NCBI RefSeq assembly: GCF_020745735.1
Contig: NC_083409.1
Coordinates: forward strand, 19,550,341-19,614,340
DNA: 64,000 nt
From: Hemiscyllium ocellatum
Lineage: Eukaryota
Direction of reading: 5' to 3'
A model generated the notes under the pieces. It ran no database searches. It was not told the DNA's origin and was given only the letters and a program-made list of their open reading frames with translations. Of this stretch, positions 1 to 64,000 are shown piece after piece. The position numbers and the translations under genes are program-made. Positions within the stretch are counted from its first letter, which is position 1, and the number at the start of each line of letters is the position of its first letter.

Positions 1-310
1 CATGGAGGGAAAAATGTTTTCACTTGTGAGGCTGACCTGAACAGGAAGTTCACATTAATGAATCGAATCAGAAATTCAAAACAAGATATTCTTCCCTGAG
101 AAGAATGACAACATGGAACTTGCTTATGCCAGGAATGCTTCAGTTGAATGGCTCGAATATGTTTAAGGGGACATTAGATATGTACCTCAGGGAGAAATAT
201 ACAGAAGGATGCACAGACGGGATGAGAGAAAGTGGGAGCAGAGTTGCACAGAGACTAAATAACTGCACTAGTCTGTTGGGCCAAAAGGCACACTTCCCTG
301 CTGTAAAGTA
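1..310 (+). mobile_element. Decayed CR1-clade LINE 3' fragment
   Basis: Resembles the CR1 ORF2 C-terminus and 3' UTR seen repeatedly in this window (TWNLL...MFKGTLDMYLREK-like ORF 105-362). Confidence 0.5.
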
Positions 311-445
311 TCTGTACATGTTCTGGTCTCTTTCACTCAAGAACCATTTAATCACCAACTAATTTGGACCAAAGGGGTATGAAAGAGAAATACAAGAGAC
401 ATCCCTTCATAAGATTACACAATTAACATCCATTACTGAAAGTAC

Positions 446-591
446 CTCTGCAGAGAGCAGGGTTTAATCTTCAGCTTCTCAGTATTAGTGGAGTACAGAG
501 TTTTAATTTGCGGTTTGGTTGAGCTTGAGCTGCCAACATCACAATCTTTACTGGGCTCAGCTTCGGTCTTCGTCATAAACCCATCATAGGA
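446..591 (-). pseudogene. CEP350: CEP350-like exon SYDGFMTKTEAEPSKD...TKPQIKTLYSTNTEKLKIKPCSLQR
   Basis: Acceptor tttctttcAG and donor AG|GTactt, 146 nt. Matches recalled human CEP350 SYDEFIKKTEAELSQD...AKPQIKTLSSASEKPKIKPLTPLHR. Confidence 0.8.
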
Positions 592-955
592 CTGAAAGAA
601 ACATGGGGAGAAAGGGAAATCAAACACTGGGATTTAAAGAAGTACACATGACACAACTTTGCCAACTGCACTGAATTCAATGTACTTCTGAATTTTTAAT
701 TAAGTTTTCTGGCAACTAAGGAATAGCAGGTCTTGATTTTTAGCAAACTACTCCAGTGAGGACCCAAGTTTTCAATTCAATCAGAAAGTTGAAGCATTTT
801 CTGGATGAGTGCAGCAGAGCCAGACAGGTAAGCCAAAAACAGATAAAGCATTTGCCATTTGAAATAATAGAAAATTCAGATGTAGGATGCAGTGTTCATA
901 ATCGTGATGTAATGGTACAATATAATATGAACAGTTGCTAAACTGCAGCACTTAC

Positions 956-1077
956 CAAAATATTGTCCACCCAATCACGTTTTCTCCTGTCAAATGTCTT
1001 CATCTTCTGCAGTCTGTCTTCTGATATTGCTCCTGGTTGAATCCAAACAACTTCCTAACCTCATTAGAAATGAAGAT
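956..1077 (-). pseudogene. CEP350: CEP350-like penultimate (C-terminal) exon, frameshifted
   Basis: Reads IFISNEVRKLFGFNQEQYQKTD[TG-]QKMKTFDRRKRDWVDNIL then GTAAGT. Restoring 1 nt at ~1010 gives 41 codons, matching recalled human SFIASEVLKLFSLKKEPNHKTDWQKMMKFGRKKRDRVDHIL. The acceptor reads ccccAA instead of AG. Confidence 0.8.
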
Positions 1078-1122
1078 TTGGGGATAGAAGCACAGGAGAA
1101 ATGGCAACTAATGCACATAGGA

Positions 1123-1328
1123 GAAAGTGAGGACTGCAGATGCTGGAGATCAGAGCTGACAATGTGTTGCTGGAAAAGCACGGGAAGTCAGGCAGCATCC
1201 AAGGAGCAGGAGAGGCGCGACATTTCGGGCATGATTCCTGAAGAAGGGCTCATGCCCGAAATGTCGACTCTCCTGCTCCTTGGATGTTGCCTGACCTGCT
1301 GCGCTTTTCCAGCAACACATTTTCAACT
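1123..1328. mobile_element. Palindromic Penelope-derived short repeat with minimal hammerhead core
   Basis: Long inverted arms (cgacatttcgggcatga / tcatgcccgaaatgtcg). Core CTGAAGA-A-GGGC-TCAT-GCCC-GAAA-TGTC at 1238-1264. Confidence 0.7.
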
Positions 1329-3054
1329 AATGCATACACCCTAAATACACAGACAAAACAACCTCCAATCCATTATCCTTCCCATAAACTGCTCAATGAA
1401 GACTTTGATGCGTGGACCTGCTGATTCTTTTCCCATTCTGAATGATGTAAAATTGGATGAAACTCAAAGCATGTTCCATTAAACAAAAATCACTAAATGC
1501 TTTAAAACTTAATTATAATTGAAGTGAATAACATCAGTGAGATCCGAAAGCATATACAAAACAACTTTAAGGTAGCATGCAATACTCCCAGATTGTGAGA
1601 AGGTTTGACATTTTCCCTTGCCTAAGACCGAGACGGAGAAATGAGTAATTATTCACTTATCAATTCACCGCATTACATGGTTCAGCACTTTGCCAACAAG
1701 TGCTGGCCTCTGCTCTGTCAAATTCCAAAAATGTTCTGCCTTTAATAGACTGTAGGCAGACAACTGAAGATCAGCACTGTGGGAGGTCTCACAATAATCA
1801 TTGGGGTTGACGTGGATTCATACAGTGGACCCAGCATTTCAGGATGGTCAAATCGTTCTCAGTTTAACAGGTGAGTTCATCAAAGCTATATGATCTAACT
1901 AATGACCACTGCCTCACATGGCTCCAGACAGGAAGTGTTTGAAAGGTATCTTGGCTAACACCGTCAAAGGCAAGTAACACGCCTGGAAATGTTGGTGTGG
2001 GAAATAGTACAGTTCAGACTGAAGACATATTAGAGTCGAGTTAAAAAGACCAAACAAAGGAAATGAACAGTCTCAAATTTGCTCTGTGGATGAAAAGCTG
2101 ATTTACACATGCCCATTCTCAGTCCCTGGCAAAGTGCAACGCTTCACAAACTGTGCACAAAGTGAAGTCAGGCTAGACAATGAGCAGCTTGATGTTGACT
2201 TTAGACCGTGGTAAAAAGTTCACATTGCAGTGTTGCAAGTCTGAGTTACTGGGAGGAGTCATCCAGTGTACACTTCAATGTCAGTGCCATAGTAAAATAG
2301 AAGTTGCATTGTTGGAATTGTAAAGAACTTGGTCTTCGTGCTGGACAATACTTTGTAACCAATGCTCAAGTCACCCACCTTAACCTCAAATTGCCAAAAA
2401 ACTTGCAATATATATGTAACTTTTCACACTTGTAGCATGTTGCTCCCAACCTTTGAAGTATAGCCACTAATTATAATATCGTCAAAAACTGCAACAAACT
2501 TTCACACAGCAAGTTCCCACAAAACGTTCAGCCATACTGACTCATGTAGTAGACTGACCAGGACCATGAGGGAGAACTCCACTCCTCTTCAAAGTAGCTC
2601 TAAAAATCTTTTTTAAAAAAACTCACCCAAGGAGGAAGAAGGGGCCTCACTTTGAAAACAATACTTCAGCACTGCACTGTACTGCTGCTGAGATATAAAG
2701 GGTGTGGACCAGGGGGCTGGAGTGGCAAAGGGACACAGTTGGAGAGTCAGAAACAGGAAAACCTGCTTGAGTTGACTTTTCTTTGTTGAATACTTCAGTG
2801 GTACGCAATGTTTTCTCCAATTTAGTCAGATGTAACATGACCGAAGTTACAGACCAATGAAATCAAACTTGCACAGGCATTCAGCTCTTACTGTTTCAAT
2901 TTAAGAGATTCCAAAGGAAACTGACAGAACGGGATGTTAACAGACAATCTACCACACCGATGCTGACTTAACTCTGGGCTGTCGGCCTCAATTACAGTGA
3001 CAAAACAGCAATAAGCAAAACTAGAGGGAAAATCTCCTGTGACAGAACTCATAT

Positions 3055-3345
3055 CATCATCCCACCACGCAAGATGGTGGAACTTGAATTCAATAAAATA
3101 TAAAAAACTGGAATTACAAATCTAATGATAACCATGAATCCATTGTCAATTGTCAGAAAAAACCCATCTGGTTCACTCACGTTCTTTAGGGAAGAGAAGT
3201 GCCATCTTTGCCTGGTCTGGTCTCCTTGTGACTCCAGACCCACAGCAATGTGGTTGACTCTTAACTGTTCTATGGACAATCATGGATGGGCAATAAATAC
3301 TGGCCACCCAGCAATGCCCACATCCAACAAGTGAATTAAAACAAA
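3055..3345 (+). mobile_element. LINE/SINE 3'-end repeat (shark CR1-like family)
   Basis: Similar sequence recurs in the opposite orientation at ~48380-48760. Confidence 0.5.
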
Positions 3346-3552
3346 ATTCCCTTAACTTATTAAGGCCATTTCAGGTGCTATTTTCACTTTCACACAAGAC
3401 AAAGTCTCAAGAATCACCATCCCTCGGTGTTGTGCTATACTCTCAGCCATGTAACATATTTTTTTAAAACTGCACATCGTGTTTGAGTTTCGAAGCACAT
3501 CAAATAATTTGAAGAGCCTCTGTGAATCTTGGTCATGTTTGAAATTTCCTAC

Positions 3553-3700
3553 CTGACTGTGTCTCAGAAACAGTTTCATCAGACCAGCTGCCAGATGCTT
3601 GGCGGGATTTTAGAATAGGTCTGTCATGCACATGGACGCTGGAGCTGATTTTCTGGCCATCTTGCTTCGATGTACTCTCAGTCACTTTTGAGGAAGGAGA
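3553..3700 (-). pseudogene. CEP350: CEP350-like exon SPSSK...SGSWSDETVSETQS
   Basis: tttttcAG acceptor and G|GTagga donor, 49 codons + 1 nt. Matches recalled HSLPK...YSWSDESLSMTQS. Confidence 0.75.
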
Positions 3701-3817
3701 CTGAAAAACCAGAGGAGAAAGCAAACATTAATTCCAGTCCGACATTATTTTCCAAGTTTATGAAAAAGGAAGAAGGTGGGATAAGCCAGGAGATTGATTG
3801 CCAGCCTACCTCTGGGT

Positions 3818-4005
3818 GTCATGGTGGCTCAGTGGTTAGCACTGCTACCTCTGAGCACTATGTATTTGGGTTCACATTCCTCTCTTGAGCAATTCTGTGT
3901 GTGTGGAGTGAGTACATTTTCCTTGTGTCTGCATGGGTTTCCTCGAGGTTTCCTCTAGCTCCAGTTTCCTCCCACAGTCCAAAGATGTGCAGTTAGATGG
4001 ATTAG
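3818..4005 (+). mobile_element. Degraded HE1/V-SINE
   Basis: tRNA-like head ggtggctcagtggttagcactgct and V-domain gtttcctcccacagtccaaagatgtgc. Confidence 0.65.
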
Positions 4006-5071
4006 TGACACCACCACTAGGCCAGCTAGAATTATTGGAAGATTGAACAATCTCTCTTCCTAAGTTCTAGAATTCTATTTGCTCCATAATTAAAAGCACA
4101 GCTTTTACAAATCACCATCCTTCATAGCACCAGGCCTGTTCCCACTCAAATTACAATTGCTGCTGGTACGTTTAATCTAAAATTAAAAAATACCCTGCCA
4201 CACACGCACCCGCCAACACAATTCTACCGGTCATCTTTAAACCATTCCTGCTTCTTCTCAAACCTCCTCACAGCTTCCTTAACTTTTCCAAAACACTCAT
4301 AAATCTTCTTATTTTACAATATTCTGATTTTCAACACCACACGCTCTTGGCACATAATCAAATTATTAAATGAACACCGAAAACAAAAGTGCCCCCAGAA
4401 GCAAACCCAGAAACTGCGACTTTCGTGAACCACTCTGGAACTTCCCCAAGTCCTTTTCTATATTTCCACCCTTTTATCTATTTAAATCCCATTTGTTATC
4501 CCTGCCTTAATTCCTTGCCAATTAATCTCATGTATGACGCGTCGTCAAATGTTTTTCTTTAAAAAGTGCATGTACCCACCCATCATACCTCCACATCTGA
4601 AAGTTGAGGCTTTTTTAAGCACAGTCATCACTTTTGAAATCTGCTCTGATGCTTTATTTCACAGTTACCTGTTTTATCTTTAAAAATTTGCATTTATAAC
4701 AAATCTTTCATACGATAAAACAAATCAAGTAACTTCACAGAAATAGAATAAAACATGATACTGAGCCTCACAGAGATCCAAGGGCAGATGTGAAATCTGT
4801 CATACAGTTCGAGTGTCTTGAAGGAGGAAAGTGACATAGACAGAAGTAAAGTTCAGGGAGGGGATTAGAGAGGTCACTGTCTTAGTAACTGAAGGCTTTT
4901 CCATTAATGGAGCAATTAAAATTGAAATTCTCAAAGATTTCATTAAGGGAATAATTAAATTAATTTAAATGGTGCAAAGACTGGTTCTAGTCTTATCCTT
5001 CGCCAACTGGCTTTCTGGAATAGAACAAGTAGTATAGTACAATCGTCAAGTCTGGAAGTAAGACAGACATT

Positions 5072-5399
5072 GTGGGCGGCACGGTGGCACAGTGGTTAGC
5101 ACTGCTGCCTCACAGCGCCTGAGACCCGGGTTCAATTCCCGACTCAGGCGACTGACTGTGTGGAGTTTGCACGTTCTCCCCGTGTCTGCGTGGGTTTCCT
5201 CCGGGTGCTCCGGTTTCCTCCCACAGTCCAAAGATGTGCGGGTCAGGTGAATTGGCCATGCTAAATTGCCCGTAGTGTTAGGTAAGGGGTAAATGTTGGG
5301 GAATGAGTGGGTTGCGCTTCGGCGGGTTGGTGTGGACTAGTTGGGCTGAAGGGCCTGCTTCCACACTGTAAGTAATCTAATCTAATCTAAGTAATCTAA
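5072..5399 (+). mobile_element. Full-length HE1-type V-SINE with (TAATC)n tail
   Basis: A/B boxes in the tRNA-derived head, V-domain and CR1-like tail. Nearly identical to copies at 31281 and 55683. Confidence 0.9.
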
Positions 5400-5512
5400 A
5401 GAAAACATTGACGAGGCTCCTGCAGTGGAAGAATGGAGGTAGGACAGAGACAGATAATCGGAGATTCCATAAAGTGTCAAAGCAAGCCATTTGGCCTTTT
5501 AAGTCCATATAA

Positions 5513-5757
5513 CCCCCTGAGGACCAGAGCCCCATCTCATTCCCCCCTCAGAATTCCCATTCTCTGCCATTCCCATTTCAAATTCCCTCTCAGAATTTCC
5601 ATTTCATCCCACTCCCATGTTTCCCAACCCCACTCAGAATTCCCATTCCCCCCCACACTTATATTTTCCATTCATTCTCAGAACTCCCATTCCCTCAGAT
5701 CTCCCATTCCCTCTCCCCACACTGTTTCCCATTCTCTCCACTTCCAGTTTCCCTGGG
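5513..5757. repeat. Degenerate C/T-rich minisatellite (ctcagaattcccattc-like unit)
   Basis: Repeated cagaattcccatt / cccattccc motifs seen directly. Confidence 0.7.
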
Positions 5758-5864
5758 ACTGATTTTGAGCGAACCAAGGATTTTCCATTCTCTGCAGCCT
5801 TAAATGACATTCTTTACTCATTAGGAACATATTTTATAGCAAAAAAATGCAAAACATCTTTTAC

Positions 5865-6067
5865 CATTTTACTGTGTGTTGTGACAAAATCCTGGGAATA
5901 AACACCATCTGTGAAAATAGGATGGTCAGGACTGGTGGTCATCCGAAGGGCTGCTGATGGTGATTCCAGTGTCTGAGCAGGTGAACATCTAACTTCCTCA
6001 GGAACTGAACTGTCCCTGTGGGGCTGGGAGCAAGGTGGCACAGGACATTCTTCCTCACTGCCTGTGT
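5865..6067 (-). pseudogene. CEP350: CEP350-like exon TGSEEECPVPP...SPDHPIFTDGVYSQDFVTTHSKM
   Basis: ttttctgtAG acceptor and ATG|GTaaaa donor. Similar to recalled ASEEESPVPL...GSPDHSILTEEMICSQE, and phases fit the neighbouring exons. Confidence 0.7.
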
Positions 6068-6913
6068 CTACAGAAAATAACAATACTTAGAACATTTATA
6101 CAGCAATGGATTAACAGTGCTTAAAGTGAGATGCACAATTCAGTATGACTGTCTTACAACTTCATCCTCCTTTCAATATATTCTTTACTTCAGATGCATG
6201 TAACAGTATCATAAGGGGAGTAGGTTAGAAACAATTAACCAGAGAAAGTTAAGTATGCACAGGTCACAGATGAAAAGCACTTTGAGCTAATTCAGATTCT
6301 ATCAGACATAGATGCTGATCGTCAAAATACTCCGATACAACATTCTGTGCAGTCCCGTTGTTACAGTTTCATGCTGCTGTTAATGGTGAAGAATGAAGTT
6401 AATCATCAATATTGCAAAGAAAATTAGATTTTTCCATGTAAACAAAGTGGCCACATAGTCTTCTGTAAACAACATCCAAGCTCTCACACTGATTACAACT
6501 TTTGCTGCTTCTCAACTCTGCAAGTGATACGCAACGACCAGCAGTGAAAGGAATTAAAATCTGAAACTTCAGCCTCCCACGAGAGGGTGAGTGGGAAACT
6601 ACACTGGGCTATTGTGTCAAGGTCCCATTGAGAAAGATGATAATTCCAATATCTGAGCTATGCTGATTAAATGGATCACGGCAGATGCTTGGGAAATATG
6701 ATTTCCTTGAATGAATGAGACAGGCAAAATAAAAGGCCAGGTTTACACCTTGCTTCTTCTGCATTAATGCAGACTGATGACATTTACACATCAATATACC
6801 ACCTCACACGTGCCGTGACAGTCAGCGATACCAAAGTGCACTTGAAAGCAGTCAGAACTACAGTAAATGCATTACTGTCTTGAAGAGAAAACAGACAAAC
6901 AAGAAACAGAGGC

Positions 6914-7110
6914 CTTTTGATTCGGAAATCTTCTTGCTTGCCTCTCCCTTTATCATGTTTGTTTTGAGCTGCTTATCCCAAGCAGCCTGAGCCTGTTCTT
7001 CCATTTGCTGGATCACAGCTTCCTCAGCATCGAGCCGCCGCTTCCACTCCAGCAGCTCCTCCGCACGCCGTCACCGATGCAGCAGTTTCTGCTCCCGTTT
7101 AGTGAGAAAC
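6914..7110 (-). pseudogene. CEP350: CEP350-like exon FLTKREQKLLHR*RRAEELLEWKRRLDAEEAVIQQMEEQAQAAWDKQL with in-frame TGA
   Basis: Strong match to recalled FLTKREQKLMQRRQHAEELLEWKRRLDAEEAEIRQMEKQALAAWDKEL. TGA at 7071-7073 (likely CGA>TGA). The 3' boundary is uncertain (GC at 6912-6913 where GT is expected). Confidence 0.85.
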
Positions 7111-8559
7111 CTGATGGACATGCAAGCAGGACGGGGGAGAGCGAAAGAAAGTGTCAGCTAGCGCTGATATTCATTTCTAAAATTGGACATTAACCTGCAG
7201 CTCAAAATGTATAATTCTTACTTTTTAAATTCAACACTGTTTTGGTTATAGTTGCACAACACAAACAAAATTCAGGGCAATGTCTCCTTGTACAATTCAT
7301 GCATCCGAGAACATTGTAGCACTACTGCATGTAAATAGACTCAGTGCAGAAGGATTTCCTCCAAGTTTGCTGACGCAATATTAGTCAAAACCATCAACTT
7401 CAATCTGCAATGCTGCTCTTAAATAAAACTTCAGTTTAACACAGAGCTCCCCACCCCACCGCAATTGGTAACCTGGCCCGGCCAAGGGACTGGAACTGGG
7501 ACATTTGTGGACTGTGATCTCAAAGGAAGCAAGTAAATACAATTCTGATAGCCTGGTCCTCAAAGTTTCGTCAGAGGTTTGAGACAAGTCAGATGATACG
7601 CCTTCTTGCATATAGCTCAATAGCATTTCCTATTTATATTTTATGGTGTTATGCAAAATATAAGGAATTATGCGTTTTCTTTTTGCCATGGTGGGGGATT
7701 TTTATCCTAGTTTACCACAGTTGCTGTCTCTCGCTCCGAGTCAAATTACTAGGGTCTGTAATAAAACAAAGAGCTGCAGATGCTGGACATCTGAACCAAA
7801 GAAACAAAGTGCTGGAGAAACTCAGCAGGTCTGACAGAATCTGTGAAGAGAAACAAAAGTTATGTTTTATGTTCACTGACTCTTCGTCTGAACGGACAAC
7901 AGGTCACTGGACTTGAAACTCAAAACGTTTTTTTTTCACTTCACTGATGCTGCTGGACTTGAGTTTCGCCAGCACTACATTTTCCATATTGAACTTTATT
8001 TATAAAACAGATCAGAAAAATATTAATCTGTAAAAGTGAAACAAAAGCATAAACTTGAGCGTAGTTTTCACACTTGAGTGACACAAGGACACCTCAGTTT
8101 AAAAACAAGATTTAATTCAAAGGAGCATTCCATCCCAACATGAGCCAAGTTACACCAGTAATAAAGCTCACCCAGCCAATTAGACACTTCAGCACAACAT
8201 CCTGTAGTGTTGGACACAGCCACCTTTATCATAGAATGACTACGTCACAAAATTGTCAGCCTCGAGCATGTCTCTTCAAAGTAGCTGAAAACAAACTCTT
8301 AATTTTGCGAAGTTTTTTGATCATACCTATTGAACACTTAAATCTCAGAATAATCTTTGCTTTTTAAAAAATGTTTGTGGGACACATCCCACACCTTGCT
8401 AAAGGTTCGGTTAGGTCTGATCCATAGAGACAAAGGTCAAGCAAGCATCACACTTTCCATTCACTTCTACAATGGGCTAGCATCAGATTTCTTCAGGATT
8501 TAAAGAATTTTAGAAATTGTTTGTAAAATCAATGATCACATGAAAGAATTGGACAATAA

Positions 8560-9600
8560 ACGTATGCGATAAGAGTGAAGCCTGTGACAGCAGATTTTTC
8601 TTTGGAGGGCAGTGTGCCCGCTTTCCAAATTCTGGCAGCAGATTATTGGTGTACAGTCAAGGTTCTTACTGAACAGTGACAGGATTGGACAGAGTTGGCA
8701 TGGATTTAAAAGAGGGGAATCATACTTAGCAAACTACTGAAATTTTGAGGGTCTAACTTGTAGAATTGATAAGGGACAACCCGTGGGAGTTACTTTGACT
8801 TCAGAATTCTTTTGATCAGGTCCCACATAAGAAATTAGCATATAATGTGAGAGATCGGGGGGAGTGTATTTGCATGGACAGAGCGCTAGTTGGCAGACAG
8901 GAAACAAAGAGCTGGAATAAACAGGCCATTTTCTGAGTGGCAGCCAATGACCAGTGAGGTACTACAGGGATCAATGGTTCAAACCCAGTTATTCACTATA
9001 CATAAAAATGATTTAAATGAGGGAACTATTACTATTTCTAAGTTTGGGGGTGACACAAAGCTGGGTGGAAGGGTAAACTGTGAGGAGGATGCAGAGATGC
9101 TTCAAGTGTGATTTACATAAGTTGAGTGATTGGGAAAATGCATGGCAGATGAAAGATAATTGTGATAAATGTGAAGTTTTTGGTTGCAAAAACAGACAGC
9201 GAGATTATCTGAATAGGTTAGGAAAGGGAAAGTTACAACAAAGGGTGTCTTTGTTCACCAGTCACTGAGAGTAAGCATGCAGATGCAGCATGTGGTGAAG
9301 GCAAATGATATCTTGGCCTTCATGGTGGGGTAGGCCAGAACCAGTGGTCATAGTCTAAAGGATATAGGTTAGGCTGTTCAGAACAGAGAGGAGGAGAAAT
9401 TTCTTCATCCAGATAGTGTTGAACCAACAAAATTCTCTGCCACAAAATGTATTTCAGGACAAAACATTGAATATTTTCAAGGGTTAGATATAATTCTTAG
9501 GGTGAAAGAGATCAAATGGCATGGGGAGAAAGTGGGACCAGGATATGGAGTTGGATGATCAGTCATGGTCATACCGAATGACAGAAGGCTTTTCTTGTGA
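8560..9600 (+). mobile_element. Decayed CR1 LINE RT region and 3' end
   Basis: ORF 8890-9111 (...VLQGSMVQTQLFTIHKNDL...ISKFGGDTKLGG) carries CR1 RT motifs (PQGS, FADDTK-like). Confidence 0.75.
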
Positions 9601-10149
9601 ATAACAGGAAAAATATACAAATACTTCTAAAACATGTTAATTGCTTACCTGGATCACAAAACAAAAAGCTTTTTTTTTTTACAGCGCCTTTAAAGGTTTA
9701 CACAAGCATAACTGCTACAAAGTTCCAGTGGTATTTAATTCACCCTGGGAGAACGTGCTAGTTTCTATTAGCTTTCCAATATTACAACATTCACACAGCA
9801 AATATAATTCACACTTCAAATTCTGCAATATTTTTCAATAATTTCACTAATTCTGGGTGAATTTCATTCAGAAATGTAGTACAGCCTACATGTAATCTAA
9901 ACATTCACATCACATTGTATAAGACAAAGAGATCTTCAATTAAACTGGATTATCACAAAATACTATTGCATTGCTGCAAAATGACAAAACTTTTTCCTCT
10001 CTCATGATTAATTAATGAATAAATATTCAGTTAGATGCAGCGTTTTAACGAAAATACTATTTAGAACAGGTGAAGTTTATAGCACAGTGTCTGCAGATTG
10101 TGTACACAGCTGCACTGTAACCATGGGGTATATTTGTGTTACTTGCTTT

Positions 10150-10770
10150 CATTGAAGATAGTTTCAAGGAATAAGAATGGTGCCAATGAAACCAGCATTT
10201 GTTGCTCATTCCCAATTGCCCATAAGTGGTGGTATATTGCCCTCTTGAAGGTACACCCATAGTGCTGTCAGGATGTGTTCCAGGTTTAGTGATATAATTC
10301 CAATTCAAAATGTTATGCAGCTTGGAAGGGAATTGGGAGGTGGCAGCATTAGTAAGGGAGCAGTAGCTACCATTGTCTTCAGATGGCACAGATCATGGGT
10401 TTGGAAGGTACTGTCAAAACAGCCTTGGTTAGTTGCTGTAGTGCATCTCATATCTGGTACACACTGCTGCAAATGTGTGCCATTGAGGAGGAAATCAATG
10501 GGGTGGGATGTCAACCAAGTGGGCTGCTTTGCTCAGGACAATGACAAGCATTTTCCTTGTTGTTGGAGCAGTACTCATGCAAGCACATGGAGAGTATTCC
10601 ATCACACTCCCAAAAAGTGCCTCTCAGGCTTTGGTAAGTTATTCTTTGCAGAACACCCAGCTGCTGAGCTGCTCTTGCAGCCAGAGTATTTATGTGGCTG
10701 ATCCAGTTAAAATCTCAGCTAAGTTACCCTGCCATCAATACCAAGCCCTTTTCTCTTAAAATCTGAACAG
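10150..10770 (-). mobile_element. Decayed CR1-like LINE fragment
   Basis: Related to plus-strand LINE pieces at 23390-24930 and 62260-64000. Confidence 0.5.
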
Positions 10771-12394
10771 GAAGAAGATGGTTGATTACCCCATAACAGA
10801 TCCTGTACGGTAGAAATACCAACAGTCAACAAAGTAAAAAGAGGGAGATGTGATTGTCTTTTCTGTGGGAGTCTACGAAGGAGCTGCAGAAAAGTATTAA
10901 AGTAACAAACTTAATTTCGAATGCAGTATAAAAAATAAAAAAGGGAAATCAAATAGCTCTGAAGCAAGATTAAATTCAAATTCGAAATCAATACAGAATT
11001 CCTGCCACAGCTAAAATCATCCAAAATGTTCCTGAGTTTGTCCAGTTGCTACTAAATGCAGCACTGAGCCCTGAATATTATTTCTTATTGGTACTTTCAA
11101 TTTTAAACAAAGATTTGAGATCTGACAGCACTATTAAACTGACAGGCATTTTAACAAAATTAGCTGCATGTAGTTGGAGATACTCATGTCTACTCTGACG
11201 GTTACATACCAATTAAGTTTTCACATCCATAAGAATACCTCACTGTTCACCAAAGACACATTTGCCCTCTTAAAGAGGCAGTGCCAGCTGAAAATTCAAC
11301 CTTGCAACTCAAATTTCAGATTTCTTAAAGCTACATTTATCAAGGTTAGTGGGCTGCTAACTCTGCCAGACGATTTGCAAAAGTCCAACTCAACGTAAAA
11401 CAGGTCAATCTTTGTTGTACCCTGTTAGCATGAGCAGCTCAAGATTATTTGTGTAACTTCAACTTCTTGCTTTCACAGTAATGCCAATTTAAAAGCATGT
11501 TCCAGATTAATTATAAAGTCTGCAGTACATTGCCAACTAGCAGCTTGCTGCATCTATGTGAAGCCACAACAAAGCCAAAGCCATTTCTCGACACAATTCC
11601 TTTCCCTTGACCCTCGAAACAGAGCATGCTCGATCAGTGAGAAGCAGAGGTTGCAAAGTACCTGACCAGCTGGTTGAAGATGGACAGCTGGAATTTGGGA
11701 TGCATGTTGGGAAAACAGGCACTGAGAGAAGCCCAATGATGAGATGTAAAGCCAGAGAAGAAGTAGTGAGACAGGAGAGCAAAATTTACAAAAAAGGAGC
11801 AATATAAGAAAAACAAAACAGCTGAGTATCATCCCAAAATTGCTTTATCTTTAGATACTCAAGAAAACCTCACATTATGAAGGAGAAATTACAAATATTC
11901 CATCAAAACATTTGGAGCCAACTTCCCTACACCTCTACCTCAACACAACCCCTTCTGCTCGATTCATTAACTTCAAATGGCAACAGAGCTCATCAAAACC
12001 AACCCCAGCTCCATTTCTCTTTCTGACTTAGATAGTGGGACAATCTCAAGCACTGCCTTCCGAACAGTCCAACCACAGATTACAAACCCATCTGATGTTT
12101 GTTTAGTGTTGTCATTATTGCTGCCAACTACCTTCACTACCAACTCTGGCAGCTCATTCCAAACATGTGTGAAGAAGTTGCCCCTTAGGTAACTTTTAAA
12201 TTTTTCCTTTGTTACTTATCCTCTCTAGTTTTCAACTCTGAGACTGTTACACCAGGGCAATGGGTGTAAATTAAAAAAGGTAAGGGTAAGAAAAAAGCTC
12301 CCCTACTTGGCGAGCAGTAGCAGTGAGGCCATATTGATGTTTTGCTGCCCCACTCTCAGGGTCAAAACATGACAACACCTCAGGGGGGATCATT

Positions 12395-12504
12395 AGAAAC
12401 ACCATTTGCAGCAAACACACTACCTTTGAAAAACAGTTAAATGGCCTTCATATATTTATCTCTGCTCAGAGTCACTTGGTCTCTCTCTTTTTCATCCTCT
12501 CTAT
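12395..12504. repeat. Left copy of ~100-110 bp direct repeat flanking Tx1 copy 1 (putative long TSD)
   Basis: Aligns to 15305-15403 with about 13 substitutions plus two indels, by eye. Confidence 0.85.
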
Positions 12505-15304
12505 TTTTTTTATTTCAAAAATATACTTTATTCATAAAATAATTTGATGGTCTGTACAGTTGGTCATGCCATACATATGTAAACATTTACATAGAGATCA
12601 GAATTTATCACTTTTATATACAGGTCTGTACATTTTTCAATCATATGCCCATATATTTAGCTGAGGCATCAGCAGAGCCCAAATGACTGCATGGACCCCC
12701 CTGTTCTTCTTTAGGCAGGCAGATGTTACACGGTGGTCTTTCCCCACCGCGTCTTGGCGGCAGTTTCCCCAAGCTTCAGCGCATCCCTCAACACATAGTC
12801 CTGGACCATGGAATGTGCCAGTCTGCAACACTCAGTCAGGGGCAACTCCTTCAGCTGGATAATCAACAGGTTTCGGACCGCCCAGAGAGCGTTCTTCACC
12901 GAGTTGATGATCCTCCAGGCACAGTTGATGTTCGTCTCGGTGTGCGTCCCGGGGAACAGGCTGTAGAGCACGGAGTCCCACGTCACGGCCCTGCTTGGGA
13001 CGAACTTCGACAAACATCACTGCATTCCTCTCCAGACTTCCTCTGCATAGGCACATTCCAGAAGGAGGTGCGTGACAGTCTCTTCCCCCCCGCAACCGCT
13101 TCGAGGGCAGCGTGTGGTGCGGCTGAGAGTCCGTGTGTGCTTAAAGGATCTCACAGGCAGAGCCCTTCTCACCACCAGCCAAGCCATGTCTTGGTGCTTG
13201 TTGGAAAGTTCTGGCGATGAGGCATTCTGCCAAATGGCTTTGACAGTCTGCTTAGGGAACTGCTCGATAAGATCCGCCCTCTCCTTTTCCCGAAGGGTCT
13301 CAAGGACACTACGTGCTGACCACTTCCTGATGGACTTGTGGTCAAAGGTGTTTTTTTTTTCGTAAACTTCTCCACGAAGGACAGGTGATACGGAATGGTC
13401 CATCTACTCAGAGCGTTCCACGGCAGCGAGGCCAGGCCCATCCTTCGCAACACCAGGGACAGGTAGAACCTCAGTACGTAGTGACACTTGGTGTTTGCGT
13501 ACTGGGGATCCAGGCACAGTTTGATGCAGCCACACACAAAGGTGGCCATCAGGGTGAGGGTGGCATGGAGTGTATTTTTTCCCCCGTTGCCCAGATCTTT
13601 GTACAGCGAGTCCCTTCGGACCGGGTCCATCTTTGATCTCCATATAAACTGGAAGATGGCCCGGGTGACTGCAGCGGCACAGGTTCTGGGAATAGGCCAG
13701 ACCTGTGCCACGTATAACAGCAATGACAGTGCCTGATGACCAGATTTTTTCCCCTGATGGAGAGCGACCGTAGCTTCCATCTGCCCAGTTTCTGCCTCAC
13801 TTTGCTGATACGCTCCTCCCAAGACTTGGCGCATGCCCCCGCCCTCCCCGAACCAAATACTCAGCACCTTCAGGTGGTCGGTCCTGACGGTGAATGGGAT
13901 CGAGGATTGGTCGGCCAGTTCCCGAAGAGCATGGCCTCGCTCTTGCCTCGGTTTACCCTGGCCTCCGAGGCCCATTCGAACTGGTCACAAATGCACATGA
14001 GTCTGCGCACGGACAGCGGATCCGAGCAGAAAACGGCGACGTCATCCACGTACAGGGAGGCCTTAACCTGCATGCCCCCGCTGCCAGGAATAGTCACCCC
14101 TCTCAGGCTCGCATCCTTCCTGATGGACTCGGCAAATGGCTCTATGCAGCACACAAACAAGGCAGGAGAGAGAGAGAGAGGGCAGCCCTGCCTGACTCCA
14201 GATCTGACTGGGAAGCTATTTGATTCCCACCCATTGATTGAGACTGCACTGACAATGTTGGTGTAGAGCATTCTGTTCCAATTGCAGCTTCCCTCCCCAA
14301 AGCCCATTTTGGAGAGAACATCTCTCATATACCTGTGTGATATCCTGTCATAGGTTTTCTCCTGGTCCAGGCTGGTCAGGCAAGTTTCCAACCCTCTGTC
14401 CTGCTCGTAGGAGATCGTATCCCTGAGGAGTCCAAGACTGTCAGCAATCTTCCTGCCCAGCACAGCACTGGTTTGGTCAGGGTGAATCATTGACCCCAGA
14501 ACAGACCTGACCCAGTTGGCGATTACCTTTGACAGAATCTTGTAATCCGCATTCAACAGAGAGATTGGTCTCCAATTTTTGAGTTCCTCCCTCTCCCCCT
14601 TCCGCTTGTAGATGAGGGTGATGATGCCTTTCCTCATGGATTCACTATGGTACCTGCCCGAAGCATACTGACATACACCTCCAGCAGGTCCTGGCCAATC
14701 AAATCCCACAGAGCAGAATAGAGCTCGACCGGTAAGCCGTCACTTCAGGGAGTTTTATTCTTTTCGAAGGACTCGAGGGTCTTGGTCAGCTCATCCAGAG
14801 ATAGCGGCTGGTCCAGGCTCTCGCGTGTTCTGTCGTCTAAGACCTCCGTGATAGAGGACAGGAACGACTGGGAGGCCGCGCTGTCAGTCGGCTTCGAGTC
14901 ATACAGACTGGCATAGAAGAATTTACTGATTCTCATGACCTCAGTCTGAGATGACGTTACCGAGCCATCTTCTTCCTTCAGGCTGCTGAGCACAGAGCTC
15001 TCTTCTTGCACCTTCTGGAAGAAGAAACGTAAGCCCGTCTCGTCCTGCTCCACCGAGCGGACCCTGGACTGGGAGATTATCTTGGAGGCCTCCGAGGCGA
15101 AGATCGAGGCTTGCTGGCCCTTCACCTCCTTGAGGTCCTCCGTGACATCGAACCCCATCGTCTGCAGCAGGAGCACATTCTGCATACTTTCCTGGAGTTG
15201 GGACAGTTTTCCCCGCCTCTGTCTCGCCTCCTGAACACCTTTGAGGATGAAAAACCTCTTGATGTTCTCTTTTACTGTTTCCCACCAGTCCGTTGGGGAC
15301 TCAA
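12504..15304 (-). mobile_element. 5'-truncated Tx1/L1-clade LINE (copy 1): ORF2 RT and C-terminal CCHC, 3' UTR, poly(A)
   Basis: NWRPISLLNADYKILSK, GVRQGCPLS, YVDDV and CPRSGCGGEETVTHLLLEC in broken frames. T-run at 12504-12511. Confidence 0.92.
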
Positions 15305-15403
15305 AGAAACACCATATTCAGCAAACACACTGCCTTTGAAAGCAGTCAAACAGATTTCATATATTTACCTCTGCTCAGAGCCACTCTTTCTCATCCTCTC
15401 TAT
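15305..15403. repeat. Right copy of the direct repeat flanking Tx1 copy 1
   Basis: Begins exactly at the LINE 5' truncation point with a 3-nt (AGA) microhomology. Confidence 0.85.
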
Positions 15404-15487
15404 AACATCACCAGCTGACAAATGAGCTGGGTGGCTTGCCAGTCTTTCACAGCAATATGCCTTAAAAGAAGCCATAACAGATATTAC

Positions 15488-15556
15488 TTTTCATCCACAT
15501 GACTGCGCATCTTCTTCAGTTTTTGCATGATGCTGCTGGTCATATAGACCAGAAAC
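15488..15556 (-). pseudogene. CEP350: CEP350-like exon remnant ...TSSIMQKLKKMRSHVDEK
   Basis: Matches recalled TSSIMQKLKKMRSRMDEK, with a phase-2 donor AA|GTaata. The 5' boundary is unclear and out of phase with the best donor of the previous exon. Confidence 0.75.
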
Positions 15557-15682
15557 CTGCTGATAGCAAGTTTGGGTTGAAAGTGATTACTCATCATTCA
15601 TGCTGCTGAGTTAGTAATTCCTAAGTTTAATAGTAACCTTGCATTGAACAGTTCAGGAATTTGCAAATGGTGGGATACTAAC

Positions 15683-15829
15683 CAACTTGCTCTCCCCAAC
15701 TGATTTGAGCCTCTCCTGAATTTCCCTGGTGGTCTGGAGCATGTGTTGAATCTCCTCCTGCTGTTTCAGGATCAGCTGCCTCTCCCTGTGAGCAGCCTTG
15801 TTGGCTTTTTGAAGATGCCTGATTTCAGC
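15683..15829 (-). pseudogene. CEP350: CEP350-like exon AEIRHLQKANKAAHRERQLILKQQEEIQHMLQTTREIQERLKSVGESKL
   Basis: catcacAG acceptor and TTG|GTtagt donor, 147 nt. Matches recalled AEIKRLQEANKAARKERQLILKQQEEIEKIRQTTIKLQEKLKSAGESKL. Confidence 0.88.
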
Positions 15830-16759
15830 CTGTGATGAAATTGTATACAATGTATTACCATGTTAGAGACCAACCAAACCCGTCTTTACATCATCAATAA
15901 ATTTATTTTGACAACAGACTGCAGACATAAATGAAGTCAGGGCACGCAACTCCATCACCCATTAAGTTCTAAGTTGCACAGTTTCCAGGTGGCACTGTGC
16001 AACTTTTACAACTTATAATGCTTTCCTTGATGAAAACTTTGTGTTTTTCTTCGACAAAATGTATTGTCAACACAAACTCAAACATTCAAATACTCCAGGT
16101 CGAAAATCATCATGAAAGAGTTACTCACGTTCTTTTTCGACAGCTGATGCCTAACTTTGAGTGAGCATTTCTGATTTTATTTCAGGAGGTTGCCTCCTGG
16201 CCTGTGGTGAGTTAACCTGAGTTCTCAAACCTGAAAAACTGTCCTCAGCTGCCAAGTACTTTGCAGAAGAGAAAGATGATGAATAGGCAGATTTCCGTTT
16301 TCGAGAATTGCGTATTAGTTCTTGCTACTGGGCAAGTTGGAAAGTGTGCCTGGGTTGAGTGAGTACAGAATCTGGCAAATCTATAGTGGGTCCAACAGCA
16401 AATAACGTAACATTCCAAGTCTGCGTGACACTGCGTGATTGGCAACACCTATGCCAACAAAAATCAGCAACTTGTTGAGACCATCACTATGTTTTTCTCA
16501 GTTTTGGTTTGGAACTGTGAGCTGAAGTTAAGAATTGAATTTTGAAAAGCAACTTGTTTTAAAACAAAAAAAGGGGGAGAACAAAGATAAATATCTGCTG
16601 GCCTGGAGAGACAATGCAGATTAATTACTGGTCTAAGAACACTCCAGATGTTTCAGCCCCAGGGTGCTGCTGTGCTCAGAGACGGGTTGGATGTTAAATT
16701 GAACAATCTTGGAAGGACCGGTGCTGGCCTGCTCACAGCGAATGTTGAAAAAGAGGCAG

Positions 16760-17215
16760 AAAACCAAGTGGTTGATGGGAAATGTTCATCCTGGAGTTCA
16801 GTTACTAGAGGTGTACCGCAAGGATTGGTTTTCGGGCCACTGCTGCTTCTCATTTTTATAAATGTCCTGGACGAGGGCGTAGAAGGATGGGTTAGTAAAT
16901 TTGTGGATGACACGAAAGTCGGTGGAGTTGTGGGTAGTGCAGAAGGATAGCATGAGGGGACATAGCTGTAAATTGAGGGGTGATAGATATAGGAACGATC
17001 TCAGATGTAGGTTCTTTACTCAGAGTGGTAGGGGAGTGGAATGCACTGCCTGCAACAGTCGTGGACTCACCAACCTGAAGAGCATTTAAAAGGTCATTGG
17101 ATAAACATGTGGATGATTACAGAATAGTGTAGGATAGATGGGCTTTAGTTTGGTTTCACAGGTTGGCATGACATCGAGGGCCGAAGGGCCTGTACTGCGC
17201 TGTAATGTTCTATGT
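16760..17215 (+). mobile_element. CR1 LINE 3' fragment with internal deletion
   Basis: SSWSSVTRGVPQGLVFGPLLLLIFINVLDEGVEGWVSKFVDDTKVGG. Confidence 0.85.
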
Positions 17216-18253
17216 AAGTCGGGTAAACGTTCAAAGCAGTTTGAGTTCACATTGTACATCCTGATTTGATTTCCTTGGAATTCATCAGCGTTCTGTTAAA
17301 GTTGCTTGTTTTTGTTTAAGTTCTAACCTTGGTGTCCAAGATCTGTTATTTCTGAAGTCAGGTTAGGAACAATTGAGCAATTTTGAGAGTTAGTTAATAT
17401 CTCAATTTCACTGTGTCCCAACTCATGGTAGTGATGTAATTTGGTTTGGCTCATAGTCTCAGTCTCAAACTTCAAATTTGCAGTTCTTGAAGAAAACAAG
17501 ACAAAGGGAAAACCATAAAGGTGGCTTTAGGACAAAGTCAGATGAAACAAAGAGACAGGACAATGTTTTAACGAGGATCATGACAGTAGCTCACCACCTT
17601 TTCCAAAGCAATTAGAAATACAAACTAAGTGATCTCCTCATCAGCAATCCCATGTCTTGTAAGTAGTTTTAAAAAAAATACAAGGGCAAGGGGGAAAGCA
17701 AGGGTGAAAAATAAAATGTTTAAATGGCAATAAATGTTGCATCCCTTCCATTAACATCATAAATTAAAGACAAATCCAGGGCACTTGGCAACCAGCGAGA
17801 GCTGGAATCTGTTCATTTGTGTGTGTGAGAGCTCATCCATTGCAATAACAGCAGGTAGCTCATTTCGTTCACATGGAGGGATAAGGTGGGGAAAATTAAC
17901 AAATTCAAAAGACAACAAGCAGCATTACCCCCACTCCTGGACAGTGGCCTCATTGTACAATCATTCTTCTCAAAGTTTGGTTCATAATCCTTCCCTTAAA
18001 GTGCACTATTGAGGATAATCATAGCAAAGTATTGCCAGTAGGAGAACTGCATTCAGAAACACCATGCCATGGAAATGTATCCCTAGGCCGAGCATATCCA
18101 TTACATACAGCAGCATTTGTTGTTGGCATTTCAAGGAAAAGCTGGATCGCCATATAAAAAAGGTTTGCAACAAATCGGAACCTTGGGGAAACATGTTCAT
18201 TTATGAAGTATTAATGATAGCCCAACATTTTCCTGTCATTCAGTGAGTCATAC

Positions 18254-18341
18254 CTGCTCCTGCTTCAGCCTGAGCAGAAGCCCACGTTGTCTCCTTCGGA
18301 TGGATGTCATCTTGTCATCTTCTCCCTTGCCGCGAAGGCGT
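18254..18341 (-). pseudogene. CEP350: CEP350-like exon RLRGKGEDDKMTSIRRRQRGLLLRLKQEQ (5'-most exon found)
   Basis: ctctaaccAG acceptor and CAG|GTatga donor, 88 nt. Matches recalled HLRDKGEDDKMPPLRKKQRGLLLRLQQEK. Confidence 0.88.
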
Positions 18342-18364
18342 CTGGTTAGAGAACAAGGCAAAGT

Positions 18365-18735
18365 CACATGAACATAGAGCATACAATATTACAGCACACT
18401 ACAGGCTCTTCGGCCCTCCATGTTGCACCGGCCTGTAGAACCAATCTGAAGCCTATCTATCCTACATTTTTCCATTTTCATCCGTATCTTTATCCAATGA
18501 CCATTTAAATGCCCTTAAAGTTGATGAGTCCATCACTGTTGCAGGCAGTGTGTTCCACACCCTTACCACTCTGACTAAAGAAATTACCTCTGCCATCTGT
18601 CCTATATCTATCCCCCCCGCAATTTAAAGCAATGCTCCCTCGTGCTAGCCATCACCTTCTGTGGAAAAAGGCTCTCTCTGGCCACCCTATCTAACCTTCT
18701 GATTATCTTATACGTCTCAATTAAATCACCTCTCG
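18365..18735 (-). mobile_element. CR1 LINE 3' fragment
   Basis: GDLIETYKIIRRLDRV...GHCFKLRGG-like CR1 C-terminal motif (ORF 18608-18847). Confidence 0.8.
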
Positions 18736-20465
18736 ATCCTATATCAACATCGAGCATCAAATCCTTCACCAGTGTGGGATGTTCTCCAGTCCTGAGAGAT
18801 AATGTAGCTTCAGTGAAGAATGTGCAAGTAGTAAGTAGTAGGTTCAAACTAGGAGCATCTGTGTGTGTACACCAGAACCAAAATCAAATAATGTCAGTAA
18901 CCATCAACAGAAGCCCAAGTCCTTGTTCCCCGGTTATTTTGCCATATCAATTTGAGCCATGACATCATAATACTTACCTTGGAATAATGACCAGAATTCA
19001 AAAAATATCTCATTCACAGAGAGCCATTTTGAGATGTCACATAACCACAAAGGTTACTGAATCAGAAATGTTCACGGATTTCTGTCCAAAGATGCTGCCA
19101 GACCTGCTGAGCTTTTCTAGCAATTTCTGTTTTTGTTTCAGATTTCCAGCAGCTCTTTTGGTGTCTGTGCTGTATATTCCACCAAGTTTTTGCTCGGAAT
19201 CTGATTATCCAGATTATCATGATCATCAAGTGGCTATTATGCCAGAACAATTGGAGCTATGACGTCATAATACCCTCCCTTGAACCAATGACCAGAATTC
19301 AAAAAGTACTTCATTGGCAGAGAGCTATTTTGAGATGCCCCAGAACCACAAAACTCACTATTTAGATGTAAGTATTTCTTTCTTTATAACAGTCCTTTGG
19401 CCAAATATTTGCCCCTGCAAATATTTGGTGGTTTTTCTGAGACTCTACCATTCATTAAACAACTGCTAATCTGGCCAAGTCCCATTTCCTGGTCCCTACA
19501 TTATCTCGTCTCTCTTCCTTCTCGCAATGTAAATGTTCCATTTCTGTAAATTAATGGTTAATAGTCATTTACTGACATTAGTAAAATTAAACCGTGATTG
19601 ACATTTTTTTCTTACATTACAGACCTCTTTTCACAACTCTATCAGTTCACCTCACGTTAAATGCATCTTCCCTTTCCACAAGACAAATTATTTATCAGAA
19701 ATGTGCAATAAATACATTGTAACATTTGTCATTCTGATTGAGACAGAGTCACAGAGAGTCACAGAGAGAAATAGATTGTCACAGAGTGTCACAAAGAGTC
19801 CAATAGTCACAGACAGCCACAGCATGGAAATCTTTTCCGAACATGAGATATACATAACCAAACAGGGAATTTGATAAAGCAACTACAGCAGCTGGTAAAA
19901 AGTCACAATAGGGATATTTTACTGCAGCTGCAATCTGCAGAGGAAGTCCAACTTATGCTCAGACACAAATGCCCAATTTGTGTCTGGCAGGTCAACTTCC
20001 CTTATATGGTGAAAATAAAGAGAATTAGCCAAGGAAAGCCTCCACCACCCACCCTTGGAAAATGGTAGATAAATGAGCTCTTCAAATATTATTGCCTGTT
20101 ACAGCAAATGCCTTTGATACAGAAACAAAGAATGGTTCGAACAAACATTTATTTGAAAGTGACTGTAAAGTTAGAGGTTGGCTTGTGTCATGGCAGAAAT
20201 GTTTCTCATCAGGAACTAGAAAAGAGCTGACACACGGTTATATGCTATGACTACTCTGAAGGTTTAGTGATAGTTCCAATTTTTAAAAAATAACTGAGGG
20301 AGAAAGGTAAATCAATTTGATGACGATTAGTTTGGGACACTTGATGTTGTTGTGAACGTACTGTTCACTGCAAACAATTAAACACAACCCAGAACAGCCA
20401 TGTGCTTTTCAGGTAATAATGTAGATTCACAAGGAAGCACAACATTAAAACAATGGAACAATTTA

Positions 20466-20625
20466 CAGAGGAACCTCGATTACCCGAGCGACATGGGTAA
20501 GGAGTGTTTTGTTTGGATAATTGAATGCTGGGTAATACAGTTTAGCCTAGCATCGGGATCTTACGATCTACTTTGGATGATCCGAAATTCAGATAATCGA
20601 ATGCCAGATAATCGAGGCTCTTCTG
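20466..20625. mobile_element. MITE, Tc1/mariner (Tigger-like)
   Basis: Imperfect TIRs cagaggaacctcgatta / taatcgaggctcttctg, with TA on the left side. Confidence 0.6.
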
Positions 20626-21023
20626 CATGTAGATTAATCAAATATCCTATAAATCAAAAAGATTTAATATTTTAAACAATAAAGTCTGATAATCTGCTTG
20701 GTCTTTCGCTGTTCTCTATCAATTGAGGCCTTCAGGGCAATGAATAAAAGTTTTTGACATGAGAATATGTGGAAGGGTTGATAATTCAGGAAATTAGTTG
20801 GTTCTCTATTGATTTAGACAAATAAAGAGGATCAGAATGGGAGCAATATGATATAATGTGCACACCACACCAAAAGGGTATTTCATCACAACTGTGCCAC
20901 TTATTTTAAGAGCAGGAAAGGTCCGCCACTGACCAGATAGCAGTTGTGTAGCCTGAGACAGCAGATTGTGGGTTCAAATCCCACCAGAGATTTGAGCAGA
21001 TCTCTCAGGCAGACATTTCACTC

Positions 21024-21243
21024 CAGGTAGTTCTTCTATAACATAATGGTTGCATTGCTGTCCAACCCCCATGATATCGGAAAATCACATTTTAGAAACA
21101 GCACTTAAAGTCTTCGCGATGTAATCAGGTTACAGCCAACACACATTTTCAGAGTTCGTGCTTTAGAAACAATGTCCCCAATTTGTCGATCGTGTTATAG
21201 CAAATTTGTGTTAACGAAATGCAAGTTATAGCAGAATGACCTG
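21024..21243. mobile_element. MITE inserted in an older Deu-like SINE
   Basis: 19-bp TIRs caggtagttcttctataac / gttatagcagaatgacctg, followed by TA. Confidence 0.65.
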
Positions 21244-22380
21244 TACTGTACTGAGGGTGTACTGCACTATTTTACTGATGGTGTCCTTCAGATGAGACGG
21301 ATGCAGAAGACCTCAGCATTCTGGTCAATGTTTATTTCAACAGACTATCCTATTCAACAATTTGCTATTTTGATGAACCTAATATGCTCAAATTGTATTT
21401 TGTATTTGCTATTTCATAAACTACAAAGTGTTCACTGGTTGTAAGTCACATAAAGAAATTTCCATGATTGTAAACGGTGCCATTTAAAACAAGTTTTCTT
21501 TTCTTTTCTGAAGAAACATAGATCAATACCAGACAACAGACACAGGCCCTGTTATACGATTACACACAACACTGTGATATTGTTACACACCACCGAGCTG
21601 AAGTGTTCTGCAACTGATCAATCTCCAAGCTGTAGGGAACGGCTTCAACTTCGGCAGAAAAGGGAAGAAAATCCATCCAGTGATTCCCCTGTGCCAAGTG
21701 CACTCATGTGGGATGGATCAGCCCTCTGATTCCTTCTCTAATTTGCCCGGCAACACATGATAAAGGCTCAGAAAAAGAAAGTGATTACTTGGCCAAATTC
21801 TCAGTCAGAATAGGGAGAACAGGGAAGAAAATTGAGAAAATAAATTTCCATTCCAAGAAAAAGAAATTGAGGTCAGGGTCAACACCTTACAGGAATAATC
21901 ATCTTTCTACATTAAAAAGGTTATGATGGCACATTTCATTTTCTAGATACTTCTGGGTTCAGATACAGTCTGACATTTTCAAACACTAACCCTGCCAACT
22001 TGAAAACTTCAAAGATACTTCTGACACTACAAATGAGTCAGCACCTTAGGCACATCACCTCCACACACGCTCTCTGACTTGCTCCTTCATCACTGGTAGC
22101 TCTATTTAATCTCAAATCACCTACCACCATTACAAGGCCCATTGCTGTTCAAAAAGGTGGCTCATGTTATCGGGATGATTGCCTGTTAAGTGAAACCGCG
22201 CCAAAACTGCACGTGTCTGAGAACTCTAAATACTGCAACAGAATGAGGAAACCAGTAGACTGCTGAGACCGAAATTTACATCAGTTGACAGGAAGAAACT
22301 GAAGAAAACCAGAGGCAAAATACCATCAGTACACTACAACCAAAAGATACTCCTCTCCAAACATTGCCGAATTTCTACAG

Positions 22381-22615
22381 AGTTAAAAAACATACAACAC
22401 CAGGTTATAGTCCAAAAGGTTTATTTGGAAGCACTAGCTTTCAGAGTGCTGCTCCTTCATCAGGTAGCTGTGGACCAGGATCATATGATCCTTTGTTTTA
22501 TGATCCTGCTCGACAACCACCTGATGAAGGAGCAGCACTCTGAAAGCTAGTACAGTACTTCCAAGTAAACCTGCTGGACTCCAACCTGGTGTTGTGTGAT
22601 TTTTAACTTTGTCCA
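22381..22615. mobile_element. Palindromic Penelope-derived repeat with two inverted hammerhead cores
   Basis: CTGATGA-A-GGAGC-AGC-ACTCT-GAAA-GCTA on + (22521-22549) and on - (22435-22463). Confidence 0.72.
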
Positions 22616-23389
22616 CCCCAGTGCAACACCAGCACCTCCACTATCATAAATTCTACTAGGTACAAGGACAAAAACCACAACCCTTACTCAAGCCTAGGAA
22701 CAAAGATGACATCTTTGGAAACTTCCAGAAATATCTGAAATAAACATCGCTTAAAAGAATCTTGACCTAATTTACACAAGAGTGTTGATTCAATGCAAAG
22801 TGAACAAATCTAGTTTGGGAAAATGAAAAATGTCATGGAGAATTTTAAATTTCTTTCATCTGCTATGGTTCCATTTTTACAAGTAGTTATTCCCATCTAT
22901 TTGAATAAACATTCAAACACATGGATGAAGATTCTAAAAGCACGCTGCCAGGGAGCCTCAATAAATGCTGAAACCCTCCATGAGAGTCCATGTAAATACC
23001 AAATACCAACACATTCTCAGGGACATTTTTAAAATGCTGACACCCCAGCAACACTGAAAACATTCCAGAAAACAGACAGGAAATAAAAAAACTTCCCAAA
23101 ACGTATCCCATGAATACTAAAAACACCCATATGCCCCTGGCAATACCAAACACTTTCCCGGGGTCACAACTTTGAAAACTCTACCATCCCATATGTAAGA
23201 ACACCTGTCTTCCCCACCCGTTCTGGTCTCCATATGTCTCCAAGCCCACAGCAACATGGTTGGCTCTTCAGTCTGAAGTAGCCAAGTAAGCCACCTAGTT
23301 CTTCCATAAACTGCTGGGGAAGGTAAATAATAAAACCAAACACACCATGTGATAGCAATCAAGGAACCAGAAATAACAGCAATATATCC

Positions 23390-24930
23390 AGCCCAGACGA
23401 CTCTGCAAAGTTCTCCTTACTCATATTCAGGGATTGTGTATAATTGCCCCACAGAACACTCAAGTTTCAGCCTGACATAGTCACACCCAATTTACAGCCA
23501 ATGTTGCACACTCCTCCTTAGCAGGACAGACTCAGCAGCAGTAGTGGCAGTATCATACAATTGGGAGTGAGTTACTCTCGGAGACTTCAATATTGACTTC
23601 AGATTCCATAAAGTCTGAGGGCATCAGGTCAACCATGGACAACTTCCTGCTGATTCCCGCCACCCCCTAACTGGTGAATCAGTATTCCACGTTGAATGCC
23701 ACTTTGAGGAAGTAGTGAGGGTGGCAAGGGCTCAGAATGTACTCTAAGTGCATGACTTCAGTTTTCATCACCAAATATACATTCATAGCAGCACTAATGG
23801 CCAGGTTGGTGCAATCCTAAAGGGTAAATTTGGTAGACTTGGCCTGCAGCAGGTAGGAACAAAACCAATGGGGAAAATAACCAACTTAACTCCATCCTTC
23901 TCTGATACTTATGAAGGGATAAGAGGACACTGCAATAGCAATAAGGCTTGAAATCATATTAACTATACGATTGGTGGTTTGTGCTCCAGAACGAGTCATA
24001 TCTCTTGACAATCTGTTTAAATGCAGCAACAACACTGACAACTACTAACAATGTGTAAATTTACCCAGGTAAATCCTGCCCTCAAAATGGAGGAATGTCC
24101 AAACTATTCAAATGTTGCTCCAACTGTCTCTGCTTAATCCTCAGCAAAATGGTTGATCATCATTAACAATGCAATGAAGAAATACATTCCCCAATAAAAC
24201 GCTGACTGATGCCCAGTTTGGCTTCTGTCAGGACCATTCAGCTCCAATCCTCATTACATCCAATAATTGGGCTGACATTAAGGGAGCTTTTGGCGAAGTA
24301 TGGTATCAAGGAGTGTTAGAAAAATTGAAGCCAATGGAATTAGGAAATAGTTGTGTCTGTTGCAGGTTCAAACACCTCAGTCCCAGGGCATTGTCCAAGA
24401 TCCAATAATCTTCGGAATCATTTTCTCCATAAGGTCAGAAATGAGGATGCTTCATGACTCACACTGTTGAATCCCATTCATAATTCCTCAGCTGTATTCC
24501 GAGTCACTATCAGTAAAACCTGAACAACATTCAAGAAGTCCTGGGCTGATAGGTTGGAAATAACATTGGTGACAAACAGCGCCAGACAATGACCAAAACA
24601 TAGGATCCAGTCATCTCCCCTCATCATTCACGACATTACCATCATTGAATCCCACTAACAGTATCCTGGAGGATGTCACCATTTACCAGAAATGGAACTG
24701 GATTAGCCAAATAAACAAGGTTTACAGGATAACATCAGAGGCTGGGAACTCTCTGCGAAGTAATTTACCTCCTGACTCGGCAAAGTCTGATGCAAAAAGT
24801 ACAGGTCAGAATGCTTCAGAAGGGATTAACTCTGCTTTCTCTCCACAGATGCTGCCAGACCTGCTAGAGTTTAAGAAATTTCTGTTTTGTTTACACATCA
24901 GGATGTCTGGATGAATGCAGCTTGGGGAAG
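23390..24930 (+). mobile_element. Heavily decayed CR1-like LINE (endonuclease to RT fragments)
   Basis: Similar to the element at 62260-64000; no long open frame. Confidence 0.5.
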
Positions 24931-25364
24931 AAGGCACTGAGTACAGTAAATCCCTCTGCCACACTGACAACTCAATGCTCTTCCAATTACATAGCCCTTC
25001 TTTGAGGTTTTCCCCTGTTTGGTTGAAAACTGAAAAAAAAATAGTTTTTCTATTAATACTTTCCTCTCACTGAGAAAGCTTCAGTCCAACCCACATCCTA
25101 CAATCTGCTCTGAAAACTCTGCTCACATTTTGATAATGTGCAACCCAGTTGCTGAAAACTTCCACAACAAAAGTAAAACACACAATATTCTTAAAAAACA
25201 AATTCATTATTTTCCATGTTGACAGATCCATTAAAATTCCAGATACAAATTCAGATCATTGCCAAAACGTCCAGTCCTTCCTTGGACCAAAATATATTGT
25301 CTACTACATTTTGTTGAAACAAATGTGATTGCTTTTGAGATGTATTGCCTGCAGAAAAACAGGA

Positions 25365-26935
25365 TTTTTAAAAATTTCAAAATATACATTATTCATAGAA
25401 ATAAATCTTTGTTACCTGTACAATTTGTCATGTCGTTCATAGATATATACATTGCACGTCTTAACATTACAAAGAACAGATTGAATTAATCGAATTTACA
25501 GTTATCCTATTTACAGTTCCCTTTATTAACCATCCAGCCTCTTATTATTTAGATGTGGTTTCAGCGGAACCCACCTAGTGAGTGGGTGCCCTGTTATACG
25601 ATAACAAATGAACCTTCTTTTATCCCCAGTTTATGGGGTTACCATTGTCCATTTGACTGTCCTGTCTCTGGGATAGCTGTCTGCATCCCCATGGTGAGCA
25701 GGAACTGCTGGATCTTCACTGGGCTGAGGTAGCTATCCAGCTCCTCACTGGGGTCATTTACCCGCTCTGGTGTCATTGAGCCAAGGCAAGGGTCCTCACC
25801 ATCCAGTTCTGTGTCTGACAATGGGATTGTCAGAGGATCACAGCTTTCAGTTACCTGGAGTTGTGGGGCAGTGGGTACCCCCTGGTTCTCACTAGGTGGA
25901 GGGTGGACTTCGGGGTTCCGTTGTTTCCTGGTTGGGAGGAAATGCCCTCCTCTTTATCTACGGCGCTTTGTCTCTTCTTCTGGTGGTGATGACCTTCTTT
26001 GCGCTTGTCTTCCCCATCCGAAGAGCTAGCCATCTCTCCCTCGTGCAGTTACCTTTTCCCCCTTTGCTGAGAGGCTTTGGGGGCCTGGCAGGATTTTCTC
26101 TTCCTGTTTTTAACAGGTATCCGCTCCTCTGCCTTCTCGATTACCTCCTCCTCCATTGCTTCCATCGGCCCAGCTCGAGCTAGGATCAGCTGCTGTGTCT
26201 CTCCACTGGCTGCTGCCTCCTCCACTCCAAGCCTGTTCTTCTTTCTGGGTGCCACCAGTCTCCGTTTCCCTGCTGTCTGGGTGGACCTTGCTGGTCTTTG
26301 GGGATCCACAGCTCACATTGCCACTTCCAGCCATCTGTGCGTAAGTGGGCCCCCTCCCGTCTTGGGCAGGTCTTGTACATGTGGCCTGCCTCTCCGCACA
26401 GGTTGCAGCTCTTTGCTTCCTGACAGTCCTTAGTCAGGTGAGCGTCCTGTTTGCAATTCCTGCAGATGGTCACCTTACAATCCGCCACCATGTACCCCGC
26501 CTTCCCACAGGATCGGCACACTTTCGGCTGCCCTGCATATGTCAGGTAGCCTCTGCTCCCTCCAATTGTGAAGCTCGAGGGTGGGTGGAGAATTTCCCCA
26601 TTACCATCGACCCTCAGAGTTACCCTGACCTGCCGCTTACTAGTCCAGATCCCAAAGGGGTCAATCACATCGGTGGCTTCTCCCTCATCTTGGATCTACC
26701 TTCCCAGGAAGGTCAGGACATCAGCCGCTGGAACATAGGGGTTGTACATATGGATTGTAACAACCCGACTCCTCTGTGCAGGAAGCACACACAATGGGAT
26801 CGCCGACAAGATGGAGAATAGTGGCTCCCCCTCCTTCTCCTTGAAGACCTTCAGGAGCTGCTCACACTGCTTCACACTTCTGAAGGTCACGTCAAAGTAG
26901 CCTGCACCAGGAAAATCCTGCAGGCAGTACACATC
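25365..26935 (-). mobile_element. ORF1-only (HAL1-like) Tx1/L1 derivative, 5'-truncated
   Basis: ORF1 has an RRM-like region and three zinc knuckles (CRSCGKAGYMVADC, CRNCKQDAHLTKDC, CNLCGEAGHMYKTC), broken by stops and frameshifts. It is followed directly by a 3' UTR homologous to that of copies 1 and 2, with no ORF2. Confidence 0.75.
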
Positions 26936-27166
26936 TTTTTTTTATTTCAAAAATATACTTTATTTGTAAAATATTCATAAAATAATTTGATGAACTGTAC
27001 ATTTGGTAATGCCATACATATGTCAACATTTACATACACTGCTGAATTATCGTTATTGTATACAGGTCTGTGCATTTCTTGCTCATATGCCCATATATTG
27101 AGCTGAGGCGTCAGCAGAGCCCAAACGACTGCATGGGCCCCCTGTTCTTCTTTAGACAGGCAGATG

Positions 27167-30100
27167 TTAAACGGTGGTCTTTCCCCACCGCGCCTTGGCG
27201 GCAGCTGCCCCAAGCTTCAGCGCGTCCCTCAACACATAGTCCTGGACCTTGGAATGTGCCAGTCTGCAATACTCAGTCGGGGTCAATTCCTTCAGCTGGA
27301 AGATCAACAGGTTTCGGACCAACCAGAGAGCATCCTTCACCGAGTTGATGATCCTCCAGGCGCAGTTGATGTTCGTCTCGGTGTGCGTCCTGGGGAACAG
27401 GCCGTAGAGCACGGAGTCCCTCGTCACGGCGCTGCTCAGGACGAACCTCGACAAATACCACTGCATTCCTCTCTGGACTTCCTCTGCATAGGCACATTCC
27501 AGAAGGAGGTGTGTGACAGTCTCGTCCCCCCCACAGCCGCTTCGAGGGCAGCGTGCGATGTGGCAGAGAGTCCGGGCGTGCATAAATGATCTCACAGGTA
27601 GAGCCCTTCTCACCATCAGCCAAGCCATGTCTTGGTGCTTGTTGGAAAGTTCTGGCGATGAGGCATTCTGCCAAATGGCTTTGACAGTCTGCTCAGGGAA
27701 CCACTCAACAGGATCTGCCCTCTCCTTTTCCCGAAGGATCTCAAGGACGCTACGTGTTGACCACTTCCTGATGGACTTGTGGTCAAAGGTGTTTTTCTTC
27801 AAAACTTTCTCCACGAAGGACAGGTGGTATGGAACGGTCCAACTACTCGGAGCATTCCGCGGCAGCGAGGCCAGGCCCATCCTTCGCAACACAGGGGACA
27901 GGTAGAACCTCAGTATGTAGTGACACTTGGTGTTTGCGTACTGGGCATCCACGCACAGCTTGATACAGCCACACACAAAGGTGGCCATCAGGGTGAGGGT
28001 GGCATTGGGAGTGTTTTTTCCCCCATTGCACCGGTCTTTGTACATAGTGTCTCTTCGGACCCGGTCCATCTTTGATCTCCACATGAAGTGGAAGATGGCC
28101 CAGGTGACTGTGGCAGCACAGGTTCTGGGGATAGGCCAGACCTGTGCCACATATAACAATACTGAGAGTACCTCACACCTGATGATCAGGTTTATTCCCG
28201 CGATGGAGAGCGACCATTGCTCCCATCTGCCTAGTTTCTGTCTCATCTTCCTGATCCACTCATCCCAGGTCTTGGCGCACGCCCCAGCCCCCCCGAACAA
28301 ATACCCAGCACCTTCAGGCGGTCAGTCCTGATGGTCAGTCCAGTTCTGATTGGTCAGTCCAATTCCCGAAGAGCATGGCCTCGCTCTTGCCTCGGTTTAC
28401 CTTGGCCCCCGAGGCCCGTTCGAACTGGTCACAGATGCACAGGAGTCTGTGCACGGACAGCGGATCCGAGCAGAAAACGGCGCCGTCATCCATGTACAGG
28501 GAGGCCTTAACCTGTAGGCCCCCGCTGCCAGGAATAGTCACCCCTCTCAGGCTCGCATCCTTCCTGATGGATTTGGCAAATGGTTCTATGCAACACACAA
28601 ACAAGGCAGGAGAGAGAGGGCAGCCCTGCCTGACTCCAGATCTAACTGGGAAGCTATTTGATTCCCACCCATTGATTGAGACTGCACTGACAATGTTGGT
28701 GTAGAGCAGTCTGATCCAATTTCCGATTCCCTCCCAAAGCCCATTTTGGAGAGGACATCCGTCATATATGTACGCGATATCCGGTCAAAAGCTTTCTCCT
28801 GGTCCAGGCTGATGAGGCAGGTGTCCACCCCCCTGTCCTGCACGTAGGCGATCATATCCCTGAGGAGTGCAAGACTCTCAAAGATCTTCCTGCCCAGTAC
28901 AGCACAGGTTTGGTCAGTGTGGATCACCGCTCCCAGAACAGACCTGACCTGGTTGGTGATGACCTTTGACAAGATTTTGTAGTCTGTGTTTAACAGTGAG
29001 ATCGGTCTCCAATCTCTAATTTCGTCCCTCTCCCCCTTCTGCTTGTAGATGAGGGTGATGATGCCTTTCCTCATGGATTCACTCATGGTACCTGCCCGAA
29101 GCATACCGACATACACCTCCAGCAGGTGCCGGCCAATCAAGTCCCAAAGAGCGGAATAGATCTCGACCGGTAAGCCGTCGCTTCCGGGAGTTTTATTCTT
29201 TTCGAAGGACTCGAGGGCCCTGGTCAGCTCATCCAGAGATAGCGGCTGGTCCAGCCTCTCTCGTGTTCCGTCATCTAGGACCTCTGTGATAGAGGACAGG
29301 AACGACTGGGAGGCCGCGCTGTCGGTCGGCTTCGCGTCATACAGACTGGCATAGAAGGATTTGCTGATCCTCATGACGTCAGCCTGTGATGACGTTACCG
29401 AACCATCTTCTTCCTTCAGGCTGCTGAGCACGGAGCTGTCTTTGTGCACCTTCTGGAAGAAGAAACGTGAGCACGTCTCATCCTGCTCTACCGAGCGGAC
29501 CCTGGACCGGAAGATTATCTTGGAAGCCTCCGAGGCAAAGAGCGAGGCTTGCTGGCCCTTCACCTCCTTGAGGTCCTCCGTGACATCGACCCCCAACGTC
29601 TGCAGCAGGAGCAGGTTCTGCATACTTTTCTGGAGTTGGGACAGTTTTCCCCACCTCTGTCTCGCCTCCTGAACACCTTTGAGGATGAAGAACCTCTTGA
29701 TGTTCCCTTTTACTGTTTCCCACCAGTCTGCTGGAGACTCAAAGAGGGGCTTCGCGGTTCTCCAACCTGCGTAGTCCCTCTTCAGCTCCTCAATGTTTCC
29801 CAGGGTCAACAGCTTTGTGTTCAGCTTCCACGTTCCCTTGCCCGCCCGCTGCTCGTCCTGTAGGTGACAGTCGGCCAGCAGGGGGCAGTGGTCAGAGAAG
29901 AACACCGGCTTGACGTCGGTGATTCTGACCGAGAACGTTCGGGACACAAACAGGTAATCTATCCTTGAGCGGATAGACCCGTCTGCCCATGACCAGGTGT
30001 ATCTACGCTGCGCTCCATCTGCAGGGGTGCTGAAGACGTCGTGCAGCTTTTCATCTTTTACCGTGTCCATCAGGGCTCTGGACGTGGCGTCCAGTTTACT

Positions 30101-30572
30101 GACCCCCCCCGCCGGATCGTCCATCTGCATCAATGTTACAGTTGAAGTCTCCGGACAGAATGACCGGCCTGGACGTAATCCGTAACAGTGGAAGCTGCTG
30201 CAGGACGGCCAACCGTTCACTCTTACCTGCTGGGGCATACATGTTGATTAGTCTTATGGGACCGTTTCTGTATTTAACATCTGTGACGAGGAGACGCCCG
30301 CCCACAACCTCCTTAACCTCGGAGATGGTGAAGTTGCCTCCCCACAACAGGATTCCTAGGCCTGAGGAGCGGTTATCGTTGCCCCCCGACCAAACTAATG
30401 GCCCATGGGCCCACATGCTCGACCACCTCCTGTAACTGCTGAGGTGCGGTATCCCACACTCCTGCAGAAACAGGACATTGGCTTTGACGCTGACCAGGAA
30501 GGCCATCGTTGAAACACATCGCATAGCCGATCTGATGCTACGCACATTGATGCTAGCAATTTTAAACCCCAT
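27167..30572 (-). pseudogene. Tx1/L1 ORF2 (APE endonuclease, RT, CCHC), frameshifted
   Basis: SINVRS, FLQEC, YAP, GDFNC, RIDY, FFSDH, WRPISLLNTDYK, DQEKAFD, YMDD and CPRSGCGGDETVTHLLLEC across at least 4 frames. Confidence 0.9.
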
Positions 30573-31149
30573 TTTAACAGTTTACAGGTTTACCAGTGTC
30601 CATTTGCTGCTGGTCTTGCCCCTCTGGGGTAGCTGCGTGCATCCCCGTGGTGGCGGCAAACTGTTGGACCTTCCCAGGGCTGAGGTGGCTGTCCAGCTCC
30701 GCGCTGGGGCCATTACCGCACTCTGTTGTCTTCGTGTCGGGCCCATGGTCCGCACTGACCAGTTCTCCGTCTGACAGCGGGGCTGTCATAGGACCGCTCC
30801 TCCCAGTTACCTGGAGCTGTGGGCCGGTGGGCACCTCCTGGTTCTCACCGGGTAGGGGGAGGCTTTTACCCATCCCCTCGAAGGGATCGTCCTTTCCTTC
30901 TTGGGCGGTGCTGCCCTCCTTTCTCCCCATGGTGCTCTGTCTCTTCCTCTGATGACGACCCTTCTTGCACCCGTCCTCACCATCGGAAGAGCTGCCTGCG
31001 TCTTCGACTTGTAGGTGTCGCTTCCCCCTTCGCTGGGTGGCTTTGGGGCCCCCGAGAGGTTTTCTCTTCCTGTTTTTGACTGTGATCCAGTCCTCTGCCT
31101 CCTTTGATTCCTCCTCTTCCATCACGTCAGGCTCACTGAAGTCATCTTG

Positions 31150-31269
31150 GTCAGGATGGCTGAGTGGTCTAAGGCGCCTGATTTAAGGAGTGTTAGTCCT
31201 TGCTCTGCATCTGGGCTTGTGAATTCTGGTCCCTTTCTAGGGGCGTGGGTTCAAATCCCACTCCTGACA
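31150..31269 (+). tRNA. Intron-containing tRNA-Leu (CAA-type body, anticodon now TAA), probably a pseudogene
   Basis: Exon 1 is 31150-31187, the 36-nt intron 31188-31223, exon 2 31224-31269. Perfect acceptor stem GTCAGGA/TCCTGAC, T-arm GTGGG-TTCAAAT-CCCAC and type-II variable arm. One T-T mismatch in the anticodon stem. Confidence 0.85.
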
Positions 31270-31280
31270 TGTCTCCCTTT

Positions 31281-31591
31281 GTGGGCGGCACGGTGGCACA
31301 GTGGTTAGCACTGCTGCCTCACAGCGCCGGAGACCCGGGTTCAATTCCCGACTCAGGCGACTGACTGTGTGGAGTTTGCACGTTCTCCCCGTGTCAGCGT
31401 GGGTTTCCTCCGGGTGCTCCGGTTTCCTCCCACAGTCCAAAGATGTGCGGGTTAGGTGAATTGACCATGCTAAATTGCCCGTAGTGTTAGGTAAGGGGTA
31501 AATGTAGGGGTATGGGTGGGTTGCGCTTCGGCGGGTCGGTGTGGACTTGTTGGGCCGAAGGGCCTGTTTCCACACTGTAAGTCTAATCTAA
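31281..31591 (+). mobile_element. Full-length HE1-type V-SINE fused to the tRNA trailer
   Basis: Near-identical to the SINE at 5072; tail taagtctaatctaa. Confidence 0.9.
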
Positions 31592-32469
31592 TTTCCTCCA
31601 TCTGCCTTGAAGGAGCTTGGATCGGCTGCTGCACCTCCCCGCTGTCTGCCGTCTACTCCGCTAACGCCTGCCCTTCCTTCTGGGTGCCTCCGTTTCTGGT
31701 GCCTTGCTGGTCTTTGTCGATCCACGGCTCGTATTAGTGTTGCCACCTCCGGCCATCTGTGCGTAGTTGGTGGCTCCTCGTCTTGGGCAGGCCTTATACA
31801 TGTGGCCCGCCTCCCCGCACAGGTTACAATTCTTAGCCTCCTTACAATCCTTGGTCGGGTGGCCTTCCTGTTTGCAGTTTTGGCATACGGTCACCTTACA
31901 GTCGGCCGCCATGTGGCCTGACCTCCCGCAGGTTCGGCACACCTTCGGCTGCCCTGCATACGTCAGGTAACCTCTGTTTCCTCCGATGGCAAAGCTGGAG
32001 GGTGAGTGGAGGATGTTCCCGCTGGCATCGACTCTCAGGGTTACCTTGACCTGTCTTTTGCTGGCCCAGATCCCAAAAGGATCAACCACATCAATGCTTT
32101 CTCCTTCATTGAGGGGCAATGCAGAATGGACAGGGATAGGGGATCTAGGTTACAAGGAAATACCAGAACAGGATCTCGAGGGGGGAGGGAGGGTATTCTG
32201 ATAACAAAACTTCATTATGAAATTGACACAGTAAATGTAAATTTACTGTCAATACTGACAAACAGAAAGGCAAAATGACACATTCACCAAGTACAGGAAG
32301 GATATCAGGAAAATATTTTGATGCAGAGATTGGAACTTAGTGAGTGCTGGTAAACTGGGTCCTCCATTCAAAATGGGACAGAATTACTTCTTGGAATTTG
32401 AACTGGTCTGAAGCAAAAGAGCAAATTAGGATCAAATAGTCATTTGAGAATATTGAACTGGCCTGAAAA

Positions 32470-32700
32470 ATGCCCGGTGTTTGGCAGCTTTTCATTTTGC
32501 TTTCATCAGGATAATTGTAAAAGTACCAATCAAAGGAGAAAAACATGACATTGATATTGCATATGAGGAAAGTGCTGACACCCTGAGGTGTTGTCACTAT
32601 GAACACGCCAGTTTAAATATTGTTTCCCTTTGCTGTGACATTTCTTGTAAATTGTCCTGATGCATGCAAGACAAAAAGCTTCAACAAAATGTTTTGTTTT
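32470..32700. mobile_element. Decayed palindromic Penelope-derived repeat with degenerate hammerhead cores
   Basis: ctgatgcatgcaagacaaaaagcttc at 32657-32682 and an inverted counterpart near 32480-32510. Confidence 0.45.
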
Positions 32701-33871
32701 TCGCAACATTCAAATTAGGATCAGTTTGGAGAGAAAGAATGAAGATGGAAATGTATTAAGTTAACAATGAAAATTGATCTAAATTCAGCAGAGACCAGGA
32801 TAGTTTCACCTTGAACTTAAAACAGGAATTACCAGGTGAAGTTTAATCACTGGACTGAGTTAACCACCTTCAACCAGTTTGATTGTTTGAATTGTCCATC
32901 AGTTATGTTGATTACTCCTGGGATGGGGAGGGCATTGACGTGTCTGCTATTTATTGTCCTTCCCTAACTATCCTGGAGAGGGCGATGGTTAGTCATGAGA
33001 TTCTTGAAGAGGATCTGACAGAGTGACAAGATCATAAGACATAGGAGTGGAAGTAAGGCCATTCAGCCCATCGAGTCCACTCCACTGGGCCTGAGTGCAA
33101 CTGTCCCTCAGGAGAATGAGCTGTGGCACAAGGGAAAACCTGAGAGTGGTGAAAAGGCTGCGCAGGGGCTGAACCAGGTTTGACGAATGAGCTGATGTCC
33201 TTCTGAGCTGAGTTGCAGACTCAGGCTTTCAGGGCCGCACAGCTTACACTGTTACTGACCATAGCTCCATGATTGATGAGACCTGCCCCAGGAGAACATC
33301 CACAGAAAGCTGCCTCCTGTGTGTCTGATGCGTCTGTGTGTCTCTCAGACGTGACTGAGCAGGCAGCAAGAGATCCCCCTCCCCCACTTTCACCGATCAA
33401 CTTACAAACTCCTTCCGGGGAAAGCATTCAGCACCAGCCATCGCCTGCTTCAATGTGTCCTACACCCCACCTCAAGACAACAGACCCCACTGCCCCTGCC
33501 CCTAACATCTGCTCTCCATCTCTCTCCTGAAGGCACTATCTCTGGCTGGGAAACATCTCGAGCCTCCCCAGGTGGTCTCATTCCTCCAAGTGTGGGCTGG
33601 GATGGTTAAACAAGGCAGGCTGTTGGACTGGGAGGTGTCAGCCTGGTCTCAGTGGGGAGCAGTCTCCCCTCACTCACAATGTTGCAGACTGGGTGGATGA
33701 GCCATTGGGAAATGCAGGGTTACAGGGATAGTGCAGTGGTTTGGATCTGGGTGGGATGCTCTTCGGAGGATTGGTGTGAACACATTGGGGTGAATGGCCT
33801 GCTTCAACGTTGTACAGATTCCATCATTACATGATTCTATCACTGAAGCAAATTATCCAGGCTGAGAATGC

Positions 33872-34240
33872 AGTGCAGCGCTGAGGGAGTGCAGCACTGT
33901 CAGAGGGTCAGTACTGAGGGAATGCAGCACTGTCAGAAGGACAGCACTGAGGGAGTGCCACACTATTGGAGGGTCAGTACTGATGGAGTGTTGCACTAAT
34001 GATGGGTCAGCACTGAGGGAGTGCAGTACTGTCAGAGGGTGAGTACTGAGGGAATGCCACACTATAGATAGTTCATGCTGAGGGAGTGCTGCACTGCTGG
34101 TTTGTCAATATTGAGGGAGTGCAACACTGTCAGAGGTTCAGTGCTCAGAGATTATCTTTCAGATGGGATGTTCTGATGTCTGCCCTCTCAGGGGACAGTA
34201 GAAGATGCCATGACACTATGAGAAGAGCAGAGCAGATCCC
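33872..34240 (+). repeat. ~33-bp minisatellite (cagtactgagggagtgcagcactgtcagagggt) running into a Deu-domain-like SINE body
   Basis: About 8 degenerate tandem units followed by tctttcagatgggatg...ctgccctctcagg. Confidence 0.7.
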
Positions 34241-34627
34241 CATAAAATATGCCTTTTAAAAAATGCCTGGATGAGCGCCTGAAATATCCGAACATTCAAT
34301 ACCTTGGGCCCAGTTCTGGAAAGTGGGCGGAGAGTAGATTTAGTTTTGCCTTGGTGGGACAGACATGATCAGATGAGGGACCTCTTCTACACTGTATGAT
34401 TCTCTGATTCTGTGAAACCTCTGGCTGATGACCATGTTCTGTCCGCCCTCGGCTGATGAGTCAGTCTCTCCTCCATGTTGAACAGCACTTGGAGGGAGCT
34501 CTGAGGGTGGTGAGTGCACAGAATGTACTCTGGGTGGGGGACTTCAATGTCCACAATCAAAAAGGAATTTAAAAAGCATCGGGTTTGTTAGGTATTCGAT
34601 ACAAATATTCAAACTGATATTTCTGCC

Positions 34628-35132
34628 AGTCCAACGCTCACTTCTCCTGTGCCCTCACCCACGTGACCCTCCCCTCTCCCCTCAGCAAGAGCATCAGGAG
34701 ATCAGAATGTGTGTAGTGTGTTTGAGACAGTCCACAGAGGAGACACAACTTTAAATAGAACAGGGCTGAGCTGGCAGGACAAAGGTCATTGTCAGCACTG
34801 AATTTCAACTCCCTTCCTTCATGAGACTGGCCTCTGGGAGACTCTGAGGTTCAGGGGTTAAGGCAGGTTACTATGACACTGTAGAGAGAGAGAGCTTCAC
34901 TCTGTACCCAAACAGTGCTGTCCCTGTCCTGGAGTGTTTGACGAGGACAGTATGGAGACAGCTTTATTCTGTTTCTTATCCTGTCCCTGTCCTGGGTGTC
35001 TTTGGTGGGAACAGTACGGAAAGAGCTTTACTCTGGATCTAACCCTATTCTGTCCCTGTCCAGGAGACTGTTTGTTGGGGACAGTGTTGAGTTGTAATAA
35101 CAAGCATAACCTTTCAAAGATATTGAAAACTT
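34628..35132 (+). pseudogene. IGKC: Truncated Ig kappa constant-region 3' end plus 3' UTR, inverted relative to the intact gene
   Basis: Encodes SNAHFSCALTHVTLPSPLSKSIRRSECV* (34630-34716). 34628-34820 aligns without gaps to 47054-46862 with 8 mismatches in 193 nt. Confidence 0.92.
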
Positions 35133-35147
35133 TACTGGCAGTGGGTC

Positions 35148-35410
35148 TTTACACCGTTGGTCATTTTGAACGTGTTCTGGTCCATATCGGGGCAGGGAGG
35201 GCTGAGGACCAGGAAAAGTTCTACTTCACGTTTAAAGATCAACAATATTGATGGAGCTGCCTGTGCCAAGGACTCCCCAATAGTCCCTCCATCTTCCAGG
35301 AGAGCATGGCACAGGGCTGTGAGAGTTCACGTCAGCTCCCCCAAACAGTTTGGATAGTGTGTGGCTGAGTTGCTTCTGTTTGTGGGAACTGAAGAAGAGG
35401 ATGTGTCCCT
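35148..35410 (+). mobile_element. Retroviral-type reverse transcriptase relic
   Basis: FTPLVILNVFWSIS / EDQEKFYFTFKDQQY*WSCLCQGLPNSPSIFQESMA...CVAELLL matches the decayed pattern D..N.FWSI...KFAFT...Y.W..LPQG..NSP.IF...YVDDLL. Confidence 0.65.
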
Positions 35411-36124
35411 TTGGGATGACAGAACTCCCAGGAGTTGCTCAGAGGGATCCAGATGTTGATCCTTTCCCTGGAACAGCAGGTGAAAAGCTGTTGCATTGCT
35501 CGGGCTCCTTGATGCCACACACCATCAAAGAGACCTTGGTGTTAAGGGCTGTCACTCTGCCCTCACCTCACTCTCATGGTCAGGGAGGACTCAGTCCACT
35601 GACTCACGTTTATCTGAATGAATTCCGCTTGTTACCGATCAGCCCATCTGACCCTCCCAGCCCGTCTATATCCTCATGTCATCTTGTACTGCTTCGGGAC
35701 ACCCCCATTCGGGAAGGTCAATAAATGGAAAGCACGAAAACTTTAATTCAGATATTGAAGACAATTACTGTTTTAATAGAGGAATGCGTATCTTTCATTT
35801 GTAAATGGGATCAACATTTCTTTATTGAGTTAAAGTGACTCAGATTAAATACATCTGCAGTGAATGTATAAATCTACAACAACTCCCACAGAGGATGTTT
35901 GGATTGGAGGCTAAGATGAAAGTATTGGTGACACATCAGAGAGGTGCGGAGATACCTGGAGACTTTGTTCCAGAACGATGTTATAAGCCTCAGGACCAGG
36001 CAGTCCGATTCCATGTGTATTAAGGGGCAGGAGGGTATGACAATGAGGAGGGCAGGTAAGGATTTGGAGAGCACTGTAGGACAGGAAAACCCCCCACTCT
36101 TGCTGTAGTTGTGGGTATGCTCAC

Positions 36125-36885
36125 CGAGCTGGGGAGTTGATTTGTAGACATTTTGTCCTCTGTCTCGGTGACATCTTCAGAGCTTTGGAGCTTCCTGTGA
36201 AGTGCTGTTGTGCTGTGTCTTCTGGAATTTATTTGGTTCCATTCCTGCTGTTTCCAGTTATTGGTTCCGGATATTCATTGCAGTGGTCAGTATACTGGGT
36301 CTAGGTCAATCTGTTTATTGATGGAGCCCATGGATAAGTGCCATGCCTCTATAAATTCTCTGGCTGTCCTCTGTTGAGCTTGTCCTATGATCATAGTGTT
36401 GGCCCAATCGAATTTGCGGTCCTTGTCATCTGTGTGTATAGCTACTCGGGACAGCTGCTCATGGGGTTTAGTGGCTCGTTGGTGTTCATGGATGTGGATG
36501 GCTAGTTGTCTGCCTGTTTGTCCGAGGTGTTTCATGCAAATGTTGCATGGATTCTTGTAAATTACATCTGTCTTTCACACGATGGGTATTGGGCCTTTTG
36601 TTCTCGTGGGTTGTCTGAGCGTGACTGTCAGTTTCTGGGCAGTTTATGAGTGGTTGGAGGTCTGTGATGTTTTTATATAAGGTAGCGTGGCTAGTGGGTT
36701 AGGTCGTGGCATACCCTCATCGCGTTGTTTGTCTGTTAGGCATCTGTGGATGAAGTTGTGGGAATATCTGTTCTTGGCAAAGTCTTTGTAGAAATGTTCT
36801 TCTCTTTGCAGATTGGGAGTGCTGCAGTGGGTTGTAGCCCTTTAGAACAGGTTCCTAATGCAACTTCCTAATGCTTCTTCTGTTT
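36125..36885 (-). mobile_element. Penelope-like element 3' part (GIY-YIG endonuclease)
   Basis: GQTGRQLAIHIHEH...FDWANTMIIGQAQQRTAREFIEAWH...INKQIDLDPVY, with a degenerate hammerhead core at ~36144-36186. Confidence 0.85.
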
Positions 36886-38454
36886 GTGGGGAGGGATCAG
36901 GCAGAGAGGAAGAGTCATTGCAGCCATTGTGCAGCATCCACTGTCAAGTTGTCCCATTTCCAATCCCACTGCAATGTCATTGTCTGCCCTGAGACCAAGC
37001 AAATGCTCCCATCACAAGAGGCTCCATGGCCCGGAGGACTGTGAGAGTGAGCCCTCTCCATTCAGCTCGATCATCAAGCTCCAGCCTTCCTCATATGGTG
37101 GCAGCCAGGAGAACCCTGCCCATGGGAGATTCCACACACACTCCCTCCCTCCCTGCAGGGAAAGATGATTCCATGACCCTGCTTTCTCTCGAAAATGATC
37201 CAAATTCAAGTGTTGCTGAAAAAAAGAAACAGTTTGTCAAAGCTTTTGTCTTGCACACAACAAGACAATTTGTAAGAAATAGCACAGCAAAACTCTGGAG
37301 ACCCCAATGGGTCAGGCAGCATCCATGGAGTGAAAGCAAGGCAAAATAAAATGCTTTCATTTGTCTCACTCAAGTACTATATTCTCAAATGACTATTTGA
37401 TCCTGATTTCCTCTTTTCCTTCAGGCTATTGAAATTCTAAAAAGTATTCCTGTCTTTTTATGAATAGAGCACTCTGTTTATGATTATTCATCATTCAATT
37501 CCAATAACTGCATCAAAATGTTTTTCCTGATCTCTTTTCAGTACCTGGTATATGACTGGAGAATATGTCATTTTGCCTTTCAGTTTGTCTGCACTGATAG
37601 TCAATCTACATTTACTGTGTTTATTTGTTTAAGAATTTTTGAACATCAGAATACCCTCCCTCCACTGTTGACATCCTGTCTGGCCTTCACAGAATCACAG
37701 AATTGAGGAATTCCTACGGAGTGGAAGCAGGCCACACAGCCCAGCAAACTCATACCGACCCTTTGAAGGCCATCCCACCCAGACGCACACCTCCCCCACC
37801 CTATTCCTGTAATCCTGCATTTTCCATGGCATTTTTCATTTGCTAGCCTGCACATCTCTTGTGACCCTAGATCCCCTGTCCATGTCCCATTATGTATTGC
37901 CCCTCAAAGCAGCCCCTAACTGTGCACCATATTCTAGCCATGATCTAACCATTCTTCAGGACAGCATGAGAGAGCAGCTGATTAAAGCAGATTCCATATC
38001 AACATGAACATAGAATACAGCGTGGATGTGAAAAGCGTGTTTCCTTTTCGGGGAGAATATCAAATTAAAACAAGTTCCCTCACAGAAGACCGAGATAAGC
38101 AGGTTTTTTTTCTTGAATAAGGTCATAGATCTTTGGAACTCTTCATCAAACATAGAAATGAAACCTCTGAATGCCTGTAGTGAAGTAGTAGATAGCCATT
38201 GCTTTCAAGAATCTATCAGAGTAAGGCAAGAATGTGGAATAATCAGGTCAGCCATTGGGAGCAGGCTCAAGAGGATAAATCTCCTTCCTCTGCCCCTAAC
38301 TCATTTGATCGTGTGTCCAGTTCCACCGTTGAAAGAACAGCGCCTTGAAAGTTTGTGGTTTTCAATAAAGCAGCTGAAGTGGCTACTGGTTTGTGTGGGC
38401 ACGAATGGAAGGGGACTTTACCCATAATCCTCAGCAGCCGTGCAAGCTCTCTCT

Positions 38455-38471
38455 CGCCACTAGAGGGCAGC
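38455..38471 (+). promoter_or_regulatory. Candidate CTCF site CGCCACTAGAGGGCAGC
   Basis: Close match to the vertebrate CTCF core consensus CCAC(C/T)AG(A/G)(G/T)GGC(A/G), in non-repeat sequence. Confidence 0.6.
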
Positions 38472-40879
38472 TGCTTCACTGTCCCTGATCAGTAAAACAT
38501 AAAGTGGGACTCTGCTTGGAGCTGACAGGCTCAATCTGCAGAGACCCAGAGAGAGACAGTGCAGCTTTGGAAGTAGGGTGCTGGGGGCACCACAATGAAA
38601 ATATCCCCTGTGATAAGAAAAGTACTTTGATATGACTTTTGTTTGTCTTCACAGTGTGTTGTTTTGTTCATTCTGTGAAACACGTAGATGATGTTAGTAC
38701 TGAGTAGCACAAAGTATATTTCCTCCTCTAACCCCTTTCCAAAACACACCCTTCATCTTGCTTTACTCCTTATTGACTCTTCTACAATTGTCCCTGTTCC
38801 CTTACTCCGTCCCAGTCCCTGAGGGATTGATGGTCGGAGTTCATGACCCCGCACTGTGTGAAGGTTGGTGTGAAGTGAGGCCAGTGTGTTGGAGCTTGGG
38901 CTCCTGCCTCAGGCCCAGGTGTAGGGACCTGTTCAACAATCTGCACATTGTCCTTTTTGTCTTTCTGACCGTACTGGAGTTTTCAAGCTGCAGTAACTTG
39001 CTGGCAACAAGGTGTCTGGTCTAAAATGTTCCCAGCACTGGACAGATCTCTGCGGTTGATTTTTTTCTCTCTCTCTGGAGTCAGCTCTGTATTCAGTGCC
39101 TGTTATCATTTTGTTAGAGTTCATACGTCAGCTGCTGCTTCCTTGCTATGGACTTGGAAAAAAAATCATCAATGCCTCTTGAGATTTAAATCATTTAACA
39201 TTCCAATGATGTGAATGCATCAGTGTTGTTTATAGCAGGGAGCATTTAACATCATGGTTCTAGGTTTTAATGGATCCTCTCTCGTGATAATACAGTTTGC
39301 AATGTTTCTCTCCCCTTACATGTTATTCAGATGCTTGCAAACCTGTTATGATGAGGACAGTGTGTCTCCAACACCGTGTGATGGAGTGGATGGGTGTTTG
39401 ATTTCTCATCTCATTATCGTCCAGTTTCCAAAGAAAATGCTGTAGTCTTTGAAATGAGATTACCTATAATGTGCATGGATTTTATTTTTGCAATGCCAAT
39501 TTTCATAAACAATATTCTGTTCCATTTTGTAGTTATGTTTGTCAATGAATGTTCGCTGAGATACTGAGAGTTTATACAACATGCCATTTGCCTGTCACCC
39601 AGTTGTTGGCTGAAGCCTCTGATTGTTCGGTGAGTCCAAGCCATTGCCTTGCTCTCTGCAGTTATACCATCAACTTGGTTTCTCAGTGTGAGCCAGGAGA
39701 CCACTGCGTGGTGACTTCCTGTTCCACTGTCGGTGTAAAGGCAAGTGGGAACTGTTGAGGTTAATCCCATCATGAACATCAGAACATTCTGCTCAGCTGG
39801 AACTACATCCACTGACTAATTTCTCTGGCCACCATCGCAGTAAAACCAAATCTCTCCCTTTGTCAGCACAAAGAGAAAGTGCCCATCAGATTCCCTCGTG
39901 TGTTTAGCCCAATAGGAGCAGCACTGGTAGACCATGCTGTATCAGCCTGGACAGAAACTTGGGCAAACTCCAAATGAAACTGTGATCTTCAATGGATCTG
40001 CTGCTACAGGAAATATGTAATTGGACTCCTTGTTAATGAATCACCTCATCAAACTTAAATACAACTGAGAAATTATAAACCAAACCAATTTCCCAAGGTC
40101 ACAACACAACAAGAAAGTGGGGAACAGACAGATACTGTCCCCTGTCTTTAGGGAGATTGCTTTTCCTATCCCCTCTCCCTCTCTGGGTTAAAATTTTTAC
40201 CATCCTTTCTGTGTGAGAATATTACTGTTCCTGTCCCCACTCTCTTGGGGACAGGTGGGGATGTCACATCCACCCAGTTCGTTTGTTCCATTTACTCTTC
40301 TGAAATGGGGAATCCCTGCTTCGCCATGTGTGTGAGCCATGTGTGAAAGTCCAGCACAGCTCACCCTTCATCTCAATCAGATCACTGGGCTCTAAGGTCG
40401 GTCAGTACTGTCTGGACCAGACAAAAGCACTGACTGACTGGAGACAATTCAGATCAAGTCCCAATGAGACTGCTATTGACCTTCACCCTCAAAGCCCACT
40501 GAGGGTGTGGTCATTAGACCCAGTGTTGTCACAAAGTAAGTTCTCCCAGAGATTCATGATCCATTCTAGATTTTACACAAGTGTGCAATGTTGTTGGATG
40601 ACAGGTGGGAAGGCTTGGAGACAAATCATAAAAGGAGAGAGAATTATATTTCTATTATGCCGTTTTTGAGCTTGGATGTTGGAAAATGTTTTACAGCCAA
40701 TTCAATACTTCCGAAGTCCAGGCATTGTTGTGATGTGGGAATTGTGACAGCCTGGGCAAGGCAGATCATATGGCAGCACCACCCAGAGACTGGAGGCTGC
40801 TACTGCAGGCAGGGGACAAACCAGTTGTGCTGTGAGGGAAGGACACTGGAGCACACAAGAACATGAGAAATTGAAGCAG

Positions 40880-41300
40880 GAGTAGGACTTCAATGACTGT
40901 CCATCCTTTCTTAAATACAGGGACCAAAATTGCACACAATACTTCAAATGCAGTCTCACTAACACCCTGTAAAGTTTTAACAAGACTTCTCTACTTTTAA
41001 ATTCCAACCCCAGACAATAAAGGTGAAAATTCCATTTGCCTTTTCAATTCCTTGCTGCACCTGCACTAACTTTCAATGTTTCATGCACAATACTACCCAG
41101 ATCACTCTGTACTGCACTTCTTTGGAATCTCTCACTATTTAAATAATAGTCGGCCTTTCGATTATTCCGAACAAAGTGCATGGTCTTACACTTTCTGATA
41201 TTAAATTCCGTCCACTGTGTATGAGTGTTTCATTTTCAGTTTGGTCACCTCTTTGTGATTGACTGTCTGAATGCATTATCTGTAGTGTGTCCCATTCCCA
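40880..41300 (-). mobile_element. CR1 LINE RT fragment
   Basis: MEFKSREVLLKLYRVLVRLHLKYCVQFWSLYLRKD. Confidence 0.8.
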
Positions 41301-41349
41301 TTTGTTGATGGCCCTGACACTTGATTGTCCAGCCCTTTCCTGCTGGTTC

Positions 41350-44070
41350 CATTCAATGACAGGCAGGAGGTTGGAGGAACACAGCAAGTCAGGCAGCATC
41401 AGGCGGTGAAGAAGTTGATGTTTTGGGTGTAACCCTTCTTCAGGAATAGCGGTGAGTGTAGGTGGAGCTGCAGATAAAGGGGGTGGCGGGGCAAGGTGGA
41501 GAATGGGGATAGATGAAGACAGGCAGATGACACGACCTGGTTCGTTAATGGAAGGAATAAATCTGTTTGGTGGCAGAGAGGAGTTGAAGAAATGGGAGGG
41601 GCTGGGGAGGGAGTCCGGGGATGGGAAGGGAAGGTGTTTGAAATTGGAGAACTCAGTGTTGAATCCTCTGGGCTGTAGGCTGCCCAGGCGGAAGATGAGG
41701 TATTGTCCCTCCAATTTGCGATTTGGTTCATTGTGGCAATGGAGGAAGCCAAAGATGATCATGGTAGAAAGGGAGTGGGAAGGGGAATTAAAATGGGTGG
41801 TGACTGGGAGGTCTGGTCGGCTCCTACAGGCCCAGCTGAGATGCACGACCAACCACTGCCTAAGTTTATGTTTGGTCTTCCCGATGTAGAGAAGACCACA
41901 TCGCCGTCACCTGATGCAGTAAACTAGGTTGGAGGAGAGGCAGGTGAACCTCTGTCTCACTGGAAGGACTGTTTGGGGCCCTGGATGGAGGTCCTGGAGT
42001 TGGTGTACCAGCAGGCTTTGCATCCTTTCCGTTTGCAGGGGAAGGTACCTGGGGGTTCAGGAGAGATGGTGGAGAGAATGGTGCAAACCAAGAATTGTCA
42101 AAGAGAACAGTCCTTGTGGAAGGCAGACAGGGGTAGGGTGAGGAAGACATTCTTGGTGGTGGGGTCTTGTTGGGGTTGGCAGAATAGGATGATGTGTTGG
42201 ATACAGAGATTGGTTTGGGTGATAGATGAGGACAATGGGCACTCTGTCTTTATTCTGTTTGGAGGGGGGTGGGTTTAGAGCAGTGGAATGGGAAATGGAG
42301 GTGGTGCGATGGATGACAGAAGGAGCAAAAGCATGTTGTTCGAAATAGGTGGACATCTGGAATACCTGGGAGCGGAATGTCTCCTCATCCGAGCAGATAG
42401 AGCAGAGGCGGAGGAATTGGAAGAATGGGATGGAGGTCTTGCAGGACACTGGGTGGGAGAATGTATATTCCGGGTAATAATGAGTTTGCAGTAAATGTCT
42501 ATCTGAACACGGTTACTGGAGATGGGAATGGAGAGGTCAATAAGGGGAGGGAGGTGTCCGAGGTGGACCAAGTGAACTTGAGGGTAGGGTGGAAGTTGTG
42601 GGCGAAGACGATGAACTGCTCCAGTTCAGCCTGGGTGCAGGTCACTGCACCAACGCAGTCATCGATGTAATGGTAGAAGAGTTGGGGCACAGTGCCTGTG
42701 TAGGCACTGAAGAGGGACTGTTCAGCATAGCCAATAAAGGGGCAGGGGGAGCTGGGGCCCATCCAGGTACTCATAGCCACCCCTGGATTTAGAGGAACTG
42801 GGAGGAGTTAAAGGAAAAGTTGTTGAGGGGTAGGAGCAGTTCGGCCAGATGGAGGAGGGTATTGGTGGAGGGGGACTGGATGGATCTGTTGGAGAGAAAA
42901 AGAGAGAGGGCCAGGAGGCTGATCTTGTTGGGTATGGACGTTTATAAGGACTGTCCATAGTGAAGGTAAAGTGCTGGGGTCCTGGGAACTGAAGGTTACT
43001 GAAGAGATGGAGGGCATGGTTGGTGTCACAGATGTAAGTGGGAAATGCCTGAACCAAAGAGGAGAGGATGGAGTTGAGGTAGGATGAGAGGAGTTCGGTG
43101 GGGCAGGAGCATGTTGAGATGATGGGTCAGCCAGTGTAGTTGGGTTTGTGGATCTTGGGGAGCAGGTAGAACTGGGCAGTGCAGGGCTGGGGGACTGTGA
43201 GATTGGAGACAGTGGAGGGGAGATTACTGGAGGCAATGGGGGCACTGACAGTGTAGTGATTTTGGCCTGATGGGTCACAGTGGGGTCATGGGCAAGGGGG
43301 AGGTAGAACATGGTGTCAGAGAGTTGGGATTCGGCCTCTGTGACATAGAGGTCCGTTCCCCAGACTACCACCTTTGTTAGTGGGTTTGATGGTGAACCGG
43401 GGGTTGGTACGGAGAGAGTGGATTGCTGCACGTTTTGAGGAGGGGTGATTGGAGAGGGTGAGGGGGGTGGAGAAATTGAGGCGGCTGATGTCACATCAGT
43501 GGTCAGCAATGAAGAGCTCTAGGGTGTGTACACACCTGGTGGTGGGGGGGTTGGGGGGTTACCAAATGGAGGAGGAAGGTTGAAGGTGGGAGGAGGGGTC
43601 CTCAGAGGGAGTTTGGGAGTTTTTGTTAAAGAAGAAGACTCGGAGGTAGAGGCGGCGGAAGAAGAGCTCCACATCCTGGTGAGTGCGGGATTTTTTGAAG
43701 TTGGGAACAAATGTGAGCCCTTTTCTCAGGATGAACCATTTAGACTCAGAGAGTTCGAGGTCGTGGGGGGATAGTAAATAAGGGGCAAGGCTCGGGGTGG
43801 GGGACGAAGTTTTCAGGGGGGTCCGAGATGGCTGAAGGAGGGGAGGGGGAAAGGGTAATGGGAATGGGAGAGAATGGGTGTGGGAGAGAAAGGAGATTGG
43901 GGCGGAGGTGGGTTATGGAGTGAGGTGTGGGAGTGGGAAGGTGGAGATGAGGTGAAGAGGGAGAAGTGGAGGGAGAGGGTGCACTGTGGGGGTGGATGGG
44001 TGAGGAGGGAGAGCGAGTGTGCTGGCTGGCTGCAGGTAGGCAGTTGGACTCAGGGGGACTCTGGGAAATG
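41350..44070 (-). mobile_element. Decayed near-complete Penelope-like element (RT and C-terminal endonuclease region)
   Basis: FFRRLYLRVFF, MGPSSPCPFIGY, YIDDCVG, HNFHPTLKFTW, RLCSICSDEETF, HFNSPSH...LIFRLGSLQPRGFN. Degenerate hammerhead core at 41414-41447. Confidence 0.85.
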
Positions 44071-44159
44071 TAGTCTCAGTCTTGGTTGCAGAGTGGGAGG
44101 GGCCAGAAGTGGAGGCAGATGCTGGAGCGAAGTCAAGGCTGGATTGGGTGTTTTGACCC

Positions 44160-44450
44160 AAGTTCAATTCCAGCCTCAGGCGACTGTCTGTGTGGAGTTT
44201 GCTCATTCTCCAAGTGCCTGCGTAGGTTTCCTCTGGGTGCTCTGGTTTCCTACCACAGTCTAAAGACGTGCAGGTTAGGTGAATTGGCCATGCTAAGTTA
44301 CCCATAGTGGTCAGGGATGTGTAGGTTAGGCTCATTAGTCAGGGGAAAAGCAGAGTAATAAGACAGGGGATTGGGTCTTGGGTAGGTTACTCTTCCAAGG
44401 TCAGTGTGGACATGTTGGGCCAAGTGGCCTGTTTCCTCACTGTAGGGATT
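44160..44450 (+). mobile_element. Partial, diverged HE1/V-SINE
   Basis: V-domain gtctgtgtggagtttgc...gtttcctaccacagtctaaagacgtgc. Confidence 0.7.
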
Positions 44451-45826
44451 TTATGACAGTCCATTCCGGATTCCCACCACCTGTTGAGTGAAAAAGTTCT
44501 TCACCAAATCTTATTTGCAGTATCCATAATGAAATCTTTCAAACCATTCATTTTGTTTAATGTCATTTAGCTCTTGAGCTCCTTGTTCAATAAATATTTT
44601 ATTCTTTTTGATGAAATATGAGTTATCTGACAGGGACAGTTACCTTTGTCCAATCAGGGAGCCCCGGCTGACAGATAAAAAGGGGCATGTCAGAAGGACT
44701 GACACTCTGGGACCTGACTCTGAATAACAACCTGCCAACCAACTTGCCCCCCCTCCCGCTTCTGTCACCCTCAATCTCCCCATGCTTACTCTTGTTTCAC
44801 CTTCGATCCAGCCTGTGCTGCCTTTGGGAGAGGTTGGCCTTCCCTCCATCGCCCAGGAATATGGTCATTATCCCAGAACAGTCACACTTTTAACCTGAGG
44901 GTCATCACAGCTGGGGCAGGGGGAGAGAAGGTGGCACCTTCATGGTGGTCATTCCTGTCATTAATCCACCGTAACCTCTCTTGGGGCTGCAAGAATTCAA
45001 CCTCCCTCCCTCAGACAGCTCCCCTCCCTGGAAGGTAATATTGCTGCACCTTGTTTTGGGTTAATAAACCACTGAAATATGACTATGGGGAGCCAGCATT
45101 GGCTGGGCAGGCAGCCACGATTGACCCTGGATTCAGAAAGTCCCCTTGTAATTGGGCAAAACATTAGGGAGCACAGTCTAGATTAGAGTCGTGCTGGAAA
45201 AGCACAGCAGGTCAGGCAGCATCTGAGGAGCAGGAAAATCGACATTTCTGCATTAGGGAGCACAGTGCCCACTGCCTCTGAAATCCCTCCCTTACTGAGA
45301 ATACACTCTCAGTATTCACCTTTCTCAGCTGCCATCTGAATTTACAATAAATTCTGTGTCCAATGATCCTGCCCCTCCAGCTACCTGATGAAGAAGCAGT
45401 GCTCTGAATGCTTCTACTTTCAAATAAACCTGTTTGACTATCACCTGGAGTTGTTGGATTTTTAACTTCAGCCATCTGAATGAGCTGCCATCTCAGACTG
45501 AATCAGCAGAACGGTTTTCCATTCATGATTTGAGAAGATTAAAGCCTAATCTTAAATCCCCAGCACAAAGCCCATTCTCAATCCATCGCTCAGAGACACA
45601 TACCTCAGAGAGACACCTATAGACAGCACAGAGTAACACACTCACTCTGTGAGACAGGTAGCACTGAGGAACATGATCACACTCCATGCTGCAGATAGGT
45701 GTCTCCGAATGTGGGTGCGTTACTGAACGCTGCCTGTAGGTGTCTCTCTGAGTAACAAATCCACACTGAGAGAGACCCCTCCAAGCAGCATTAAGTTAAA
45801 CACTCACACTCAGAGAGTCACACATT

Positions 45827-46045
45827 CTAGATTAGAGTGGTGCTGGAAAAGCACAGCAGTTCAGGCAGCATCCGAGGAGCAGAAAAACCAACGTTTTCGG
45901 CAAAAGCCCTTCAACAAGAATAGAACTCTATTCCTGATGAAGGGCTTTGCCCGAAATGTCGATTTTCCTGCTCCTCAGATGCTGCCTGAACTGCTGTGCT
46001 TTTCCAGTACCACTCTAATCTAGAATCAGGTTTCCAGCATCTGCA
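45827..46045. mobile_element. Palindromic Penelope-derived repeat with hammerhead core
   Basis: Inverted arms of about 70 bp; CTGATGA-A-GGGC-TTT-GCCC-GAAA-TGTC at 45934-45960. Confidence 0.72.
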
Positions 46046-46433
46046 GTCCTTGTTTTTACCTCAGAGAGACAGAGCTGACAATATCAGTGATTGGCCGAAG
46101 ATTGTTTCAGCAGCTACCCAACATGCAGCAGAGATTGCACAGTGCGATCCCATCAGCTGGACCTGGACCAACAGAGTGAAGAGGGAATGCGTCAGATTGT
46201 ACTTATTGAGTCCTAACAGCTTTCAGTTTCTGTTCTTTTTGGAATCTTGTAACCTGCATAAATTCCTGACCAAAGGGATCATTTGAAAATGATTAATGAT
46301 TGATGATTGTAATTGATTGACAGGCCAACCAGCCAATCTTGACAATGACTTGCTGAAATGCAGCCAATCAACTGGGGGGTGGGGAAGATCATCTATTTCC
46401 AAAGCACACAGAGATAGAGACTGAATCTTCATC

Positions 46434-46439
46434 TTTATT
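46434..46439 (-). terminator. Candidate AATAAA polyadenylation signal of the kappa transcript
   Basis: First AATAAA I found on the minus strand after the C stop codon (about 530 nt downstream). Confidence 0.45.
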
Positions 46440-46965
46440 ACCTTTTCCACATTCACATTGACAGAAAAAAAAACTGCAATTAACAGCCCAGACAGAGGAA
46501 GCTGCTCAAATTCACAGCCACAATGGAGTTTAAGGAAAACATTTGTGGAGAATTGCTCAATAACATGAGAATCCTGTCCCTTCAAACAGTGACAAAACCT
46601 TAAATTGGAACTGACAGCTGAGCAGGAAGGAGATCTGGTTTACTGAAGCAGAGAATTCTGAGGTTCACATTGTTTTGTACAGCTGTCAGTCTTCAGCAAC
46701 TTCAAGAGATTTTACTTGGCATCACAAGTCAACCCTGTCCCCATCAAACACTCCCACAACAGGGACAGCATGGCGTTTGACACAGCATAAAGCTCCCTCG
46801 ACACTGTCGCAATGACCTGCTTTAACATCCAAACCTCAGAAGGTTCTCTGAGCAGTCCTGAGAAGGAAGAGAGTTGAAATTCAGTGCTGACAATGACCTT
46901 TGTCCTGCCAGCTCAGCCCTGTTCTATTTAAAGTTGTGTCTCCTCTGTGGACTGTCTCACACTCT

Positions 46966-47294
46966 CTACACACATTCTGATTTACTGATGCTCTTGCTGA
47001 GGGGAGAGGGGAGGGTCACATGTGTGAGGGCACAGGAGAAGTGAGCGTTGGACTCCCAGTCAGACCCAGAGAGGGTCAGCAGGCTGCTGACACTGTAGGT
47101 ACTGTCCGAAGCTCGCAGGTAGTTGCTAGTCTGAACCCCGTCTGAAATGACTGCACCGTCCTTCTTCCACTGCACCTCCAGCTCATCGGGATAGAAGTGA
47201 TTGGCAAGGCACACCAGGGTGGCAGTGCCCTTGGCATTGACCTGCTCCGGGGAGGGAGGCAGCAGGGTCAGCTTGGGCTGAGAGTTCTCACGGC
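46966..47294 (-). CDS. IGKC: Ig kappa (NS4/type III) light-chain constant exon
   Basis: ttgtctttcAG acceptor, then (S)RENSQPKLTLLPPSPEQVNAKGTATLVCLANHFYPDELEVQWKK...FSCALTHVTLPSPLSKSISKSECV*. Both C1-set cysteines, Trp and the terminal Cys are present, and the phase matches J. Confidence 0.96.
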
Positions 47295-47499
47295 CTGAAA
47301 GACAAGAGAAACAATTTTAATCCCTGCCATTTGAAGGGAATTCAACCCTCACAATATTCACTGGCAATACAATCTTTTTGAACATTTTTAGTCAATACAG
47401 AATAAACCCGACAAAAGAACAGACACTGTTGAAATTGCTTCTTGGGATCTGAGTGTCACTGGCAGGGCCAACATTCATTACCGTCCCTAGTTGCCCCTG

Positions 47500-50400
47500 A
47501 GAAGGTGATGGTGAAGCAGCAGAGAGAGAAGGGACAATTTTGGACCATCAGTTATGGAATGAATGTAGGCATCTGGAAGGGCTATTGATGGGGGAACATT
47601 TTAGTGACAGTGATCAGAACTCAGTGAGATTGAGAGAAGGGATGGAAACGGAGAACCATGGAGCAAGTGTAAAAGTTTTCATTTTCCTAAACTGTGCAGT
47701 GCTTTGGTAAAATTGGATCGGAACCAATGACATGATGGAAAATCAGTGTCAGGGCAGTGGGATCCCTCGAAGGATGAGACAGACTGTTCTGAATCTGTTC
47801 CCACAATGAGTAAGGGTGGGACTCCCAGATCTAGACCAAACAAGAGGATTGGGTTCACGTACTGACAAAGATTGGGAACTGGTTGGCAGGCAGCACAGAA
47901 AGAATGAGTCTTTTTCTGAATGGCAGGTAATTACAACTTAGGCTGCCACAGGGGTCAGCCCTTGGTACCCAGTTATTCATAATAAATAACAATGGATTCA
48001 TAGGGACCCAAAAGGCCCATCAGCCCATTGTGTCCATACTGGTCAAAAAACAACAACCCAATAATTGTCATCCATTTTTCCAGCAAAAGGGAATTTGATG
48101 CAATGTGTATTTAAGAAGGAATTAGATATAGTTCTTAGGATTAAAGGGATCAAAGAATGTGGGGAGAAAGTAGGAACAGGGGACTGTGTTGGATGAACAG
48201 CCATGATCATATTGAATGGTGGAGCAGGCTTGAAGGGCTGAATGGCCTACTGCTGCTCCTGTGTTTGATGTTTCTATCTGTTTCTCAGATAATGAAGGAA
48301 TATCTCTCATCATTTTGAAGCTGGAAGTCAGATGTGTGTGGAGGTGAAAGATGTGGCCATGGTGACTAATGAATGCAGGTCAGTGAGGTGGTTCAGAAGA
48401 CACATGGGATAAACTGTTTTTCTTTTTCCCTTGATGGAATGAGGGCATTGCTGGATCGGCAACATTTATTGCCCATCCCTAATCACCCAAAGGGCAGTTT
48501 AGAGTCACCCACATTGCTGTGGATCTGGGGTCACATGGTAAGGATGGCAGTTTTCTGCCCTAAAGGACATCAGGGAATCAGATGCTTTTTCCTGACAATC
48601 AACGATGGTTTCATGGTCATCATTAGTCTCTTAATTGCAGATTTTGTTTTGATTGAATTTGAATGCCACCATCTGCTGGATTCTAACCCTGGTCCCCAGA
48701 ATATTATCTGGATCTCTGGATTAACAGCTCAGCAATATCACCATTAGACCATCACCTCCCTTATCTCATTTTTGGTTGACTGTGAAAGCAAGGAGTTTGT
48801 TCATTCTGGAACTGTATAAAACCCCAGTTAGAGCACAGTGAGAGAGCTGTGTACGGTTCTGGTCACCACATTACAGGAAGGATGTGATTCCATTAGAGAT
48901 GGGGACAGAGGAGGAGTTTGTCTGGAATGGGGACTTTGAGCTTTGCGGAATGATTGGATTGGCTGGGACTGTTTTCTTTGGAACACAGGAGGCTGAGGGG
49001 AGATTTGATGGTGGTGTATAAAATGATGAGGGGCCTGGACCGAGTGGGTAGGAAGGACTGATTTCCACCAGCACAGAGGGCAATAACCATGGGGAGAGAT
49101 TGAAATCAGTTGGGGGCAGGATTAGAGGGGGGTTGAGGGTATTTGTTTTCACCCAGAGCTTGGTGGGATGTGGGACTCACTGTCTGAAAGGGTGGGAGAG
49201 GCAGAAACCCTCATCACATTGAAAAAACACTTAGATGTTCACTTGAAACAGCGAAACTTCCAGAGCTATGGAGCAAGAGCTGGAAAGTGGGGTGGAGCGT
49301 GATATCTCTTTAACAAACCTCCGATTACCCACAGATCAGGATAACCTTATCCAAGAACATTGGAGCAGACTCGGATCCACACACGTCAGGAAAGAATCAC
49401 GTTGGGTGTCTGTGTAGAAGATTCTAGATTATATTTCAAACTTTGCTGCACACTATTGGGCTGAGGTCAAGGGTGAGGCTGCAAAGAGTCTCAGTGTCCT
49501 AGGGTCAGACAGGGTCACTGCTCCTAATGACCCCACGACTCCTGGAAGGTGAGAGTGCGCAGACAATGGATGAGGATCCAGATCAGGAGACTCCAACCTT
49601 CAAGAAAGACTTGCACTTGTGTAGCACCTGTCCCCAATTCAGGATGTCCCACTGGATCTTTCCAGCAGACTGTGCACAGCGAGATCCCAAACACCATGTG
49701 ATAATTAGCAGAGAAATACATTCTGAGTGATTTTGACTGGGGGATAAATATTGACCAGGGACACCAGAGGGAACTGCCTTCTCTTCATCCAATAGTGCCA
49801 TGGAATGGCATCTTTCACAACTGAAAGACTCTCAGTTCATCCAAAAAATGAAGAATAGTTCCTTGAAGATGAAGTTGCAGGTAGGTAGGGAAGTGACAAA
49901 GTCATTTGGTTTGCTTTCCTTTATTTGTCAGTGCATTGAGTATTGGAGTTGGGAGCTGTTGCGGCTGTACAGGACATTGGTTAGGGCACTTTTGGAATAC
50001 TGTGTGCAATTCAGTTCTCCTTGATGTAGGAAAAATGTTGCGAATCTTAAAATGATTTACAAGGATGTTGCCAAGGTTAGAGGGTTTGCATGAAAAGGAG
50101 AGGCTGAATAGGCTGAGGCTGTTTTTCCTGGATCATTGCAGGTTGATGGGTGACCGTATAGAGGTTTATAAAATCATGAGCGGCATAGATAGGGTGAATA
50201 GAGAAGATTTTTTTCTCCAGAGTTGGGGAGTCCAGAACTGGAGGGCATAGGCTGAAGGTGACAGGGGAAAGATTTAAAAGGGACCTAAGGGACAATGTTT
50301 CCATTCAGAGGGTGTTAAATGTATGGAATGAGCTGCCAGAGGAGGTGGTGAAAGCTGGGACAATTACAACATTTAAAAGGCATGGATATGTAAATAGGAA

Positions 50401-50520
50401 GATGTTAGAGGGATATGGGCCAAATGCTGGCAAGTGGGACTAGATTAATTTCAGATATCTGGTCAGCATGGATGAGTTGGACCAAAGGGTCTGATTCTGT
50501 GCTGTCCATCTCTCTGACTC
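47500..50520 (+). mobile_element. Cluster of decayed CR1 LINE fragments and older SINE pieces in the J-C intron
   Basis: Repeated CR1 C-terminal motifs (LYRTLVRALLEYCVQF, RLNRLRLFFL...GDRIEVYKIM). Confidence 0.7.
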
Positions 50521-50859
50521 TAATTGTATTTCAATCCAGCCCTTAACACTTCAGGCTCTCCCAAAGACATTTACAGACAGTTTTGTTTGACAAGCAGTCA
50601 CTGTTGCAATGTCAGTAACGTGGCAGCCAGTTTCTACACAGCAAGATCCCACTGGAAGCAATGAGATCAATGATGTCGGCTCAACGATAAATATTGGCCT
50701 GAACTCAACCCAAAGAGAAAGGAATTTGGTTCAGTTGGATGGAAAATGAGAAAATGGAAGGTAAAGGAGAAGGTAGGATTGCTGGTTAGTGATGGGATTG
50801 ATTGTTACCAAAAAATAAAAGAAAGGGATGGAATTTTTAAATATCAAAGGGATCATAAA

Positions 50860-53660
50860 AGTGCAGGGAAAATCAACAATAGAACAAACTTCAAGAGTTT
50901 GTATCTAAATGCACAAAGCAATCTGAGTAAGGTTGACAAAGTGATGCCACACATTGAGGTAAATTGAGTTTCCAAGGAATTTAAACTAGTTAAAGTGGAG
51001 GAGGGCTCAGGAAAGGTTATTCAAGTTTCTAGAAGATGTAAAAGGACAGAGAGTACAGAAAGGATCCGGAATTGAACATAAAGCACAGCAGCTAAGAGGA
51101 CAATGATTGGAAGGAGGGCAGTCAATGCAGGACTGAGGGTGTTGTACTTAAATGCACACAGTGTACACAATGGGCTTGTAGTGCAGATTGAAACTGGCAG
51201 GTACGATGTTGTGGGTATCACAGGGACATGGCTGAAAGGGAATTCGGGCTGGTAACTAAATATCCAAGGTTATATGTCCTATCAAAAGGACGGGCAGATG
51301 GGCAGAGGGGGAAGAGTTGCCTTGTTAGTGAGAAATGAAATTAAATCAATAGCAAGAAGTGATGTAGAGTCAGAAGGTGTAGTATCTGTGTGGGTAGAGC
51401 TGAGGAACTGCAATAAATAAAGAATCTGATGCAAGTTATGTCCAGGTCTCCAAGCAGTAATCAGGATGTGGGGAAGGAAATCAGTCAGGAGACAGAAAAT
51501 GTCAGGGCAGACTTCAATGGATCGGTGGACTGGGTAGTGTATCTCAAGGAAAGGATTTCATTGAATGTCTATGAGATGGATTTTGGAGCAGCTTGTGGTT
51601 GAGCCATTATGGAACAGGCAGGTCTGGATTCAGTGATGTGTATTGAGGCAAACATGACTAGTGAGTTTAAGGTGAAAGTATCCCTGTGGATAAGTGACCA
51701 TAATACAATAGAATTCCCCCTGTAGTTTGAGAGGGAGAAGCTGCAATCAGATTGAACAGTATTTCAGTTGAGTAAAGGTAACTCAATGTGGTGGAGAATA
51801 GTGGGAAGCCAGCGGATTAGGAAGCCTTTAAAAACCTGCAGAGGATAACTGAAAAAGCATAAAGGGTGGAGAATGTGAAATGTGGGAGTTATCTAGCCAG
51901 TAATATACAAGAAGATTGCAGGAGTTTTATCAGGTGTATAAAAAGGAAGTGTGAGTCAAAAATAGACTATGGATCACTGGAAAATGAGGCTGGAGAATGA
52001 ATAACAGGGAATGAAGGAATAGCAGAGGAATTGAATAGATATTTTGCCTCAGTCTGCACCATGGAAAACACCAGCAGTGTCCCAGTACTTCAAGACTGTC
52101 AGGGGCAGAGGGGAGTGCAGTGGCCATCACTAAGGAGGAGGTACAGGGGAAGCTGGAAGGTCTGAATGTGGATAACGCACCCAGACTGGATGAACTACAC
52201 CAGTGTGTTCTGAAGGAGATTGGTGAGGAGATTGTGGAGGCATTGGTGATGATCTTTCAGTAATCAATGGAGTCAGGGTGTGGAGGTGAGATGGGGATGG
52301 ATTTGGTGGGGGCAAGGGACAGGAAAATGGCTCACATATCACCCCTGTTTAAGAAGGGAGGGAGGTAGAAGATGGGACATTATCAGCCAGTTAGCCAGGA
52401 CTCAGTTGTTGGTAAGGTTTTAGACTTCAATTTAAGGATGAAATTGCAGAGGACTTGGAAGTGCAATGGCTTCATCAAGGAGACGTCATGCCTGGCAAAT
52501 CTGTTAGAATTCGTTGAGGAGGCAATGAGCCAGTCAGACAAAGGAGAGTCCGAGGAAGTAATCTATTTGGATTTCCACAAGGCATTTGACATAAGACAAG
52601 TGCCCACAGTATTAGAGGCAATGTAGTGGCATGGATTGAAGACTGGCAGGTTGGCATAAAGCAGAACGTGAGGAACAATGGCCGCTGGTGACTAGTAGAG
52701 TTCTGCATGTGTCAATGTTAGGACCATAACTATTCACGTTATACATGAACAATCTGGATGAAGGAAGTGAAGACATTGTTGCTAGGTTTGCAGGTGACAT
52801 GAGGTAGGTGGAGGGACAGGTAGTGTTGCGGACGTGGGAAGGCTGTAAAAGCTCCTGGATAGGCTCGGAGAGTGGGCAAAGAAGTGGGCAGATAGAATAC
52901 AATGTGTGACAGTGTGAGGGTGTGCACTTTGGGAGGAAGAAGAGATGCAAAGACTGTTTGCTAAATAAGGAAAGCCTTTGGAAATCTAAAGCACAAACCT
53001 CATTCAGGTTTCCCTTCAGGTTAACAGGCAGGTCCAGTTTGTGCTTGGGAAGGCAAATGAAATGATAGCATTCATTTCAATAGGGCCAGAATACAAGAGC
53101 AGAGATGTACTGCTGAGGCTGTGTCAGGCTCTGGTCAGACCACATTTGGAATATTGTGAGCAGATTTGGGACCCATAGTCTAAGAAACAATGTGCTGGTA
53201 TTGGATGGGTTTACAAGAATGATCCTGGGAATGAAGGGTTTGTCATATGAGGCGTGGTTGAGGACTCTGGGTCTGTACTCGATGGAGTTTAGAAGAATGA
53301 TGAGGGATCTGAATGAAATTTGCAGAATACTGATCGGCCTGGATAGAGTGGATACAGGGCAGACTCGGGAACCAAGGCACAACCTCAGAATGAAGGGCCG
53401 ACCCTTTCGAGCTGAGGTGAGGAGGAATTTCTTCAGCCAGAAGGTGGTGAATCTGTGAAACTCATTGCTACAGAGGGCAAGGGAGGCCAAGTCACTGAGT
53501 GTATTTAAGACAGAGATAGATAGGTTTGTGATTGTGAAGGGGATCGAACGTTCCTGTGGAGTAGGCAGGGGAATAGGGGTGAGAAGCATATCTGCCAAGA
53601 TCAAATGGCAGAGCAGATTCAATGGGCTGAATGGCTGATTTCTGCTCCTATTTCTTAAAG
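50860..53660 (+). mobile_element. Long decayed CR1 ORF2 (endonuclease through 3' UTR)
   Basis: LYLNAQS, SCLANLLEFVEE...YLDFHKAFD and GMKGLSYEAWLRTLGLYSMEFRRM motifs. Confidence 0.8.
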
Positions 53661-55682
53661 ACTTCTGGACAGTTTCCCCCCAAAACCCTGGAACACTGAA
53701 CCCACTGGACTGTGAGCCCTGCTGGAGCTGTTTGTCATCAGAAATTTGCCAAGAGACAACCAAAGAGTGGAGAGAGTGTGCATCCATGTGGGAATTTCAG
53801 AATGCTTCCTAGCTCCTGGAATACCTTTAGTACAGGAAGTGTGGTCAGTGACAGCAGTTGGAGCTCTGGGTTTTGGAGCTTAAGCAGCAGCTGGTGTCAG
53901 TGCGGAGCGTCCGTGAGGCTGAGAGCTCTGTGGAGAGCACGTTTCTAGATGTGGTCACTCTGCAGCTTCAGAGTATGCAGGGTCAGAGGGAATGGGGGAG
54001 CAGCAGACAGTCCAGAAGAAGCAGGCAGCTAGTACAGGAATCCCCTGACTGTATCCCACTCTCCAACCAGGATTCAGTTTGGAATCCTGATGAGAATGAT
54101 GGGAGTGTAGCCAGAGCCAAGTCCATGGCACCATGGGGGGGCTCAGCTTTATTGGGGGTGGGGGGGGGGGTGTGGTGGTATAAGGAAGACTGGAAGAGTG
54201 ATCGTGAAAGGAGATTCGAGAGTGAGGGCATCGATAGGTGTTTCTGCAGCTGCAGATGGGAATCCAGGATGGTGTGTTGTCTCCCTGGTGCCAGGGTGAA
54301 GGATGTCACTGAGCGACTGCGGAGCACCCTGAGGGGAGAGGGGGAACAGGCAGCAGTCGTGGTCCACATCAGTCCCAGTGACAGAGGGAGGAAAGGGATG
54401 TAGTCCTGCAGTCAGAATTTAGGGAGCTCAGAAGGGAAATAACATCAGAAACTCAAAAGTAGGAATCTTCAGGTTACTCCCAGTGCCCCAGGCAAGTGAG
54501 AAGAGGAGCAGGAGGATAACACAAGTGACTGTGGGGCTGGAAAGAGTATCCAGGAGGGAGGTTTTAGATTCTTGTGACATTGGGGCTGGGTCTGGGGGAG
54601 ATGGGACCTGGGTAGACCAGACAGCGTTGCTCCTGAACAGAGCTGGCACTGAGCTCCATTGAGGTGATCTACTCGTGCTGTTGGAGAGGGTTTAAACTAA
54701 CTTGGCAGGGCTGTGGGAGCCAGGAGGGAATATCGGAGAGGAACACCAAGATCCACAGAATCATCAGTGCAGTCAATAAGTCACCATCCAGTGGGAAGGA
54801 TTTAGAGGAATACGTTTGCAAGGAATTTACAGAGACCTGCAAATATAAATAGGGTGGGGGGGAATGTCTTTAATTTCTCAATATAGACTGGGATAGTAGC
54901 AGTGTGAAGGACAGAGAGGGACCAGAGTTGTGAGAGTGTGTTCATGTGAATTTTCCCCAGCCGCATGTTTCCAGTCCAATGAGAAAGGAGGCTCTGCTAG
55001 ATCTGGATCTTGGCCCAAGTGGATCAAGTGTCAGAGAGAGGACACTTAAGGAAGAGTGATCATTGTATCACAAAGTTGAGGGTGATGGTAGAAAAGACCA
55101 AATGCCTTTTCAGGGTCAAACATCTTCACTGTGGAAAATGCCAGCTTCTATAGGATATGGATGTAACGGATCCGAATAAAGTGGGATCAAACGTTGGCAG
55201 GAAAGTCCTGAAAAGAATAGTAGAGGATGTGGACCAGGTATAGTCGAGATACATTTGAAGGAGGGCAAACAATTCCTGAACTTACTCAAGGGCAAAAGTG
55301 GTAGAATTATGGTAAATAAGAAAAGGGAAAAGAGTAACTAGAGAGAGAATAGGGCCCTATGAAGATGAACAATGTACCTCTGGGTGGATCCACAGGAAAT
55401 GGTTTAAGTCTTAAATGAATATTCCAGGTCAGTATTTATCATGGAGAAGGACATGGAAATTTGGGAACTTTGGAAGTAAATAGTAATGTCTTGACACAAG
55501 TCCACATTACAGAAGAGGATTTCTTAAAGTGCAAGATGGTAGATGAATCTCCAGGACCTGATCAGGTGTATCCCAGGACATTGTGGAAACCTAGGAAAGA
55601 GATTGCTGGATCCCTTGCTGAGGTATGTTTCTGATTGACAGCCATGAGTGAGGTTCTGGAGAACCAGAGAGGTTGGCTAATT

Positions 55683-56005
55683 TTAGATTAGATTAGATTA
55701 GACTTACAGTGTGGAAACTAGGCCCTTCGGCCCAACAAGTCCACACCGACCCGCCGAAGCGAAACCCACCCATACCCCTACATTACCCCTTACCTAACAC
55801 TACGGGCAATTTTAGCATGGCCAATTCACCTGACCCGCACATCTTTGGAATGTGGGAGGAAACCGGAGCACCCGGAGGAAACCCACGCAGACACGGGGAG
55901 AACGTGCAAACTCCACACAGTCAGTCGCCTGAGTCGGGAATTGAACCCGGGTCTTCAGGCGCTGTGAGGCAGCAGTGCTAACCACTGTGCCACCGTGCCG
56001 CCCAC
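55683..56005 (-). mobile_element. Full-length HE1-type V-SINE
   Basis: Reverse complement of the 5072 and 31281 SINEs, flanked by aattttagatta at 55679-55690 and 56007-56018. Confidence 0.9.
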
Positions 56006-56589
56006 CAATTTTAGATTATGTTAGCCATTGTCTAAGGAAAAGCCAGGGAACTATAAACCAGTGAGCCTGATGTCATTGCTGGGTAAGATATTGGAGTGAA
56101 TTCTGAGGGACAGGATTTACATGCATTTGGACAATCAATGCAGTTTTGTGCATGGTAATCGTGTCTCACTAACGTGATTGAGGTTGTTTGAAGAGAAGAT
56201 TGATGTCAGCAGAACAGTAGACACTGTCTATATGGACTTCAGCAAAGCATTTGACAAGGTTCCACATGATAGACTGATTAGTAAGATTAGGCCACATGGG
56301 ATCCAGGGGGAGCTAGCCATTTGGGTAAAAAAATGACTTCAAGATAGGAGACAGAGAGTGGTGGTAAGGGGTTGCTTTTCAGACTGGAGATCAGATGTCA
56401 GCTGTGTGCCACAAGGATTGGTGCTGGTTCCACGGCTTTTCATCATTTAAATACATGATTTGGATGTGAATATAAGAATTATAGCGAGTTTGTAAATGAC
56501 CCCAAAATTGGTGGTACAGTGGATAGTGAAGAAGCATATCTGAGAGTACAGTGGGACCTTGATCATTTGGGGAAATGGGCAGAGGTGTG

Positions 56590-56815
56590 GCAAATGGACA
56601 AAAGTGCAGACTGCAGATGCTGGAAACCAGAGTTTAGATCAGAGTGGTGCTAGAAAAGCACAGCATGTCAGGCAGCATCCGAGGAGCAGAAAAATCGACG
56701 TTTCGGCTAGAGGAATCCTGATGAAGGGCTTTTGCCTGAAACGTCAATTTTCCTGCTCCTCGGATGTTGCCTGACCTGCTGTGCTTTTCCAGCACCACTC
56801 TGATCTAAACTTGTG
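56590..56815. mobile_element. Palindromic Penelope-derived repeat with the most intact hammerhead core in the window
   Basis: CTGATGA-A-GGGC-TTTT-GCCT-GAAA-CGTC at 56718-56745, giving a palindromic ACGT helix III and a GUC triplet. Confidence 0.75.
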
Positions 56816-56932
56816 ACAAATGGAGTTCAATTTAGATAAATGTGAGATGTTGCATTTTGGAATGTCAAACCAGGGCAGGACTTATACTGTTCATGGTGGG
56901 GACCTGTGGAGTGTTGCTCAACAAAGTGACAT

Positions 56933-57043
56933 CAGGGTGCAGGGGCAGGGGCAGGTGCAGGGGCAGGGGCAGGTGCAGGGGCAGGGGCAGGTGCAGGGGC
57001 AGGGGCAGGGGCAGGTGCAGGGGCAGGGGCAGATGCAGGGGCA
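56933..57043. repeat. G-rich minisatellite (gtgcaggggcaggggcag)n
   Basis: About 6 units of 18 bp built from a caGGGG hexamer, inside a CR1 copy. Confidence 0.9.
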
Positions 57044-57709
57044 TTATTCCTTGACAGTGAAGTCACAGGGAGACAGGGAGATGAAGAAGGTGTTGGGTAC
57101 ACTTGCTTTATTGGTCACTGCACTAAGTGTCAGAGTTGGGACATCATTTGCAGCTGTACAGGAAATTTGGGAATAATGTGAACAATTCTGATCATCCTGT
57201 GATATGAAGGATGCTGTTAAACTTAAAATTCTTCAGAAAAGATTTCCATGGATGTTGCCTGGAACTGGAGGGTTTGAGCTGTCGGAAGAAGCTCAATAGA
57301 CGGGGTATTTTTCCTGCAGGATCGGAGACTGAGGGGTGGCCTTATAGATGTTTATAAAATCATGACGGGCATGGACAGGGTGTATATCCCAGGTCTTTGC
57401 CTTGGGAAAGGGAATCCAAAACTAGAGGGTATAGGTTTAAGATGGGAGGCAAAAGATCCAAAAGGGACCTGAGGGGTAACTTGTCACACAGAGGGTGGTG
57501 CGTGTCCGGATCGAGCTGTCAGAGAAAGTGCTGGTGACGGATACAATTATAACATTTAAAAGATGTTTGGATGGGTACATGAATAGGAAGGGTTTAGAGG
57601 GATGTGGGCTAAATGCTGGCAAATGGGATGAGGTCAGTTTTGGATATCTAGTTAGCATGGAGAGGTTAGACTGAAAGATCTGTTTCCACGCTGTCTGACT
57701 CCGTGACCA

Positions 57710-58520
57710 TTAGAGGCTGGAAAAACTGAGATCTTTTACCCTGAAGTGCCGGAGGCTGAGGAGTGACCTTATAGAGGTTTATAAAATCATGAGGGACATA
57801 AATAATGTGAATAATACAGGAAGGAGGTGAATGTTTTGTAGAGCTGGCAAACATATGCACAAAGATCATTCCAGGGAAGAGGAATATCAGTTATGAAGAT
57901 AGATTGGAGAATTTGGGACTGTCTTCTTTGGAGAAAGTTACAGATCACACAACATCAGGTTATAGTCCAACAGGTTAATGTGGAAGCACTAGCTTTTGGA
58001 GCACCGCTGACAACCATTTGATGAAGGAGGGGCGCTCCGAAAGCTAGTGCTTCCAAATAAACCCCCTGTTGGACTATAACCTGGTGTTGTGTGATTTTTA
58101 GCTTTGTCCACCCCAGTCCAACACTGGCACCTTCAAGTCTTTGGAGAAGGCAGCGAGGAGAATTGTTCCAGAAATTCAAAATCAGGAGGGGGCCTGGAAC
58201 AGAGTAAATAGGGAGAAAATGATTCCACTTGTGAAAGGATTGAGACCGAGAGGCCACAGATTGAAAGTAATTGGAAAAGTAAGAAAAGTGAGATGGGGAA
58301 CAACATTTCAGTCAGTGAGTGGTTAAGGTGTGGAATGCACTGCCTGAGAGTGTGGTGGAGGCAGCTTCAATTGAAACATTCCGAAGGGAATGAGACTGTT
58401 ATCTGAAAAGGAACAATGTGCAGGGTGACAGGGAGAAGGCAGGAGAATGACACTCAGTGAATTGGTGATTTGGAGAGCTAGTCCAGACAGGATGGACGGA
58501 ATGGCCTCTTGTGCACTGTA
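57710..58520 (+). mobile_element. CR1 3' fragments interrupted by a Penelope-derived palindrome (57950-58130)
   Basis: CR1 tail motifs, plus a ttgatgaaggaggggcgctccgaaagctagtg hammerhead-like core near 58018-58053. Confidence 0.6.
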
Positions 58521-58988
58521 ACAGTTCTGTGATTGTGTGATTGAGCAGAGTTAAAGCTGGGGGAGGTGGGAGCTCGGTGTCTCACTGTGCTGCTGCTGCT
58601 GCTGCTGCTGCTGAGGTCAGTGAGATCAGAGACTGGGACAGGGAGCCAGAGCTCACATCAAACTCTGCCCGTGTCCATCACACTGAGACTGGCAGGAGGC
58701 TACTCATTGATTTCACTCCATGCTGCAGGAATGGGACCACAGGCTGCAAATGGACAGAGCTCTTCCACATGGTGAGTAAAACTTACTGACTTATATCTTG
58801 CTTTTTTTAAAGAGGGCATGAAAGTAAAGAAATACAACTGGACACCCTGCTAAACACAGTGCTCAAGTCAAACAACCATTTCATTCACTGCAGCTCCCCA
58901 CTAACACCTTCAACAAATCAGTAACTGTATTTTAGAAAGTGTGTTTCAGTTTGACAGGGTTAATAACAGAGGATTGAAGTTTACTTAC

Positions 58989-59023
58989 TCAGTCTGAGCT
59001 TGGTTCCTTTACCGAACGTGTAC
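58989..59023 (-). CDS. IGKJ: Ig kappa J segment (YTFGKGTKLRL)
   Basis: FGXG motif and donor A|GTAAGT, directly abutting the heptamer. Confidence 0.96.
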
Positions 59024-59062
59024 CACAGTGAGAGCTCCCAGTGCAGAGGCTGTACAAAAACC
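59024..59062 (+). other. J recombination signal sequence, 23-bp spacer
   Basis: CACAGTG - 23 nt - ACAAAAACC, perfect consensus. Confidence 0.97.
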
Positions 59063-59493
59063 TCAGCTCTCTGCTTCCCTCTTATCACTGTCAACCTCTC
59101 TCTGTCTCTGTCTGTCTCTCACTCACTCTCACCCTCTCCCTGCCCCTCTCTGTCTCTCCCTCATTCATGTGTCTTTCTCTCTCTGTCTCTCTGGGTCGTT
59201 TCCAGCTGGGCTCGGGAGGTTGGTGAAATTTATTTTTCGATGTTAAATCTTGCAGCAGGTTTTCACATGTGGCTATAGAGTGTAAGAGGGAAACTAGAGG
59301 CCTTCAGTGAGTGTTGAAACACCACAGGGATTGGAGTGTGTCGTGGACAGTGGCAATCCCAGTTTGAGGTAATTTGATCAGCTTCATTTAGATCTAACTG
59401 GATATGTCAGTTCAGGTGGTGGGACAGTGTGTCCATTATCATACATTTTATGTAACTGTGGGATGTGTCAGGAGGTAGTGCTTTATGTATTGA

Positions 59494-59521
59494 GGTTTTT
59501 GTACAGCTCTGTGTCACTGTG
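59494..59521 (-). other. V recombination signal sequence, 12-bp spacer
   Basis: CACAGTG - 12 nt - ACAAAAACC on the minus strand, perfect consensus. V12/J23 is the kappa configuration. Confidence 0.97.
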
Positions 59522-59820
59522 TCGAGGGGAGCTGTAAACTTGCTGACAGTAATAGTCAGCGACATCCTCATTCTGAACGTTGCTGATTTTCAGGGTGAAA
59601 CTGGTCCCTGATCCACTGCCGGTGAATCGATCGGAGACTCCTGTGAATCGATTTGTTGCATAATAGATCAGGAGAGAGGGTTTCTGACCTTCTCGCTGCT
59701 GGTACCAGTTAACATAGTTGCTAACAGATTGACTGGCCGTACAGGTGAGTGTTGCGGTCTGGTCCAGTCCCACTGACAGCACTGGGGGAGACTGGGTCAT
59801 GCTGATGTCCCCACTGATAC
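59522..59820 (-). CDS. IGKV: Ig kappa V exon (end of leader plus V region)
   Basis: [100 protein letters not shown]. Invariant Cys/Trp/Cys and an open frame; resembles recalled nurse shark NS4. Confidence 0.96.
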
Positions 59821-60006
59821 CTGAGGGGTCAGAGAGAAACACAGTGAAGTCAGAACTGTCACAGAAAGAGCCTGTCAAATGAGAGATTATTGGAGACACT
59901 GAGCACTCCTCTAGTTTCAGTATTTTCCCTTCAATCACAAGTCAGTGGAATTGGAGTGAAATGGAGAGCAGGGAAAGATTCAAGGTGGAAGGAGAGAGAT
60001 TTGTAC

Positions 60007-60055
60007 CTGCAACACAGAATGCCAGGGCCCAGATCAGCTGGATGTGTGAAATCAT
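60007..60055 (-). CDS. IGKV: Ig kappa leader exon MISHIQLIWALAFCVA
   Basis: accATG start, 49 nt, phase-1 donor G|GTacaa that fits the V exon. Confidence 0.93.
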
Positions 60056-60115
60056 GGTGTGTGCTCCTGTCCCTGTGCCTGGTTCCAGATAAACTCTCCC
60101 TTCACTGGACTCTGC

Positions 60116-60123
60116 TTTATAAA
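60116..60123 (-). promoter_or_regulatory. TATA box of the V promoter
   Basis: TTTATAAA about 60 nt upstream of the ATG. Confidence 0.7.
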
Positions 60124-60161
60124 GCTGCAGCCTGTGAGAGTCTGACTGGGTGTTCCTCAGT

Positions 60162-60169
60162 ATGTAAAT
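60162..60169 (-). promoter_or_regulatory. Variant light-chain octamer ATTTACAT
   Basis: One mismatch to ATTTGCAT, in light-chain orientation, about 40 nt upstream of the TATA box. Confidence 0.6.
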
Positions 60170-60198
60170 GGCATCAGGCAGAGAGAGCCACGTCCTCA

Positions 60199-60210
60199 CA
60201 CTTCCTCTTC
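60199..60210 (-). promoter_or_regulatory. PU.1/Spi-B-type PU box GAAGAGGAAGTG
   Basis: Near-consensus Ets/PU motif 30 nt upstream of the octamer. Confidence 0.45.
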
Positions 60211-60269
60211 TCTCTCTTTCTATCTCACTCTCTCTGTCTCAGAGTCATTGATGTGAACAGCAGTGAATG

Positions 60270-61015
60270 AGGCCATTTGGCCCATTGTGTCTGTGCTGGT
60301 AAACAAAGATCTGATGACACTAATCCCATCCTCCAGCTCTTGGCCCGTTACCCTGGGAGCTACAGCAACACAAGGGAATATCTAAACACTGCTCCAATGT
60401 CACGAGAGTTTCTGACTCAACCAGCCTTTCAGGCAGTGAGTTCCAGACTCCCACCACCCTCTGGGTGAAAACATTTCTTCTCAACTCTCCTCTCACTCTC
60501 CAACTCGCCTGGCCATGGACTCACTCGTGTTCAGAACGATGAGAGGGGATCTGATTGAAACATATAAAATTGTAACAGGGCTGGGCAGGGAGGAGGTTTC
60601 CCCTGGTTGGGGAGTCTGGAACCAGGGGACACAGGCTCAGGGGGATATAGGGTAGACCATTTCGGACTGAGATGAGGAAACATTTCTTCACTCAGAGAGT
60701 GGTCAACCTGTGGAATTCGCTACCACTGAAGGCTGTGGAGGACAAGGAACTGAATATATTCAAGAAAAAGAGAGATAATTGTTTTGCATTTTAACAGCTT
60801 GAAGAGAATGGGGAGAAGGCAGGAATATGGCTTTGAGAGAGAGGATCAGCCATAGATCATAGAATGCCTACAGTGTGGAAACAGGCCATTTGGCCCGACA
60901 AGTCCACACTGACCCTCGAAGAAATGATGACATTCAAAAATTGATACAGCCATGATCATACTGAATGACAGAGCAGACTCAAAGGGCCAAATGGCCTACT
61001 GCTGCTCCAAGTTTC
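60270..61015. mobile_element. CR1 3' fragments in both orientations
   Basis: GDLIETYKI-like motif and typical CR1 tails. Confidence 0.65.
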
Positions 61016-61339
61016 TACGTGTCCGTGTCTGTGTTACCTTCGATCTCTGTACCAGATTATGAAGTCCTTTACTCATGTCAAATGTGCCATCCTACCCAAC
61101 CTGTCACTGTCCTGAATAATCCTATCCCTCTCTATCAGGTCCCTTTTAAGCCTTCACTGCTCAAAGCTCACATTCAGGCAGCATCCTGGGAAATCTCCCT
61201 GTACCCTCTCAGGTACAATCACATTCTTCCCAGAGTGTGGTGACCAGGACCTGTCCCTCTCTCTCTTTCTCTGATTCACATCTGCCATTTCTTTCTCTCT
61301 ACCTCTATCTCTCTCTCCCAATGTTAATCTCTTTCATGT

Positions 61340-61340
<1 letters not shown>

Positions 61341-61384
<44 letters not shown>
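61341..61384. repeat. (CT)n(CA)n compound microsatellite
   Basis: Seen directly in the sequence. Confidence 0.9.
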
Positions 61385-62259
61385 ATTTTTCCCTCCATCT
61401 CTCTCTCTGCCTCACTGCTCTCTCTTTCTGACAGTGTCCTGGGTGGTGACAGTTGAATGCAGGATAAATCTCCCTCTGCTCTGTCCCACTAATGGATGTT
61501 AACACTTGACCCCTGTCTTCTCCTGGAGGAAGGCCCTATTTCCACGTTGACCAGGGTTTGGCCTCTCTCAGGAAGATGGACAGATTCTGGTCAAATGAAG
61601 GGCAGTTCTGTGCTGTTCTGTGCTGTTGGCCTATTCTCACTGGGGACTGATTTGGACACAAACCTCATTCTGTGAAGGCCTAGCAGAGAGAGGAGATCCT
61701 CAGATCATCAGCGTGAGTTGGAGGGACAGGACAGGCTCTGACCCACTGACCCATTCTGTCCATTCACAACATATTCCAATCCCTTCCCCTCTCCTTCCCC
61801 TCTCCTTCCCCTTCCACAGTCAGTCTTGTCTGAAATGGAGTGGTCCCTTCCCTGTCTCACACCAAGGAGGAGATGAACAGATATTTAATGGGTAATGGGT
61901 TAAAGGATGATGGAGAGTGGGCAGGAAAGTGGAGTTGAGTCTGAGATGGGATCAGCCATGATTGTATTAAATGGTGGAGTGGGCTCGAGGGGCTGAAATG
62001 CCTGCTCCTGCTCCTAGTTCTTATGGTCCTCCACCCTCTCCCCCATCCCTCTTACTGCAACTTTGTGAACATTCTTGGAATGTTTGGACATTGAAGGCGC
62101 TATGTGAATTCAAGATTGGTGTGGATTCAATGTGGGGACAGAATTGTGCACGGGCTGTGATAGCTCCTGCGGTTGAATATCCTGCTGGCAGGCTTCCGCC
62201 TTCCATATACAGAATGGGGAAGTGGGGGAGGTCGGAATGTACTGCCGGGGTACACGGCG

Positions 62260-64000
62260 CTGTCCTCTAGCAATGTGGTTGACTCTCTAGTGCCCTCTGA
62301 AATGGCCGAGCAAGGCTCTCAGTTGTGTCAATTATGACAATGTTTCAACAAAGAAATGAGACCGGACGGGCCACAGGCATCGATCTAGACACCGAAAAGA
62401 CAATGACAGAAACAGCCCTGTCTACCCTGTTCCATCCTCCTTACTGACATCTGGGAGCTAGTGCCAAATTCAGGAGAGCTGTCTTACAGATGACTCAAGC
62501 AACAGCCTGACACAGTCATACTCACAGAACCATACATTACAGACAATGCCCCAGACACCACCATCACTGTCCCTGCATGTGTCCTGTCCCACTAGAAAGG
62601 AAGACCCAACAGAGCTGATGACACAGTGGTCTACAGTCAGGAGGGAGTTGCCCTGGGAAGTCTCAAAGTTGGCTCTGGACCCTGTGAAGACTCATGAAAC
62701 TAAGTTAAAAATGGGCGAGGAAACCTCCTGGTGATTACAAGATATCTTGCTCCCTTGGCTGATGAATCAGTCTCTCCTGGATGTTGAACAACATTTGGAG
62801 GAAGCACTGAGGGTGATGACAGCAGAGAGTGTACTCTGGGTGGGGGGTTTCAATGTCCACCACTGAGAGTGGCTCGGCAGCAGCATTACTGATCGAGCTG
62901 GTTGGTTCCTCATGGATGTAGCTGAGGGACTGGCTCTGCAGCTGGAACCAAAAAGATGGAAAAAGATGCTTGACCCCATCCTCACCAATCTTGTGGCTGT
63001 AGATGCATCTATCCTTGACAGTATTGGTAAGAGTGACCATCAACACAGTCCTTGTGGAAACAAAGTCTGACCTTCACATTGAGAATCCCCTCCATTGTGT
63101 TGTGTGGTACTACCACCGTACTAAATAGGACAGACTCCGAACAAATATTGCAACTCAAGGCAAACTCGTAAATGAGGATGATTGCCAAAGATTGCACAAT
63201 GTTCAGCACTATTCTCAACTCCTCAGATACTGAAGCAGTCCACGTGCAAATGCAACAATATCTAGACAATATCCAGGTTTTGTCTGAGAAGTGACATTTC
63301 CCATTGGTGCCATGCAAATGCCAGCCAATCACCATCACCAATAAGAGACAATCTTAACATCGCCCCTTGACAATCAATGCTATTACCATCACTGAATCCC
63401 TACTATCAACATTCTTGAGGTGCCATTGACCAGAAACACAACTGGATTCACCAAAGAAACACAGTGGTTACAAGAGCAAGTTAGAGGCTAGGAATACTGC
63501 ATCGAATAACTCCCCTCCTGATCCCCGCAAAGCCTGTCAACCAAGTCAGGAGTGTGAGCAAATACTCCCCACTTGCCTGGACAGGTGCAGCTGCAACAAC
63601 ATTCATAGATTGATAGTGTCACAGAGTCATACAGCACAGAAACAAACCCTTCAGCCAAACTTCTACATGCTGACCAGGTTTTCTGAAGTGAACTCATCTT
63701 ATTTGCCTGCATTTCACACATATCCCTTGAAACCTTTCCTATCTATGTCTATTGTATCCTATGTCTTTCTTATCGACTCAAAAAGCTTGATACCATCCAG
63801 AGCAAAGCAAACTCCTTGATTGTCATCACATTCTCAAAGTTTTCAAACTCACCGTCACTAATGCTCCATAGCAGCAGTGTGTATTATCGATAAGAAGCAC
63901 TGCAGAAATTCATCACTGATCTTCAGATAGCACCTTCCAAACCCATGGACAAAAATAGAAAGTGCTGAAAAAGCTCAGCAGGTCAGGCAGCATCTGTGAA
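62260..64000 (+). mobile_element. Decayed CR1-like LINE (5' region and endonuclease), ending in a Penelope-type short repeat
   Basis: Endonuclease-like pieces (QQPDTVILTEPY, LWVGGFNVH). Related to 23390-24930 and 34440-34560. Confidence 0.6.

What the first reader, a model, noticed from the sequence alone, without database searches (positions are those of the whole stretch)
31123..31592. Unprocessed pre-tRNA-Leu fused to a full-length SINE, inserted as one 470-bp block into Tx1 ORF1
Seen: removing 31123-31592 restores ORF1 (…ttccat/ttcctccat…, collinear with the half-L1 copy) with only a 2-nt AT overlap. The block consists of a 27-nt 5' flank, tRNA exon 1, a retained 36-nt intron, exon 2 without CCA, an 11-nt trailer TGTCTCCCTTT ending in a Pol III-like T-run, and then the SINE from its first base to its tail. 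Established: U6/L1-type chimeric retrocopies form by template switching or RNA ligation, and composite SINEs can arise by Pol III read-through. Inference: a pre-tRNA/SINE chimeric retrocopy, or a member of a nascent dimeric tRNA-Leu+HE1 SINE family. The 27-nt leader is long for a pre-tRNA, so two successive insertions remain possible.
Basis: partly seen in the sequence, partly recalled or inferred. Interest (0 to 1): 0.8.

Follow-up and report, generated by a model that had tools for sequence, protein, structure and literature searches.

The report
Pre-tRNA-Leu plus SINE chimeric retrocopy
A 470-base block made of an unspliced, untrimmed leucine tRNA transcript joined head-to-tail to a complete shark SINE was pasted in one step into an old LINE gene; it is a clean but single example of a known copying accident that also shows how new SINEs can be born.

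Summary
At 31150-31269 (+) lies a class II tRNA-Leu: a 38-nt exon 1, a 36-nt intron at the canonical 37/38 site, a 46-nt exon 2 and no CCA. A 27-nt leader precedes it and the trailer TGTCTCCCTTT follows. A full-length V-SINE of HE1 type (31281-31592) abuts the trailer directly; two other copies in the window fix its first base and its (TCTAA)n tail. Removing the block leaves the flanks collinear, codon for codon, with a second L1/Tx1-like ORF1 copy, and no target duplication exceeds 2 nt. ORF1 is still not intact, because a separate frameshift sits near 31660.

Best reading: one target-primed reverse transcription by a CR1-like partner LINE, started on the SINE tail. It then continued onto a primary pre-tRNA-Leu transcript, most likely by end-to-end template jump. 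Retroposition of a tRNA-gene-to-SINE read-through transcript is nearly as good.

The source gene and other copies could not be reached with these tools, so the mechanism stays open. Unverified notes from this scan report similar Pol III-transcript/HE1 or CR1 chimeras on other pieces of the same genome. This is a new member of a known kind, of moderate interest.

The parts
31123..31149 (+). 27-nt leader upstream of the tRNA, of unknown origin
   Evidence: No significant match inside the block or the window. It weakly resembles the SINE 3' end, CACTG(T)AAGTC(T)A(A)TCT, at about 1% of shuffles in a post hoc test.
31150..31187 (+). tRNA-Leu exon 1 (38 nt): A box TGGCTGAGTGG at 31157-31167, anticodon TAA at 31184-31186
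   Evidence: Rfam tRNA, 44.6 bits; cloverleaf of the spliced form.
31188..31223 (+). Retained 36-nt tRNA intron at the canonical 37/38 position. Its CTTG is the exact complement of CAAG, pointing to a CAA-type ancestor.
   Evidence: the CTTG/CAAG point is read directly from the sequence.
31224..31269 (+). tRNA-Leu exon 2 (46 nt): long variable arm, B box GGTTCAAATCC at 31248-31258, ends at the discriminator A, no CCA
31270..31280 (+). 11-nt 3' trailer TGTCTCCCTTT. With the next bases it reads TTTGT, a weak T3VT-type Pol III stop.
   Evidence: Sequence; no TTTT anywhere in the block; terminator strengths from PMC3141230.
31281..31592 (+). Full-length tRNA-headed V-SINE of HE1 type with a short (TCTAA)2T tail; the last AT may belong to the target
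   Evidence: Two full copies in the window at 95.5-96.8% identity with the same start and tail. The focal copy differs from the three-copy majority at 4 sites.
31366..31443 (+). Highly conserved central (V-type) domain of the SINE
   Evidence: The minus-strand ORF over this stretch is 25/26 identical to an ORF of the teleost Aldrovandia affinis and 29/37 identical to one of the bichir.
30577..31122 (-). Host L1/Tx1-like ORF1, the C-terminal part downstream of the insertion in the ORF sense
   Evidence: 183-codon ORF; collinear with the 25627-26156 copy.
31593..32149 (-). Host ORF1, upstream part with the ZCCHC3-type RNA-binding domain and CCHC knuckles; a separate frameshift lies near 31655-31663
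   Evidence: Pfam; frames; collinear with 26161-26688.
25627..26688 (-). Second ORF1 copy, used as a stand-in for the empty site
   Evidence: 72-75% identity to both flanks, contiguous across the insertion point.
5074..5386 (+). Reference SINE copy with a target duplication of about 12 bp (AAGACAGACATTG / AAGAAAACATTG)
   Evidence: plus reading by eye.
55692..56003 (-). Reference SINE copy with an 11-bp target duplication, AATCTAAAATT

Best explanation
A single target-primed reverse transcription event made the whole 470-bp block. A CR1-like LINE (the HER1-type partner of HE1/V-SINEs) nicked the decaying L1/Tx1-like element and primed on the (TCTAA)n tail of a SINE RNA, using the terminal AU/AT as a 2-nt overlap. 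It copied the SINE to its first base. It then jumped end-to-end onto the 3' U-tract of a nascent, unprocessed tRNA-Leu (CAA-type) primary transcript that still carried its leader, intron and trailer, and copied that as well. The cDNA was joined to a blunt or nearly blunt second break, which explains the missing target duplication.

Shown: the anatomy, the exact abutment, the full-length SINE, the retroposition-type 3' edge, and the absence of any duplication over 2 nt.

Inferred: the template jump itself, the identity of the reverse transcriptase, and the origin of the extra roughly 15-20 nt of leader (filler or a third template).

My confidence that the block arrived in one event is about 0.8. 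The figure in the confidence field is for the template-jump mechanism specifically.
For: - The tRNA unit has every mark of a primary Pol III transcript and none of a mature tRNA: leader, intron at 37/38, no CCA, and a trailer ending in TTT at +9 to +11.
- The SINE begins at the same base as independent copies. A jump at the end of the donor template fits this.
- The block ends exactly at the SINE tail, as expected if priming started there.
- The SINE 3' domain is shared with elements in the window that end in CR1-type ATTCTRTG repeats. HE1's partner LINE is given as HER1 (PMC3747384).
- Template switching by a CR1 reverse transcriptase from a SINE RNA to a tRNA has been proposed for PittSINE (PMC5729268). 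Small-RNA-derived 5' extensions occur on SINEU-2 (PMC4494074).
- Leads only, not checked here: notes from this scan report pre-tRNA-Leu, tRNA-Pro, vault RNA and 5S RNA fused to HE1 or CR1 elsewhere in this genome.
Against: - The 27-nt leader is about twice as long as a usual pre-tRNA leader (my own knowledge). It matches nothing that would explain the excess.
- TTT is not a terminator on its own (PMC3141230). TT also precedes the other two SINE copies as part of their target duplications, so the Ts may reflect an insertion-site habit.
- No target duplication flanks the chimera, whereas U6/L1-type chimeras and the two neighbouring SINE copies have one.
- No source gene and no second copy could be examined.
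Confidence: 0.42

Rival explanations
1. Retrocopy of a co-transcript (SINE 5' transduction). At a source locus a SINE sits 11 nt downstream of a tRNA-Leu gene, in or in place of its terminator. Either Pol III starting at the tRNA promoter reads through the crippled stop, or a longer Pol II transcript crosses both. The CR1-like machinery recognises the SINE tail and reverse transcription runs on past the SINE 5' end, stopping 160 nt upstream.
For: - The 27-nt leader is simply genomic 5' flank if the template was a longer transcript.
- The block has no TTTT on the + strand, and the junction TTTGT is only a weak T3VT signal, so Pol III could traverse it.
- All three young SINE copies are preceded by TT, so a SINE landing after CCCTTT fits the insertion habit.
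- A scan note (unchecked) describes a pre-tRNA-Leu joined to HE1 through a 254-nt trailer, which a jump onto a terminated transcript would not give.
- 5' transduction is one of the two mechanisms offered for SINEU-2 extensions.
Against: - It needs a SINE inserted within about 11 nt of a tRNA gene end.
- If the template was a canonical Pol III start, the leader is again too long.
- The distance equals a normal terminator position. That is automatic under a template jump but a coincidence under a random Pol II co-transcript.
- No source locus has been seen.
Confidence: 0.3
2. The block is one copy of a low-copy, self-propagating dimeric SINE family: a tRNA-Leu pre-tRNA head including the intron, plus HE1. 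It would be transcribed from the tRNA-Leu A and B boxes through the weak TTTGT stop. This overlaps with both readings above, which would then describe the family's founding event.
For: - A box TGGCTGAGTGG and B box GGTTCAAATCC are intact, and no T4 run occurs in the 470 nt.
- Two first-reader notes on other pieces of the genome describe pre-tRNA-Leu + V-SINE/HE1 units of 450 and 658 letters; these are unchecked.
Against: - There is only one copy in this 64-kb window.
- The noted units differ in length and trailer (11 against 254 nt), which points to separate events.
- Follow-up reports on sister cases called them one-offs.
- A Pol III start at the tRNA promoter would give a short, constant leader, not 27 nt.
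Confidence: 0.15
3. Two successive insertions. A tRNA retropseudogene and a SINE landed independently at the same point of ORF1, in either order.
For: - The leader is odd for a single pre-tRNA.
- A TTT on both sides of the SINE (CCCTTT|SINE|TTTCC, if the tail is read as ending in TCTAA) could be a 3-nt duplication from a second insertion.
Against: - The second event would have to hit the edge of the first to within 0-3 nt.
- Neither part has its own duplication of normal length, while neighbouring SINE copies have 11-13 bp.
- The host is collinear with nothing added or lost.
- A tailless, unspliced tRNA unit needs its own unusual insertion route.
- If the scan's notes hold, the recurrence of such pairs argues against coincidence.
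Confidence: 0.08
4. DNA-level capture. A genomic fragment carrying a tRNA-Leu gene and its neighbouring SINE was inserted at a double-strand break by end joining.
For: There is no target duplication, and the leader looks like plain genomic flank.
Against: The 3' edge coincides exactly with the end of the SINE's tail. Priming on that tail explains this; a random DNA fragment does not.
Confidence: 0.03

Closest known systems
U6/L1-type chimeric retrocopies (Buzdin 2002; census in bioRxiv 10.1101/2025.02.02.635956)
   Same: A complete small Pol III RNA lies in sense orientation, fused directly to the 5' side of a LINE-mobilised sequence and inserted in one event. Template switching and RNA ligation are the proposed mechanisms.
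   Different: - Here the reverse transcriptase is CR1-type, not L1.
- The 3' partner is a full-length SINE rather than a 5'-truncated L1.
- The 5' partner is an unprocessed pre-tRNA with intron, leader and trailer.
- No target duplication is present.
- Human tRNA/L1 chimeras are mostly tRNA halves in antisense orientation.
PittSINE origin: CR1 reverse transcriptase switching from TguSINE1 RNA to a tRNA (Suh et al. 2017, PMC5729268)
   Same: A CR1-mobilised SINE RNA is the donor and a tRNA is the acceptor; the result is a new tRNA head on a CR1-type tail.
   Different: - In PittSINE the new head replaced the old one and the product amplified.
- Here the whole old SINE is kept, so the product is dimeric.
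- The tRNA is unspliced, and amplification is not shown.
SINEU-2 copies with U1 snRNA-derived 5' extensions (Kojima 2015, PMC4494074)
   Same: Full-length SINE copies carry an extra small-RNA-derived segment on the 5' side. This was attributed to template jump or 5' transduction, the same two alternatives as here.
   Different: There the extension is a Pol II snRNA, and 26 copies with similar extensions were found; here it is a Pol III pre-tRNA in a single observed copy.
Tailless tRNA retropseudogenes (Schmitz et al. 2004; PMC5322556)
   Same: They are tRNA-derived retrocopies without a tail of their own, made by LINE machinery.
   Different: [quoted passage not shown] This one is a whole primary transcript attached to a SINE that supplies the tail.
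[quoted passage not shown] 2011, PMC3141230)
   Same: Weak or absent T4 signals let Pol III run into the 3' flank. An isolated T3 is almost inactive and T3VT motifs are partial stops, as with TTTGT here.
   Different: That work concerns transcription only; no retroposition of the read-through products was described.

Membership tests
Eukaryotic tRNA-Leu gene of the intron-bearing CAA type | Class II cloverleaf with long variable arm and 7-bp acceptor stem | tested here: met
   Rfam 44.6 bits; ARAGORN cloverleaf of the spliced 84-mer.
Eukaryotic tRNA-Leu gene of the intron-bearing CAA type | Intron one base 3' of the anticodon (37/38) | tested here: met
   Removing 31188-31223 gives the canonical anticodon arm.
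Eukaryotic tRNA-Leu gene of the intron-bearing CAA type | Anticodon CAA and an intact anticodon stem, that is, a working gene | tested here: not met
   The anticodon reads TAA and the stem has a T.T mismatch. The intron's CTTG suggests an ancestral CAAG. This is most likely a pseudogene copy now.
Template-switch chimeric retrocopy (U6/L1 type) | A complete small RNA in sense orientation, fused without spacer to the 5' end of a LINE-mobilised 3' partner | tested here: met
   The pre-tRNA unit 31123-31280 abuts the SINE start at 31281, on the same strand.
Template-switch chimeric retrocopy (U6/L1 type) | The 5' partner starts at its transcription start site | tested here: inconclusive
   The 27-nt leader is longer than usual pre-tRNA leaders. 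The source gene is unavailable and the leader matches nothing.
Template-switch chimeric retrocopy (U6/L1 type) | One target site duplication flanking the whole chimera | tested here: not met
   Only a 2-nt AT overlap; the flanks are collinear with the second ORF1 copy with no duplicated bases. Duplications are not obligatory for CR1-type insertions ('if present', PMC5729268).
Dimeric / composite SINE family | Many dispersed copies sharing the same internal junction | not testable with these tools
   One copy in the window. The metagenome scan found 0 matches. The protein-database route found no ORF with the junction. The scan's notes are unchecked leads.
Dimeric / composite SINE family | Internal Pol III promoter and a terminator-free body | tested here: met
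   A and B boxes are present in both the tRNA-Leu unit and the SINE head; no TTTT in the 470 nt.
V-SINE superfamily, HE1 type | Strongly conserved central segment shared across vertebrate classes | tested here: met
   31366-31443 translates to 25/26 identity with a teleost ORF and 29/37 with a bichir ORF.
V-SINE superfamily, HE1 type | 3' region derived from a CR1-like partner LINE (HER1) | tested here: inconclusive
   The 3' domain is shared with window elements ending in CR1-type ATTCTRTG repeats. No HER1 sequence was available to compare; the partner name comes from PMC3747384.
SINE 5' transduction / Pol III read-through retrocopy | A source locus where the tRNA gene and SINE are contiguous with the same spacing | not testable with these tools
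   No access to the rest of the genome.
Tx1 clade of L1 (host element) | Phylogenetic placement of the reverse transcriptase and endonuclease in the Tx1 clade | not tested
   Only Pfam domains of an APE-type L1-like LINE were seen.

The most novel reading that the evidence does not exclude
In this shark, a CR1-type reverse transcriptase habitually jumps from finished SINE or CR1 templates onto nascent, U-tailed Pol III transcripts (pre-tRNA-Leu, tRNA-Pro, vault RNA, 5S). This would be a non-mammalian counterpart of U6/L1 chimeras. It fossilises primary transcripts, unspliced introns included, and at least the tRNA-Leu+HE1 product has begun to spread as a dimeric SINE whose head keeps a tRNA intron.
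Probability: 0.15. Interest if true: 0.65.

Novelty: new member of a known kind. Interest (0 to 1): 0.38.

Why it matters
SINE heads are thought to arise when a LINE reverse transcriptase joins a Pol III transcript to a LINE-recognised tail, but the founding events are almost never seen. This block is such a joint, preserved soon after it formed: the SINE part is about 1% from the local consensus.

It also shows that the captured RNA was a primary transcript, with leader, intron and trailer still attached. If the sister cases noted elsewhere in this genome hold up, the epaulette shark would offer a countable set of such events. That set could be used to work out which RNAs CR1-type enzymes capture and how.

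On its own, this copy has no evident function. It adds one more lesion to an already broken LINE.

Tried and rejected
- Default ARAGORN found no tRNA. Its intron mode mis-drew a 72-nt class I tRNA with a 48-nt intron. The class II solution with a 36-nt intron was accepted instead.
- I looked for the origin of the 27-nt leader in the block and in the whole window, on both strands. Nothing rose above the shuffles. The likeness to the SINE 3' end is about 1% post hoc with three 1-nt gaps, so I treat it as probably chance. The 9-nt inverted match to the tRNA 3' end (CCTGACGTG / CCTGACATG) is within chance.
- The apparent duplication TTCCTCC..TCC flanking the block is rejected. The same repeated Glu-codon pattern is present, uninterrupted, in the second ORF1 copy.
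- I searched for other copies of the junction in JGI metagenome contigs with a degenerate pattern and found 0 matches.
- I used the 112-aa minus-strand ORF that spans SINE, trailer and exon 2 as a handle in the protein database. It returned 52 distant V-SINE ORFs (best 68%, Stegostoma), none carrying the tRNA-derived C-terminus. A second search with the + strand junction ORFs was not run, because the first showed that this genome's ORFs are not in the collection.
- Template switching by the host Tx1's own reverse transcriptase is rejected. The block is antisense to Tx1, and the enzyme would have had to resume at the exact base it left.
- I considered comparing the ages of the tRNA and SINE parts but dropped it. 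No trusted shark tRNA-Leu reference was available, and two sure defects in 84 nt against 4 in 312 nt cannot separate the two ages.

Full report
**What is there**

Reading 30700-32100 and scanning the whole window against Rfam gives one RNA hit: a tRNA at 31150-31269 on the + strand (44.6 bits, gathering score 29).
- ARAGORN misses it in default mode and finds it once introns are allowed, though it draws the wrong class.
- Taking out 31188-31223 gives an 84-nt class II tRNA-Leu cloverleaf: a perfect acceptor stem, a long variable arm, anticodon TAA and one T.T mismatch in the anticodon stem.
- The intron carries CTTG, the exact complement of CAAG. The ancestor was therefore probably the intron-bearing CAA isoacceptor, and TAA is a later C-to-T change (inference).
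- The A box (31157-31167) and B box (31248-31258) are intact.
- A 27-nt leader (31123-31149) lies upstream. The 11-nt trailer TGTCTCCCTTT (31270-31280) lies downstream.

**The SINE**

From 31281 to 31592 runs a tRNA-headed SINE.
- Two other copies in the window, at about 5074-5386 (+) and 55692-56003 (-), are 95.5-96.8% identical. They start at the same G(G)TGGGCGG and end in the same GTAAG(TCTAA)n tail. The focal copy is therefore full length and differs from the three-copy majority at only four sites.
- Its central 78 nt (31366-31443) are almost unchanged in ORFs of a teleost and a bichir. This is the hallmark of the V-SINE superfamily, to which HE1 of sharks and rays belongs (PMC3747384).
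- Its 3' domain, with a GGCC..GGCC hairpin, recurs in other window elements that end in CR1-type ATTCTRTG repeats. This fits a CR1-like partner LINE.

**The host and the insertion site**

The flanks belong to an L1/Tx1-like LINE on the minus strand: endonuclease, RT, zf-RVT, and an ORF1 with a ZCCHC3-type RNA-binding domain and CCHC knuckles.
- A second ORF1 copy at 25627-26688, 72-75% identical, aligns to the left flank up to 26156 and to the right flank from 26161.
- With the block removed, the nucleotide and protein alignments are gap-free across the junction.
- The block was therefore inserted with neither gain nor loss of host bases. Only the AT at 31121-31122 and 31591-31592 is shared.
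- The TTCCTCC-like similarity of the two flanks is an internal Glu-codon repeat that the uninterrupted copy also has, so it is not a duplication.
- By contrast, the two other SINE copies have duplications of about 11-13 bp.
- Removal does not rebuild ORF1. The junction-spanning open stretch is 202 codons (31652 to 30577), and the RBD/CCHC part is in another frame, so a separate frameshift lies near 31660.

**One event or two**

Four observations point to a single retroposition primed on the SINE tail.
- The right edge of the block is the last base of the SINE tail.
- The tRNA unit touches the SINE's first base.
- Neither part has a duplication of its own.
- The host is exactly collinear when both parts are removed together.

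Two hits at the same base are possible but unlikely (about 0.08). Capture of a DNA fragment does not explain why the block ends at the tail (about 0.03). My confidence in a single event is about 0.8.

**Which single event**

Two mechanisms fit.

(a) End-to-end template jump. The reverse transcriptase finishes the SINE RNA and continues on the 3' U-tract of a nascent pre-tRNA-Leu.
- This explains why the tRNA segment looks like a primary transcript and ends at TTT in the normal terminator position.
- It also explains why the SINE is complete.
- A CR1 reverse transcriptase switching from a SINE to a tRNA has been proposed for PittSINE (PMC5729268). Small-RNA 5' extensions of SINEs are documented (PMC4494074).

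(b) Retroposition of a co-transcript from a locus where the SINE sits just behind a tRNA-Leu gene.
- The block has no TTTT.
- TTTGT is only a weak T3VT signal, and an isolated T3 is nearly inactive (PMC3141230).
- TT also precedes the other two SINE copies as part of their duplications, so the T-run is not specific to a terminator.

The 27-nt leader is too long for an ordinary Pol III start (my own knowledge) and matches nothing. It counts against a pure pre-tRNA acceptor and against canonical Pol III read-through alike. It is neutral for a longer, 5'-truncated template. I put (a) at about 0.42 and (b) at about 0.30. There is an overlapping 0.15 chance that the product belongs to a small replicating dimeric family.

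**Leads from the scan (not evidence)**

Notes on other pieces of the same genome describe several related units. One follow-up note calls the genome the epaulette shark.
- Two more pre-tRNA-Leu + V-SINE/HE1 units, one with a 254-nt trailer.
- A tRNA-Pro + HE1 unit.
- A vault RNA + HE1 chimera.
- A 5S - pre-tRNA-Leu - CR1 chimera. This and the vault RNA case were followed up and judged one-off template-switch products.

These notes moved me towards a recurrent template-jump process, but I could not inspect any of those sequences.

**What could not be done**

The rest of the genome is out of reach.
- A degenerate junction pattern found nothing in metagenome contigs.
- A protein-database search with the ORF that spans the junction returned only distant V-SINE ORFs without the tRNA-derived end.

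**Comparison and verdict**

This works like a U6/L1-type chimeric retrocopy, but it differs in four ways.
- The enzyme is CR1-type.
- The 3' partner is a whole SINE.
- The 5' partner is an unspliced, untrimmed pre-tRNA in sense orientation. Human tRNA/L1 chimeras are mostly antisense halves.
- There is no target duplication.

It is a new member of a known kind. It is a tidy snapshot of the step that creates SINE heads, of moderate interest by itself and of more interest if the sister loci prove to be a systematic phenomenon.

Noticed in passing
window 31652-31664 (-): The host ORF1 changes frame here, about 60-70 nt upstream (in the ORF sense) of the insertion. The LINE copy was or became defective independently of the block.
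   Followed up: partly
window 60869-60915 (-), 33748-33814 (+), 37715-37784 (-), 44373-44444 (+): Elements sharing the SINE's 3' hairpin domain (GGGCC..GGCCTGTTTCCAC.CTGTAG) but ending in CR1-type ATTCTRTG-like repeats instead of TCTAA. They are either the partner LINE's 3' ends or sister SINE subfamilies.
   Followed up: partly
window 55692-56043 (-): This SINE copy inserted into a target that already resembled its own tail: AATCTAAAATT is duplicated and continuous with the TCTAA repeats. That suggests tail-target annealing during priming.
   Followed up: no
window 14685-15307 vs 29123-29745: A 623-bp fragment 92% identical to the ORF2 3' part of the host LINE. This is a much closer relative than the ORF1-only copy at 25627-26688, but it does not reach the insertion site.
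   Followed up: no
window 3814-4003 (+): A divergent (73%) relative of the SINE head and core whose 5' end begins TGGGTGTCATGGTGG. It shows that the family's conserved start is at or just before TGGG.
   Followed up: partly
window 31134-31147 (+): Part of the leader, CACTGAAGTCATCT, resembles the SINE's last bases CACTGTAAGTCTAATCT: 14 of 17 columns with three 1-nt gaps, reached by about 1% of shuffles in a post hoc test. If real, it would be a stub of a third template or an old SINE tail upstream of the source gene.
   Followed up: partly
window 32163-32750 vs 37169-37907 (-): The region 5' of the host ORF1 matches an inverted stretch about 5 kb away at 75-86% identity. This is possibly another copy of the LINE's 5' region.
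   Followed up: no
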